Assembly: GCF_001194135.2 (NCBI RefSeq)
Contig: NC_068988.1
Location: forward strand, 87,972,836-88,022,633
From: Octopus bimaculoides
Lineage: Eukaryota
DNA: 49,798 bases
Reading direction: 5' to 3'
Part shown: one piece after another, positions 1 to 49,798 of the stretch
How positions within the stretch are numbered: position 1 is the first letter of the stretch
Layout: each line of letters starts with the position of its first letter
Notes under the pieces: model-generated
The model's database searches: none
What the model was told of the DNA's origin: nothing
What the model saw: the letters and a program-made list of their open reading frames with translations, nothing else
Made by a program: the position numbers and the translations under genes

Positions 1-68
<68 letters not shown>

Positions 69-72
69 CACA
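1..72. repeat. (CA)n microsatellite
   Basis: Near-perfect CA dinucleotide run at the window start. Confidence 0.98.
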
Positions 73-103
73 CATGCGCGCGTATACACACAACTATACG
101 ACT

Positions 104-463
104 ATATTGTATTTCGGGATGGTCATTCTCGTTTTTGGCAAATAAACACAGGCATTATATATTTGCTCTTCACTCGTTTATTACTTATTTTAACTCATGC
201 CCACTGTCCGGAAATGATTCGTTACACATCTGTGACTACTTCAGCGATACTTTTCGTATTCGTCTCCTCTTATTTCAAGTGGAGTAAGAGGACACACGAA
301 GACTAAAAGTGTCGCTGAAGTAGTCACAGATGTGTTACGAAAGATTTTCGTACAATGGACATGAGTTAGAAAAAGAACAGTAATAAATGAGTGAAGAACA
401 AATATATAGTGCGTGTGTTTACTTGGCAGGAATAAAAAAGACCATCCCGAAATATAGCAATAT
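104..463. mobile_element. Fold-back (whole-length palindromic) MITE-like element
   Basis: The left half is the imperfect reverse complement of the right half. Perfect blocks: atttcgggatggtc (111-124) vs gaccatcccgaaat (440-453), and the 24-mer acacatctgtgactacttcagcga (224-247) vs 312-335. Central loop ~273-284. No ORF. Confidence 0.7.
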
Positions 464-1760
464 CTGTTTCAACACACAATTTTACATCATGAATCTTGCA
501 ACACAAATTCATTAACATATATAACTATAACTATATAACCATAACTATATAGCTATATATATATATATCTTTGTGTGTGTGTGTGTGTAATTTTATATAT
601 GTATATATATATCTATATAAATGTATGTGTTTATATGTATCTATATATAAGTGTATATACCTACTCAAGCACGCACACACACGTAAACGCACACACACAT
701 ACACACACACACACATACACATACACACTCACACAGAGTTTAGGATCAATAACAAACGAATACAGCAAGTAAACTTGCAAAACGGTATTAGTTTAACGCT
801 TAAACGGAGAGTCTTAACATTTCAGACATTAGTCCCCCAGGAGCAAAGAGTAGAAACGTGATTTGGTTGAGTAAGAAAAATAGTGAGTTATAAAAGAAGA
901 AAAGAAATATAAATATATATATATATATTTATATATATATATATATACACATACATATACACATGCTTGCATATAGTCATATATGTAGATATTGTATGTG
1001 TGTATGTGTGTGTATACACACACATATTTATCTACACACACACATACTTGCACATATACACATGTGTAGATATTGGGGGTGTGGAGCTGCTGGGAATTGT
1101 AATGAAGCAAAGATCAAGCTTGGCTGATGTATAGCAAAATATAGTTGAGAGAGATACATTCTGCATCAACAATAAAGAGAAAGCCAGAGTTAATCTTGAC
1201 TTGTAGGCAGTAGACATTTTTCGCTATATCTTTCTCAATGCGACAGAAAAAGCATCATCCATCGTGTGACGCGTTGTGTAACTTTCTCTCCTTTAGCTAA
1301 TCCAAATACTGTGAATGTAAGCTTGAGAACGCATTGACCGAATTCCTTGATATTAGCGAAAATCCACAGTAGAGGAATAACTACTGCAAGCAAATATAAT
1401 TATTACGTCATAAATTTGCGTATATGTGTATATATATATGTATATATATATATATATATATATNNNNNNNNNNNNNNNNNNNNNNNNNNNNNNNNNNNNN
1501 NNNNNNNNNNNNNNNNNNNNNNNNNNNNNNNNNNNNNNNNNNNNNNNNNNNNNNNNNNNNNNNNNNNNNNNNNNNNNNNNNNNNNNNNNNNNNNNNNNNN
1601 NNNNNNNNNNNNNNNNNNNNNNNNNNNNNNNNNNNNNNNNNNNNNNNNNNNNNNNNNNNNNNNNNNNNNNNNNNNNNNNNNNNNNNNNNNNNNNNNNNNN
1701 NNNNNNNNNNNNNNNNNNNNNNNNNNNNNNNNNNNNNNNNNNNNNNNNNNNNNNNNNNAT

Positions 1761-1798
<38 letters not shown>

Positions 1799-2732
1799 GG
1801 ATATGTATGTATGTATACACACATGCTTGCACATAAGCATATATGTAGATATTAGGAGTGTGGAGCTGGTGTGAGTAGCAATGACGCGAAAGGACAGTAG
1901 TCAATAAGTTGGAAAGATAAGAGTATTATCAACTGAGAATTGAGCCGGTTTGTAGCACGACTTGGAGTTCCAACTTTTATTACTGAGCTGATTCAGTGTT
2001 ACATAAATGCGTGTGCATGTAAGTACGTTTGCTCATACGTACATACGTCGTATATATATATATATAGAGTGAGAGAGAGAGTGAGAGAGAGATAGAGAGA
2101 GAAAGAGAGAGAACGTGTGTGTGTGCGCGCGTATGTGTGTATGTGTGCGTATGTGTATGTGTGTGTGTGTGTATAAAACATAATATGTGTACCTTTACTC
2201 ATCATACATAAATATAATCACAGACATACGAATTCGAACGCACATTTAGACACATGTATATACCCATACATACATAGAATCATATATCCATATATATACA
2301 CACGCACACACATACATATGTGTATTTATATGCATATGTATATGTATATATGAAAATATATATATTTTTGCACATGTACATATACATACACAAACACAAA
2401 TATATGCAGAAATACAGTCTTATAAAAACATATGCACATATCTATACATATATACATGCGTACATAAACACACTTCCACATAGACACACACATGCAAGCA
2501 TACATTCATACACACATGAATACATGAATACCTACACGCATATACATACATACATGCTTATATTCATACGCATACACATGCATATATCCATACATATACA
2601 AACATCCATGCGCACAGACACACATGTGCGCTCACACTTTCGAACGAATCAGAATATGTTGTCCGCTCGATATGGCAAGATTAGACAGAAGGCGTTAGAA
2701 GCGTTTACAGATACAACAGCCATATGTGTGTA

Positions 2733-2734
<2 letters not shown>

Positions 2735-2817
<83 letters not shown>
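2735..2817. repeat. (TA)n microsatellite within a long TACA/TA/CA-rich low-complexity tract (~2050-3500)
   Basis: Direct reading of the sequence. Confidence 0.95.
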
Positions 2818-2820
<3 letters not shown>

Positions 2821-3221
2821 TATATGCATATATACATACATATATATTCATACATATAGATGCATATCTATTTTATACGTGCATATGCATATACATATAG
2901 AGAATAGAAGCATAAAGCCAAAAATAAACTTATATTGAAATATGACATTGAAATGCGCATGCGTACATAATTGCCATGTAAGTGAAAAGAAGAATGTCCG
3001 TGAAAGGAAGAACTAATCGATACTCTATTATCACACGAAAGCAGTTTTATCTATATTTGTTTCCAGTCTTTCTTTCGTCTGTTCGCAATCGTCTAAAACC
3101 GTTGAGTTGTCTAAGTCAGCATAAAATGAAGGCAAGTTTTAATGTCTAAACAAACACATGTACGCACACACATGTTGCATACACACACACACACACACAC
3201 GTATGTACACACACACATGCA

Positions 3222-3266
<45 letters not shown>

Positions 3267-3428
3267 AAAAGTGCACAAGCAGACGCGCACACTCATATAC
3301 ATACATCTACGCGCACACACACACACTCTCACACACATACATATATTAATATACATATCTATACATACACACATTTACAGACACGTACATATGCATACAC
3401 CTTGCATTGAGGCACACTCAAATACACA

Positions 3429-3439
3429 TCTATCTATCA

Positions 3440-3499
<60 letters not shown>
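3429..3499. repeat. (TCTA)n microsatellite
   Basis: Direct reading. The same motif recurs at ~6950-7075, 14722-14822, 22105-22173 and 40058-40148. Confidence 0.95.
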
Positions 3500-3500
<1 letters not shown>

Positions 3501-4248
3501 ACCAGTGCCGTGGAGACAATCGACGTCATCGCATCCACAATATCTCGATTAGCAAGGGATGACATACAGGGATATAAATACATCGTAGGGTACCAAAATG
3601 TCTTGTCTTCTAACCTAGAACCTGCCAAAGTTCAATGTACAACAGTTAGACGCCACGTTTCTTGCGATAATGAAACGCAGATGATTATAAAAAAATGTGT
3701 AATTATCGGGGACAGAATGTAAAAGAAACGAAACGAGACTAAAGATAAATTAAATACTAGGAAATCCTCACTTAAAAGGATCTCATCCCACAAAGGACAC
3801 TGAATATGAACTGAACATCATGGCCGCCAGCACTAGCGAAGAAAATTTGGTGTAGTAGCTGCATGATGGTAAGGAGAACAAGAAGAGTAGAATAATATTT
3901 ACTGATTGAGGATGAGAATGGTGTTAGAGAAGATTATATTGAGTATAAACGTGATAGTCTACGGATAAAAATGAATAAAAATCATACCCTTGTTGGAGCA
4001 CGTGAGCTACTTCTCACTGAATGCAGGAGACTTCACGGATCACTCCAACGTAAAGATGCTCTGGACTCCACTATATTTTCTTCCTTACCCTAGTGTATTA
4101 CGTACTTAAATGCACATCACTGTATGTTTTGTAACGCCTCCTTGTATGGTATGTTTTAGTATTATATGTATGGATTTTTGTGACTAATTAAAAATAACGA
4201 CAACAACAGCAACAAAATAAAAATAATAAAACTCCTTTCTACTATAGG

Positions 4249-5277
4249 CATCTTTTTTCTCTGTCTGTCTTATCTTCAACATCCCTTTGAAATTGTCCAT
4301 GCATTCTTTTCTTTATCCACCTATTTTTAGTTTCATGCATTCTCAAGTGCTTGTACAGTGTTTTATCTTCGCAATCTTCCATCTATACAAACCTGGCCTT
4401 CTTACTTCCAATAACAGTGGTTCTGTGGCATTTTTTACATACCATGCTATGTTGCTTTCTGCTGTTCTAATGCTGTGTTCGCATCCAATCAGTCCTCTTC
4501 CCCCTCTTCTTCTTGATACATACAGTCTGTCTGTGTCACTTTTTGGGTGGAGTATCCCATATCTAGTCAGCAACTTCCTTGTCTTTCTGTCTAAGCTATT
4601 TAGTTCGTCTACTGCCCATGCGATCACCCCTGCTCCATATCTAAGGAGTGAAACCACCCAGGTGTTGATCGATCGCTTCAATCTTATTTAGTCCGTTTAA
4701 TTTCGACTTCAGGATCAGTCTCAGACTGCGCAAGTACTCCACTTTAAATTTTTCTGTCATTTCTTTCTCCATCAATTTATCCATTTCCAATATCTTCAAG
4801 TACTTATAGCCTGTCTCTTCTATCTGCTCCATAAACGTCCCCGACGGTATCACTAGCCTGTCCATACATTTGATTTTGCTTCTCTTCAAGACTAACACAC
4901 CACACTTTTTCAGTTTGAATTCCATTCTGATATCAGCACTGACAGTATACACCATATCAACGAAGGAACTGACTTGGGCTTCATCTTTACCATAAAGTTT
5001 GAGGTCATCCATGATTAACAAATAGTTGACTTTTTGTTGGCGGCTTTTGAATACGTACCCAGCCTTTGCTTTCCACAGAATCAGTGTTAGTGGTATCATG
5101 CACAGTACAAAGATCAGTGGGGACAGGTAGTCCCCTTGGAAGATGCCTCTCCTGATTTCTATTGTCCCTAAACTTCTTCCATATGTTGTCAGTCCGTCCT
5201 CCACTTCACCATACTTTTTCCAAGCAATCGCTCAACATTCGATGCAATACCAAATAGGTTCATAACATTCGATGCAA
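4249..5277 (-). mobile_element. R4/Dong-like non-LTR retrotransposon, RT-thumb fragment (frameshifted, truncated at both ends)
   Basis: Across several frames: LFGIASNVERLLGKSMVKWRT...IEIRRGIFQGDYLSPLIFVLCMIPL...NYLLIMDDLKLYGK...GYKYL...INTWVVSLLRYGAG...LHPKSDTDRLYVSRRRGGRGL...KRMHGQFQRD. These RT and thumb motifs are typical of the R4/Dong clade. The 5' flank on the sense strand is an (AAT)n array (5278-5357). Confidence 0.9.

Positions 5278-5357
<80 letters not shown>
5278..5357. repeat. (ATT)n microsatellite
   Basis: Direct reading; runs into an N gap. Confidence 0.95.
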
Positions 5358-5856
5358 NNNNNNNNNNNNNNNNNNNNNNNNNNNNNNNNNNNNNNNNNNN
5401 NNNNNNNNNNNNNNNNNNNNNNNNNNNNNNNNNNNNNNNNNNNNNNNNNNNNNNNNNNNNNNNNNNNNNNNNNNNNNNNNNNNNNNNNNNNNNNNNNNNN
5501 NNNNNNNNNNNNNNNNNNNNNNNNNNNNNNNNNNNNNNNNNNNNNNNNNNNNNNNNNNNNNNNNNNNNNNNNNNNNNNNNNNNNNNNNNNNNNNNNNNNN
5601 NNNNNNNNNNNNNNNNNNNNNNNNNNNNNNNNNNNNNNNNNNNNNNNNNNNNNNNNNNNNNNNNNNNNNNNNNNNNNNNNNNNNNNNNNNNNNNNNNNNN
5701 NNNNNNNNNNNNNNNNNNNNNNNNNNNNNNNNNNNNNNNNNNNNNNNNNNNNNNNNNNNNNNNNNNNNNNNNNNNNNNNNNNNNNNNNNNNNNNNNNNNN
5801 NNNNNNNNNNNNNNNNNNNNNNNNNNNNNNNNNNNNNNNNNNNNAGAGAGAGAGAG

Positions 5857-5897
<41 letters not shown>

Positions 5898-6984
5898 AAG
5901 ATAGAGAGATAGAGAGAGAGAGAAACAGACAGATAGACAGAATGTGTATGATACAGAGAATCGGTATTGTTGATAATGATGCAGATAGTAGTGGTATCGT
6001 CGGCGGTGTTGGAGGAGGCAGCGGTGATGGTGGATGAAGTGGTGAAAAGAGCGGGGCATTGATATTTTAATTAAAGCGCCATGTTAGGTCACAGTAAGAC
6101 ATGTTGTAAACGATGTCATGAAAACTGAACAGTCACAAATTTAGCAATGAGGCTGTCTCGGAGATATGTCTGTCGAACTGTCAACACTTCCTGATGTTTG
6201 TCACTAATTACAACACATAAACACACGCAAGTACACACACACAACACATGCACACAAACACACACACACACATACATATATACAGATACATACGCACATA
6301 TGTGAAACTAAATATATAGTTGTGCGCATGCGTGTGTGACCGTATAAACACTTCATTAAAACACACAGAACCACACATTTAGTTAGCAATTTTCAATGCA
6401 ATACATACATACATACATACATACAAACATACATGCGTACATACATACGTACAAACATGCATACATACATACATACATACAAACATACATACATACGACG
6501 AGTATATAAATATTCCTCTGAGATTTACAAAAATATACATGCATGTACATGAACACAATTCATATATTTGTATACATTCTCGTAATACCCAGACAAAGCT
6601 ATTTCTATTTATTAAAACNNNNNNNNNNNNNNNNNNNNNNNNNNNNNNNNNNNNNNNNNNNNNNNNNNNNNNNNNNNNNNNNNNNNNNNNNNNNNNNNNN
6701 NNNNNNNNNNNNNNNNNNNNNNNNNNNNNNNNNNNNNNNNNNNNNNNNNNNNNNNNNNNNNNNNNNNNNNNNNNNNNNNNNNNNNNNNNNNNNNNNNNNN
6801 NNNNNNNNNNNNNNNNNNNNNNNNNNNNNNNNNNNNNNNNNNNNNNNTCTGTCTATCTATCTATCTGTCTGCCTCTCAGTCTATCTAGTTGTCTATCTAT
6901 CTGTCGGTCTGTCTACCTGTCTATCTGTGTGTGTGCATATGTGTCTGTGTGTGTGTTTCTATCTATCTATCTATCTATATATCC

Positions 6985-7031
<47 letters not shown>

Positions 7032-7032
7032 C

Positions 7033-7074
<42 letters not shown>

Positions 7075-7360
7075 ATGCTCATATTTATGTATGTGTACAC
7101 GTGCGCACAGACGCACTCAGTATTTTAGTGAGCAGAAGTTTGGGTCCGAGTTCATAGTTGTCGATCCATTCCCTTCGTTAGGCATTCTGACAAAAGCAAC
7201 TAAGGCAAACATTTCGAAATCAATGGCAACCTTTATTTTGTGAAAATAAAATGTGATACTCTACTTAAATGTATTGAGTAATTCTTCAATTGCCGTTTGT
7301 TTTTATTTATAAGTAAACGCAACAAAAAAAAAAAAGAGATTATATACATGTTATACATGC

Positions 7361-7660
7361 TTTTATTTCATCGCCTGCGACTGTTGGGCAACTGATCGGT
7401 ACGTCCTCAGATCGTATGTTCTTGGCTTTCGTATGGTTGATCTAGAGGCCGACCGCCGAACCAAATTCCTCCAGCATGGTCTGCAGCTGATCAATGCTCT
7501 CTACTATCGGCACTATATCATTAGCGAATCTTAGATGTGTGAGCAGCTCTGGGTTTATCATTATGCTTCCGTTCCAGTTCATGTCTCGCATGACCATCTC
7601 GAGACATGCCGTGAAAAAGTTAGGAATGTTGATGTCTCCTTGCTTGACACTGTTCTCCAT
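7361..7660 (-). mobile_element. RTE-clade LINE, inverted RT segment
   Basis: Minus strand reads SVKQGDINIPNFFTACLEMVMRDMNWNGSIMINPELLTHLRFANDIV...QLQTMLEEF...VGL*INHTKAK...RSEDVPISCPTVAGDEIK. This matches the RT core (GV.QGD, HLRFADD). Confidence 0.85.
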
Positions 7661-7920
7661 CGAAGAATACTATCACGCAAGCTGCGATGGCCGGTCATCT
7701 CGCAAGGATTCACAGACAATCGGTGGACCCGTGCAACTGTCAAGTGGTACCCGCACGAACGGACGAGACCACTCGGAAGACCTCCAATCAGGTGGGAAGC
7801 TGATTTAAAAAAGATGTTTGGAACAACGTGGTGGAGAATGGAGAAAATGCTGTGGCCAGCGGAGCCAACTCGACATCACACAGCTTATCGGTTCCAGGTG
7901 ATCCAGGTGATCCAGGTGAT
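7659..7920 (+). mobile_element. RTE-clade LINE, ORF C-terminus and 3' tail
   Basis: RKLRW...FTDNRWTRATVKWYPHERTRPLGRPPIRWEADL is the RTE C-terminal signature. It ends in a short tandem tail (TCCAGGTGA)x3 at 7893-7919. Confidence 0.85.
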
Positions 7921-7949
7921 AATTTGATTTCTGTATTTATTCAGTAGGT

Positions 7950-8620
7950 TTGCCTTTGTCGTTAACGTTTTATTATTATACATTTTGTATCTGATGTCCC
8001 CGAACATCATTTTTACCGTAGGTTTATTCATTGGTCATTTTGTTATTATATTTTGGATGGTTTTGGTACGGTGGTAGATTCTACTCCTTCTTCATCGGTT
8101 ATTTATGTTGTTTGCACATAGGACTAAATTTTCAAAATTAATATTTTGGTGTCAATGATGTGATATTACCTAATTTCTTTTGTTGAGAGTGCATATTAAT
8201 TGTGTATTTATGGTTTTGGTATTGCCCCGAGAGGTCATGCTCGGGAACGATTGTTTCTAAGGGTCACACTTTCTATTACAGGTTAAGTAATATACATATC
8301 AATATTTTCTTCTTTAAGTTCTAAATATATTTCAATAAAGATATTGTGTTTCTCTTCTAAATATTACGGAACGAGTGTATACATTTAGTACCAGACTTTA
8401 AACGATTTGCTTGTTGCTCCGCTGCTGTTTGCGTTGGTTTCCTATCTAGAAGCACTTATGATTATTCTTGTTAGCAACGAGCATAGTTTGGATCCGTTGC
8501 AGTTACGTGTATTTCCCTGCATTTCGAAGTATCTATTTATTCATGGCTTGTATGGATCATTTTCCGTTTCTTGTGCAGTTGAAGTTAACTTTTGTGTTAT
8601 TCCTATTGCGTAGTTTATGA
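7950..8620 (-). mobile_element. Highly degraded Penelope-like element, GIY-YIG endonuclease region
   Basis: Broken minus-strand frames give PIDIINYAI, NCNGSKLCSLL, YVYYLTCNRKCD, GNTKT...INMHSQQ and LCANN, colinear with the clearer copy at 32310-32935. Many stops and frameshifts. Confidence 0.4.
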
Positions 8621-9050
8621 TATCTATTGGCAGTTGGGAAGTGTTTTGGTGATTATTCATCACCAGTATTCATCATTAGTATCATAAGCAGTAGTTAATG
8701 ATAGTAACTATATTTCCTACCCAGACGAAGGCCCACTGATGCTCTTGTTGAGTGTGATTGCAAGAAAGTAGCAGAATAGGTTACACCCGCAGCAATTTCA
8801 AACAGAATAAGTTATATATAAGTTATATCCGCAGCAGTTTCTGAGTTAAAGTCTCAACGTAAATTAACAAAGTGAAGGCACATAGGTTAACCGTTGCGGA
8901 CATCAATATATATATATACGTATACATATAAAGATAAGCTTTGGTTTGGATGCACAAATCTGATGTTAATATGGCTGCAGAAACAACAGCATAGGTAACA
9001 AAAGAGCAGACAGTTATCAGTAGATATCAGCATTGCTTCTTATAGCGGAA

Positions 9051-9260
9051 ACTGGCATCCCGCCACTTACGACTACGTCGAGGGTTCCAGTTGATCCGAT
9101 CAACGGAACAACCTGCAGGTGAAATTAACGTGCAAGTGGCTGAGCANNNNNNNNNNACTCGTACCCTTAATGTAGTTCTCAGGGAAATTCAGCGTGACAC
9201 AGAGTGTGACAAGGCCGGCCCGCCAGGTGAGTGAACTGGAGCAGCGTGAAATAGGGTCTC
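9051..9260 (-). mobile_element. SINE type B, 3' portion
   Basis: Reverse complement of the 3' half of the full copy at 37590-37933 (gagggttccagttgatccgatcaacggaac; aaattaacgtgcaagtggctgagca). Confidence 0.8.
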
Positions 9261-9589
9261 TATAACAGAAACAACTGTTAGCTAATGAGAGTCTCTATTT
9301 ATTGATATCACACTTTGTACTCTCACAAGTGCAGAGTATACCGAGTTCCAATAACTGGTTATTAGCATGGCTATGCCCAAGCGAAATCATAATGTATTTG
9401 TGTATGTGTGTGTGTGTGTGTATGCGCGTGTGTGTGTGAGTGTGTGTGTGCGTGTATGTATGTAAGTATGTATGTATGCATGTGTGTGTATGTATGTGTG
9501 TATGTGTGTACGTATGTAAGTATGTATGTATGCGTGTGTGTGTGTGTATGTATGTATGTATGCATGTATGTATGTATATATGTTTGTTT

Positions 9590-9770
9590 GCTTGTGTGTA
9601 TGTCTGCATTGCGTGTCTTTGTGTTAGTCCTCACACCATTTGACAGCCAAGTTTTAAAAAAAGAAGGAGTACTTTGGTCGATTTGTTTGACTAAACCCTT
9701 CAATGCCTTACACTAGTATGGCTGCAGTCCAACGACTGAAACAAGTAAAAGAATAAAAAAATGAAAAATA
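9590..9770 (+). mobile_element. SINE type C, degraded 3' portion following a TG/TATG microsatellite
   Basis: ggtcgatttgtttgactaaa...atggctgcagtccaacgactgaaacaagtaaaaga matches the 3' end of the copy at 38169-39312. Confidence 0.65.
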
Positions 9771-10866
9771 AAAAAAAAACCCATCAGTAGAAGGTGTGAT
9801 ACTGTGGAGTCGCAGCAATCGTAACAGTATCTTTGCTGGATTCACAACCTACGAGTTCATTCATCTACCACTTTAACAACTCTGCTGTTTTCGCCAATAA
9901 ACTATCAATTTCTAACATATAACTACACACCCCGATCCTCGCCACTCATATACCCATACAGAAAAATACAAAGTAAAACGAACAAATGAATAAATAAATA
10001 ATTTCTATAAATAAAACGAAATCAGAAAACATCTCGCAAACCACAGAACCACAACCCACATACCAGCACAAACCACTTACCCACAACCAATACAACTAGC
10101 AAGCAAACGAAGTCACCGTCTCTCTTTATGGCTTATTGCTCTTACTTCTCCCCTCATTCGTGCTGTTTGAATTATTTTTCGCCTTCCAGAAGTAATCTAT
10201 TTTCCCCTGCTTGTATATCAACTGCAGATGATTAAGAATAATTAGGAATGACATAAAGTCTCCGAAAATGTTGTAACTTAGCACGGATATTCAGGGAACG
10301 ATGCGTGTAACATGAGAAGTGGAAACAAAAATGGTCGGTTTTTAGCTCACAGTGAAAAATGGTTCCGTTATCACGTAGAAACAGTTGAATGTTGTAAAAA
10401 TCATCATTGGAAATAGGATTCTGACCTTGAATAAACAATTATTCAAAATAAGTAATCTAATACGCTGCTGTTTCCCGCCAAAAAGAAAAAAAAAGTAGAA
10501 AGAGACAGAGAAGCAAGAACAAAACAAGGCAAACAAAAATAGCAATAAAGCAATGAGACATCAGACAAATTTTTTTTTATTCCCAAAATTACGTGAAAAT
10601 CAAACAACAATAATCCGCCATATTGTTCCATTGTTTTTTTCCCCTTTTTTATCTATTATTAACGTGTTTTGTGTATGGTTTTCTGTAGATGTGTATGTGA
10701 ATGTGTATGGTATGCACATTCGTATGTCTGCATGTGTAAGTGTGTGTATGTGTAGGTGTGTGTGTGTCTGTGTGTTTATTCGTGTATTTCCGAGTTTATT
10801 GTACGTGAATTTGTGTAGGTGTTTTCATATGTATGCATACATGTATGAACGTATGTATATGCGTAT

Positions 10867-11005
10867 GCATGTGTCTAGTTACGTGTGTGTGTGTGTACGT
10901 GTTTATGTGTGTTTGTGAGCTTAAGGTGTATGTGTCTAGTTACGTGTGTGTGTGTGTGTGTGTACGTGTTTATGTGTGTTTGTGAGTTTAAGGTGTATGT
11001 GTCCG
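10867..11005. repeat. ~60-bp tandem duplication (2 copies plus the start of a third) within TG-rich DNA
   Basis: gtgtctagttacgtgtgtg...tacgtgtttatgtgtgtttgtgag(c/t)ttaaggtgtat is repeated head to tail. Confidence 0.85.
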
Positions 11006-11320
11006 AGTGTGCTTGTGTACAAATCTGGGTTTCTATGCCTGTGTCTTGACAGGTATGTGTGTTTGTCTGAGTGCGCGTGTGAATATCTGTTTGTGTGTAT
11101 GTGTATGTGTGTGCATTTGTTTGTTTGTGTGTATGTGTGTGTGTGTGTATGTATTTATGCGTGTGCAAATGGATGTGTATGTGGGTGTGTCTGTACATGT
11201 GTATTTAAAGCTTCTTGTAACATATCTGTAAGTCTGTATGAATAGTTAACAGTTGTGTCTGAGAAGCAGAACCCGAATGGTTGTTCTTTAGCTGAGAGGT
11301 ATATATATATATATATATAT

Positions 11321-12244
11321 NNNNNNNNNNNNNNNNNNNNNNNNNNNNNNNNNNNNNNNNNNNNNNNNNNNNNNNNNNNNNNNNNNNNNNNNNNNNNNNN
11401 NNNNNNNNNNNNNNNNNNNNNNNNNNNNNNNNNNNNNNNNNNNNNNNNNNNNNNNNNNNNNNNNNNNNNNNNNNNNNNNNNNNNNNNNNNNNNNNNNNNN
11501 NNNNNNNNNNNNNNNNNNNNNNNNNNNNNNNNNNNNNNNNNNNNNNNNNNNNNNNNNNNNNNNNNNNNNNNNNNNNNNNNNNNNNNNNNNNNNNNNNNNN
11601 NNNNNNNNNNNNNNNNNNNNNNNNNNNNNNNNNNNNNNNNNNNNNNNNNNNNNNNNNNNNNNNNNNNNNNNNNNNNNNNNNNNNNNNNNNNNNNNNNNNN
11701 NNNNNNNNNNNNNNNNNNNNNNNNNNNNNNNNNNNNNNNNNNNNNNNNNNNNNNNNNNNNNNNNNNNNNNNNNNNNNNNNNNNNNNNNNNNNNNNNNNNN
11801 NNNNNNNNNNNNNNNNNNNNNNNNNNNNNNNNNNNNNNNNNNNNNNNNNNNNNNNNNNNNNNNNNNNNNNNNNNNNNNNNNNNNNNNNNNNNNNNNNNNN
11901 NNNNNNNNNNNNNNNNNNNNNNNNNNNNNNNNNNNNNNNNNNNNNNNNNNNNNNNNNNNNNNNNNNNNNNNNNNNNNNNNNNNNNNNNNNNNNNNNNNNN
12001 NNNNNNNNNNNNNNNNNNNNNNNNNNNNNNNNNNNNNNNNNNNNNNNNNNNNNNNNNNNNNNNNNNNNNNNNNNNNNNNNNNNNNNNNNNNNNNNNNNNN
12101 NNNNNNNNNNNNNNNNNNNNNNNNNNNNNNNNNNNNNNNNNNNNNNNNNNNNNNNNNNNNNNNNNNNNNNNNNNNNNNNNNNNNNNNNNNNNNNNNNNNN
12201 NNNNNNNNNNNNNNNNNNNNNNNNNNNNNNNNNNNNNNNNNNNN
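11321..12244. other. Assembly gap (largest of ~17 long N runs totalling ~7.2 kb)
   Basis: N run flanked by (TA)n on both sides; nearly every gap in the window abuts a microsatellite. Confidence 0.99.
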
Positions 12245-13577
12245 TATATATATATATGTAAATATACATACATATATACGTATATATGCATATATTCGCA
12301 TAAGTACCATATCCAAACCTTGAATCTATATCTAAACCGTCTACATATATATGCATATAGAGACAGGCACACAGACACACATATATTTGTTTACATGTCG
12401 AAGCGTGTGTATGTGCGAGCATGTGTGGATGTACTTTATGTATGGTCGTATGTATATCGTGTGTGAATTTATTGTTTTGTTTGTGCTGTTCTTATTACTA
12501 CTTATTTTGAATGGTAATTATCTACAAACAATATCAGCAAATAAAAACACTATAGTCACAGTTTATGTAGACAAACATTCCCATATACAATCATGCATAA
12601 AGACACATAAGTATATATGCATGCACCCACAGACAGACAGACACACACACATACACATATAAACACACACGCATATATGTTTACACATATATTTATATAT
12701 GTATATATATATGTTTACGCATATATATATATATTTATATACATACATACATACATACATACATACATACATAAATTACACATACATGCATTCATATATA
12801 CCTTTCCCCCACACATATGTATACATGCATATTAATTAGCGTACATAACTACATGCATATGCATGTACATATAAAGGTACGCTGAAAAACACAATTATAC
12901 AATACATATATGCATGTATGGAAGTATGTATGTATGTATGTATGTATGTATGTATGTATGTATGTATGTGTATTTGTGTGTGTGTACATGTGTGCGTACG
13001 TTGTCATAGTTCATTAGTGTGTTTTCAACCTCATGGTGCGGTGTGGCTTTCCTTTATCTCCGCTATCGATACATATAGGAAGGCCAATATATCTCTACTG
13101 TATATATAAACACATAAACATGCATATAAATACGCGCATATACACAAGCTCCCACACATTGAAACATATGCAAGTACATATGTACGTACGATAAAAGGCA
13201 CTAGGCATTGACTTATATATATATATATATATATATAGACTTACTTGTAAAATAGGACGTGTGCGTTCAATAATGTAATAATACAAAGAATATATATACA
13301 TGTATACACACATATATGTACATACTTACATCTACATGTGTATATACATGCATATCAGGGTACAGGACGTTAGAACAATAAACTACAGACAACGGAACGA
13401 ACACATAGGAAAACGGAAAGCCCTTATGCTTACTTGCATACACGCATAACTACATACATACATACACATACACACATACATGTATACATACATACATACA
13501 TACATACTCACATACATACATGCATAGATGCATCCGTGCCTTAATACATATATGCATACTTACCAACATACATACTT

Positions 13578-13609
<32 letters not shown>

Positions 13610-14720
13610 NNNNNNNNNNNNNNNNNNNNNNNNNNNNNNNNNNNNNNNNNNNNNNNNNNNNNNNNNNNNNNNNNNNNNNNNNNNNNNNNNNNNNNNNNNN
13701 NNNNNNNNNNNNNNNNNNNNNNNNNNNNNNNNNNNNNNNNNNNNNNNNNNNNNNNNNNNNNNNNNNNNNNNNNNNATATATGTGTATACATGAAAGTATG
13801 TATATGAATATAAATGTTGTTTACGTATGTATGCATGTATGTAAATATGTATATACATATGTATGTGAGTATGTATATACTTAAGTGTGTATATGTATGT
13901 AAATACGTATATAAGTAAGTATATATATGTATGTAAATGTGTATATATGTATATACGTCAGTGTATATATGTATGTCAATATGTATACACATGTTTGTAA
14001 GCATGTATGTCTGTACGTAAGTATGTATATGTATTTATATACAAGTACATATATGCAAGTACATATGTACATATGTACGTATATACCTATGTATGTATGT
14101 ATGTATGTATGTATGTATGTATGTATGTGTCCGTTTGTATATGTATTTATTTGTGTACATATAGACACAGGAATATATAGACAGTGTTAATTAACTGATT
14201 TCTGTCTTGAGCACGTGACTTTGGTCATTTATTTTTAACGCCGACGTCGTCCCCTCCCCCAGTTTTCTTCGCTCCCCCTCTACCTCCCCTTCCCTCTCAA
14301 CATCATCACTGTCATAAACACTACTAACACCATCACCATCATCATCAGCATCATCGTCGTCATCATCGGCGCCTCCTCCTCCTCCTCCTCCACAACATCA
14401 TCATCGTGGTGGTGGTCGTCGTCACCATCGTCATCGTCGTCGTCATCCTTATCATCATCATCATCGCTATCATCATCATCATCATAGCCATCATTCAGTC
14501 TATTAGAAATATCCGCGAAATGCGCCTCAAATCGCAAACTACCGACATAGAATAGGAAGACGTATTAGACTACTTACTAACGGTGGGATGAAGTCGAAAG
14601 ATGGTCACGGCTGGAGCGCCTATGATCATAAATCTATCAATCAGAACTGATTTGGCGTATACATACATACTTGCATGCATCTATATACACACACGTATAC
14701 ATACATATATATAAACATAA

Positions 14721-14822
<102 letters not shown>

Positions 14823-16009
14823 NNNNNNNNNNNNNNNNNNNNNNNNNNNNNNNNNNNNNNNNNNNNNNNNNNNNNNNNNNNNNNNNNNNNNNNNNNNNNN
14901 NNNNNNNNNNNNNNNNNNNNNNNNNNNNNNNNNNNNNNNNNNNNNNNNNNNNNNNNNNNNNNNNNNNNNNNNNNNNNNNNNNNNNNNNNNNNNNNNNNNN
15001 NNNNNNNNNNNNNNNNNNNNNNNNNNNNNNNNNNNNNNNNNNNNNNNNNNNNNNNNNNNNNNNNNNNNNNNNNNNNNNNNNNNNNNNNNNNNNNNNNNNN
15101 NNNNNNNNNNNNNNNNNNNNNNNNNNNNNNNNNNNNNNNNNNNNNNNNNNNNNNNNNNNNNNNNNNNNNNNNNNNNNNNNNNNNNNNNNNNNNNNNNNNN
15201 NNNNNNNNNNNNNNNNNNNNNNNNNNNNNNNNNNNNNNNNNNNNNNNNNNNNNNNNNNNNNNNNNNNNNNNNNNNNNNNNNNNNNNNNNNNNNNNNNNNN
15301 NNNNNNNNNNNNNNNNNNNNNNNNNNNNNNNNNNNNNNNNNNNNNNNNNNNNNNNNNNNNNNNNNNNNNNNNNNNNNNNNNNNNNNNNNNNNNNNNNNNN
15401 NNNNNNNNNNNNNNNNNNNNNNNNNNNNNNNNNNNNNNNNNNNNNNNNNNNNNNNNNNNNNNNNNNNNNNNNNNNNNNNNNNNNNNNNNNNNNNNNNNNN
15501 NNNNNNNNNNNNNNNNNNNNNNNNNNNNNNNNNNNNNNNNNNNNNNNNNNNNNNNNNNNNNNNNNNNNNNNNNNNNNNNNNNNNNNNNNNNNNNNNNNNN
15601 NNNNNNNNNNNNNNNNNNNNNNNNNNNNNNNNNNNNNNNNNNNNNNNNNNNNNNNNNNNNNNNNNNNNNNNNNNNNNNNNNNNNNNNNNNNNNNNNNNNN
15701 NNNNNNNNNNNNNNNNNNNNNNNATATATATATATATATATATGATATATAATCCCATGTGTAATTCGGTGTGTCTGTACATTTCTTGTGATTAGCTGTA
15801 TACGCTGCTTTTAGCTAGCAATGTGGTAAGATAAGTTGTTTCAGTGTATTTAGAAACATATAAACCTACTATGAGACCTTTAACTCACTAGTTAGGTCTT
15901 ACGCTTCAGGAAGCCACCTAGAAGAAAACAGGATACTGGGACTGCATCCATTTATGCACTTCGAAATGCAAGTAGGACAAAAGGTCAAACAAAATTTATT
16001 ATTAGTATA

Positions 16010-16900
16010 ATTGGTAGCGCATTATATAGTGTGCGTAGCATCATCTGTTTCGGTTCTCTACATTCTGCGTTGAAATACTGCCGAGAGCAAATTTTGTCCT
16101 CTATCATTTTAGGATCGATAAAAATAAAAAAAAACTCATTTAAGTTCGTCGTTCGATGGCATCGGCTACGTCCCATCACAACACAGAATTACGGGCATTT
16201 CCCTTAAATTCGAAACAATATTATCAACATGTCTATCTTAAATTTCGTGGCGGTCGATCGACCGAATCGATTAAGCATCAAACAAAATGCTATACGGCAT
16301 TTTGTTCCAGCTCAATATTGGTTCCGTATACGCCGGGGTCATCTTTGCCTTTTATTTCTGATTTGATAAAGTAAGAGTTTCGACTAGCAGCATAAGGGAT
16401 GGAAATTTCAAAGGAGAAGATTGATGTCAATGATCGCAACACATGACTGGTACGTTATTTTATCGACCTTGTAACGGGTGAAAGGTTAGAGTTTCAGGAT
16501 GATTCGAACTCAGAATGTAGAGAGCCGGAATAAACATCGGAAGGCAGTTTGTTCAGCGCTTTATAAATTCTTTATAAGTTCTTTCAAGTCAATACTACAA
16601 ATAAGAATGGTTTCAAATTTTAGAGCAAGAAGGGTGATTTTGAGGGGAGGGGGTCAGTCGATACCAGCGACCTCAGTACTTGTCTGGTACTTTTATTTTA
16701 TCGACTCCGAAGATAAAATACAAAGTTTGATCTTGGCAGTTTTTCGGAAGGAAAAATATCGTAAATAGCCGAAAGGAATGCCATAAACTATTTTGTCAAA
16801 CGCTTTACCAATTCTGTCAATCCAAATGCAAAACATTCATTCCTCTTGACCCAGCTTTAGACTCGGATGCAACTCGTATAAATTACAGCAAAACCAAAAC

Positions 16901-16944
<44 letters not shown>

Positions 16945-16959
16945 CCTTTNNNNNNNNNN

Positions 16960-16994
<35 letters not shown>

Positions 16995-17115
16995 CCTTTT
17001 TACTCATATCGCAAGGCCTGGAATTTAGGGGAAGACGACTAGCCGTCTAAATCGACTCCAGTGCGTAAATGGTACTTATTTTATCGACTTCGAAAGTCGA
17101 CCTCGGCGGAATTTA
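16010..17115. mobile_element. Cluster of degraded SINE type A remnants in both orientations (~16010-16140 +, 16255-16385 +, 16400-16560 -, 16615-16820 -, 16995-17115 -)
   Basis: Repeated matches to the type A core (ctggtacttattttatcgac / gtcgacctcggcggaattt / gaactcagaa). The 16995 copy starts at an (AAT)n array. Confidence 0.7.
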
Positions 17116-17154
17116 CTGAAGAAGATGAAGGCGACGACGATGATGATGATGATA

Positions 17155-17226
17155 GAAGAAGAAGAAGAAGAAGAAGAAGAAGAAGAAGAAGAAGAAGAAG
17201 AAGAAGAAGAAGAAGAAGAAGAAGAA
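17155..17226. repeat. (GAA)n microsatellite
   Basis: Perfect GAA run. Confidence 0.97.
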
Positions 17227-18222
17227 TGATAAAATTATACGAAATCTCAAGTACTTTTCAATTAAGACCATTTGATACCCCACATATATTCTTTGCTTTT
17301 CCTTCAAAATATTATAATTCAATACTAAATAAATAGTTTTAATACATTCGTTATACCATGAGTATTTTTAAAAACTATCGTTTAAATCTAAATAACTAAG
17401 TGTTTGATAAAAGGTACAAGATAAGCAAATACAGAGAAGCAGGGCGCAAGAGAATATAAGTAAAACTAAAACAATACAAAAAAATGAAAAACACAACAAA
17501 ACAAAAGATGACATACCTGATGGGTTCGTGTGCGCCACATAGTAACTGTTTTTTCTGGAAAGAACTCTCTCTCTCTCTATACCATTAACTCTCTCTCTCT
17601 CTGATTCTTTCAATATTTCCCTGTGATTCTCTATCATTTAGCTTTTCATTACTACTCAATCTCGTACTCATACTGTCTCGTTCTTACAATATCGTAGAAA
17701 GTAAGAAGATAGAAAGACAATTCAGATCTTACCAAATATACCCACCGCCACAAAACAGTGAAAAGGGGAAAAAACAAACAACGACCAAAAATATGCACAA
17801 AAAAAAATAAATAATAGCAACAGAATCACTGAAATCCAACATTAAAAACAACAACAAAAACAAACGAAACAAAACGGGACCAGCAGAGATGAAAGACGGG
17901 AAAAATGGCAGCTGCAATTGGTTGATTCTGGACTTTGCAATTGATGAAGTTAGACAACAATACTGGAGGGTGGGATGTCTTTATGCAAAAGTCCAGATGG
18001 ATAAATACGTACCCAGCTACAAACCTACCTACATACCTACTTATGTATAATTAAATAGATAGAAACTAGGATTTATACTTCCTGGAGACAGAACAACAAA
18101 CGTGTATGCGTTTATAAAGTACGAGTATATGTGCATGTATTAAACGTAACTGGTCCGGGAACGCTTTAATACCAGTTCGTATACGTGCATGTATGAATGA
18201 ATGTTTGTACGTACGTATGCAT

Positions 18223-18261
<39 letters not shown>

Positions 18262-18279
18262 CATGTATATATATATATG

Positions 18280-18311
<32 letters not shown>

Positions 18312-18501
18312 NNNNNNNNNNNNNNNNNNNNNNNNNNNNNNNNNNNNNNNNNNNNNNNNNNNNNNNNNNNNNNNNNNNNNNNNNNNNNNNNNNNNNNNNN
18401 NNNNNNNNNNNNNNNNNNNNNNNNNNNNNNNNNNNNNNNNNNNNNNNNNNNNNNNNNNNNNNNNNNNNNNNNNNNNNNNNNNNNNNNNNTATATATATTC
18501 T

Positions 18502-18660
18502 ATACTTTTATTCTTTTACTTGTTTCAGTAATCTGATTGTGGTCATGCTGGAGCACCGCCTTTAGTCGAGGAAATCGACCCCAGGACTTATTCTATCAAT
18601 CTCTTTTCCGAACCTTCAAGTTAGGGGGACGTAAACACACCAACATTGGTTGCCAAGCGA
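18502..18660 (-). mobile_element. SINE type C, 3' portion with internal deletion
   Basis: tttacttgtttcagt...catgctggagcaccgcctttagtcgag...atcgaccccaggacttattct...cgtaaacacaccaacattggttg matches 38175-38360. Confidence 0.85.
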
Positions 18661-19423
18661 AATACATATATGCATATATACAAAAGTACGTACATAAATA
18701 TAGCTATATAATATGTGTATGTGTATATGTCGGTGTGTGTGTGTTTATGCTTTTGTATGTGTATGCGTGTATGCGCGTGCACACACATGTATACTCGCAT
18801 AAAGATATCCATCTATGATGCATACACAATTACATACATATTACAAATACTCTAAGCACAACACACGCATGCATTCACGCACACACACACATCTATCCAT
18901 GTATACAAATGACAGAAATATGTCTATAGAAATGGGCAGAAAATTGTAACAACCAGCTTTATATCGGGTCCAATTTTTGAATTCGTTAACATTGATTTGT
19001 TCGTGTATTGAATTCCTTCAAAGATTCTAGCTCTCCTGCAACCTCTTATCTGTTCTAAATGGCAAATACTCTGATTATCTTGTCATGTGAGATTGTGTAT
19101 GGCAGATTGTTGATACGTATGGTTGCATATGGTTGAATGTAGTAGTGTGTATAATAGTGTATGCATGTTTGTGTGTGTGTGTGTGTGTGTTTTATATGAC
19201 TATGCATTTTTGCGCACACGTCTGTGAGCGTGTACGTGTATGTGCATGTGTGCGCGCGCGCGTATGTGCGAGAGAGTGAGAAGGAGAGAAAGATAAAGAG
19301 AGGGAGAGAGAGAGAGAGAGAGCCAATTGTATGCATAGGTATGAAGCTGCAGATGTATGTATAAGGGGTTGCATACAGATACATACATAAATATATATAC
19401 ATGTATGCATACATACATACATA

Positions 19424-19892
19424 GCCGCTTATAATAAAAAGTAGTACAGATGGAATGTTCCAGTGAAGACCTTAATAAAATATAAGAACAATAGACCCGA
19501 TATAATGATTTGGGATTGAGAAGAGAAACTGTGCACAGTTGTGGAAATTAGCTGCCCAGCGGATGCTGACGTAAAGCTGAAGAACAGTGAAAAAAAGAAC
19601 ACCTATGCTGAACTATTAACAAATCCGAAATTACACTATCCAGATTACAAGTTCAGGTTTATACATGTAATTATTGGGGCTCTGAGATATGAAGCACACT
19701 GCCTAAATACAAATCTTGAGAAATTAGGCTTCTGAAAATCAGAAAGGAGAAAGCTATTTCGAAGACTACAGTTCCAACCCATCACTGGGACGGTAAAAAT
19801 CTGTAAAACTTTCCAGAAGTTTATCATTTAAATATATATGAGCATGTCTAGATATGCAGCTATATGTATGAGAATACATAGATAAAGCAAAA
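19424..19892 (+). mobile_element. R4-like RLE non-LTR retrotransposon (TACA-associated family), 5'-truncated copy 1
   Basis: WNVPVKTLIKYKNNRPDIMIWD*EEKLCTVVEISCPADADVKLK...YPDYKFRFIHVIIGAL...LEKLGF*...GTVKICKTFQKFII* is a PD..E-type restriction-like endonuclease C-terminus, with the stop at 19829-19831. Both flanks are CATA/TACA repeats. Confidence 0.85.
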
Positions 19893-19934
19893 CATACAAA
19901 TCTGCACATATACATACATGTATACAAACAAAAT

Positions 19935-20173
19935 TACCCTGTTGTTGATGTTGAAATTCCAATGAAGGAGGTGGACTGTAGGTTAGGAACCGGTTCTTTC
20001 TCTATTGGAAAGAAATCTTGAAATAAAACAGAACAATGATATGCATATATACATGCATACAAACCTACGTACATGCAAACTTTCAGCTTCGTACCTATTA
20101 TTATTGGAGCAACAAAATACATACAAACCCGCCGTGTACGCAGACAACTCCCAAATTAAAAAGAGAAAGAGGA
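19935..20173 (+). mobile_element. Two short remnants of the TACA-associated family (3' UTR-like 19935-20040; FSFVPIIIGA plus 3' end 20082-20173)
   Basis: gttaggaaccggttctttctctattggaaagaaat resembles the copy-2 UTR gttggaaaccgactccctccttaggggaagattt. 20082-20123 reads FSFVPIIIGATKYI and the piece ends aattaaaaagagaaagagga|catacat, like copy 2 (aattaaaaaatagaaggga|cataca). Confidence 0.55.
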
Positions 20174-20290
20174 CATACATACATGCATACATAATACTTA
20201 AATATATACATATATATCCATACATGCATAGATACTTGCATACATACATACATACCTACATACATACATACATTCATGGATACATGCATC

Positions 20291-20332
<42 letters not shown>

Positions 20333-20390
20333 CATACATACATACATATATACATACATGCAGACAGACATACATACATACAAACAGACA

Positions 20391-21528
20391 GACAGACTCT
20401 ACCTAAGAAGAAATGAAGGTGGTAGAGTCCTGAGATCAGTGCAGACAGCCTTCGAATGCCGTATGGTATCACTCAGGCAGCACCTGCTAAACAACAGCAG
20501 CAAAAATAGATATATTAATACAATGCTGAAAAGTGAAGTGAGCAACATTGTACGAGTTGGCAGTAAACTCCTCAAGAATCACTCTCTTCTTAATGATCTC
20601 ATACACAGCTCCAAAACAGCTGGGCATACAAAAAAAAAAAAAAGATCATGCATGGGTATGTTGCCCGGAAGTTTCAAGAAGACAGTAGAACTGACACGAA
20701 GCGCAGACTCTCTTAGACACAAGACCGCAACATCACATCACACTTTGAAGGCTATGCGTTTGTAATCCATGAACAGGAGATTACATGGTGAACAAGAGAG
20801 ACAGTGACGCTCTTGTAATCCCAAGGTGCAACCGCATGTGTAGGCTATGTCAAGTTTCTGTGGAAGGCATCACGCATGCGATTAGCAGCTGTCCCAAAAT
20901 GTCGTCACGGTACTACCTCCCTATGCGGCACGATGTTGCTAAAACAATTTACAATGGCATCCGCAAAAATGACTGTCCTGAAATAAACTTAGAAAATCCC
21001 TCTGTTATGGAATACATACATAAACACGAACCCAAGGAATACTGGTGGAATATTCCCATCAAAACTTCTCTCAAATGTAAACATAACAGGCCGGATATTG
21101 TCGTTTGGGACAGAGTGCAGATATATGTATCGTCATAGAGGTTAGCTGCCCTGCAGATATAAACATCTCTTTGAAAATCAAAGAAAAAGAGGATAGCTTT
21201 GGACAACTGCTTCGAATCCTCCAGCTTCTATATACCCAGACCATAAATTCTTATTCATACCAATAATAATTGGATCGCTAGGTTTTGTTAGTAAATACTT
21301 AATGGGAAAGCTGAATAAACTAGGATTTTCAGAAAGAGAAATCGACCGGCTGATTCGTACATAACAAGTCCAATCTGTGAGTGGAAGGGTAAAAATGTGC
21401 AAGACTTTTCTCAAGTTCCAAATGTGAATTTGTCTGTGTTTACATCCCAAAGATGGAACCTTATATCTTTGTTGGAAACCGACTCCCTCCTTAGGGGAAG
21501 ATTTATAATAATTAAAAAATAGAAGGGA
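20391..21528 (+). mobile_element. R4-like RLE non-LTR retrotransposon (TACA-associated family), longest copy: thumb, CCHC knuckle, endonuclease and 3' UTR
   Basis: DRLYLRRNEGGR (thumb); ITSHFEGYAFVIHEQEI; CRLCQVSVEGITHAISSC (CCHC); YLPMRHD; WWNIPIKTSLKCKHNRPDIVVWD...ICIVIEVSCPADINI...IPIIIGSLG...CKTFLKFQM* (stop 21425-21427). Several frameshifts. TACA repeats on both sides. Confidence 0.92.
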
Positions 21529-21643
21529 CATACACATATACATACATACATACTTACATACAAACATATATACATACATACATACATACATACATACACA
21601 CATACATACATATATATACATACTTACATACATACATATACAC

Positions 21644-22047
21644 TTAGGACGGATATTGTTTTGGGGACAGACAAGAAAAATCATGCACATCAGCTATCCT
21701 GCTGAAGTGAATATTGCTTCGAAAATCAAAGAGAAAGAGGATTACCACAGGCAAATGCTTCAAAACCTCCATTTTCCATATCCAGATTATAAATTCACAT
21801 TTATACCAATAATAATAGGAGCTTTTAGTTTTGCAAATAAATGCCAAATTGGTAATCAGTATAAGCTGATTTAACTCACACGTTGCAAATACAATCTATA
21901 AGCAGAACAGTAAAAATATGCAAGACTTTTCTCAAGTTTAAAATGTGAAATTGGTTTTACCTACATTTTATCGATGGAGCATTGTAGATTTGTTAGAATC
22001 CAGCTCCATTTTTTACAGATAGATTACAAACTAAAGATAGAAGAGAA
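21644..22047 (+). mobile_element. R4-like RLE non-LTR retrotransposon (TACA-associated family), 5'-truncated copy 3
   Basis: Begins at the RPDI-equivalent (ggacggatattgttttggggacaga) and reads ISYPAEVNIASKIKEKED...YPDYKFTFIPIIIGA. Shares ...caagactttt ctcaagtt.aaatgtga with copy 2. Ends gatagaagagaa|cacacataca. Confidence 0.85.
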
Positions 22048-22104
22048 CACACATACATATATACACGCATATAAATATACAGATATATAAAATATATGTA
22101 TGTA

Positions 22105-22173
<69 letters not shown>

Positions 22174-24099
22174 NNNNNNNNNNNNNNNNNNNNNNNNNNN
22201 NNNNNNNNNNNNNNNNNNNNNNNNNNNNNNNNNNNNNNNNNNNNNNNNNNNNNNNNNNNNNNNNNNNNNNNNNNNNNNNNNNNNNNNNNNNNNNNNNNNN
22301 NNNNNNNNNNNNNNNNNNNNNNNNNNNNNNNNNNNNNNNNNNNNNNNNNNNNNNNNNNNNNNNNNNNNNNNNNNNNNNNNNNNNNNNNNNNNNNNNNNNN
22401 NNNNNNNNNNNNNNNNNNNNNNNNNNNNNNNNNNNNNNNNNNNNNNNNNNNNNNNNNNNNNNNNNNNNNNNNNNNNNNNNNNNNNNNNNNNTAATTATGT
22501 GGAGAATGGAGAATGGAGAAACAAACACAAGAAGAAACAAGTCAATTGGGCTAGTTAGCCATTGATTTAATTATGTGGAGATTATATAATGAGTCATTTA
22601 CGATCGTTTCAATGTGCCAATTGGTTTGGCAGATCTCTTCAGAATGTTGAGGTGTATGTTAGAGTTCATAGTGTGAGAGATGCAGGAGAAACAGTTAGTT
22701 TCTTGTAATGCATATAGTAATGCATATAGTAATGCATATAGTATATAGTATATAGTAATACATATAGTATATGTATATAGTATATAGTAATGCATATAGT
22801 GGTATAAAAAGAGAGTTAGGTAAAGTTAGTCTTAGATTTTAGTTGAAGTTGTGTTAATAGTCTTTCTGCAAAGGAGAGGTAGGGTGGGTGCTGTTTAAGC
22901 TCGTAGTTCCAATCTTAATCAGACGCATTTCGCACGTGGTTGTTTTTAGAATTCAGGCGTGTGTCTTTTACTTTTAGCACCGGCGGTGTTAGTAAAGGGG
23001 AGTAAATCTAAGTTTTGGTGAAGAGGAAGCTAACTCTGACCTTATTAATATTTAATTATAATTAATTGTACATAGAAAAGGAAAATTCTTTTTTACATAT
23101 TTAATTTTACTTAGAAAGTGGAATGTATTACATACTTAATTATACTTAGAAAATGAATATTTCGTAGTGTGTAAACAAATTCGTTTATGTTCATATCTTT
23201 TGTTTAAGAGATGCTTTCTAGCCGTTAAGATTTTGAGGCGTTGCCTATATATATATATATATGTATGTGTGTATATATATATATTGCTGACCTAATCTAC
23301 ATCACTACATAATCTGTCTTACCAAAAACTAGCCCAACAATCACCTATGACGTCATGAATGATTATTTCATTTACCTGCCCTGTCCCATCTATTTCTTTC
23401 ATTCCTCCTCCTCCTCCTCCTCCTCCATTCTTGTCGTTGTCGTTGCCGTTACTACCATCAACTGCAGCATCAGCAGCATCACTGCTAACATATAACCCCC
23501 AACAACAGAAACAACAGCACCCGTCACAACAGCAACAGCAGCCCCAACATTAACAACAGCAACATCAACAACAATAATAATAGTAATAATAATATTTATA
23601 AAAATCTTCCTTTTCATCATGGTCGTCATCTTGAGCATTGTCATGAACATGATAACCATATTCACACTTAGGCTCACATATATACACAAATGTGTATACA
23701 TACATACATGCATACATAATACATATACATATATACATACATACATATATATATTTATNNNNNNNNNNATAATAATAATAATAATAATAACAAAAACAAC
23801 TATTATAGTAATAACAACGTGGACGATATTGATAGGAGCAATAACTACGGGGGTGATGTTGACGCTGATGATAGTGATGATGTGTTCAAAATCTAAACGT
23901 CTATTAATGGAATGTTTCTATTTGAGAAGAATAAAAAAAAAAACTTGATGCGTTTTTAAATTTTTTTTTATTTATTTTATTCTTCCATTTTATATCTATT
24001 ATTTTTTCTTTTCAGATTGTCTCTCTTTTGAGAGTCATTTGTGTGAAAATATTTCTCATTAATTCCACTTGAATATATGCCAATGTATCCTGGTCTACC

Positions 24100-24137
<38 letters not shown>

Positions 24138-24223
24138 NNNNNNNNNNNNNNNNNNNNNNNNNNNNNNNNNNNNNNNNNNNNNNNNNNNNNNNNNNNNNNN
24201 NNNNNNNNNNNNNNNNNNNNNNN

Positions 24224-24254
<31 letters not shown>

Positions 24255-25181
24255 CTGATTATGTATACACTCAGAATTCAATTAAATTCATCCATGTTTA
24301 TATATATTCACGCACACATACTCACACGCATACTCACACGCACACACACACACACGTTCACACACACACACACATATGAATATGTACATACGAATATGTA
24401 CATATATATATATACATATATGAATATATATACATACGTGTGTGTGTGTTTTATGTTCAGGGTATTTCTAATATATATGCAATTTTGTATGCATGATAGA
24501 TGGATAAGTGAATGAATATATNNNNNNNNNNNNNNNNNNNNNNNNNNNNNNNNNNNNNNNNNNNNNNNNNNNNNNNNNNNNNNNNNNNNNNNNNNNNNNN
24601 NNNNNNNNNNNNNNNNNNNNNNNNNNNNNNNNNNNNNNNNNNNNNNNNNNNNNNNNNNNNNNNNNNNNNNNNNNNNNNNNNNNNNNNNNNNNNNNNNNNN
24701 NNNNNNNNNNNNNNNNNNNNNNNNNNNNNNNNNNNNNNNNNNNNNNNNNNNNNNNNNNNNNNNNNNNNNNNNNNNNNNNNNNNNNNNNNNNNNNNNNNNN
24801 NNNNNNNNNNNNNNNNNNNNNNNNNNNNNNNNNNNNNNNNNNNNNNNNNNNNNNNNNNNNNNNNNNNNNNNNNNNNNNNNNNNNNNNNNNNNNNNNNNNN
24901 NNNNNNNNNNNNNNNNNNNNNNNNNNNNNNNNNNNNNNNNNNNNNNNNNNNNNNNNNNNNNNNNNNNNNNNNNNNNNNNNNNNNNNNNNNNNNNNNNNNN
25001 NNNNNNNNNNNNNNNNNNNNNNNNNNNNNNNNNNNNNNNNNNNNNNNNNNNNNNNNNNNNNNNNNNNNNNNNNNNNNNNNNNNNNNNNNNNNNNNNNNNN
25101 NNNNNNNNNNNNNNNNNNNNNNNNNNNNNNNNNNNNNNNNNNNNNNNNNNNNNNNNNNNNNNNNNNNNNNNNNNNNNNNNN

Positions 25182-25213
<32 letters not shown>

Positions 25214-25221
25214 TGCATGTA

Positions 25222-25261
<40 letters not shown>

Positions 25262-25848
25262 ATATATATACAGGGATTTTCATGCTGAACTACTTGGCAA
25301 AATTGTTAATTATTAATTATATTATTAATTGACGATTCCCTGCCCTTATTCTTGTATATATCACACATATATATATATACCACATATGGTGACGGTGAGC
25401 AAACCAAAACTTCGAAGTTACTGTTAACCTTTTTCTTTCAAAATATATGTACTCGACAAAACATTTTTTAGTAATACTTAAGTTTAATGTGAAATTATTT
25501 TTATATAGACTTAGTCAGGTGTTAAGATTTTGCATACCAATACATTAATATGTACTTATGTATATACTACATGTGTACATATATCATTTATCTTTTTCTT
25601 TTACCTGTTTCAGTGATTAAATCATGGCCATGCTGGGGTAATGCTTTCTAGTCGAGCGAATGGACGCCAGTACCTAAACGTAAACTCATAAACATTAATT
25701 GTATACACACACACACACACACACACANNNNNNNNNNAAAACGATAAAAGTACTGGTGAGATGTAAATATTATTTAATAAATACAATATGTAGCTTTATG
25801 TACTACTATTCGTTTCATGTGCTGAGAACATGCTAAATATTGCTTTAT

Positions 25849-25934
25849 AACACATCTGGTGTTCCAGCACAATCATCAGATACTGCTCACATGGCATAAC
25901 GAACTGATGATTGTGCTGGGACACCAGATATGTT
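25849..25934. ncRNA. Candidate pri-miRNA-like hairpin (strand undetermined)
   Basis: The 31-nt arms 25849-25879 and 25904-25934 pair with one mismatch and one G:U on either strand; 24-nt apical region. Lies in apparently unique sequence. I recognise no known miRNA seed. Confidence 0.4.
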
Positions 25935-26148
25935 TGGAATATATACATAATGACGACGACAGATATTACTACATCCACCATTGCCGCCGCCGCCGCCGCT
26001 GCCGCGGCCACCACGACCACCACGACCACCACCGTTACCAATGAGTCAAAGAGCTGTTCAGTTAACCTACTGAAAATAGCAGTGAAGTTTGCCTCGAATG
26101 AAACATTAGTTTAAAGACCAAACGGGCGTGCACACAGAAACACATGCA

Positions 26149-26234
<86 letters not shown>

Positions 26235-26417
26235 AATCATATTCTCTTTGATACACTTTCTGAATAAATGATGTAACCATCAGCTGGATTAAGATCAGCC
26301 TGGGGTTAAAATTTAACAGCAACAACAACAGCAGACAAGGCCGAAACACAGCAGTAACAACAAGGGGAGCAACAACAAGAAAAGAGCAACAACAACAGTG
26401 AAATCAGCAAAATTGGC

Positions 26418-26449
<32 letters not shown>

Positions 26450-27475
26450 CCACAACATCATTGACAATAGCAGCAGCAGCAGCAATATTGTGAAGAATTA
26501 AGAAAATATATTATTCAGAAATCCAATAATACTATAATTATCTGAATATAGACTCGTATTTATAGTGGACCGTGGATGATGGAGATATGATAACGATGAT
26601 GATGTGAGGGTGGTGGCTGTGGTGACGATGACGATGGGGATGCTGCTGGTGCTGTGGTTATGGTTGTTGTTGGGGGTGGTGGTGGTGGTGATGGTGGTGG
26701 TGGTNNNNNNNNNNNNNNNNNNNNNNNNNNNNNNNNNNNNNNNNNNNNNNNNNNNNNNNNNNNNNNNNNNNNNNNNNNNNNNNNNNNNNNNNNNNNNNNN
26801 NNNNNNNNNNNNNNNNNNNNNNNNNNNNNNNNNNNNNNNNNNNNNNNNNNNNNNNNNNNNNNNNNNNNNNNNNNNNNNNNNNNNNNNNNNNNNNNNNNNN
26901 NNNNNNNNNNNNNNNNNNNNNNNNNNNNNNNNNNNNNNNNNNNNNNNNNNNNNNNNNNNNNNNNNNNNNNNNNNNNNNNNNNNNNNNNNNNNNNNNNNNN
27001 NNNNNNNNNNNNNNNNNNNNNNNNNNNNNNNNNNNNNNNNNNNNNNNNNNNNNNNNNNNNNNNNNNNNNNNNNNNNNNNNNNGGTAGTGGTAGTGGTGGT
27101 AGTTGTTGTGGTGTTAGTAGTGGTAGAAGCGGTGTTGATGGTGGTGGTGGTGGTGGTGGTGATGACAATGTTGAGGAGATCGGTGGTAGTGGTAGTGATG
27201 ACGATGATGACAATGATGATGATGAAAGGGAATGAGGGTGGCTGAATGATAGTGAATGTGATGACAATGATTGTGATGATGATGGTGATGCTACTGCTGC
27301 TGTTGCTGATAGTTGCAGCTGGCTTTCGACGTTGCTCTGATTAATGTTTTTAGAGAGGAAGAGGAAGAGGAGAAAGGGGAGGAAGAGGAGGGCGAGAGAG
27401 ATAGAGAAAGACAGAGGAAGTAATCCTTTGCTAATTTTGTAGACAATTTAACTGTGGGTTGGTCGGTTAGTTGGT

Positions 27476-27510
<35 letters not shown>

Positions 27511-28399
27511 CTTTAAACTTATGTTTCATTCGAGGCAAACTTCACTGTTATTCCCACCAGGTTAACTGAATGACCACCACTCCTTGTTGGGGATACAATC
27601 CATCTGTATATGTGTGTATGTATGTATGTCTGTATGTATATATGTATAGGTATATGTATTTACATATACATGCATATGTAAGTATATATATATATATAAG
27701 CAATATATGAGTATATGCATATATATGTACATGTATGTATATACGTTCATCTACATGTACATATAGATACATAACTAGGTACATGACGTGGCAAAAGAAC
27801 AAGGACAAAATGGTAAACAAGGTGCAACAAACAAGCAGGCCACATAGAAACATCCCCTTCATCAGCTGCCACCATTAAAACTCTAGTGTTTCGAAGAATT
27901 ATATATATATATATTTNNNNNNNNNNNNNNNNNNNNNNNNNNNNNNNNNNNNNNNNNNNNNNNNNNNNNNNNNNNNNNNNNNNNNNNNNNNNNNNNNNNN
28001 NNNNNNNNNNNNNNNNNNNNNNNNNNNNNNNNNNNNNNNNNNNNNNNNNNNNNNNNNNNNNNNNNNNNNNNNNNNNNNNNNNNNNNNNNNNNNNNNNNNN
28101 NNNNNNNNNNNNNNNNNNNNNNNNNNNNNNNNNNNNNNNNNNNNNNNNNNNNNNNNNNNNNNNNNNNNNNNNNNNNNNNNNNNNNNNNNNNNNNNNNNNN
28201 NNNNNNNNNNNNNNNNNNNNNNNNNNNNNNNNNNNNNNNNNNNNNNNNNNNNNNNNNNNNNNNNNNNNNNNNNNNNNNNNNNNNNNNNNNNNNNNNNNNN
28301 NNNNNNNNNNNNNNNNNNNNNNNNNNNNNNNNNNNNNNNNNNNNNNNNNNNNNNNNNNNNNNNTATATACATGCATTTATATGTGTTAATTTATGCAAA

Positions 28400-28455
28400 A
28401 GGGAGTGCTCCAGCATGGCCGCAATCAAATGACTGAAACAAATAAAAGAAAAGAA
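28400..28455 (+). mobile_element. SINE type C, extreme 3' end
   Basis: gtgctccagcatggccgcaatcaaatgactgaaacaaataaaaga. Another degraded 3' end lies on the minus strand at ~25600-25680. Confidence 0.75.
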
Positions 28456-29007
28456 TATATGTATGTGTACGTCCACATGAATCTATGTATCTATCTATTT
28501 CTTTTGTCTCCTTCGCTCTCCGTCTGTCTGTTTATCTGTTGTCTGTCAGAAAAACAGATCGCAAGAAAGCACATTTTCATATACTAACAAGGGAAATAAC
28601 CGCCTCACAGCGAAGCTAGAATACTATACTAGACTAGCTTCGTTTGAAAATTACAAACTCACTAGTAGTGACTACTCCATCGTTGGACGGTTTGGCCGAA
28701 TCCTGACAGTCAGTGTATTTAGTTACCATATGAATCTATAGCTGATTCAGCAAAATGCTAATATGAAAATTATAAAAAAAACGAAGGCAGCTATATTCAA
28801 TATAAAAATGTGCTCTCTTGCGTCTCTAAGGGATTTTAAACTATTTCTGGCAATATATGTGTTACCCTGCACCTTCTGTCAGAATTAGTGATAACTGAAT
28901 TGTCCCGTTCTGGTTTATATTGCGTTTAGCTGAAAACAGTTACTTTCTTCATTGTTCACATTCCTGCAGTCTCATCTTTTAGTGGCTTGTACACCTGCAA
29001 GCATTGT

Positions 29008-29241
29008 TGTTGCTGGCACTCCGTCGCTTACGGCATCGAGTGTTCCAGTTGATCCGGTCAACGGACCAGCCTGCTCGTGAAATTAACGTGCAAGTGGCTG
29101 AGCACTCCACAGACACGTGTATCCTTAATGTAGTTCTCGGAGATATTCAGCGTGACACAGTATGACAAGGCTGATCCTTTGAATTACCGCGATCCTATGG
29201 CCGCGAATCCGCTGCCTTAACCACTGGGCCATTGTGCCTCC
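29008..29241 (-). mobile_element. SINE type B variant with a different tRNA head and a deleted middle
   Basis: The 3' half matches type B (ctggcactccgtc...gttccagttgatcc...gtgaaattaacgtgcaagtggctgagcactccacagacacg). The minus-strand 5' end gtggaggcacaatggcccagtggttaagg carries an A-box (TGGCCCAGTGG). Confidence 0.75.
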
Positions 29242-29279
29242 ACACCTGAAAGCATATACATACACTAAAAGATTAAGTT

Positions 29280-29494
29280 ATCTTTTCGAGCTCTTCGTCA
29301 TACACTTGTATGGTGATATCTATAATCTTGATTTTCTTCATCAGTTCGTCAACCACAGCAATGTCTGGTCTCCGAGCATTAATCGATGAATCACACTGGA
29401 TTGTAAAATCCCACAAGAGCTTATACTCATTTTACTCGGTGACACCCTCTGGTTTATACTTGTACCCTTTCAATGTCCTTTCAAAACCGTACTT
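29280..29494 (-). mobile_element. R4/Dong-like element, endonuclease N-terminal half
   Basis: KYGFERTLKGYKYKPEGVTE*NEYKLLWDFTIQCDSSINARRPDIAVVDELMKKIKIIDITI. Confidence 0.85.
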
Positions 29495-29510
29495 ATCATC
29501 ATTATTACTT

Positions 29511-29855
29511 ATTCAGTTAACTTCTGATTTATCTACGTCCTCTCTCAGCTCTATCCCACAGCTTAGAGACGTCAGGTCTTCTTCAACACATGACCTGCTC
29601 CAAGTATTGCTGCCAAGTGAATACTTCCTAAGAAGTTTGGTACTTGCAGCTTTTGATGTCAGAATATTACTCTCTTTGAGATGGCCCCAAGTGCACCGAC
29701 CGCAATAGGTACCACATTCACTTTTGAGATTCTTACACTTCCAGTCCTAGATTTTGATTCTCCTCGACTTCCTCATCTTATGTCTTAACAATATTCTGCT
29801 CTACAGGTATAGCAACATTGATGAAGATCCATTCTTTGGAATCTTTCATTCTTAC
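29511..29855 (-). mobile_element. R4/Dong-like element, endonuclease C-terminus and 3' UTR ending in a TAA/TGA tail
   Basis: KEWIFINVAIPVEQNIVKT*DEEVEENQNL...MVPIAVGALGAISKR...GSIHLAAILGAGHVLKKT* (stop 29572-29574), then UTR, then taataatgatgataa. Confidence 0.8.
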
Positions 29856-31299
29856 CGCAAATATTCATAGAGTAATTGCGATTGATAGCGTATTCATGAA
29901 CGTAGTTGAAAGGACTTTCAAGGTTCAAGTTCGCTGCGAGGTAGGCTGTGTCACTGTCGCATGTACTGACGGAATTTCATTTTCAGATGATATGCAGTGA
30001 TGTATATGCTCTTTGTAGTTTATAATGATTTATTGTGGAGAGATTGGGGTCAAAGGTAGAACACACATAATACTTTACAGAATTTAGTGTCATCTCTTTA
30101 AGTTTTGATTTCAAATTACGCTGGAGTTACTTTGTTATACTTCCGTAGTTACTAAAATTAGATGATGCTGATAATGATGATGATTGTGGTCATAATGGTG
30201 ATGACGGTAACGATGGAGATGGTGGCACTGTGTCGATGTTAATTACATTGCACGAGATCTAACTACTATAGCATCAAAAAGGTTTTAACTTTGTACCGAT
30301 GTTAGAAATTATTATTATTTGACCGTATGTTTCTCGATTCGATTTGTGGCTGTCACTCATGTTACAAGATGTATATCCACCACACGAAAGTGGTATATAT
30401 ATATAAACGCAAATATTCACAACGTGCGACATTCATACATACATCCGCACGCATACACACAAGCATATACATGCACACATATACACACTAGAAGACATAC
30501 AGACGCACACCCACAGACATACCCACCTAAGCATATTTATACAAAAATATACACACTGGAAGGTATACACATACATACATCAGCATATATATACGCAAAT
30601 ATACACATTGCTAAACATATGCTCGCACAGCCACAAACATACACACATGAGCACATATAAACAAAATTAACACTCTACCAGACATACACACCTGCAACTG
30701 CACACAGACATGTAAAGCATAGACACAAACAATTATACACACTGCAGGACGTATACATATAGCTACACATATACACACGAGCATAAGCATACACATACAC
30801 ACACAAGCATATACAAATATACGCACGCAGACTTATACACGCTCAGTTACATAAGCACATACGTAGATAAATATACGTACAACTACACACATACGCATAT
30901 AAAGACACATAGATACATGCAAATACACACGCACAAACATGCACGCACTCAGACACACAAGCTCACACATATATACACAACTTCACACACATGCTTACTC
31001 GCATTTTCACATAATTACTAAACAACAGCTATAACAACATTTACGACAACAGTCACACCAAAAACCCCTGCCATATCTCAAGAGTTGTCACGTTACATTA
31101 TTCCATAAATAACTGTGCTATAAATCTACTTCCGGAAACAGCAATTATGCAGCAACAGTGGCTGCAGCAATAAAATAAACATTAAGAACAAGCATAGCAA
31201 AAAGCAACAAGATGAGGAAAAACAAAACAAAAAACAACAACAACAACAGCTGCATCAACAATTGAAATCTGGACCAAAAGAGAAAGATATATTTTTATC

Positions 31300-31490
31300 C
31301 TGCATCCTCATGACGTCACGACGCTAAATTTTGGCTCGGTTCTTCATGAGAAAGCGAAACGTACAGAGAACAAAACGTCTGTCAGATGGAGTTTCGCTGT
31401 AATGGCGGACTGTTGTTTATCTGACAACATGGCTGACTTTGCATTAAATGAGTTTTCTTTCGCCTGCCAACAAAACAAACGGTCAGCAAA
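31300..31490. promoter_or_regulatory. Possible cis-regulatory island (CRE palindrome and two YY1-like motifs)
   Basis: TGACGTCA at 31311-31318; aATGGCGg (~31401) and aacATGGC (~31426) in a non-repetitive, CpG-containing patch between microsatellites. Motif-only evidence. Confidence 0.25.
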
Positions 31491-32309
31491 CACACAAACA
31501 CACACGCACACACACACATACACGCACACAGACGCACACACACGCACACACACATACTCAGAAAACACGAAACACAAAAAACAAATAGGTAATAAGAAAT
31601 AAATAGAAAAACAACAGGACTTGGACGTTAAAATAAGAAAAAGGAAAAAAAAAATGCAGAAAAGTTTTGTCTTTATCTTTCTCTCTTTCCCTGCTCTCCC
31701 TCTGTCTCTATATATCTCTCTTTCCTTGTTATCTTTCTCTCTCTCCCCTTCTCTCTCTATCTCTATGCTCTTTTTCAACAATGATGTACACATACATATA
31801 TGTTGATTTGTATATATATATATACATNNNNNNNNNNNNNNNNNNNNNNNNNNNNNNNNNNNNNNNNNNNNNNNNNNNNNNNNNNNNNNNNNNNNNNNNN
31901 NNNNNNNNNNNNNNNNNNNNNNNNNNNNNNNNNNNNNNNNNNNNNNNNNNNNNNNNNNNNNNNNNNNNNNNNNNNNNNNNNNNNNNNNNNNNNNNNNNNN
32001 NNNNNNNNNNNNNNNNNNNNNNNNNNNNNNNNNNNNNNNNNNNNNNNNNNNNNNNNNNNNNNNNNNNNNNNNNNNNNNNNNNNNNNNNNNNNNNNNNNNN
32101 NNNNNNNNNNNNNNNNNNNNNNNNNNNNNNNNNNNNNNNNNNNNNNNNNNNNNNNNNNNNNNNNNNNNNNNNNNNNNNNNNNNNNNNNNNNNNNNNNNNN
32201 NNNNNNNNNNNNNNNNNNNNNNNNNNNNNNNNNNNNNNNNNNNNNNNNNNNNNNNNNNNNNNNNNNNNNNNNNNNNNNNNNNNNNNNNNNNNNNNNNNNN
32301 NNNNNNNNA

Positions 32310-32935
32310 AAGATTTACAACCAAAAGCCCTACCATACATCTGCGCACACAACCCTCTTAACAATGAAACCTTCCACATCATCCTCCAAAACATTCCCCT
32401 ACTAAAAAGGGACCACACAATGAATTTTATTCTCCAAACCCACACCATCATAAAAAGCATGAGAGAACCCAAATCTAGGAAAAGTCCCCTAACACAAACC
32501 CGAATACGCACAACAACAACAACACTGAAGCCGTCAGTAAAAAAATGCGGAAGACCCAACTGTGGGATATGCGTCAATCTAATTGAGGGATCAGAGTTCT
32601 CTTTCAAACAGGGTCAACGTTTCACAGTGAAGAGCAACTTCACATATGCTTCAGAGAACCCGATATACGTATTAACCTGCTCTGGGTGTCGAAAGCAATA
32701 CTTAGGCCAAACAAAAACAGTCTACGTCAAAGGATGGCTCTGCACAGATCCCAGATCAAAATTCTGAAAAACAGAAAAATAGCATTCAGCAAGCACATCG
32801 ACATTTGCGCCAATAACAAACTACGAAGCTTCAGAATCTATCCCCTCTATCCATTCAGGGACGATGCAACCTGTAGTTAGCATATTAGTAAAGAGTCATT
32901 CTTTATCACGAAATACCAACCCCTTTTGAATGCAT
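32310..32935 (+). mobile_element. Penelope-like element, linker and C-terminal GIY-YIG endonuclease (inactivated)
   Basis: LPYICAHNPLN...KCGRPNCGICVNL...NPIYVLTCSGCRKQYLGQT / KNSLRQRMALHRSQI...FSKHIDIC...FRIYPLY...KESFFITKYQPLLN. One frameshift near 32715 and a stop at 32878. The upstream part lies in an N gap. Confidence 0.88.
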
Positions 32936-33234
32936 CCACAACAAATGACACTGTCACCAGGGCCTTAGTAGAACACCCACACAAATATATAAAAAAAAAA
33001 ACGATATATTCAAAGCAGTCACCTAAAGAATTTATTCAGAACTGTTTCAATCACAACAATCATCCATAACAAGTCACTTTTAGGTCACTTGACCATTTAA
33101 GTGGGTTCCATAAACATCCTTCTCTTTGTAAACACACTCGGACTCAATCCATCTCTCGCCTTAACATCATTACCTGGTCCTCATTGGGTGCCTTTCTGCG
33201 GTGTGCAAACGTTCAGGTGAAGGCTCTGATCTAA

Positions 33235-33322
33235 GGATAACTTCCTTCCTTCCTTTCTTCCTTCCTTCCTTCCTTTCTTCCTTCCTTCCTTCCTTTCTTC
33301 CTTCCTTCATGCCTTCCTTTCC
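33235..33322. repeat. (TTCC)n polypyrimidine microsatellite
   Basis: Direct reading. Confidence 0.95.
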
Positions 33323-33430
33323 TCCACTCTTTCTCGAATCAGTTTCAGAGGTTATGAAAAAAAAAAAAAAAAACGAAGGTCGTATGTGCTGCCCTCATCT
33401 CTTAGGAGCATGTTGTTATTTCTATTCTTG

Positions 33431-34255
33431 TAAATCCTTGATCATAGATCAACATTTCCTTTCCCTTTGAAAACACCTTAAAATCAAAGATCACCATTTC
33501 GCTTCCCTTGGTAAACCTAAATCCTTATTAAACACAGCACCCCCTCCAATTTCTCTTATTCCCGTAAACCACAAGTCACCATTTCCCTTGCCTTAGTAAA
33601 CCTCAAAACAGTCACTAGTTCCCTTCTGTTGGTAAACCCTTAAACAGATATCATTATTCCTTCCTCTTTGTGATCCCTTATAAATCACAGTTCACCATCT
33701 CCCTTTTCTTCGTAAACTCTTAACCATAGATTACTGTTTCATCTTTTCTTAGTAAATCCTTATTAAACAGAGATCACTCAAACTCTTTTCCTTATAAACC
33801 CTTAAACACAGCTCACCAATTTTCCTGTCTTTAGGAAACTCTTAAACCACAAGTTCCCATTTCTCTTTCGTCACCTTGATAACATTTCACCACTTCTCTT
33901 CCCCTAGTTAGCCCTGAACCAGAAAACACCACTTCCATTTTCCTTGTAAACCCTTAACCACAGACGCCCATGACCCTTTCCTCAGTAAAGCCTTTAACCA
34001 TTGATCGCAATTACTCTTCTCTTGGTATATCCTCAATTACAGGTCACCATGTTCATTCCTCTGTAAACTGTTATTAACTAGAGAACACCACTTCCCGTCT
34101 ATTAGTAAACTCCTTAATCACAGATCGCTATTTTTCCTCTTCTAGCAAACCCTAAGCTATAGGTCAACATGCCCTGTTCTAAACCCTTACTAAGCAAAAG
34201 TCACCATTTCCCTCCTCTTGGTAAACTCTTAACTGCAGATCATCATTACTCTAAA
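33431..34255. repeat. Degenerate ~39-bp minisatellite, about 21 units
   Basis: Consensus by eye: GTAAACCCTTAAACACAGATCACCATTTCCCTTCTCTT(A/G). The gtaaa-like anchor recurs about every 39-40 nt. The plus strand is strongly G-poor. Confidence 0.85.
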
Positions 34256-34922
34256 TAAGCTTTTAGCTTCCTACCACTACTCCATCATGCTTAAAAAACC
34301 CTTTCTAGAGGTCATCATCCACCCACGCTCTGTCTATCTCTGTTTCTGTCTGTTTGTCTGTTTGTCTGTCTGCCTGTCTCTGTATGTTTCTCTCTCTCTG
34401 AGAAACAACCAAACAAATGCAGAAACATAGTAGAAACAAAAGCAGAATAATCTAGAAACGATTTAATTCCACTTGGAAAATTAAATGGATTTTTGGTGTT
34501 GCATTTCAGCAGAATATTGCACTTGCTAATGCAATATGTTGCAGATGCACACAAATACGTGCATGTGAATCTGTGCTCGTATTCTTGCATATACGCACAA
34601 AGTCACAAAAGCATGGATACATGTATGCGCGGATGTAAGCCTGAGCGCGTGTATGCGTTTGTGTATATTTTTCTGTGGGTGCGTTTGCGTTCATGTAGTG
34701 TGTGCACGTCGCGTGTATGTGCGTATGTGAGCGGTGTGCATATGCCTGTAAATGTGGATATATATGCGTATATATCTGTGCGCGTCGACGTGTGTATATT
34801 TGCTGGGTACTGTGTTAAGTTGTGGTGGAGAGGACGATAACAGACGACGTGCCCATGTGTGTCTATTTTCTACATTATCATAATTAGAAATCATATGTCA
34901 TCATGAAAATATGCAATCATGC

Positions 34923-34990
<68 letters not shown>

Positions 34991-34995
<5 letters not shown>

Positions 34996-35153
34996 TAGTT
35001 TTATTTTTATAACGTGCTTTCACTTCACTACCGAGCGCAGCTCTGTGCGCCTTGGGTATGTGCTGTGGTTTGCTGTGGTGCTCTTATGTTTACTGTATTG
35101 AAAGTGTTTTGCGTAGAATGTGTGCAGTACCCAGTAGTGCAATTTTCTGTATG

Positions 35154-35155
<2 letters not shown>
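34991..35155 (-). mobile_element. Dong-like element, young 5'-truncated 3' end inside an (ATT)n array
   Basis: Reverse complement of 35990-36155 with about 3 differences; encodes NIQKIALLGTAHILRKTLSIQ* plus 3' UTR. (ATT)n lies on both sides (34921-34990, 35156-35183). Confidence 0.9.
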
Positions 35156-35185
<30 letters not shown>

Positions 35186-35256
35186 AAGATCATCACCATT
35201 TATTATTATTATTGTTACTAATTTTCTGATTTTCATTATTCATGACGGTTGTTCTA

Positions 35257-35292
<36 letters not shown>

Positions 35293-35399
35293 GTTGTTGT
35301 TGTTGTTCTTTTTGTTATATTAGTTCTTCATTTTGTTTATTTTGTTGTTATTGTTATTATGATTATAATAGTATTAATAATTATTATTATTGTTGCTGA

Positions 35400-35443
<44 letters not shown>

Positions 35444-35850
35444 TTATTTTTATTATTATCAATGTTATTATCATTATATTTGCTCTTCATTTTGTTTATT
35501 ATTTGGCGTAAATTTTTTGTTATTCTATTTTATTCTATTTTAATTTCTCCGTATCTGAATTTTATTTCTTTCCAATCCTGCCACGTCCTTCCCCACTCAG
35601 CACCACTCTGTCCCATTCCACACCAATCTACACCACATCACTTCATTGCGTTTTCTCTCACTACTTGGCCACTACCACCACGATCCCCCCCCCATCTCCG
35701 CCATTTTCTTGTAGTCTGATCTGTACGACGAGTTGTAATCGGCTTAACACTCACGTAAGATTAACGAGATAATCCGACTAGTTTTCCTGAAACATGCAAC
35801 TGATCATCACAGCAACAACACCGGCTTCATTTCCACCTACACCCCTTATG

Positions 35851-35942
<92 letters not shown>

Positions 35943-35943
<1 letters not shown>

Positions 35944-36154
35944 TTCAGACAAATACATAACAAAAACACCAGGACTTACAAATATATATAACATACAGAA
36001 AATTGCACTACTGGGTACTGCACACATTCTACGCAAAACACTTTCAATACAGTAAACATAAGAGCACCACAGCAAACCACAGCAAATACCCAAGGCGCAC
36101 AGAGCTGCGCTCGGTAGTGAAGTGAAAGCACGTCATAAAAATAAAACTACTGGA

Positions 36155-36155
<1 letters not shown>
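35943..36155 (+). mobile_element. Dong-like element, young 5'-truncated 3' end inside an (AAT)n array
   Basis: SDKYITKTPGLTNIYNIQKIALLGTAHILRKTLSIQ* (TAA 36053-36055) is the typical R4/Dong ORF end, followed by ~100 nt of UTR. (AAT)n lies at 35847-35942 and 36156-36187. Confidence 0.9.
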
Positions 36156-36187
<32 letters not shown>

Positions 36188-36346
36188 CTTTTCTTCTAAA
36201 GTCACAAGGTCTAAAACTTGTGTCTGTGTGTGTGGAGGGGACTAGTCGATTACATCTACTCCAGTGTTTCACTGGTACTTAATTTATGGGTCCCGAACGG
36301 AGGAAAGGCAAAGTCGAACTCAGAAAGTAGCGGTAGACGAAATACC
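36188..36346 (-). mobile_element. SINE type A, 5'-truncated and internally deleted
   Basis: The tail ...cacaaggtctaaaac..., gactagtcgattacatc and ctggtacttaatttat core are present. Its (ATT)n tail is the array that ends the Dong copy. Confidence 0.8.
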
Positions 36347-36579
36347 TATTTCGTTATTGCCCACAAGGGGCTAAACATAGAGGGAACAAACAAGAACAGA
36401 CGAACGGATTAAGTCGATTACATCGACCCCAGTGCGTAACTGGTACTTAATTTATCGACCCCGAAAGGATGAAAGGCAAAGTCGACCTCGGCGGAATTTG
36501 AACTCAGAACGCAGTGGTAGACGAAATACCGCTAAGCATTTCGCCCACCGTGCTAACGATTCTGCCAGCTCGCTGCCTT
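36347..36579 (-). mobile_element. SINE type A, full-length, alternative 3' tail
   Basis: Minus strand: aaggcagcgagctggcagaatcgttagcacgg (A-box TGGCAGAATCG), GAGTTCAAATTCC (B-box), core gccgaggtcgactttgcctttcatcctttcggggtcgataaattaagtaccag, then tail ...gtttagccccttgtgggcaataacgaaata. Confidence 0.9.
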
Positions 36580-36837
36580 GAAACGGGAATAGAGTACTCG
36601 GTAGAGCAGCCGCAAAAGAGTTTGCCTCCTAGGCACAGCCAAACTCGTCAGAAAAGTACTAGATAGTTGAATAGAACAAGTAGCATGGTACTGTAAGCAA
36701 GCTGTAGGTAGCAAACCCACTATTCATGCAGGATTTCAGGAGTTCCGACAAACCCGAGTTAAAAGAGTAAAAGTAATGACCAAGAGAAGGAAGAAAACTA
36801 GATATAATTATAGAGGGCAAAATAAAGAAACAGTGTA

Positions 36838-37159
36838 AAAGGGTATAAAGACTCCGATCGGTCATAAATGACCATGGGATTTCACCTAGAAAGTTCCCCT
36901 CCAAAGTAAGATTGCTTACGGAAGACCAGTAGTCGTCGCCCATGCATACCAACCTCCGATGTTATCCAAGGGAAAGGCAAAGGCCAATACAGCTTGGCAC
37001 CAGTGACATCACAACTCATTTCTACAGCTGAGTGAACTGGAGCTACGTGAAATAGAGTGTCTTGCTCAAGAACACAACACACAGCCCGGTCCGGGAATGG
37101 AACTCGCAACCTCATGCTTATGAGCCCGACGCTCTAAGCACTGAGTCATGCGCCTTCAC
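36838..37159 (-). mobile_element. SINE type D (type-B-like head and centre, distinct 3' tail)
   Basis: Head gtgaaggcgcatgactcagtgcttag...gagttccattccc; centre gttcttgagcaagacactctatttcac; tail ...aactttctaggtgaaatcccatggtcatttatgaccga. The same tail occurs at 46085-46190 (+). Confidence 0.8.
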
Positions 37160-37174
37160 TGAGCAATGCGCCAG

Positions 37175-37435
37175 AGAAATTGTGTAAACTCATAAATTTT
37201 GCAATTCCCTCCCATAACGGAGCCGATACCAAAGAAATTGAAAAAATTGAGAAATTTTAGGACCTAGTCAGAGAAGTGAGGAGACTGAAGAAGACTAAGA
37301 CAACTATTATTCCAGAGGCAATTGGTGAAATTGGTACGATACCTAAAATACTGACTGAGAGATATTGGAATCGAGACTCGCATTGGCGATCTGCAGAAAA
37401 ATTCTAGGAAATGTTCACGAGATTTGAAGAAATTT
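37175..37435 (+). mobile_element. R4/Dong-like endonuclease C-terminal fragment
   Basis: EKLCKLINFAIPSHNGADTKEIEKIEKF*DLVREVRRLKKTKTTIIPEAIGEIGTIPK...DIGIETRIGDLQK. Confidence 0.85.
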
Positions 37436-37448
37436 TTTGTCACCAAAC

Positions 37449-37575
37449 GAAATTGTCATTTAAGCATTTACTAACACAGCCAAGTGCACCAATAATTATA
37501 AGTGTAACTGTGAATATTTAATGGGAAATTTGTAAATTTCAGAGCAATTATCCGTAAACATTCCTGCTTATTAAA
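37449..37575 (-). mobile_element. Locally duplicated fragment of the TACA-associated R4-like family
   Basis: About 115 bp nearly identical to 38098-38168 plus 39313-39357; minus strand reads ...LIIIGALG(C/Y)VSK.LNDN. Confidence 0.75.
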
Positions 37576-37589
37576 CTAGCACGTAATAA

Positions 37590-37933
37590 GTGAAGGTACG
37601 TGGCTTAGTGGTTAGGATATTCGGTTTACGGTTGTAAGGTCGTGAATTCAATTCCCGGCGACGCGTTGTGTCCTTGAGCGAGGTACTTTATTTCATGTTG
37701 CTCCAGTCCACTCAGCTAGCAAAAATGACTGGTACCTGTATTTCAAGGGGCCAGCCTTGTCACATTCTGTGTCACATTCTGTGTCACATTCTATGTCACA
37801 TTGAATTTTCCTGAGAACTAGGCCAAGGGTATACGTGTCTGTGGAATGCTCAGTTACTTGTACGTTAATTTCACGAGTTCCGTTGATCGGATCAACTGGA
37901 ACCCTCGTCGTCGTAACCTACGGAGTGCCAGTT
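37590..37933 (+). mobile_element. SINE type B, full-length
   Basis: A-box TGGCTTAGTGG (37601-37611), B-box-like GTGAATTCAATTCC (37642-37655), centre gttgtgtccttgagcgaggtactttatttca, an internal 12-bp unit expanded to ~4 copies (37759-37802), and 3' end gttccgttgatcggatcaactggaaccctcgtcgtcgtaacctacggagtgccag. Confidence 0.9.
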
Positions 37934-39145
37934 CCAGTAACTTTATAGTAATAATAAATTCCACCACTGTGGAACGGTGAAAGGTTATGCATTGTATTTT
38001 AGAAAAGTTTTGCATACTTCTACAGTTCCACTTGCAGATTATATTTGTAATGTGCATGTTAGCTGGTCACTTGCAAGGCCTGGAAACTAGCTTTACGAAA
38101 TTGTCATTTAAAAATTTACTAACATAGCCAAGTGCACCAATAATTATAAGTGTAAATGTGAATATTTACTCTTTACTCTCTTTACTCTTTTACTTGTTTC
38201 AGTCATTTGACTGTGGCCATGCTGGAGCACCGCCTTTTAGTCCAGCTAATCGACCCCAGGACTTATTCTTTGTAAGCCTAGTACTTATTCTATCGTTCTC
38301 TTTAGCCGGACCGCTAAGTTACGGGGGCGTAAACACACCAGCATCGGTTGTCAAGCAATGTTGGGGGGACAAACACAGACACACAAACACAGACACACAA
38401 ACATATACATACACAAACATATATATATATATATATATATATATANNNNNNNNNNNNNNNNNNNNNNNNNNNNNNNNNNNNNNNNNNNNNNNNNNNNNNN
38501 NNNNNNNNNNNNNNNNNNNNNNNNNNNNNNNNNNNNNNNNNNNNNNNNNNNNNNNNNNNNNNNNNNNNNNNNNNNNNNNNNNNNNNNNNNNNNNNNNNNN
38601 NNNNNNNNNNNNNNNNNNNNNNNNNNNNNNNNNNNNNNNNNNNNNNNNNNNNNNNNNNNNNNNNNNNNNNNNNNNNNNNNNNNNNNNNNNNNNNNNNNNN
38701 NNNNNNNNNNNNNNNNNNNNNNNNNNNNNNNNNNNNNNNNNNNNNNNNNNNNNNNNNNNNNNNNNNNNNNNNNNNNNNNNNNNNNNNNNNNNNNNNNNNN
38801 NNNNNNNNNNNNNNNNNNNNNNNNNNNNNNNNNNNNNNNNNNNNNNNNNNNNNNNNNNNNNNNNNNNNNNNNNNNNNNNNNNNNNNNNNNNNNNNNNNNN
38901 NNNNNNNNNNNNNNNNNNNNNNNNNNNNNNNNNNNNNNNNNNNNNNNNNNNNNNNNNNNNNNNNNNNNNNNNNNNNNNNNNNNNNNNNNNNNNNNNNNNN
39001 NNNNNNNNNNNNNNNNNNNNNNNNNNNNNNNNNNNNNNNNNNNNNNNNNNNNNNNNNNNNNNNNNNNNNNNNNNNNNNNNNNNNNNNNNNNNNNNNNNNN
39101 NNNNNNNNNNNNNNNNNNNNNNNNNNNNNNNNNNNNNNNNNNNNN

Positions 39146-39176
<31 letters not shown>

Positions 39177-39905
39177 CGACGGGCTTCTTTCAGTTTCCGT
39201 CTACCAAATCCACTCACAAGGCTTTGGTCGGCCCGAGGCTATAGTAGAAGACACCTGCCCAAAGTGCCACGCAGTGGGACTGAACCCAGAACCATGTGGT
39301 TGGTAAGCAAGCTAATGGAAAATTTGTAGATTTCAGAGTAATTATCCGTAAACATTCTCTTTCTCACCGATTCTAGAATTAATGGTCATATCTGCAGGGA
39401 AGTTGACCTCTATAACAATACATCATGTCTTCTTTACTTTTCTGTCTCGAACAATCATAGCTGATCTGATATATTTGCACTCAGTCGAAGTTTATATTAG
39501 ATCATCTACCAATATCCTTTGAGATGAAACGTAGTTTCATATCAGAATTATTCACTATGTAACCCAGGGCTGTGTTTCCTGAAAGTGACATTATATATTG
39601 TTTTAGCAACATCATCCTGTGGCATTAGAAGGTTAATGACATTTTTTAGGGCAGCTGCTGGTCACGTTTAATGACTTCCACAAATATGAATATAACAAAA
39701 TTTGACATTTTAAAACGCTTCTTGTGGGTGTAAACGTTTCAACGACCCTTTTATTAAATAGACATTTTGTTGCTATTCTTGAATTGTAAAAGTATAATCT
39801 TTAAAAGGCAACGTGATGCAATGGTCATAATTCCAAGACAAGCTACAGTTCCGGCTGATATTAGTTTCTTTCTCGAGTCTTCAGGTATTATAAGCAGCCT
39901 GTCTT
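37934..39905 (-). mobile_element. Old degraded copy of the TACA-associated R4-like family, split by a SINE C insertion (pieces 39313-39905 and 37934-38168)
   Basis: Minus strand: ITLPFKDYTFTIQE*Q; VTSSCPK; gatgttgctaaaacaatatataat (cf. ~20935); CIVIEVNFPADMTI...EKENVYG*LL*NLQIF | SINE | IFTFTLIIIGALGYVSKFLNDN...SGTVEVCKTFLKYNA*. Colinear with 20740-21427. Confidence 0.8.
38169..39312 (-). mobile_element. SINE type C with internal TA/CA microsatellite (internal part in an N gap)
   Basis: Minus strand: tRNA-like head with B-box GGTTCAGTCCC (A-box apparently lost by 5' truncation), gtcttctactatagcctcgggccgaccaaagcc..., internal (TA)n/(TG)n, 3' part ...ggtgctccagcatggccacagtcaaatgactgaaacaagt, and an (AAAGAGT)n-like tail. 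Confidence 0.88.
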
Positions 39906-39990
39906 TTACTATAGCTCCGGGTCGAGTAAAGACTTGTGAGTGAATTTGGTAGACAGAAACTGTGTAGTAGCCCGTCGTATGCATACTTAC
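39900..39990 (+). mobile_element. SINE type C 5' body fragment; a matching degraded 3' part lies at ~40705-40880
   Basis: gtcttttactatagctccgggtcgagtaaagacttgtgagtgaatttggtagacagaaactg...gcccgtcgtat matches the reverse complement of 39175-39255. Confidence 0.75.
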
Positions 39991-40056
39991 ATAGACAAAC
40001 TTTATACATCCATCCATCAATCCATCCGTCCGTCCGTCCGTCCGTCTGTCTGTAAT

Positions 40057-40148
<92 letters not shown>

Positions 40149-41080
40149 GCATCTGAAATCATTTTTAATTATAGAAATTGAAGTAGATCAAGCTACAAAT
40201 AACAGCATGTAAATATTGGAATAAGAACTCCTTTGGGTAGAAAAAGGCGGAGACTATCATTTATAGCTTTATCTACTTCGTGTTCTANNNNNNNNNNNNN
40301 NNNNNNNNNNNNNNNNNNNNNNNNNNNNNNNNNNNNNNNNNNNNNNNNNNNNNNNNNNNNNNNNNNNNNNNNNNNNNNNNNNNNNNNNNNNNNNNNNNNN
40401 NNNNNNNNNNNNNNNNNNNNNNNNNNNNNNNNNNNNNNNNNNNNNNNNNNNNNNNNNNNNNNNNNNNNNNNNNNNNNNNNNNNNNNNNNNNNNNNNNNNN
40501 NNNNNNNNNNNNNNNNNNNNNNNNNNNNNNNNNNNNNNNNNNNNNNNNNNNNNNNNNNNNNNNNNNNNNNNNNNNNNNNNNNNNNNNNNNNNNNNNNNNN
40601 NNNNNNNNNNNNNNNNNNNNNNNNNNNNNNNNTATATATATATATATATATGTCTCTGTGTGTGTGTGCGTGTGTGTGTGTATGTGTGTGTACACGTGTG
40701 TAGTTGTAGTTGTTTTTGTTCACCCCAAGCAGTGCTCGTTTGATGACTTCTATGTAACGCAGTAGTTCGGCAAAGGAAAATGATAAAATGAGTAATCAAG
40801 GTCCATTTGTTCGATAAAACCCTTCAAGGCGGTGTGTCACCATGGCTGCAGTCCAATAATGATTCAAGTGGAGCGGTAAAAGCGAAAAAACTATATGTTC
40901 TGGTTTTATTTTTAAAGTATTTTGCCGATCGCGAAAACGCTAGTCTCGAAACTAGGAGTAATGGGCTTTCGGTGGAACTTTGACAACATGAATTAGGCAG
41001 TCATTGTGTGTGCAAGCGTATATGTATGTATGTGTATATGCATGTATGTATGTATGTATGTATGTATGTATGTATGTATG

Positions 41081-41765
41081 TATGGTGTCAAGCAAGTTGA
41101 CATCCTCGACCCAGCTCTCTTTACCTTGTATTTTGTTGCTACTCTTCCCGAAGCTTTTGCTCTAGATTGCTCTTCTGAATATCTATGAGGTTCCAGTCTT
41201 TCGGTCTTCTCTCCAACTTGCGTCAATTTACTGCTAATTCCAAAGATTTTTACAGTCTCTTATTCGTGATTTCATTTATGCAGATGATTATGATTCAGTT
41301 GTTCATACAGTTGAAGAAATGCAAATTTACATAGATCATATTTCTGCACATTACAAGTCATTTAGACTCAGCTTGGCCTAGTCAAAACAGGAAACCCATA
41401 TGTGATATATGTATCTTAGTTGAAGGAACTGTACTGACAGTGTAAGACACGTTTGTTCACCTCGGCAACACACACATCTATTCTTGTTCCTTGGATGATG
41501 AAATATCTTTGAGGTTTCAGCGGGCAACTGATTATTTTAGGGTTTTTGAGTCATGTGTCTGGTTCGCACATGACATCACAAGGCGAACAAAAGTTTCTAT
41601 GTCCCGTGTGCATGGACTGACGTTGTTCTTTTAATTTGAGACGTGGACATTTTGCAGGCATCGTATAAGGGTCCTTCAACGCTTCTATTAGTGATGTCCG
41701 ACACACATTCTGAATGTTGGCTTATTCCCGCGGACTCCAGACACTGAATTCTTGAGGGGATCCGA
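41081..41765 (+). mobile_element. RTE-BovB-like LINE, degraded RT fragment
   Basis: GVKQVDILDPALFTLYF...NLRQFTANSK...IRDFIYADD..VVHTVEEMQ...TFVHLG...SLDDEISLR...ETWTFCRHRIRVLQRF...RTPDTEFL. Many frameshifts and stops. Confidence 0.8.
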
Positions 41766-42272
41766 ATAATCGAAACGTTGGTATGATCACTGGTACAGTA
41801 AATACATTTTGATTTATTGATTTAATGTGTACATAAGCAGAGAGATCTGCTACTCTACCGCAAAAAACCAGAACCTCCATCATTTATAAAAATATACATA
41901 TCCATTTTTTTCTTGTTTATTGTATATGGCTTTCAGTCATTCATAGCCCCAGCTAATTTATAATCGTTTTAGAGCACTCTCACAGAATAAATGCTGCGTT
42001 TAAACTAATTCAAAAATGAATTGTGCGTTCATGTGCGTCTTACCACACATAGTCATGTGCACACGTAGACACGCGTGCGCACACACTCTGAGACACACGC
42101 ACACGCACACACAGACCTACACACATATATCCAAACATACATAGTGTGAAAGCCGGAATCGGATAGAAATTTGGTGTATTTCTAATGGTGAACGCGAAGT
42201 TGTACAGAAACAACTGTAAAAAATATTAAAGTTGTGTTTAATATTTATTCTTCATTTTCTTCCTAATCTTAT

Positions 42273-42315
<43 letters not shown>

Positions 42316-42358
42316 ATATATATATATATACATATCTATGTATATGTATATGTATATG

Positions 42359-42402
<44 letters not shown>

Positions 42403-43305
42403 NNNNNNNNNNNNNNNNNNNNNNNNNNNNNNNNNNNNNNNNNNNNNNNNNNNNNNNNNNNNNNNNNNNNNNNNNNNNNNNNNNNNNNNNNNNNNNNNNN
42501 NNNNNNNNNNNNNNNNNNNNNNNNNNNNNNNNNNNNNNNNNNNNNNNNNNNNNNNNNNNNNNNNNNNNNNNNNNNNNNNNNNNNNNNNNNNNNNNNNNNN
42601 NNNNNNNNNNNNNNNNNNNNNNNNNNNNNNNNNNNNNNNNNNNNNNNNNNNNNNNNNNNNNNNNNNNNNNNNNNNNNNNNNNNNNNNNNNNNNNNNNNNN
42701 NNNNNNNNNNNNNNNNNNNNNNNNNNNNNNNNNNNNNNNNNNNNNNNNNNNNNNNNNNNNNNNNNNNNNNNNNNNNNNNNNNNNNNNNNNNGGATTAAAA
42801 AAATCATATGGAGTCAGTTGTAGTTAGTTGAACGAACGTATGGACTGAAAAATCGAACACGAAAAAACAAACAAAAAAAAAAAACAAAAACCCCACAAAA
42901 GTAAATCCCAACAAAAAAAAAAACAAAAAATTAAATCAAAGCAAAAAAAAAAATAAGGAGGGGGACAATAAAAAGAGCAACAACAACAACAACAAAAAGC
43001 AAGGCATAAAAGAATCTTTCCCCCTATTCTCCCTTTAGCTATGAAGAAAATTATGATTGGGTAATTTATATGATTATTCCACTGTAACTCCCGGAGGAGC
43101 CGTCAAGACGCCATTGTTATTTGGTTCGTTTTGGCATTTTTTTATTGTTGTGTTTAGTGTGTGCAAGCGGGTGTGCATATATGTGTGCGTGCACGCACGC
43201 GCGTGTGGTTGAGTGTCTGTAGATATGTGTATGTTTATGTGTGTAGGTGTGCGTTTGGTTTCGCATTCCGTTATTCTTGGCGTGATCTCAATAATAATAA
43301 TAATG

Positions 43306-43360
<55 letters not shown>

Positions 43361-43413
43361 TGATGATGATGATGATGATAATGATGATGAGGAAGATAAT
43401 GATGGTGATAATG

Positions 43414-43472
<59 letters not shown>

Positions 43473-43792
43473 TAATAATAACAACAAAAATAATAAGTCT
43501 GGTTTTATATCATAGGCAACAATTAATGTTGCAGGAAGGTGTAAGGATAATAATGATCATAATGAATACGATGATGCTGATGCTGATGATGACAACGACG
43601 ATGACGGTGATGATTATGATGGTGATTGTGATGATGATGATGTTTATGATGGTGCTTGTGATTATTGTATCTACCTTATAGAATAATGCTAAATAAACAC
43701 GTAAAACCACAACACACTATATGTTCGCTGTTATATTTTCATCGTTTACTTTACCATTACTTCCTTATACTACAACACCAACAAAGACAACA

Positions 43793-43841
<49 letters not shown>

Positions 43842-43858
43842 ATAATAATAATAATAAT

Positions 43859-44073
43859 TCTCTCTACTAAAAGCCGAAGGCCTGAAATTTTGAGGGAGGC
43901 AGGAAGTCGATTACATCGACCCCCAGTGTTTCACTGGTACTTAGTTTATCCACCCCGAAAGGATAAAAGGCAAAGTCGACCTCTGTGGAATTTGAACTCA
44001 GAACGTAAAGGCGGACGAAATGCCGCTAAGCATTTCACCCGGCGTTCTAACGTTTCAGCCAGTTCACCGCCTT
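43859..44073 (-). mobile_element. SINE type A, full-length, flanked by TAA arrays
   Basis: A-box-like TGGCTGAAACG, B-box GAGTTCAAATTCC, core gtcgactttgccttttatcctttcggggtggataaactaagtaccag, tail ...ttcaggccttcggcttttagtagagaga(att)n. AAT repeats at 43841-43858 and 44074-44090. Confidence 0.9.
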
Positions 44074-44086
44074 ATTAATAATAATA

Positions 44087-44134
<48 letters not shown>

Positions 44135-44163
44135 GGGATTATAATAATAACAATGATAATATT

Positions 44164-44350
44164 GATTTCAAATTTGGCACAAGACCAGCAATTTAGAGGA
44201 GGGGACTAGGTGATTACATCGACTCCAGTATTCAACTTGTACTTATTTTATCGACCCCGAAAAGATGAAAAGCTAAGTTGAGATCGGCAGCATTTGAACT
44301 GGATAAAGACGGACGAAATGCTGCTGACGATTCTGCCCGCTCGCTGCCTT
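44164..44350 (-). mobile_element. SINE type A, third tail variant, flanked by AAT-rich sequence
   Basis: Same head and core; tail ...ctaaattgctggtcttgtgccaaatttgaaatc. Confidence 0.8.
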
Positions 44351-44718
44351 AATAATTATAATAAATGATAACACCTGGGAACATGGTTTTGTCGTCTGAT
44401 GTTAGAGACATGCATCGTAATAATTTCGAGGTGCAGATTTAAAAAATGAAATCCATTTCGTTCTACCAAGTCAAGATTGTTCATTTTTCAATGTTTCGCG
44501 TATTGTCATCTAATCTAAGGATAGATTTGGCTTCATCAAATGCCGACCCATGTATGGAGCTTGATTTAACTTTGAAAACATAGTTTTTCAATATCGTTTA
44601 AAGTAAATGCAACTTAAGGAGTGAAAACAAGGTATGATTTAAGCATCTTCAGTAAATAAAATGTATCAAATCTGAGTAACTTCCACTATTTTCAATCTCA
44701 TCTCATCATCTCGGTCGA

Positions 44719-44847
44719 GACAGGTGGAACAAAAACATGATGGCTGACTACTGCTGGTCTCTGCAAAGAGACTGCCATGATACAAGTGGTTCACACAAAG
44801 CATCAAAAAGAAAGTTCACTCCTTGGGCAGGTGAAACTTCAGCTTGA
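44719..44847 (+). mobile_element. DNA transposase C-terminal remnant (CMC/Chapaev-like; superfamily tentative)
   Basis: DRWNKNMMADYCWSLQRDCHD...SKRKFTP resembles the GRW..NMMADYCW.L.RD motif I recall from animal cut-and-paste transposases. Needs a Dfam/Repbase check. Confidence 0.55.
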
Positions 44848-45359
44848 TAGAAATATCTATTCTAAGATGTGTAATCAAACATTTTGTGTAATATATTTGT
44901 TGAACAATAAAAGGTAAGTACTATTCGGGTTGTATTACTTTCTTATTCCAGTATTGCATTTAATGGCAAAATTGACATTCTTTGGTGAAAAAAAAAATGC
45001 ATTCCTGTTTAAAAAAAAGAGCTCGTACGAAAAGCGAATCAATCATATATGTGTGTGTGTATACACACGCGCACTAATCGAATATAAATCTTACCTTACA
45101 GGTGAACAAAAAATCTGGCATTTAAGGGGAAAAAATTGGAAACTTACCTGAAAGGAAATGAAAATGAAAGACAATTAGTTTAAAGATTCAGTACTATTTC
45201 AAATATAACTGACACATAAATCAAATATAATAAATTATACAACCATACGAATATATCAAATATTATGAAATATACGAACATATACATAAATGGAATATAT
45301 CAAAATATATAAGCATACACTTGTATGAAATATAATTCTTTTAAGTATCGCCATTGTTT

Positions 45360-45586
45360 TAGCGGAGGGACTACGCCGATCACATTGGCTCCAGTTCTCC
45401 CGAAAGGATGAAAGACAAAGTCAACCACGGCGGAATTTGAATTCAGGATTTAAAGAACCGGAAGAAATGCCGGTAAACATTTTGTCCGATACTCTACTGA
45501 TTCTGTCGTACATGGTTAAACGCTGTATATGAACTATAATATAATATAGGAACAGACATATAGATAACAAAATATACGAACATGCG

Positions 45587-45680
<94 letters not shown>

Positions 45681-46745
45681 ACACACATATTCATACATAT
45701 ACGTGAAATCTAATAGTTTCTAATTTAGGTACAAGGACAGCAATTTTGAGTGAAAGGGGATAATCGATAGCATAAGCCCCAGTATTTGAACGGCATTTTA
45801 TTTTATTGAACTTGGAGAGATGAAAGACAAAGTTGTAATTGGTGGGATTTGAGATCAGAACGTAAAAGAGCCGGAACGAATACCACAAAAGCATTTTTTC
45901 CGACGCTCTAACGAACTGTAGGCTCGCAGCTTTCCTTATATCTTATAATAATTCTGCTTGTCGTTCCGTTACTTAGCCCGTCCATAACGCTTCCATGTGA
46001 TTAGTTTAAGGGTTCAAGGTGGAGGAGGCTGGTAGAGAGGCGGGGAAACTGGGGGTGAGTGAAATGTGCAATTTTTTTGAGGGACTGCTGGTCTACCATT
46101 AACAACCATACCCGGACTTGTGCCTCGGAGGGTAACTTTCTAGGTGCAATCCCATGGTCATTTATGACCGAAGGGTATCTTTACCTATAATGTACGCCTA
46201 CTCCTCGACCTAATTAGGCTCATGCCAACTCCATGCAGGAGCTTCCTCTCTTCATCCTTATTATGTTAACCACTACTGCAGGCCCTACTAGTGCTTCCGT
46301 TTGGGCCTTTTTTTTTATCCCCTGAACATTGGTCCTCTGGAATTTTCCTCTTGTTGATGTCTTCTCTGCATATAGTCTTACAGTTTCGAAAGGAAAAATT
46401 AATGGTACGGACCTCATCGGTCTAAGGGGACACTGCAAAGAATATAAACACTGGCCTTTCCTCTAGACCCGGCAAGTTAAAAAAAAGAAGAATAGTCTGC
46501 TTGACGAGGATTGATTTAGGGACAGATAACAACAAAAACATCAACAACAAAAACAGGAGCAGAAATACAATATGTTGGTAAAGAAGATGTCGGTTGGAAA
46601 TCTTACAGTTTTTTCTTTTGGAAGAATATAAGAAAGTATTGAATACAGTATATAACTGGTATTTTATTTATCGGCCGCCAAACAAATGAAAAACCAAAGA
46701 CGACCTTAAGAGAATTTGAACTCAGAGAGCCGGAGGAGATACTCC
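45360..46745 (-). mobile_element. Three degraded SINE type A copies (~45360-45510, 45718-45935, 46650-46745)
   Basis: Each matches the type A core or B-box region (cccgaaaggatgaaag.caaagtc; gaatttgaa.tcag). Confidence 0.7.
46085..46190 (+). mobile_element. Isolated SINE type D 3' tail
   Basis: ctgctggtctacc...cggacttgtgcctcggagggtaactttctaggtgcaatcccatggtcatttatgaccgaagg matches the tail of 36838-37159. Confidence 0.7.
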
Positions 46746-47094
46746 TTAATATAGTATCCGATAGTATAAACAACTTTTAGAAATATCGTTGTTGTTCATT
46801 AATATCTTATGTTATATAATGCAAAAATCAATGCATGATTCTATATCGTAGACTATGCCATAAACTTGTTTTGTATTTGATAAATTTTATATCAAATCTT
46901 ATCTCAGGGGTTTATTTCATACAGGAGTAGATCGCTCATTTATTTCATTAAAACATCTCATGGTAATTTATCGAATATCTAACAATATATAACAAAGTAA
47001 ATCACAGTATTTGAAATAACAGATATTTGGAATATTGTACGATTATTATTTTTATTTCGCAGGATGTGCTTTTGTGGCAATGGCGGTAATTTAG

Positions 47095-47482
47095 CGGAGC
47101 TATTTGATTGTTACACAGGATACGTTGTGGTATTCGATCCCGTTCTCTGAGCCCTGAGATTAAATCCGGCCGAGGTGGGCTTTATTCTTCATCCTTTCAG
47201 AATCGACAAGAAAGTACAAGTTCTTGACAAATGCATTCTGAGTTCAAATCGAGTTGCTAGAACTATTAGCACGCCGGGCAATGTTTAGCGTCATTTTTTT
47301 TCGGCTCTTTAGGTTCTAAGTACACATCCAGACTCGGATAGCTTTACTTTTCATAGTTTCTGGGTCGATAAAATAAGGAACTAGTGAGACACTGTGATCG
47401 CTCTATTCGACTATCCTACTCCTACTAAAACTATTAACCTTGTGCCAAGATTTGGGGCTATTATTTTTACTACTGTTATTAG
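47095..47482 (+). mobile_element. Two degraded SINE type A copies (~47095-47222, 47250-47482)
   Basis: ccggccgaggtgggctttattcttcatcctttc; ttagcacgccgggc...gggtcgataaaataag...ccttgtgccaagattt. Confidence 0.7.
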
Positions 47483-47512
47483 TGTTGGTCAAGGAAACGT
47501 GTAATGGAAAAA

Positions 47513-47705
47513 TACATGAGATGGTGCAGAAAAGTTCCTGGTTTTGGTTAAAAGAAAATACAGGAGGATCAATTAATTATGATTTTATTCAACATATTTC
47601 CCTCTCAGATTCACACACTTATTACGTGAAGCCGGAAGGTTGGGCTTCCAGCCAGGCCTTTCGCAATACATTTAAAGCCAGGAACATTTCATCCCCCGCT
47701 CCGTA
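47513..47705. mobile_element. Tc1/mariner-type MITE (~190 bp)
   Basis: Imperfect TIRs gaaaagttcctggtttt (47529-47545) and aaagccaggaacatttc (47674-47690). Outer ends are tac... and ...gta, compatible with TA targeting. The internal ttattcaacatattt...agattcacacactt resembles mariner subterminal sequence. Confidence 0.6.
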
Positions 47706-48235
47706 TAAGTATGTGTGTTTGTGTGTGTGTGTGTTCACAGGGTGTTCGGCGATCGAACGAATCAATGTAGAGATATCATTTAGTCTTGCCGAGGACATGC
47801 TAACCTCTCTAGTGCATACGTTGGAGCACGTTATTCTTGTGTGTATCTCTTTCAATGGCTAAATTCTAACCAGCACCAGTCATGGAACGTCAGAAAACAT
47901 AAAAATGGTGCACCAGCTGGTAATTTGACATGTTAATGTCGAAACCAATAGCAGTGATGAAGCATAGGTTTTTGTTGGGGTAACAGAATTAATATTAAAA
48001 ACTCGATACATGAGCAAAAGCATTCATTTGCTAGGCCTAATATTAAATGTCCAACGGTTTTGTGAAAATTTAAACACTTCTTCTAGTGACAATACTTATA
48101 AATTCAAAATTACTTGATCATTTGTGGATAAACCACAAACCTATAGGAATTGCAACTTCAATTTAAAAAATGTGGTGTGATTTGTATTTGAGCGAGAAAA
48201 ACAAATTTGATCTCAATGCAGTTATGGTTAAGGTG

Positions 48236-48337
48236 CTAGTGAGGCACTGTGACCGATCTATTCGGCTATCCTACTCCTACTAAAACTATTAACCTTGTGC
48301 CAAGATTTGAGGCTATTATTTTTACTACTATTATTAG
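48236..48337 (+). repeat. 102-bp direct repeat of 47381-47482 (SINE A 3' part plus its AT-rich tail)
   Basis: 6 mismatches and no indels over 102 bp, by manual alignment. Confidence 0.9.
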
Positions 48338-49479
48338 GAGATCAGAGTTTTTAGTACCTTGTATTAATGAAGCTAAACATCTTTTGTGTAAGTACAAACT
48401 TCCTTTATTTTCGACCTAGTTGAGCGGAAAAACGTTCGTTGCGAAGTTGAAATTCTCTTCGGACGAGTGTTTAAAAAAATGTTTATACTGAAACGGAATT
48501 TCATTAAAATAGTTTAAGAGTAACCTCGTTTCCAATGAGGCTGGATACTGCATTCAGCGATAAATTAAAAGTGTGAAAAAGTTTTGATATTATTTAGATA
48601 ATATTTGTATTCCTACCAAGACAGGAAACATATGGAAAAGTAATCCGAAAACAGCTGCTTTTATAGAACATCTTACCTGTGACTCTAAATGAAATATTGA
48701 GATAAGCGTTTCTTAATGGGTTTCATTAATATTTTTTTAATATATATTTAAGCATCGGATGATTGAAGAGACAACAGGTGAGGATTGCTAGCTAAAAAAG
48801 CGGAAACGCGAAACTCAGTGCACTGCAATCTTCGAGTCGTTCATTCAAAAACCATTGAAGAAAACTCTGTGCCTACGGATTCAATCCTGTAATTAATCAC
48901 TTCTTGGTTAACACACAGCGAGCGTACGTGTATTATGTGTATATGCCTGTATGGATGTATCTATATCTATACCTATATTTATATCAGAAATAAAGATGGG
49001 CGGATTCGTGGGTACATAGCACCATATGCTCTCATATATATGCATGTGTATATACAAACACACACACACACACACACACATATTCTTTTCTTCTTTCCCT
49101 TTGGACTTTCCTTCTATTCCTGTTTCCGAAGAAGAGCAATGCTCGAAACGTAAAACAAGTACTTTTTTCTTTCTCTGAGTGTCTTATTAATACATTGCCT
49201 GTGCTACGTCCTCACCTTTTTTGTTTTTTTCTGTTTTTATTTTTTAGTTATNNNNNNNNNNNNNNNNNNNNNNNNNNNNNNNNNNNNNNNNNNNNNNNNN
49301 NNNNNNNNNNNNNNNNNNNNNNNNNNNNNNNNNNNNNNNNNNNNNNNNNNNNNNNNNNNNNNNNNNNNNNNNNNNNNNNNNNNNNNNNNNNNNNNNNNNN
49401 NNNNNNNNNNNNNNNNNNNNNNNNNNNNNNNNNNNNNNNNNNNNNNNNNNNNNNNNNNNNNNNNNNNNNNNNNNNNNNN

Positions 49480-49548
<69 letters not shown>

Positions 49549-49765
49549 TATATACACATACGTATACTTACATATACCTATATACATATATATATATACA
49601 TGTAAAAATGTGTGCCTGCATGCATGCGTGTGTATGTGTGTGTTTATGTGTGTGTGTTGTGTGGCAGTGTATGTTACAGTTAAAGAAGCAAGAACTAGTT
49701 ATATGTAGCAAGTATACCGTATAACTGCCGCTTCTTGTATTTCCTCAAATGTCGGTGTGTGGAAC

Positions 49766-49798
<33 letters not shown>

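What the first reader, a model, noticed from the sequence alone, without database searches (positions are those of the whole stretch)
19380..22080. Stack of five same-strand retrotransposon 3' ends in (TACA)n: candidate tetranucleotide-microsatellite-targeting RLE retrotransposon
Seen: within 2.7 kb, five remnants of one lineage (19424-19892, 19935-20040, 20082-20173, 20391-21528, 21644-22047) all lie on the plus strand, separated only by CATA/TACA repeats. Their 3' junctions share a register, a purine-rich end then CATACA-like sequence (aaagcaaaa|cataca; agagga|catacat; agaaggga|cataca; agaagagaa|cacacataca). Their 5' truncation points also abut TACA repeats. The copies are clearly diverged from each other, so they look like independent insertions over a long time rather than a tandem duplication. 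The longest has thumb, CCHC and PD..E endonuclease motifs. Established: R4-clade Dong elements use such an endonuclease to target (TAA)n. Inference: this lineage differs in sequence from the TAA-associated Dong pieces elsewhere in the window and has switched to (TACA)n. I know of no described R4-type family with that target. Caveat: TACA repeats are very common here, and the 3' repeat could be the element's own tail.
Basis: partly seen in the sequence, partly recalled or inferred. Interest (0 to 1): 0.75.

Follow-up and report, generated by a model that had tools for sequence, protein, structure and literature searches.

The report
Retrotransposon lineage that targets (ACAT)n microsatellites
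The region is a pile-up of dead copies of a jumping gene that inserts specifically, and always in the same direction, into ACAT/TACA simple repeats; intact relatives in other animals show the same habit, which makes this a sister lineage of the known TAA-targeting "Dong" elements with a different target.

Summary
The observation largely holds. Three of the five plus-strand remnants (19409/19424-19892, 20391-21528, 21644-22047) are clear C-terminal pieces of a retrotransposon with a restriction-like endonuclease (RLE). They share about 46% amino-acid and 67% nucleotide identity. One more (20082-20173) is moderately supported and one (19935-20040) only weakly. All end in a purine-rich tail followed by CATACA.

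Evidence from outside the window supports the interpretation. Intact or nearly intact relatives in an Argonauta hians assembly and in several metagenome or unnamed assemblies carry (CATA)n on the sense strand. The repeat lies directly upstream of full-length and 5'-truncated copies as well as downstream. In one copy it is 200 bp upstream but only 11 bp downstream. So the repeat is a target, not only a tail.

These elements form a well-supported clade (96% bootstrap). That clade is sister to a very large clade whose members are flanked by (TAA)n, the Dong type. A piece of the (TAA)n type also lies in this window, at 4240-5230(-).

Some sister families are flanked by (CTTA)n or followed by (AC)n. 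A 3'-UTR hairpin that keeps pairing through compensatory changes is conserved across families.

I found no report of this target for R4/Dong elements, but Repbase and Dfam could not be searched. Verdict: a new variant of a known kind.

The parts
19379..19423 (+). (ATAC)n tract upstream of copy A. It merges with the element's internal ATACATACATA, so the exact 5' junction is ambiguous.
   Evidence: TRF; sequence; alignment
19409..19892 (+). Copy A: a 5'-truncated remnant. It holds the RLE domain (RPD 19490-19516, E 19538-19570), IIGAL 19652-19690, the ORF end at 19822 and a short 3' UTR ending ...aaagcaaaa|cataca.
   Evidence: tblastn E 2.5e-36 and 1.3e-34 against L001; best blastx hits are all Group I; motif coordinates
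19893..19934 (+). Degenerate TACA-type spacer.
   Evidence: Sequence; perfect ACAT run 19910-19919
19935..20040 (+). B1: a putative 3'-UTR-only remnant, weakly supported.
   Evidence: Local alignment against shuffles: p 0.016 against the Argonauta 3' UTR and 0.038 against copy C; no coding match; not found by the hairpin model
20082..20173 (+). B2: an internally deleted remnant. It has the FSFVPIIIGA motif at 20082-20111 and a 3' terminus ...aaaaagagaaagagga|cataca.
   Evidence: tblastn motif match (E 8); 3' end similar to the Argonauta element, p 0.014
20174..20390 (+). Compound microsatellite (ACAT)n/(AT)n/(ACAG)n between B2 and C. This is residual target.
   Evidence: TRF 20173-20394, period 4, 55.8 copies
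20391..21528 (+). Copy C, the longest remnant: thumb-region motif to 3' end. It has CCHC 20839-20892, RPD 21085-21111, E 21129-21158, K 21174-21200, a stop after 21424 and 3' end ...tagaaggga|cataca. It is dead, with at least 3 frameshifts (one at the A-run 20631-20644) and 5 stops.
   Evidence: mean identity 40.5% to Group I, 28.6% to Group II, 23.1% to the TAA clade
21458..21484 (+). Decayed relic of the conserved 3'-UTR hairpin (CCUU-stem-UUGUU-stem-CGG), 44 nt before the 3' junction of copy C.
   Evidence: Best hit of covariance model R1 in the whole window, both strands, 12.2 bits, E 0.3; the model was built from 7 families
21529..21643 (+). (ACAT)n between C and E. This is residual target.
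   Evidence: TRF 21528-21638, 28 copies
21644..22047 (+). Copy E: a 5'-truncated remnant starting within the RPD motif. It has IPIIIG 21794-21832, the ORF end at 21945 and 3' end ...agaagagaa|cacacataca.
   Evidence: tblastn E 4.6e-19; blastn to copy C 67% over 429 nt, running up to the junction
22048..22081 (+). Degenerate ACAC/ATAC flank downstream of E, followed by (TATC)n and an assembly gap.
4240..5230 (-). Comparison piece: an RT fragment of the (TAA)n-type Dong lineage, with (TAA)n directly upstream (5277-5357, read on the minus strand).
   Evidence: blastx 56% to P0084 against about 35% to the TACA group; sequence; the P0084 and P0126 families end in (TAA)n
37329..39844 (-). Further decayed remnants of the same TACA-group lineage on the other strand. 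They are broken by SINE-like insertions and an assembly gap, so the junctions cannot be read.
   Evidence: tblastn; sequence

Best explanation
**What it is**
The region is one compound (ACAT)n microsatellite that was hit repeatedly, over a long time, by non-LTR retrotransposons of a lineage that uses this repeat as its target. The lineage inserts in one fixed orientation.

**The element**
- It is about 3.9-4.4 kb long and has a single ORF of about 1150 residues.
- The ORF encodes an N-terminal three-helix domain, a reverse transcriptase, a CCHC knuckle and a C-terminal restriction-like (PD-(D/E)xK) endonuclease.

**Likely mechanism (inferred by analogy with R2, not shown here)**
1. The protein binds the repeat.
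2. The endonuclease nicks the TGTA strand in phase (5'-TATG^TATG-3').
3. The freed 3'-OH primes reverse transcription at the last A of the element RNA. The RNA is probably held through a conserved 3'-UTR hairpin.
4. The cDNA is often incomplete, which gives 5'-truncated copies.
5. The upstream end is joined in the repeat, sometimes through microhomology. Examples are the internal ATACATACATA for copy A and ACAGAC for copy C.

**How the stack formed**
Each insertion leaves repeat on both sides. Later insertions land beside earlier ones in the same direction, which builds a head-to-tail stack. The copies in the window are old and dead.

**Relationship**
The lineage is a sister clade of the (TAA)n-specific Dong-type elements.
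For: **Shown in the window**
- Three same-strand remnants are related by protein.
- They share a 3' register, A|CATACA.
- Perfect ACAT runs cover only 1.2% of the window.

**Shown in relatives**
- (CATA)n lies on the sense strand on both sides of full-length L001, L006 and L017.
- It lies upstream of full-length L018 and L020.
- It lies on both sides of the 5'-truncated copies L002 and L016. In L016 it is 200 bp upstream and 11 nt downstream.
- It lies downstream of L015 and L019.
- The Argonauta hians copy L009 has (ACAT)15 upstream, about 815 nt before the ORF, and the end ...aagaga|cataca.
- Every one of these is in the same orientation relative to the repeat.
- At the 5' side the flank ends ...CATA| in most full-length copies.

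**Phylogeny (neighbour-joining, 200 bootstraps, 969 columns)**
- Group I 96%, Group II 96%, Groups I+II together 96%, (TAA)n clade 100%.
- Mean identity between the TACA group and the TAA clade is 30%.
- Copy C falls in Group I, closest to Argonauta.

**The (TAA)n clade**
Its members end ...gtaaaa|(TAA)n in five independent contigs.

**3'-UTR hairpin**
- All 6 base pairs show compensatory changes, and 100% of cells are paired against 21-43% in the slid controls.
- Its relic is the top hit of the model in the window, at the expected place in copy C.

**Protein features**
- Pfam gives RVT_1 plus a weak zf-RVT match. The best solved relatives are R2 proteins at E 1e-21.
- The N-terminal domain is homologous to that of the TAA clade (hhalign probability 96.8%).
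Against: - No genome-wide census of the source genome was possible.
- The external copies are few (about 12 loci). Several come from short-read metagenome contigs, where ends made of repeats may partly reflect where assembly broke.
- B1 and B2 are weakly supported.
- Copy A's 5' junction may be element sequence rather than target.
- Short 3' repeat stretches (L016, L019) would also fit a short encoded tail.
- The nick site, the role of the hairpin and the role of the N-terminal domain are inferred, not tested.
- In the Argonauta copy the upstream repeat lies 815 nt before the ORF, so it is not certain that it abuts the true 5' end.
Confidence: 0.85

Rival explanations
1. The TACA repeat is only the element's own 3' tail, as with the microsatellite tails of many LINEs. 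Insertion is not targeted, and the stack is a local accident.
For: Every copy is followed by the repeat. In L016 and L019 the downstream repeat is short (11-18 nt) and then unique DNA follows, as a short encoded tail would look.
Against: The same repeat, in the same orientation, lies directly upstream of full-length copies (L001, L006, L017, L018, L020) and of 5'-truncated copies (L002, L016) that have different truncation points. L016 has 200 bp upstream and 11 nt downstream. Upstream of L001's repeat there is no 3' UTR of another copy. A tail cannot explain the upstream flanks.
Confidence: 0.05
2. One insertion was copied locally by tandem or segmental duplication, and the copies then decayed.
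For: All copies lie in the same orientation, close together, separated by the same repeat.
Against: The copies have different 5' truncation points and lengths. Identity is only 46% at the amino-acid level and 67% at the nucleotide level. Copy A is closer to an intact protein from another source (P0001, 55%) than to copy C (46%). No duplicated non-element flank exists.
Confidence: 0.03
3. The association is passive. Either copies survive better in repeat-rich, gene-poor DNA, or the repeats grew out of element sequence (the internal ATACATACATA and the CATACA-like ends) after insertion.
For: The element's coding sequence contains an 11-nt ACAT stretch (21012-21022), and copy A starts there. The window is extremely rich in microsatellites of many kinds. 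Passive accumulation near CA repeats has been proposed for Waldo-A and Waldo-B in Drosophila (PMC3812793).
Against: Only one repeat type and one orientation is seen across unrelated hosts, although the window holds many other repeat types. Sister families have (CTTA)n on both sides (L004) or (TAA)n (L021-L026), so the repeat type follows the phylogeny, not the host. The junctions are in phase with the repeat unit.
Confidence: 0.07

Closest known systems
Dong (R4 clade; Bombyx mori, Anopheles, Biomphalaria and others), specific for (TAA)n
   Same: It has a single ORF with RT, a CCHC knuckle and a C-terminal restriction-like endonuclease, and no N-terminal zinc fingers. The N-terminal three-helix domain is homologous (hhalign 96.8%). 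It inserts into a microsatellite with repeat on both sides in a fixed orientation. The (TAA)n-flanked clade recovered here is the sister group.
   Different: The target is a tetranucleotide repeat, (ACAT)n, not (TAA)n. Identity to the (TAA)n clade is only about 30% over 969 columns (23% for the window copy). The 3' UTR motif differs. No reference Dong sequence was available for direct comparison.
R4 of nematodes (28S rDNA-specific)
   Same: It belongs to the same general architecture class, RLE LINEs of the R4/Dong group (PMC7998251, PMC3774820).
   Different: Its target is a unique rDNA site. It was not compared directly here.
Waldo (R1 clade; WaldoAg1/2, WaldoFs1), specific for (ACAY)n
   Same: It uses essentially the same microsatellite target (PMC3812793, citing Kojima and Fujiwara 2003).
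   Different: Waldo has an N-terminal AP-type endonuclease and belongs to another LINE group. The elements here have a C-terminal restriction-like endonuclease, and Pfam finds no AP-endonuclease domain. The shared target is convergent.
Togen ((TG)n-specific, near NeSL) and the microsatellite-specific HERO families of the leech
   Same: These are RLE LINEs that use microsatellites as targets (PMC4640811).
   Different: They have other targets and belong to other named clades. I could not test whether the present clade would be filed under HERO in Repbase.
R2 (28S rDNA-specific)
   Same: It is the best match among solved structures (E 1e-21, RT region). It shares the integration logic of target-primed reverse transcription with an RLE and a structured 3' UTR.
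   Different: R2 has N-terminal zinc fingers plus Myb and a single rDNA site. Here there are no zinc fingers, and the target is a simple repeat.

Membership tests
RLE-type non-LTR retrotransposons (R2/R4/NeSL/HERO/CRE group) | RT followed by a CCHC knuckle and a PD-(D/E)xK endonuclease at the C terminus, in a single ORF | tested here: met
   Copy C motifs are at 20839-21200. Relatives have intact ORFs of 1148-1174 aa. Pfam gives RVT_1 plus a weak zf-RVT match. The best PDB hits are R2 proteins.
R4/Dong clade | RT phylogeny groups the element with reference R4, Dong and Rex6, to the exclusion of HERO, NeSL and R2 | not testable with these tools
   No reference sequences could be fetched. Indirect evidence only: the clade is sister (88% bootstrap against non-RLE outgroups) to a clade whose members are flanked by (TAA)n. 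The outgroups used are not RLE elements. RepeatMasker-style annotation reports abundant Dong-R4 in octopus (PMC13282606), but I cannot link those families to this one.
R4/Dong clade | N-terminal SANT/Myb-like domain without zinc fingers (PMC7998251) | tested here: inconclusive
   AlphaFold2 gives three helices at pLDDT 77. The top Foldseek hit is a SANT domain, but at E 2.3 and TM 0.42-0.50. A profile search against PDB sequences finds nothing significant. The domain is homologous to the N terminus of the (TAA)n clade (hhalign 96.8%). No CCHH or CCHC motif is seen at the N terminus.
R4/Dong clade | HDV-like self-cleaving ribozyme at the 5' end (shown for Dong and R4, PMC3774820) | tested here: inconclusive
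   Rfam gives no hit at gathering score in 8 loci and no hit up to E 10 in the 5' UTRs of L001 and L006. Rfam models often miss LINE ribozymes. Small 5' hairpins were seen by eye only.
R4/Dong clade | Insertion into one repeated target sequence, in one orientation, with target on both sides | tested here: met
   (CATA)n lies on the sense strand on both sides in L001, L002, L006, L016 and L017, and on one side in L015, L018, L019 and L020. The window copies and Argonauta agree.
Dong in the strict sense | Target is (TAA)n | tested here: not met
   The copies at 19380-22080 and their Group I relatives are flanked by (ACAT)n. (TAA)n flanks are found only in the separate clade (L013/14, L021-26) and at the window piece 4240-5230(-).
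Waldo (R1 clade) | N-terminal AP-type endonuclease; R1-clade RT | tested here: not met
   Pfam finds no Exo_endo_phos domain, and the endonuclease is C-terminal and restriction-like.
R2 | Insertion at the 28S rDNA site; N-terminal zinc finger(s) | tested here: not met
   The flanks are microsatellites. The N terminus lacks zinc-finger motifs.
HERO | RT phylogeny groups the element with HERO reference elements | not testable with these tools
   No HERO reference sequence was at hand. Repbase Reports entries on microsatellite-specific HERO families (cited in PMC4640811) are not readable here.

The most novel reading that the evidence does not exclude
These elements may belong to a so far undescribed, widely distributed sister clade of Dong whose members have re-targeted among simple repeats. 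(ACAT)n is seen in both major groups. (CTTA)n on both sides is seen in one family (L004). (AC)n downstream is seen in another family, where only 3' flanks were recovered. A 3'-UTR hairpin that keeps pairing through compensatory changes would be the handle for reverse transcription in Group I. Such a natural series of closely related enzymes with different short-repeat targets would let one map how an R2-like machine reads its DNA target.
Probability: 0.5. Interest if true: 0.65.

Novelty: new variant of a known kind. Interest (0 to 1): 0.55.

Why it matters
- Site-specific RLE retrotransposons (R2 and its relatives) are the best model for target-primed reverse transcription. They are also being developed as tools for inserting genes.
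- How they change target is poorly understood.
- Here is a clade close to Dong that uses a tetranucleotide repeat instead of (TAA)n, with sister families on (CTTA)n and apparently (AC)n. All share one protein architecture and a homologous N-terminal domain.
- That gives a ready-made comparison set for finding the residues that read the target.
- It is also a second, independent origin of ACAY-repeat targeting, alongside Waldo.
- For genome annotation, it explains why ACAT microsatellites in this genome are interrupted by same-direction LINE fragments. Such stacks are expected products of targeting, not duplications.

Tried and rejected
No reads could be laid, so there was no census and no check for polymorphism or transcription.
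- The supplements of four papers hold no reference sequences or TE libraries.
- PMC4400214 is not held.

**Searches that gave nothing**
- Pfam on the window peptide alone found no family.
- Rfam found no ribozyme or other family in the 5' UTRs or in whole loci.
- Literature searches for an (ACAT)n-specific R4/Dong element found nothing. Repbase and Dfam are not searchable here, so this is weak evidence of novelty.

**Tests that stayed inconclusive**
- The fold search of the N-terminal domain was not significant.
- The hairpin model did not find copies A, B1, B2 or E, so it does not support B1.
- The pairwise UTR alignment does not tie copy A's UTR to the others.
- The outgroups in my tree turned out not to be RLE elements, so the tree cannot separate R4 from HERO or NeSL.

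**Technical and local dead ends**
- The first bootstrap script timed out. I rewrote it.
- The minus-strand remnants at 37.3-41.9 kb are too broken by SINE-like inserts and gaps to read their junctions.
- Other ACAT arrays in the window show no recognisable remnant next to them.

**Readings I considered and rejected**
- Tandem duplication: the truncation points differ and the divergence is deep.
- Pure 3' tail: the repeat also lies upstream of the copies.
Full report
**What the window is**

The window is a draft assembly with 21 assembly gaps and 36% G+C. It is extremely rich in microsatellites of many kinds. The closest named relative of the elements studied here comes from the cephalopod Argonauta hians.

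**Check of the observation**

I translated the five stated intervals and built a read-through peptide of the longest one, copy C (20391-21424). I searched it against the whole window with tblastn.
- Two other plus-strand pieces are clearly related. Copy A (19409/19418-19822) matches at E 2.5e-36 with 46% identity. Copy E (21653-21945) matches at E 4.6e-19 with 46% identity.
- At the DNA level, C and E are 67% identical over about 430 nt, and the alignment runs up to the 3' junction.
- Copy C carries these motifs:
  - thumb-region motif DRLYLRRNEGGR, 20391-20426
  - CCHC knuckle CRLCQVSVEGITHAISSC, 20839-20892
  - RHD, 20902-20946
  - RPD, 21085-21111
  - catalytic E, 21129-21158
  - K, 21174-21200
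  - C-terminal IPIIIG motif, 21248-21289
- Copy C is dead, with at least three frameshifts and five stops.
- B2 (20082-20173) has only FSFVPIIIGA plus a 3' terminus that resembles the Argonauta element's terminus (p about 0.014 against shuffles).
- B1 (19935-20040) has only weak UTR similarity (p 0.016-0.04).

So three remnants are firm, one is moderate and one is weak.

The 3' ends share the register 'purine-rich end, then CATACA'.

The 5' junctions abut TACA-type repeats, with one caveat. The element's own coding sequence contains ATACATACATA (21012-21022). It encodes a conserved EYIH motif, and copy A is truncated exactly there. Copy C starts within an ACAGAC microhomology to an (ACAG)3 run.

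Perfect ACAT 10-mers cover only 1.2% of the window on the plus strand. Sixteen of the 35 runs lie in this region.

**What it is: evidence from elsewhere**

A protein search found 45 unnamed relatives. I fetched the DNA around some of them, and the picture was consistent.
- L001 is a full-length, nearly intact element of about 3.95 kb with one frameshift. It has 234 bp of (ATAC)n directly upstream and (ACAT)n directly downstream.
- L002 is a 99%-identical copy on another contig. It is 5'-truncated and has the repeat on both sides.
- A scan of metagenome contigs gave two more full-length elements with intact ORFs. L006 (1161 aa) has (CATA)n at both ends. L004 (1148 aa) has (CTTA)n at both ends.
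- Further look-ups added these cases:

| Locus | Source or type | Repeat on the sense strand |
|---|---|---|
| L009 | Argonauta hians | (ACAT)15 upstream, about 815 nt before the ORF; end ...aaaaaagaga\|cataca |
| L015 | closest to the window copies | ...aatgaa\|catacata(caga)n |
| L016 | 5'-truncated | (CATA)50 upstream, only CATACATACAT downstream |
| L017 | full-length | repeat on both sides |
| L018 | full-length | repeat upstream |
| L020 | full-length | repeat upstream |
| L019 | second subgroup | (CATA)4.5 downstream |

In every case the repeat reads ACAT on the element's sense strand.
- In most full-length copies the upstream flank ends ...CATA|.
- In most copies the downstream flank starts |CATA.
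- So insertion is in phase with the repeat unit.
- The L016 case, and the upstream repeats in general, show that the repeat is a target and not just an encoded tail.

**Relationship to Dong**

A more distant relative, P0084 (30% identity), ends in (TAA)n. A search with it found a very large family: 1898 proteins at E <= 1e-20. One member, P0126, ends ...gtgaatttgtaaaa|(TAA)n in five independent contigs and has (TAA)n upstream in two of them.

I built a neighbour-joining tree on 969 columns with 200 bootstraps.
- Group I has 96% support. It contains the ACAT- and CTTA-flanked families, Argonauta and the window copies.
- Group II has 96% support. It contains one family with (CATA)n downstream and one with (AC)n downstream.
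- Groups I and II together have 96% support.
- The (TAA)n clade has 100% support.
- All of these together, against the outgroups, have 88% support.
- Mean identity between the ACAT group and the TAA clade is 30%. Identity to the outgroups is 20%.

Copy C averages 40.5% identity to Group I, 28.6% to Group II and 23.1% to the TAA clade.

The window also holds a piece of the TAA lineage at about 4240-5230(-). It is 56% identical to P0084 but about 35% to Group I, and (TAA)n lies directly upstream of it.

The caveat is that my outgroups are not RLE elements, and I could not obtain reference R4, Dong, Rex6, HERO or NeSL sequences. 'R4 clade' is therefore inferred only from the sister relation to (TAA)n-specific elements and from the shared architecture.

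**How it probably works**

*Shown here*
- The domain order is an N-terminal domain, RT, CCHC and RLE.
- The N-terminal 90 residues are predicted to form three helices at pLDDT 77. They are homologous to the N terminus of the TAA clade (hhalign 96.8%, E 2.6e-10).
- The top structural match is a SANT domain, but it is not significant. This fits the published SANT/Myb-like domain of R4/Dong (PMC7998251) without proving it.
- A 3'-UTR hairpin lies 40-48 nt before the 3' end in seven families: CCUU, a 6-bp stem, a loop xxGUx, the returning stem, then CGG. All six pairs show compensatory changes. Pairing is 100% against 21-43% when the partner columns are slid.
- A covariance model of the hairpin has its best hit in the whole window inside copy C's UTR, at the expected distance from the end. 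The hit is weak (E 0.3) and the stem has decayed. In L002 the model hits at E 2.5e-8.

*Inferred by analogy with R2*
1. The protein binds the repeat.
2. The endonuclease nicks the antisense strand at TATG^TATG.
3. The 3'-OH primes cDNA synthesis from the terminal A of the RNA, which is held through the hairpin.
4. 5' truncation and microhomology joining follow.

Repeated hits in one tract, always in one orientation, give the stack seen here.

An HDV-like 5' ribozyme is known for Dong and R4 (PMC3774820). Rfam did not detect one here, so this remains open.

**Comparison with what is known**
- ACAY repeats are a known target of Waldo, which is an AP-endonuclease element of the R1 clade (PMC3812793).
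- (TG)n is the target of Togen, and some HERO families are microsatellite-specific (PMC4640811).
- Dong-R4 LINEs are reported as abundant and recently active in octopus, with 5 families and 1129 near-full-length insertions. No target is mentioned (PMC13282606, PMC8967140).
- My searches found no paper describing an (ACAT)n-specific RLE element. Repbase and Dfam could not be consulted.

**Verdict**
- The finding is real.
- The lineage is best described as a Dong-like, RLE-type retrotransposon clade specific for (ACAT)n.
- Related families are flanked by (CTTA)n or followed by (AC)n.
- I rate it a new variant of a known kind, of moderate interest.
- The main open points are a genome-wide census, placement against reference clades, and biochemical proof of the cleavage site.

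Noticed in passing
window 4240-5357 (-): An RT fragment of the (TAA)n-type Dong lineage (56% identical to P0084) has (TAA)n directly upstream. Its 3' part is deleted at about 4240.
   Followed up: yes
window 37329-39844 and 41764-41850 (-): More decayed remnants of the ACAT-group lineage lie on the minus strand. They are interrupted by SINE-like sequences (for example around 37000-37200 and 39200-39320) and by an assembly gap. No junctions can be read.
   Followed up: partly
window 21012-21022: The element's own coding sequence holds ATACATACATA. It encodes the conserved EYIH motif and amounts to 2.75 units of the element's own target. It coincides with the truncation point of copy A and could act as a microhomology site or even as a self-target.
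   Followed up: partly
L004 1-102 and 4822-4871; L003 401-477: Group I families flanked by (CTTA)n instead of (ACAT)n. L004 has an intact 1148-aa ORF and a 3' UTR of about 1 kb.
   Followed up: partly
L010-L012 (3' ends near 3865): A Group II family, also present in Tara Oceans metagenome contigs, ends ...attattacg|(AC)n. This suggests a further target change. Only 3' flanks were seen.
   Followed up: partly
L001 7371-7397, L006 4411-4437, L009 8544-8570 and others: A conserved 3'-UTR hairpin (CCUU, 6-bp stem, xxGUx loop, stem, CGG) keeps pairing through compensatory changes in seven families. The (TAA)n clade has a different hairpin (TTCTTAT...ATAAGAA around a CCGG) before its 3' end.
   Followed up: yes
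window 32309-32767 (+): An ORF after an assembly gap contains ...IYVLTCSGCRKQYLGQT..., which looks like a GIY-YIG endonuclease motif of a Penelope-like element.
   Followed up: no
window 7535-7927 (+): A 130-aa ORF contains ...RPLGRPPIRWEADLKK..., which resembles the C-terminal end of another LINE family.
   Followed up: no
window 29348-29449 (-): A weak RLE-like match (…RRPDIAVVD…, tblastn E 0.65). It may be a fragment of a third RLE element.
   Followed up: no
L021 709-1068, L022 586-945: The (TAA)n-type P0126 family has about 1.5 kb between the upstream (TAA)n and the main ORF. That stretch includes a called 119-aa ORF, so a small upstream ORF is possible in this family.
   Followed up: no
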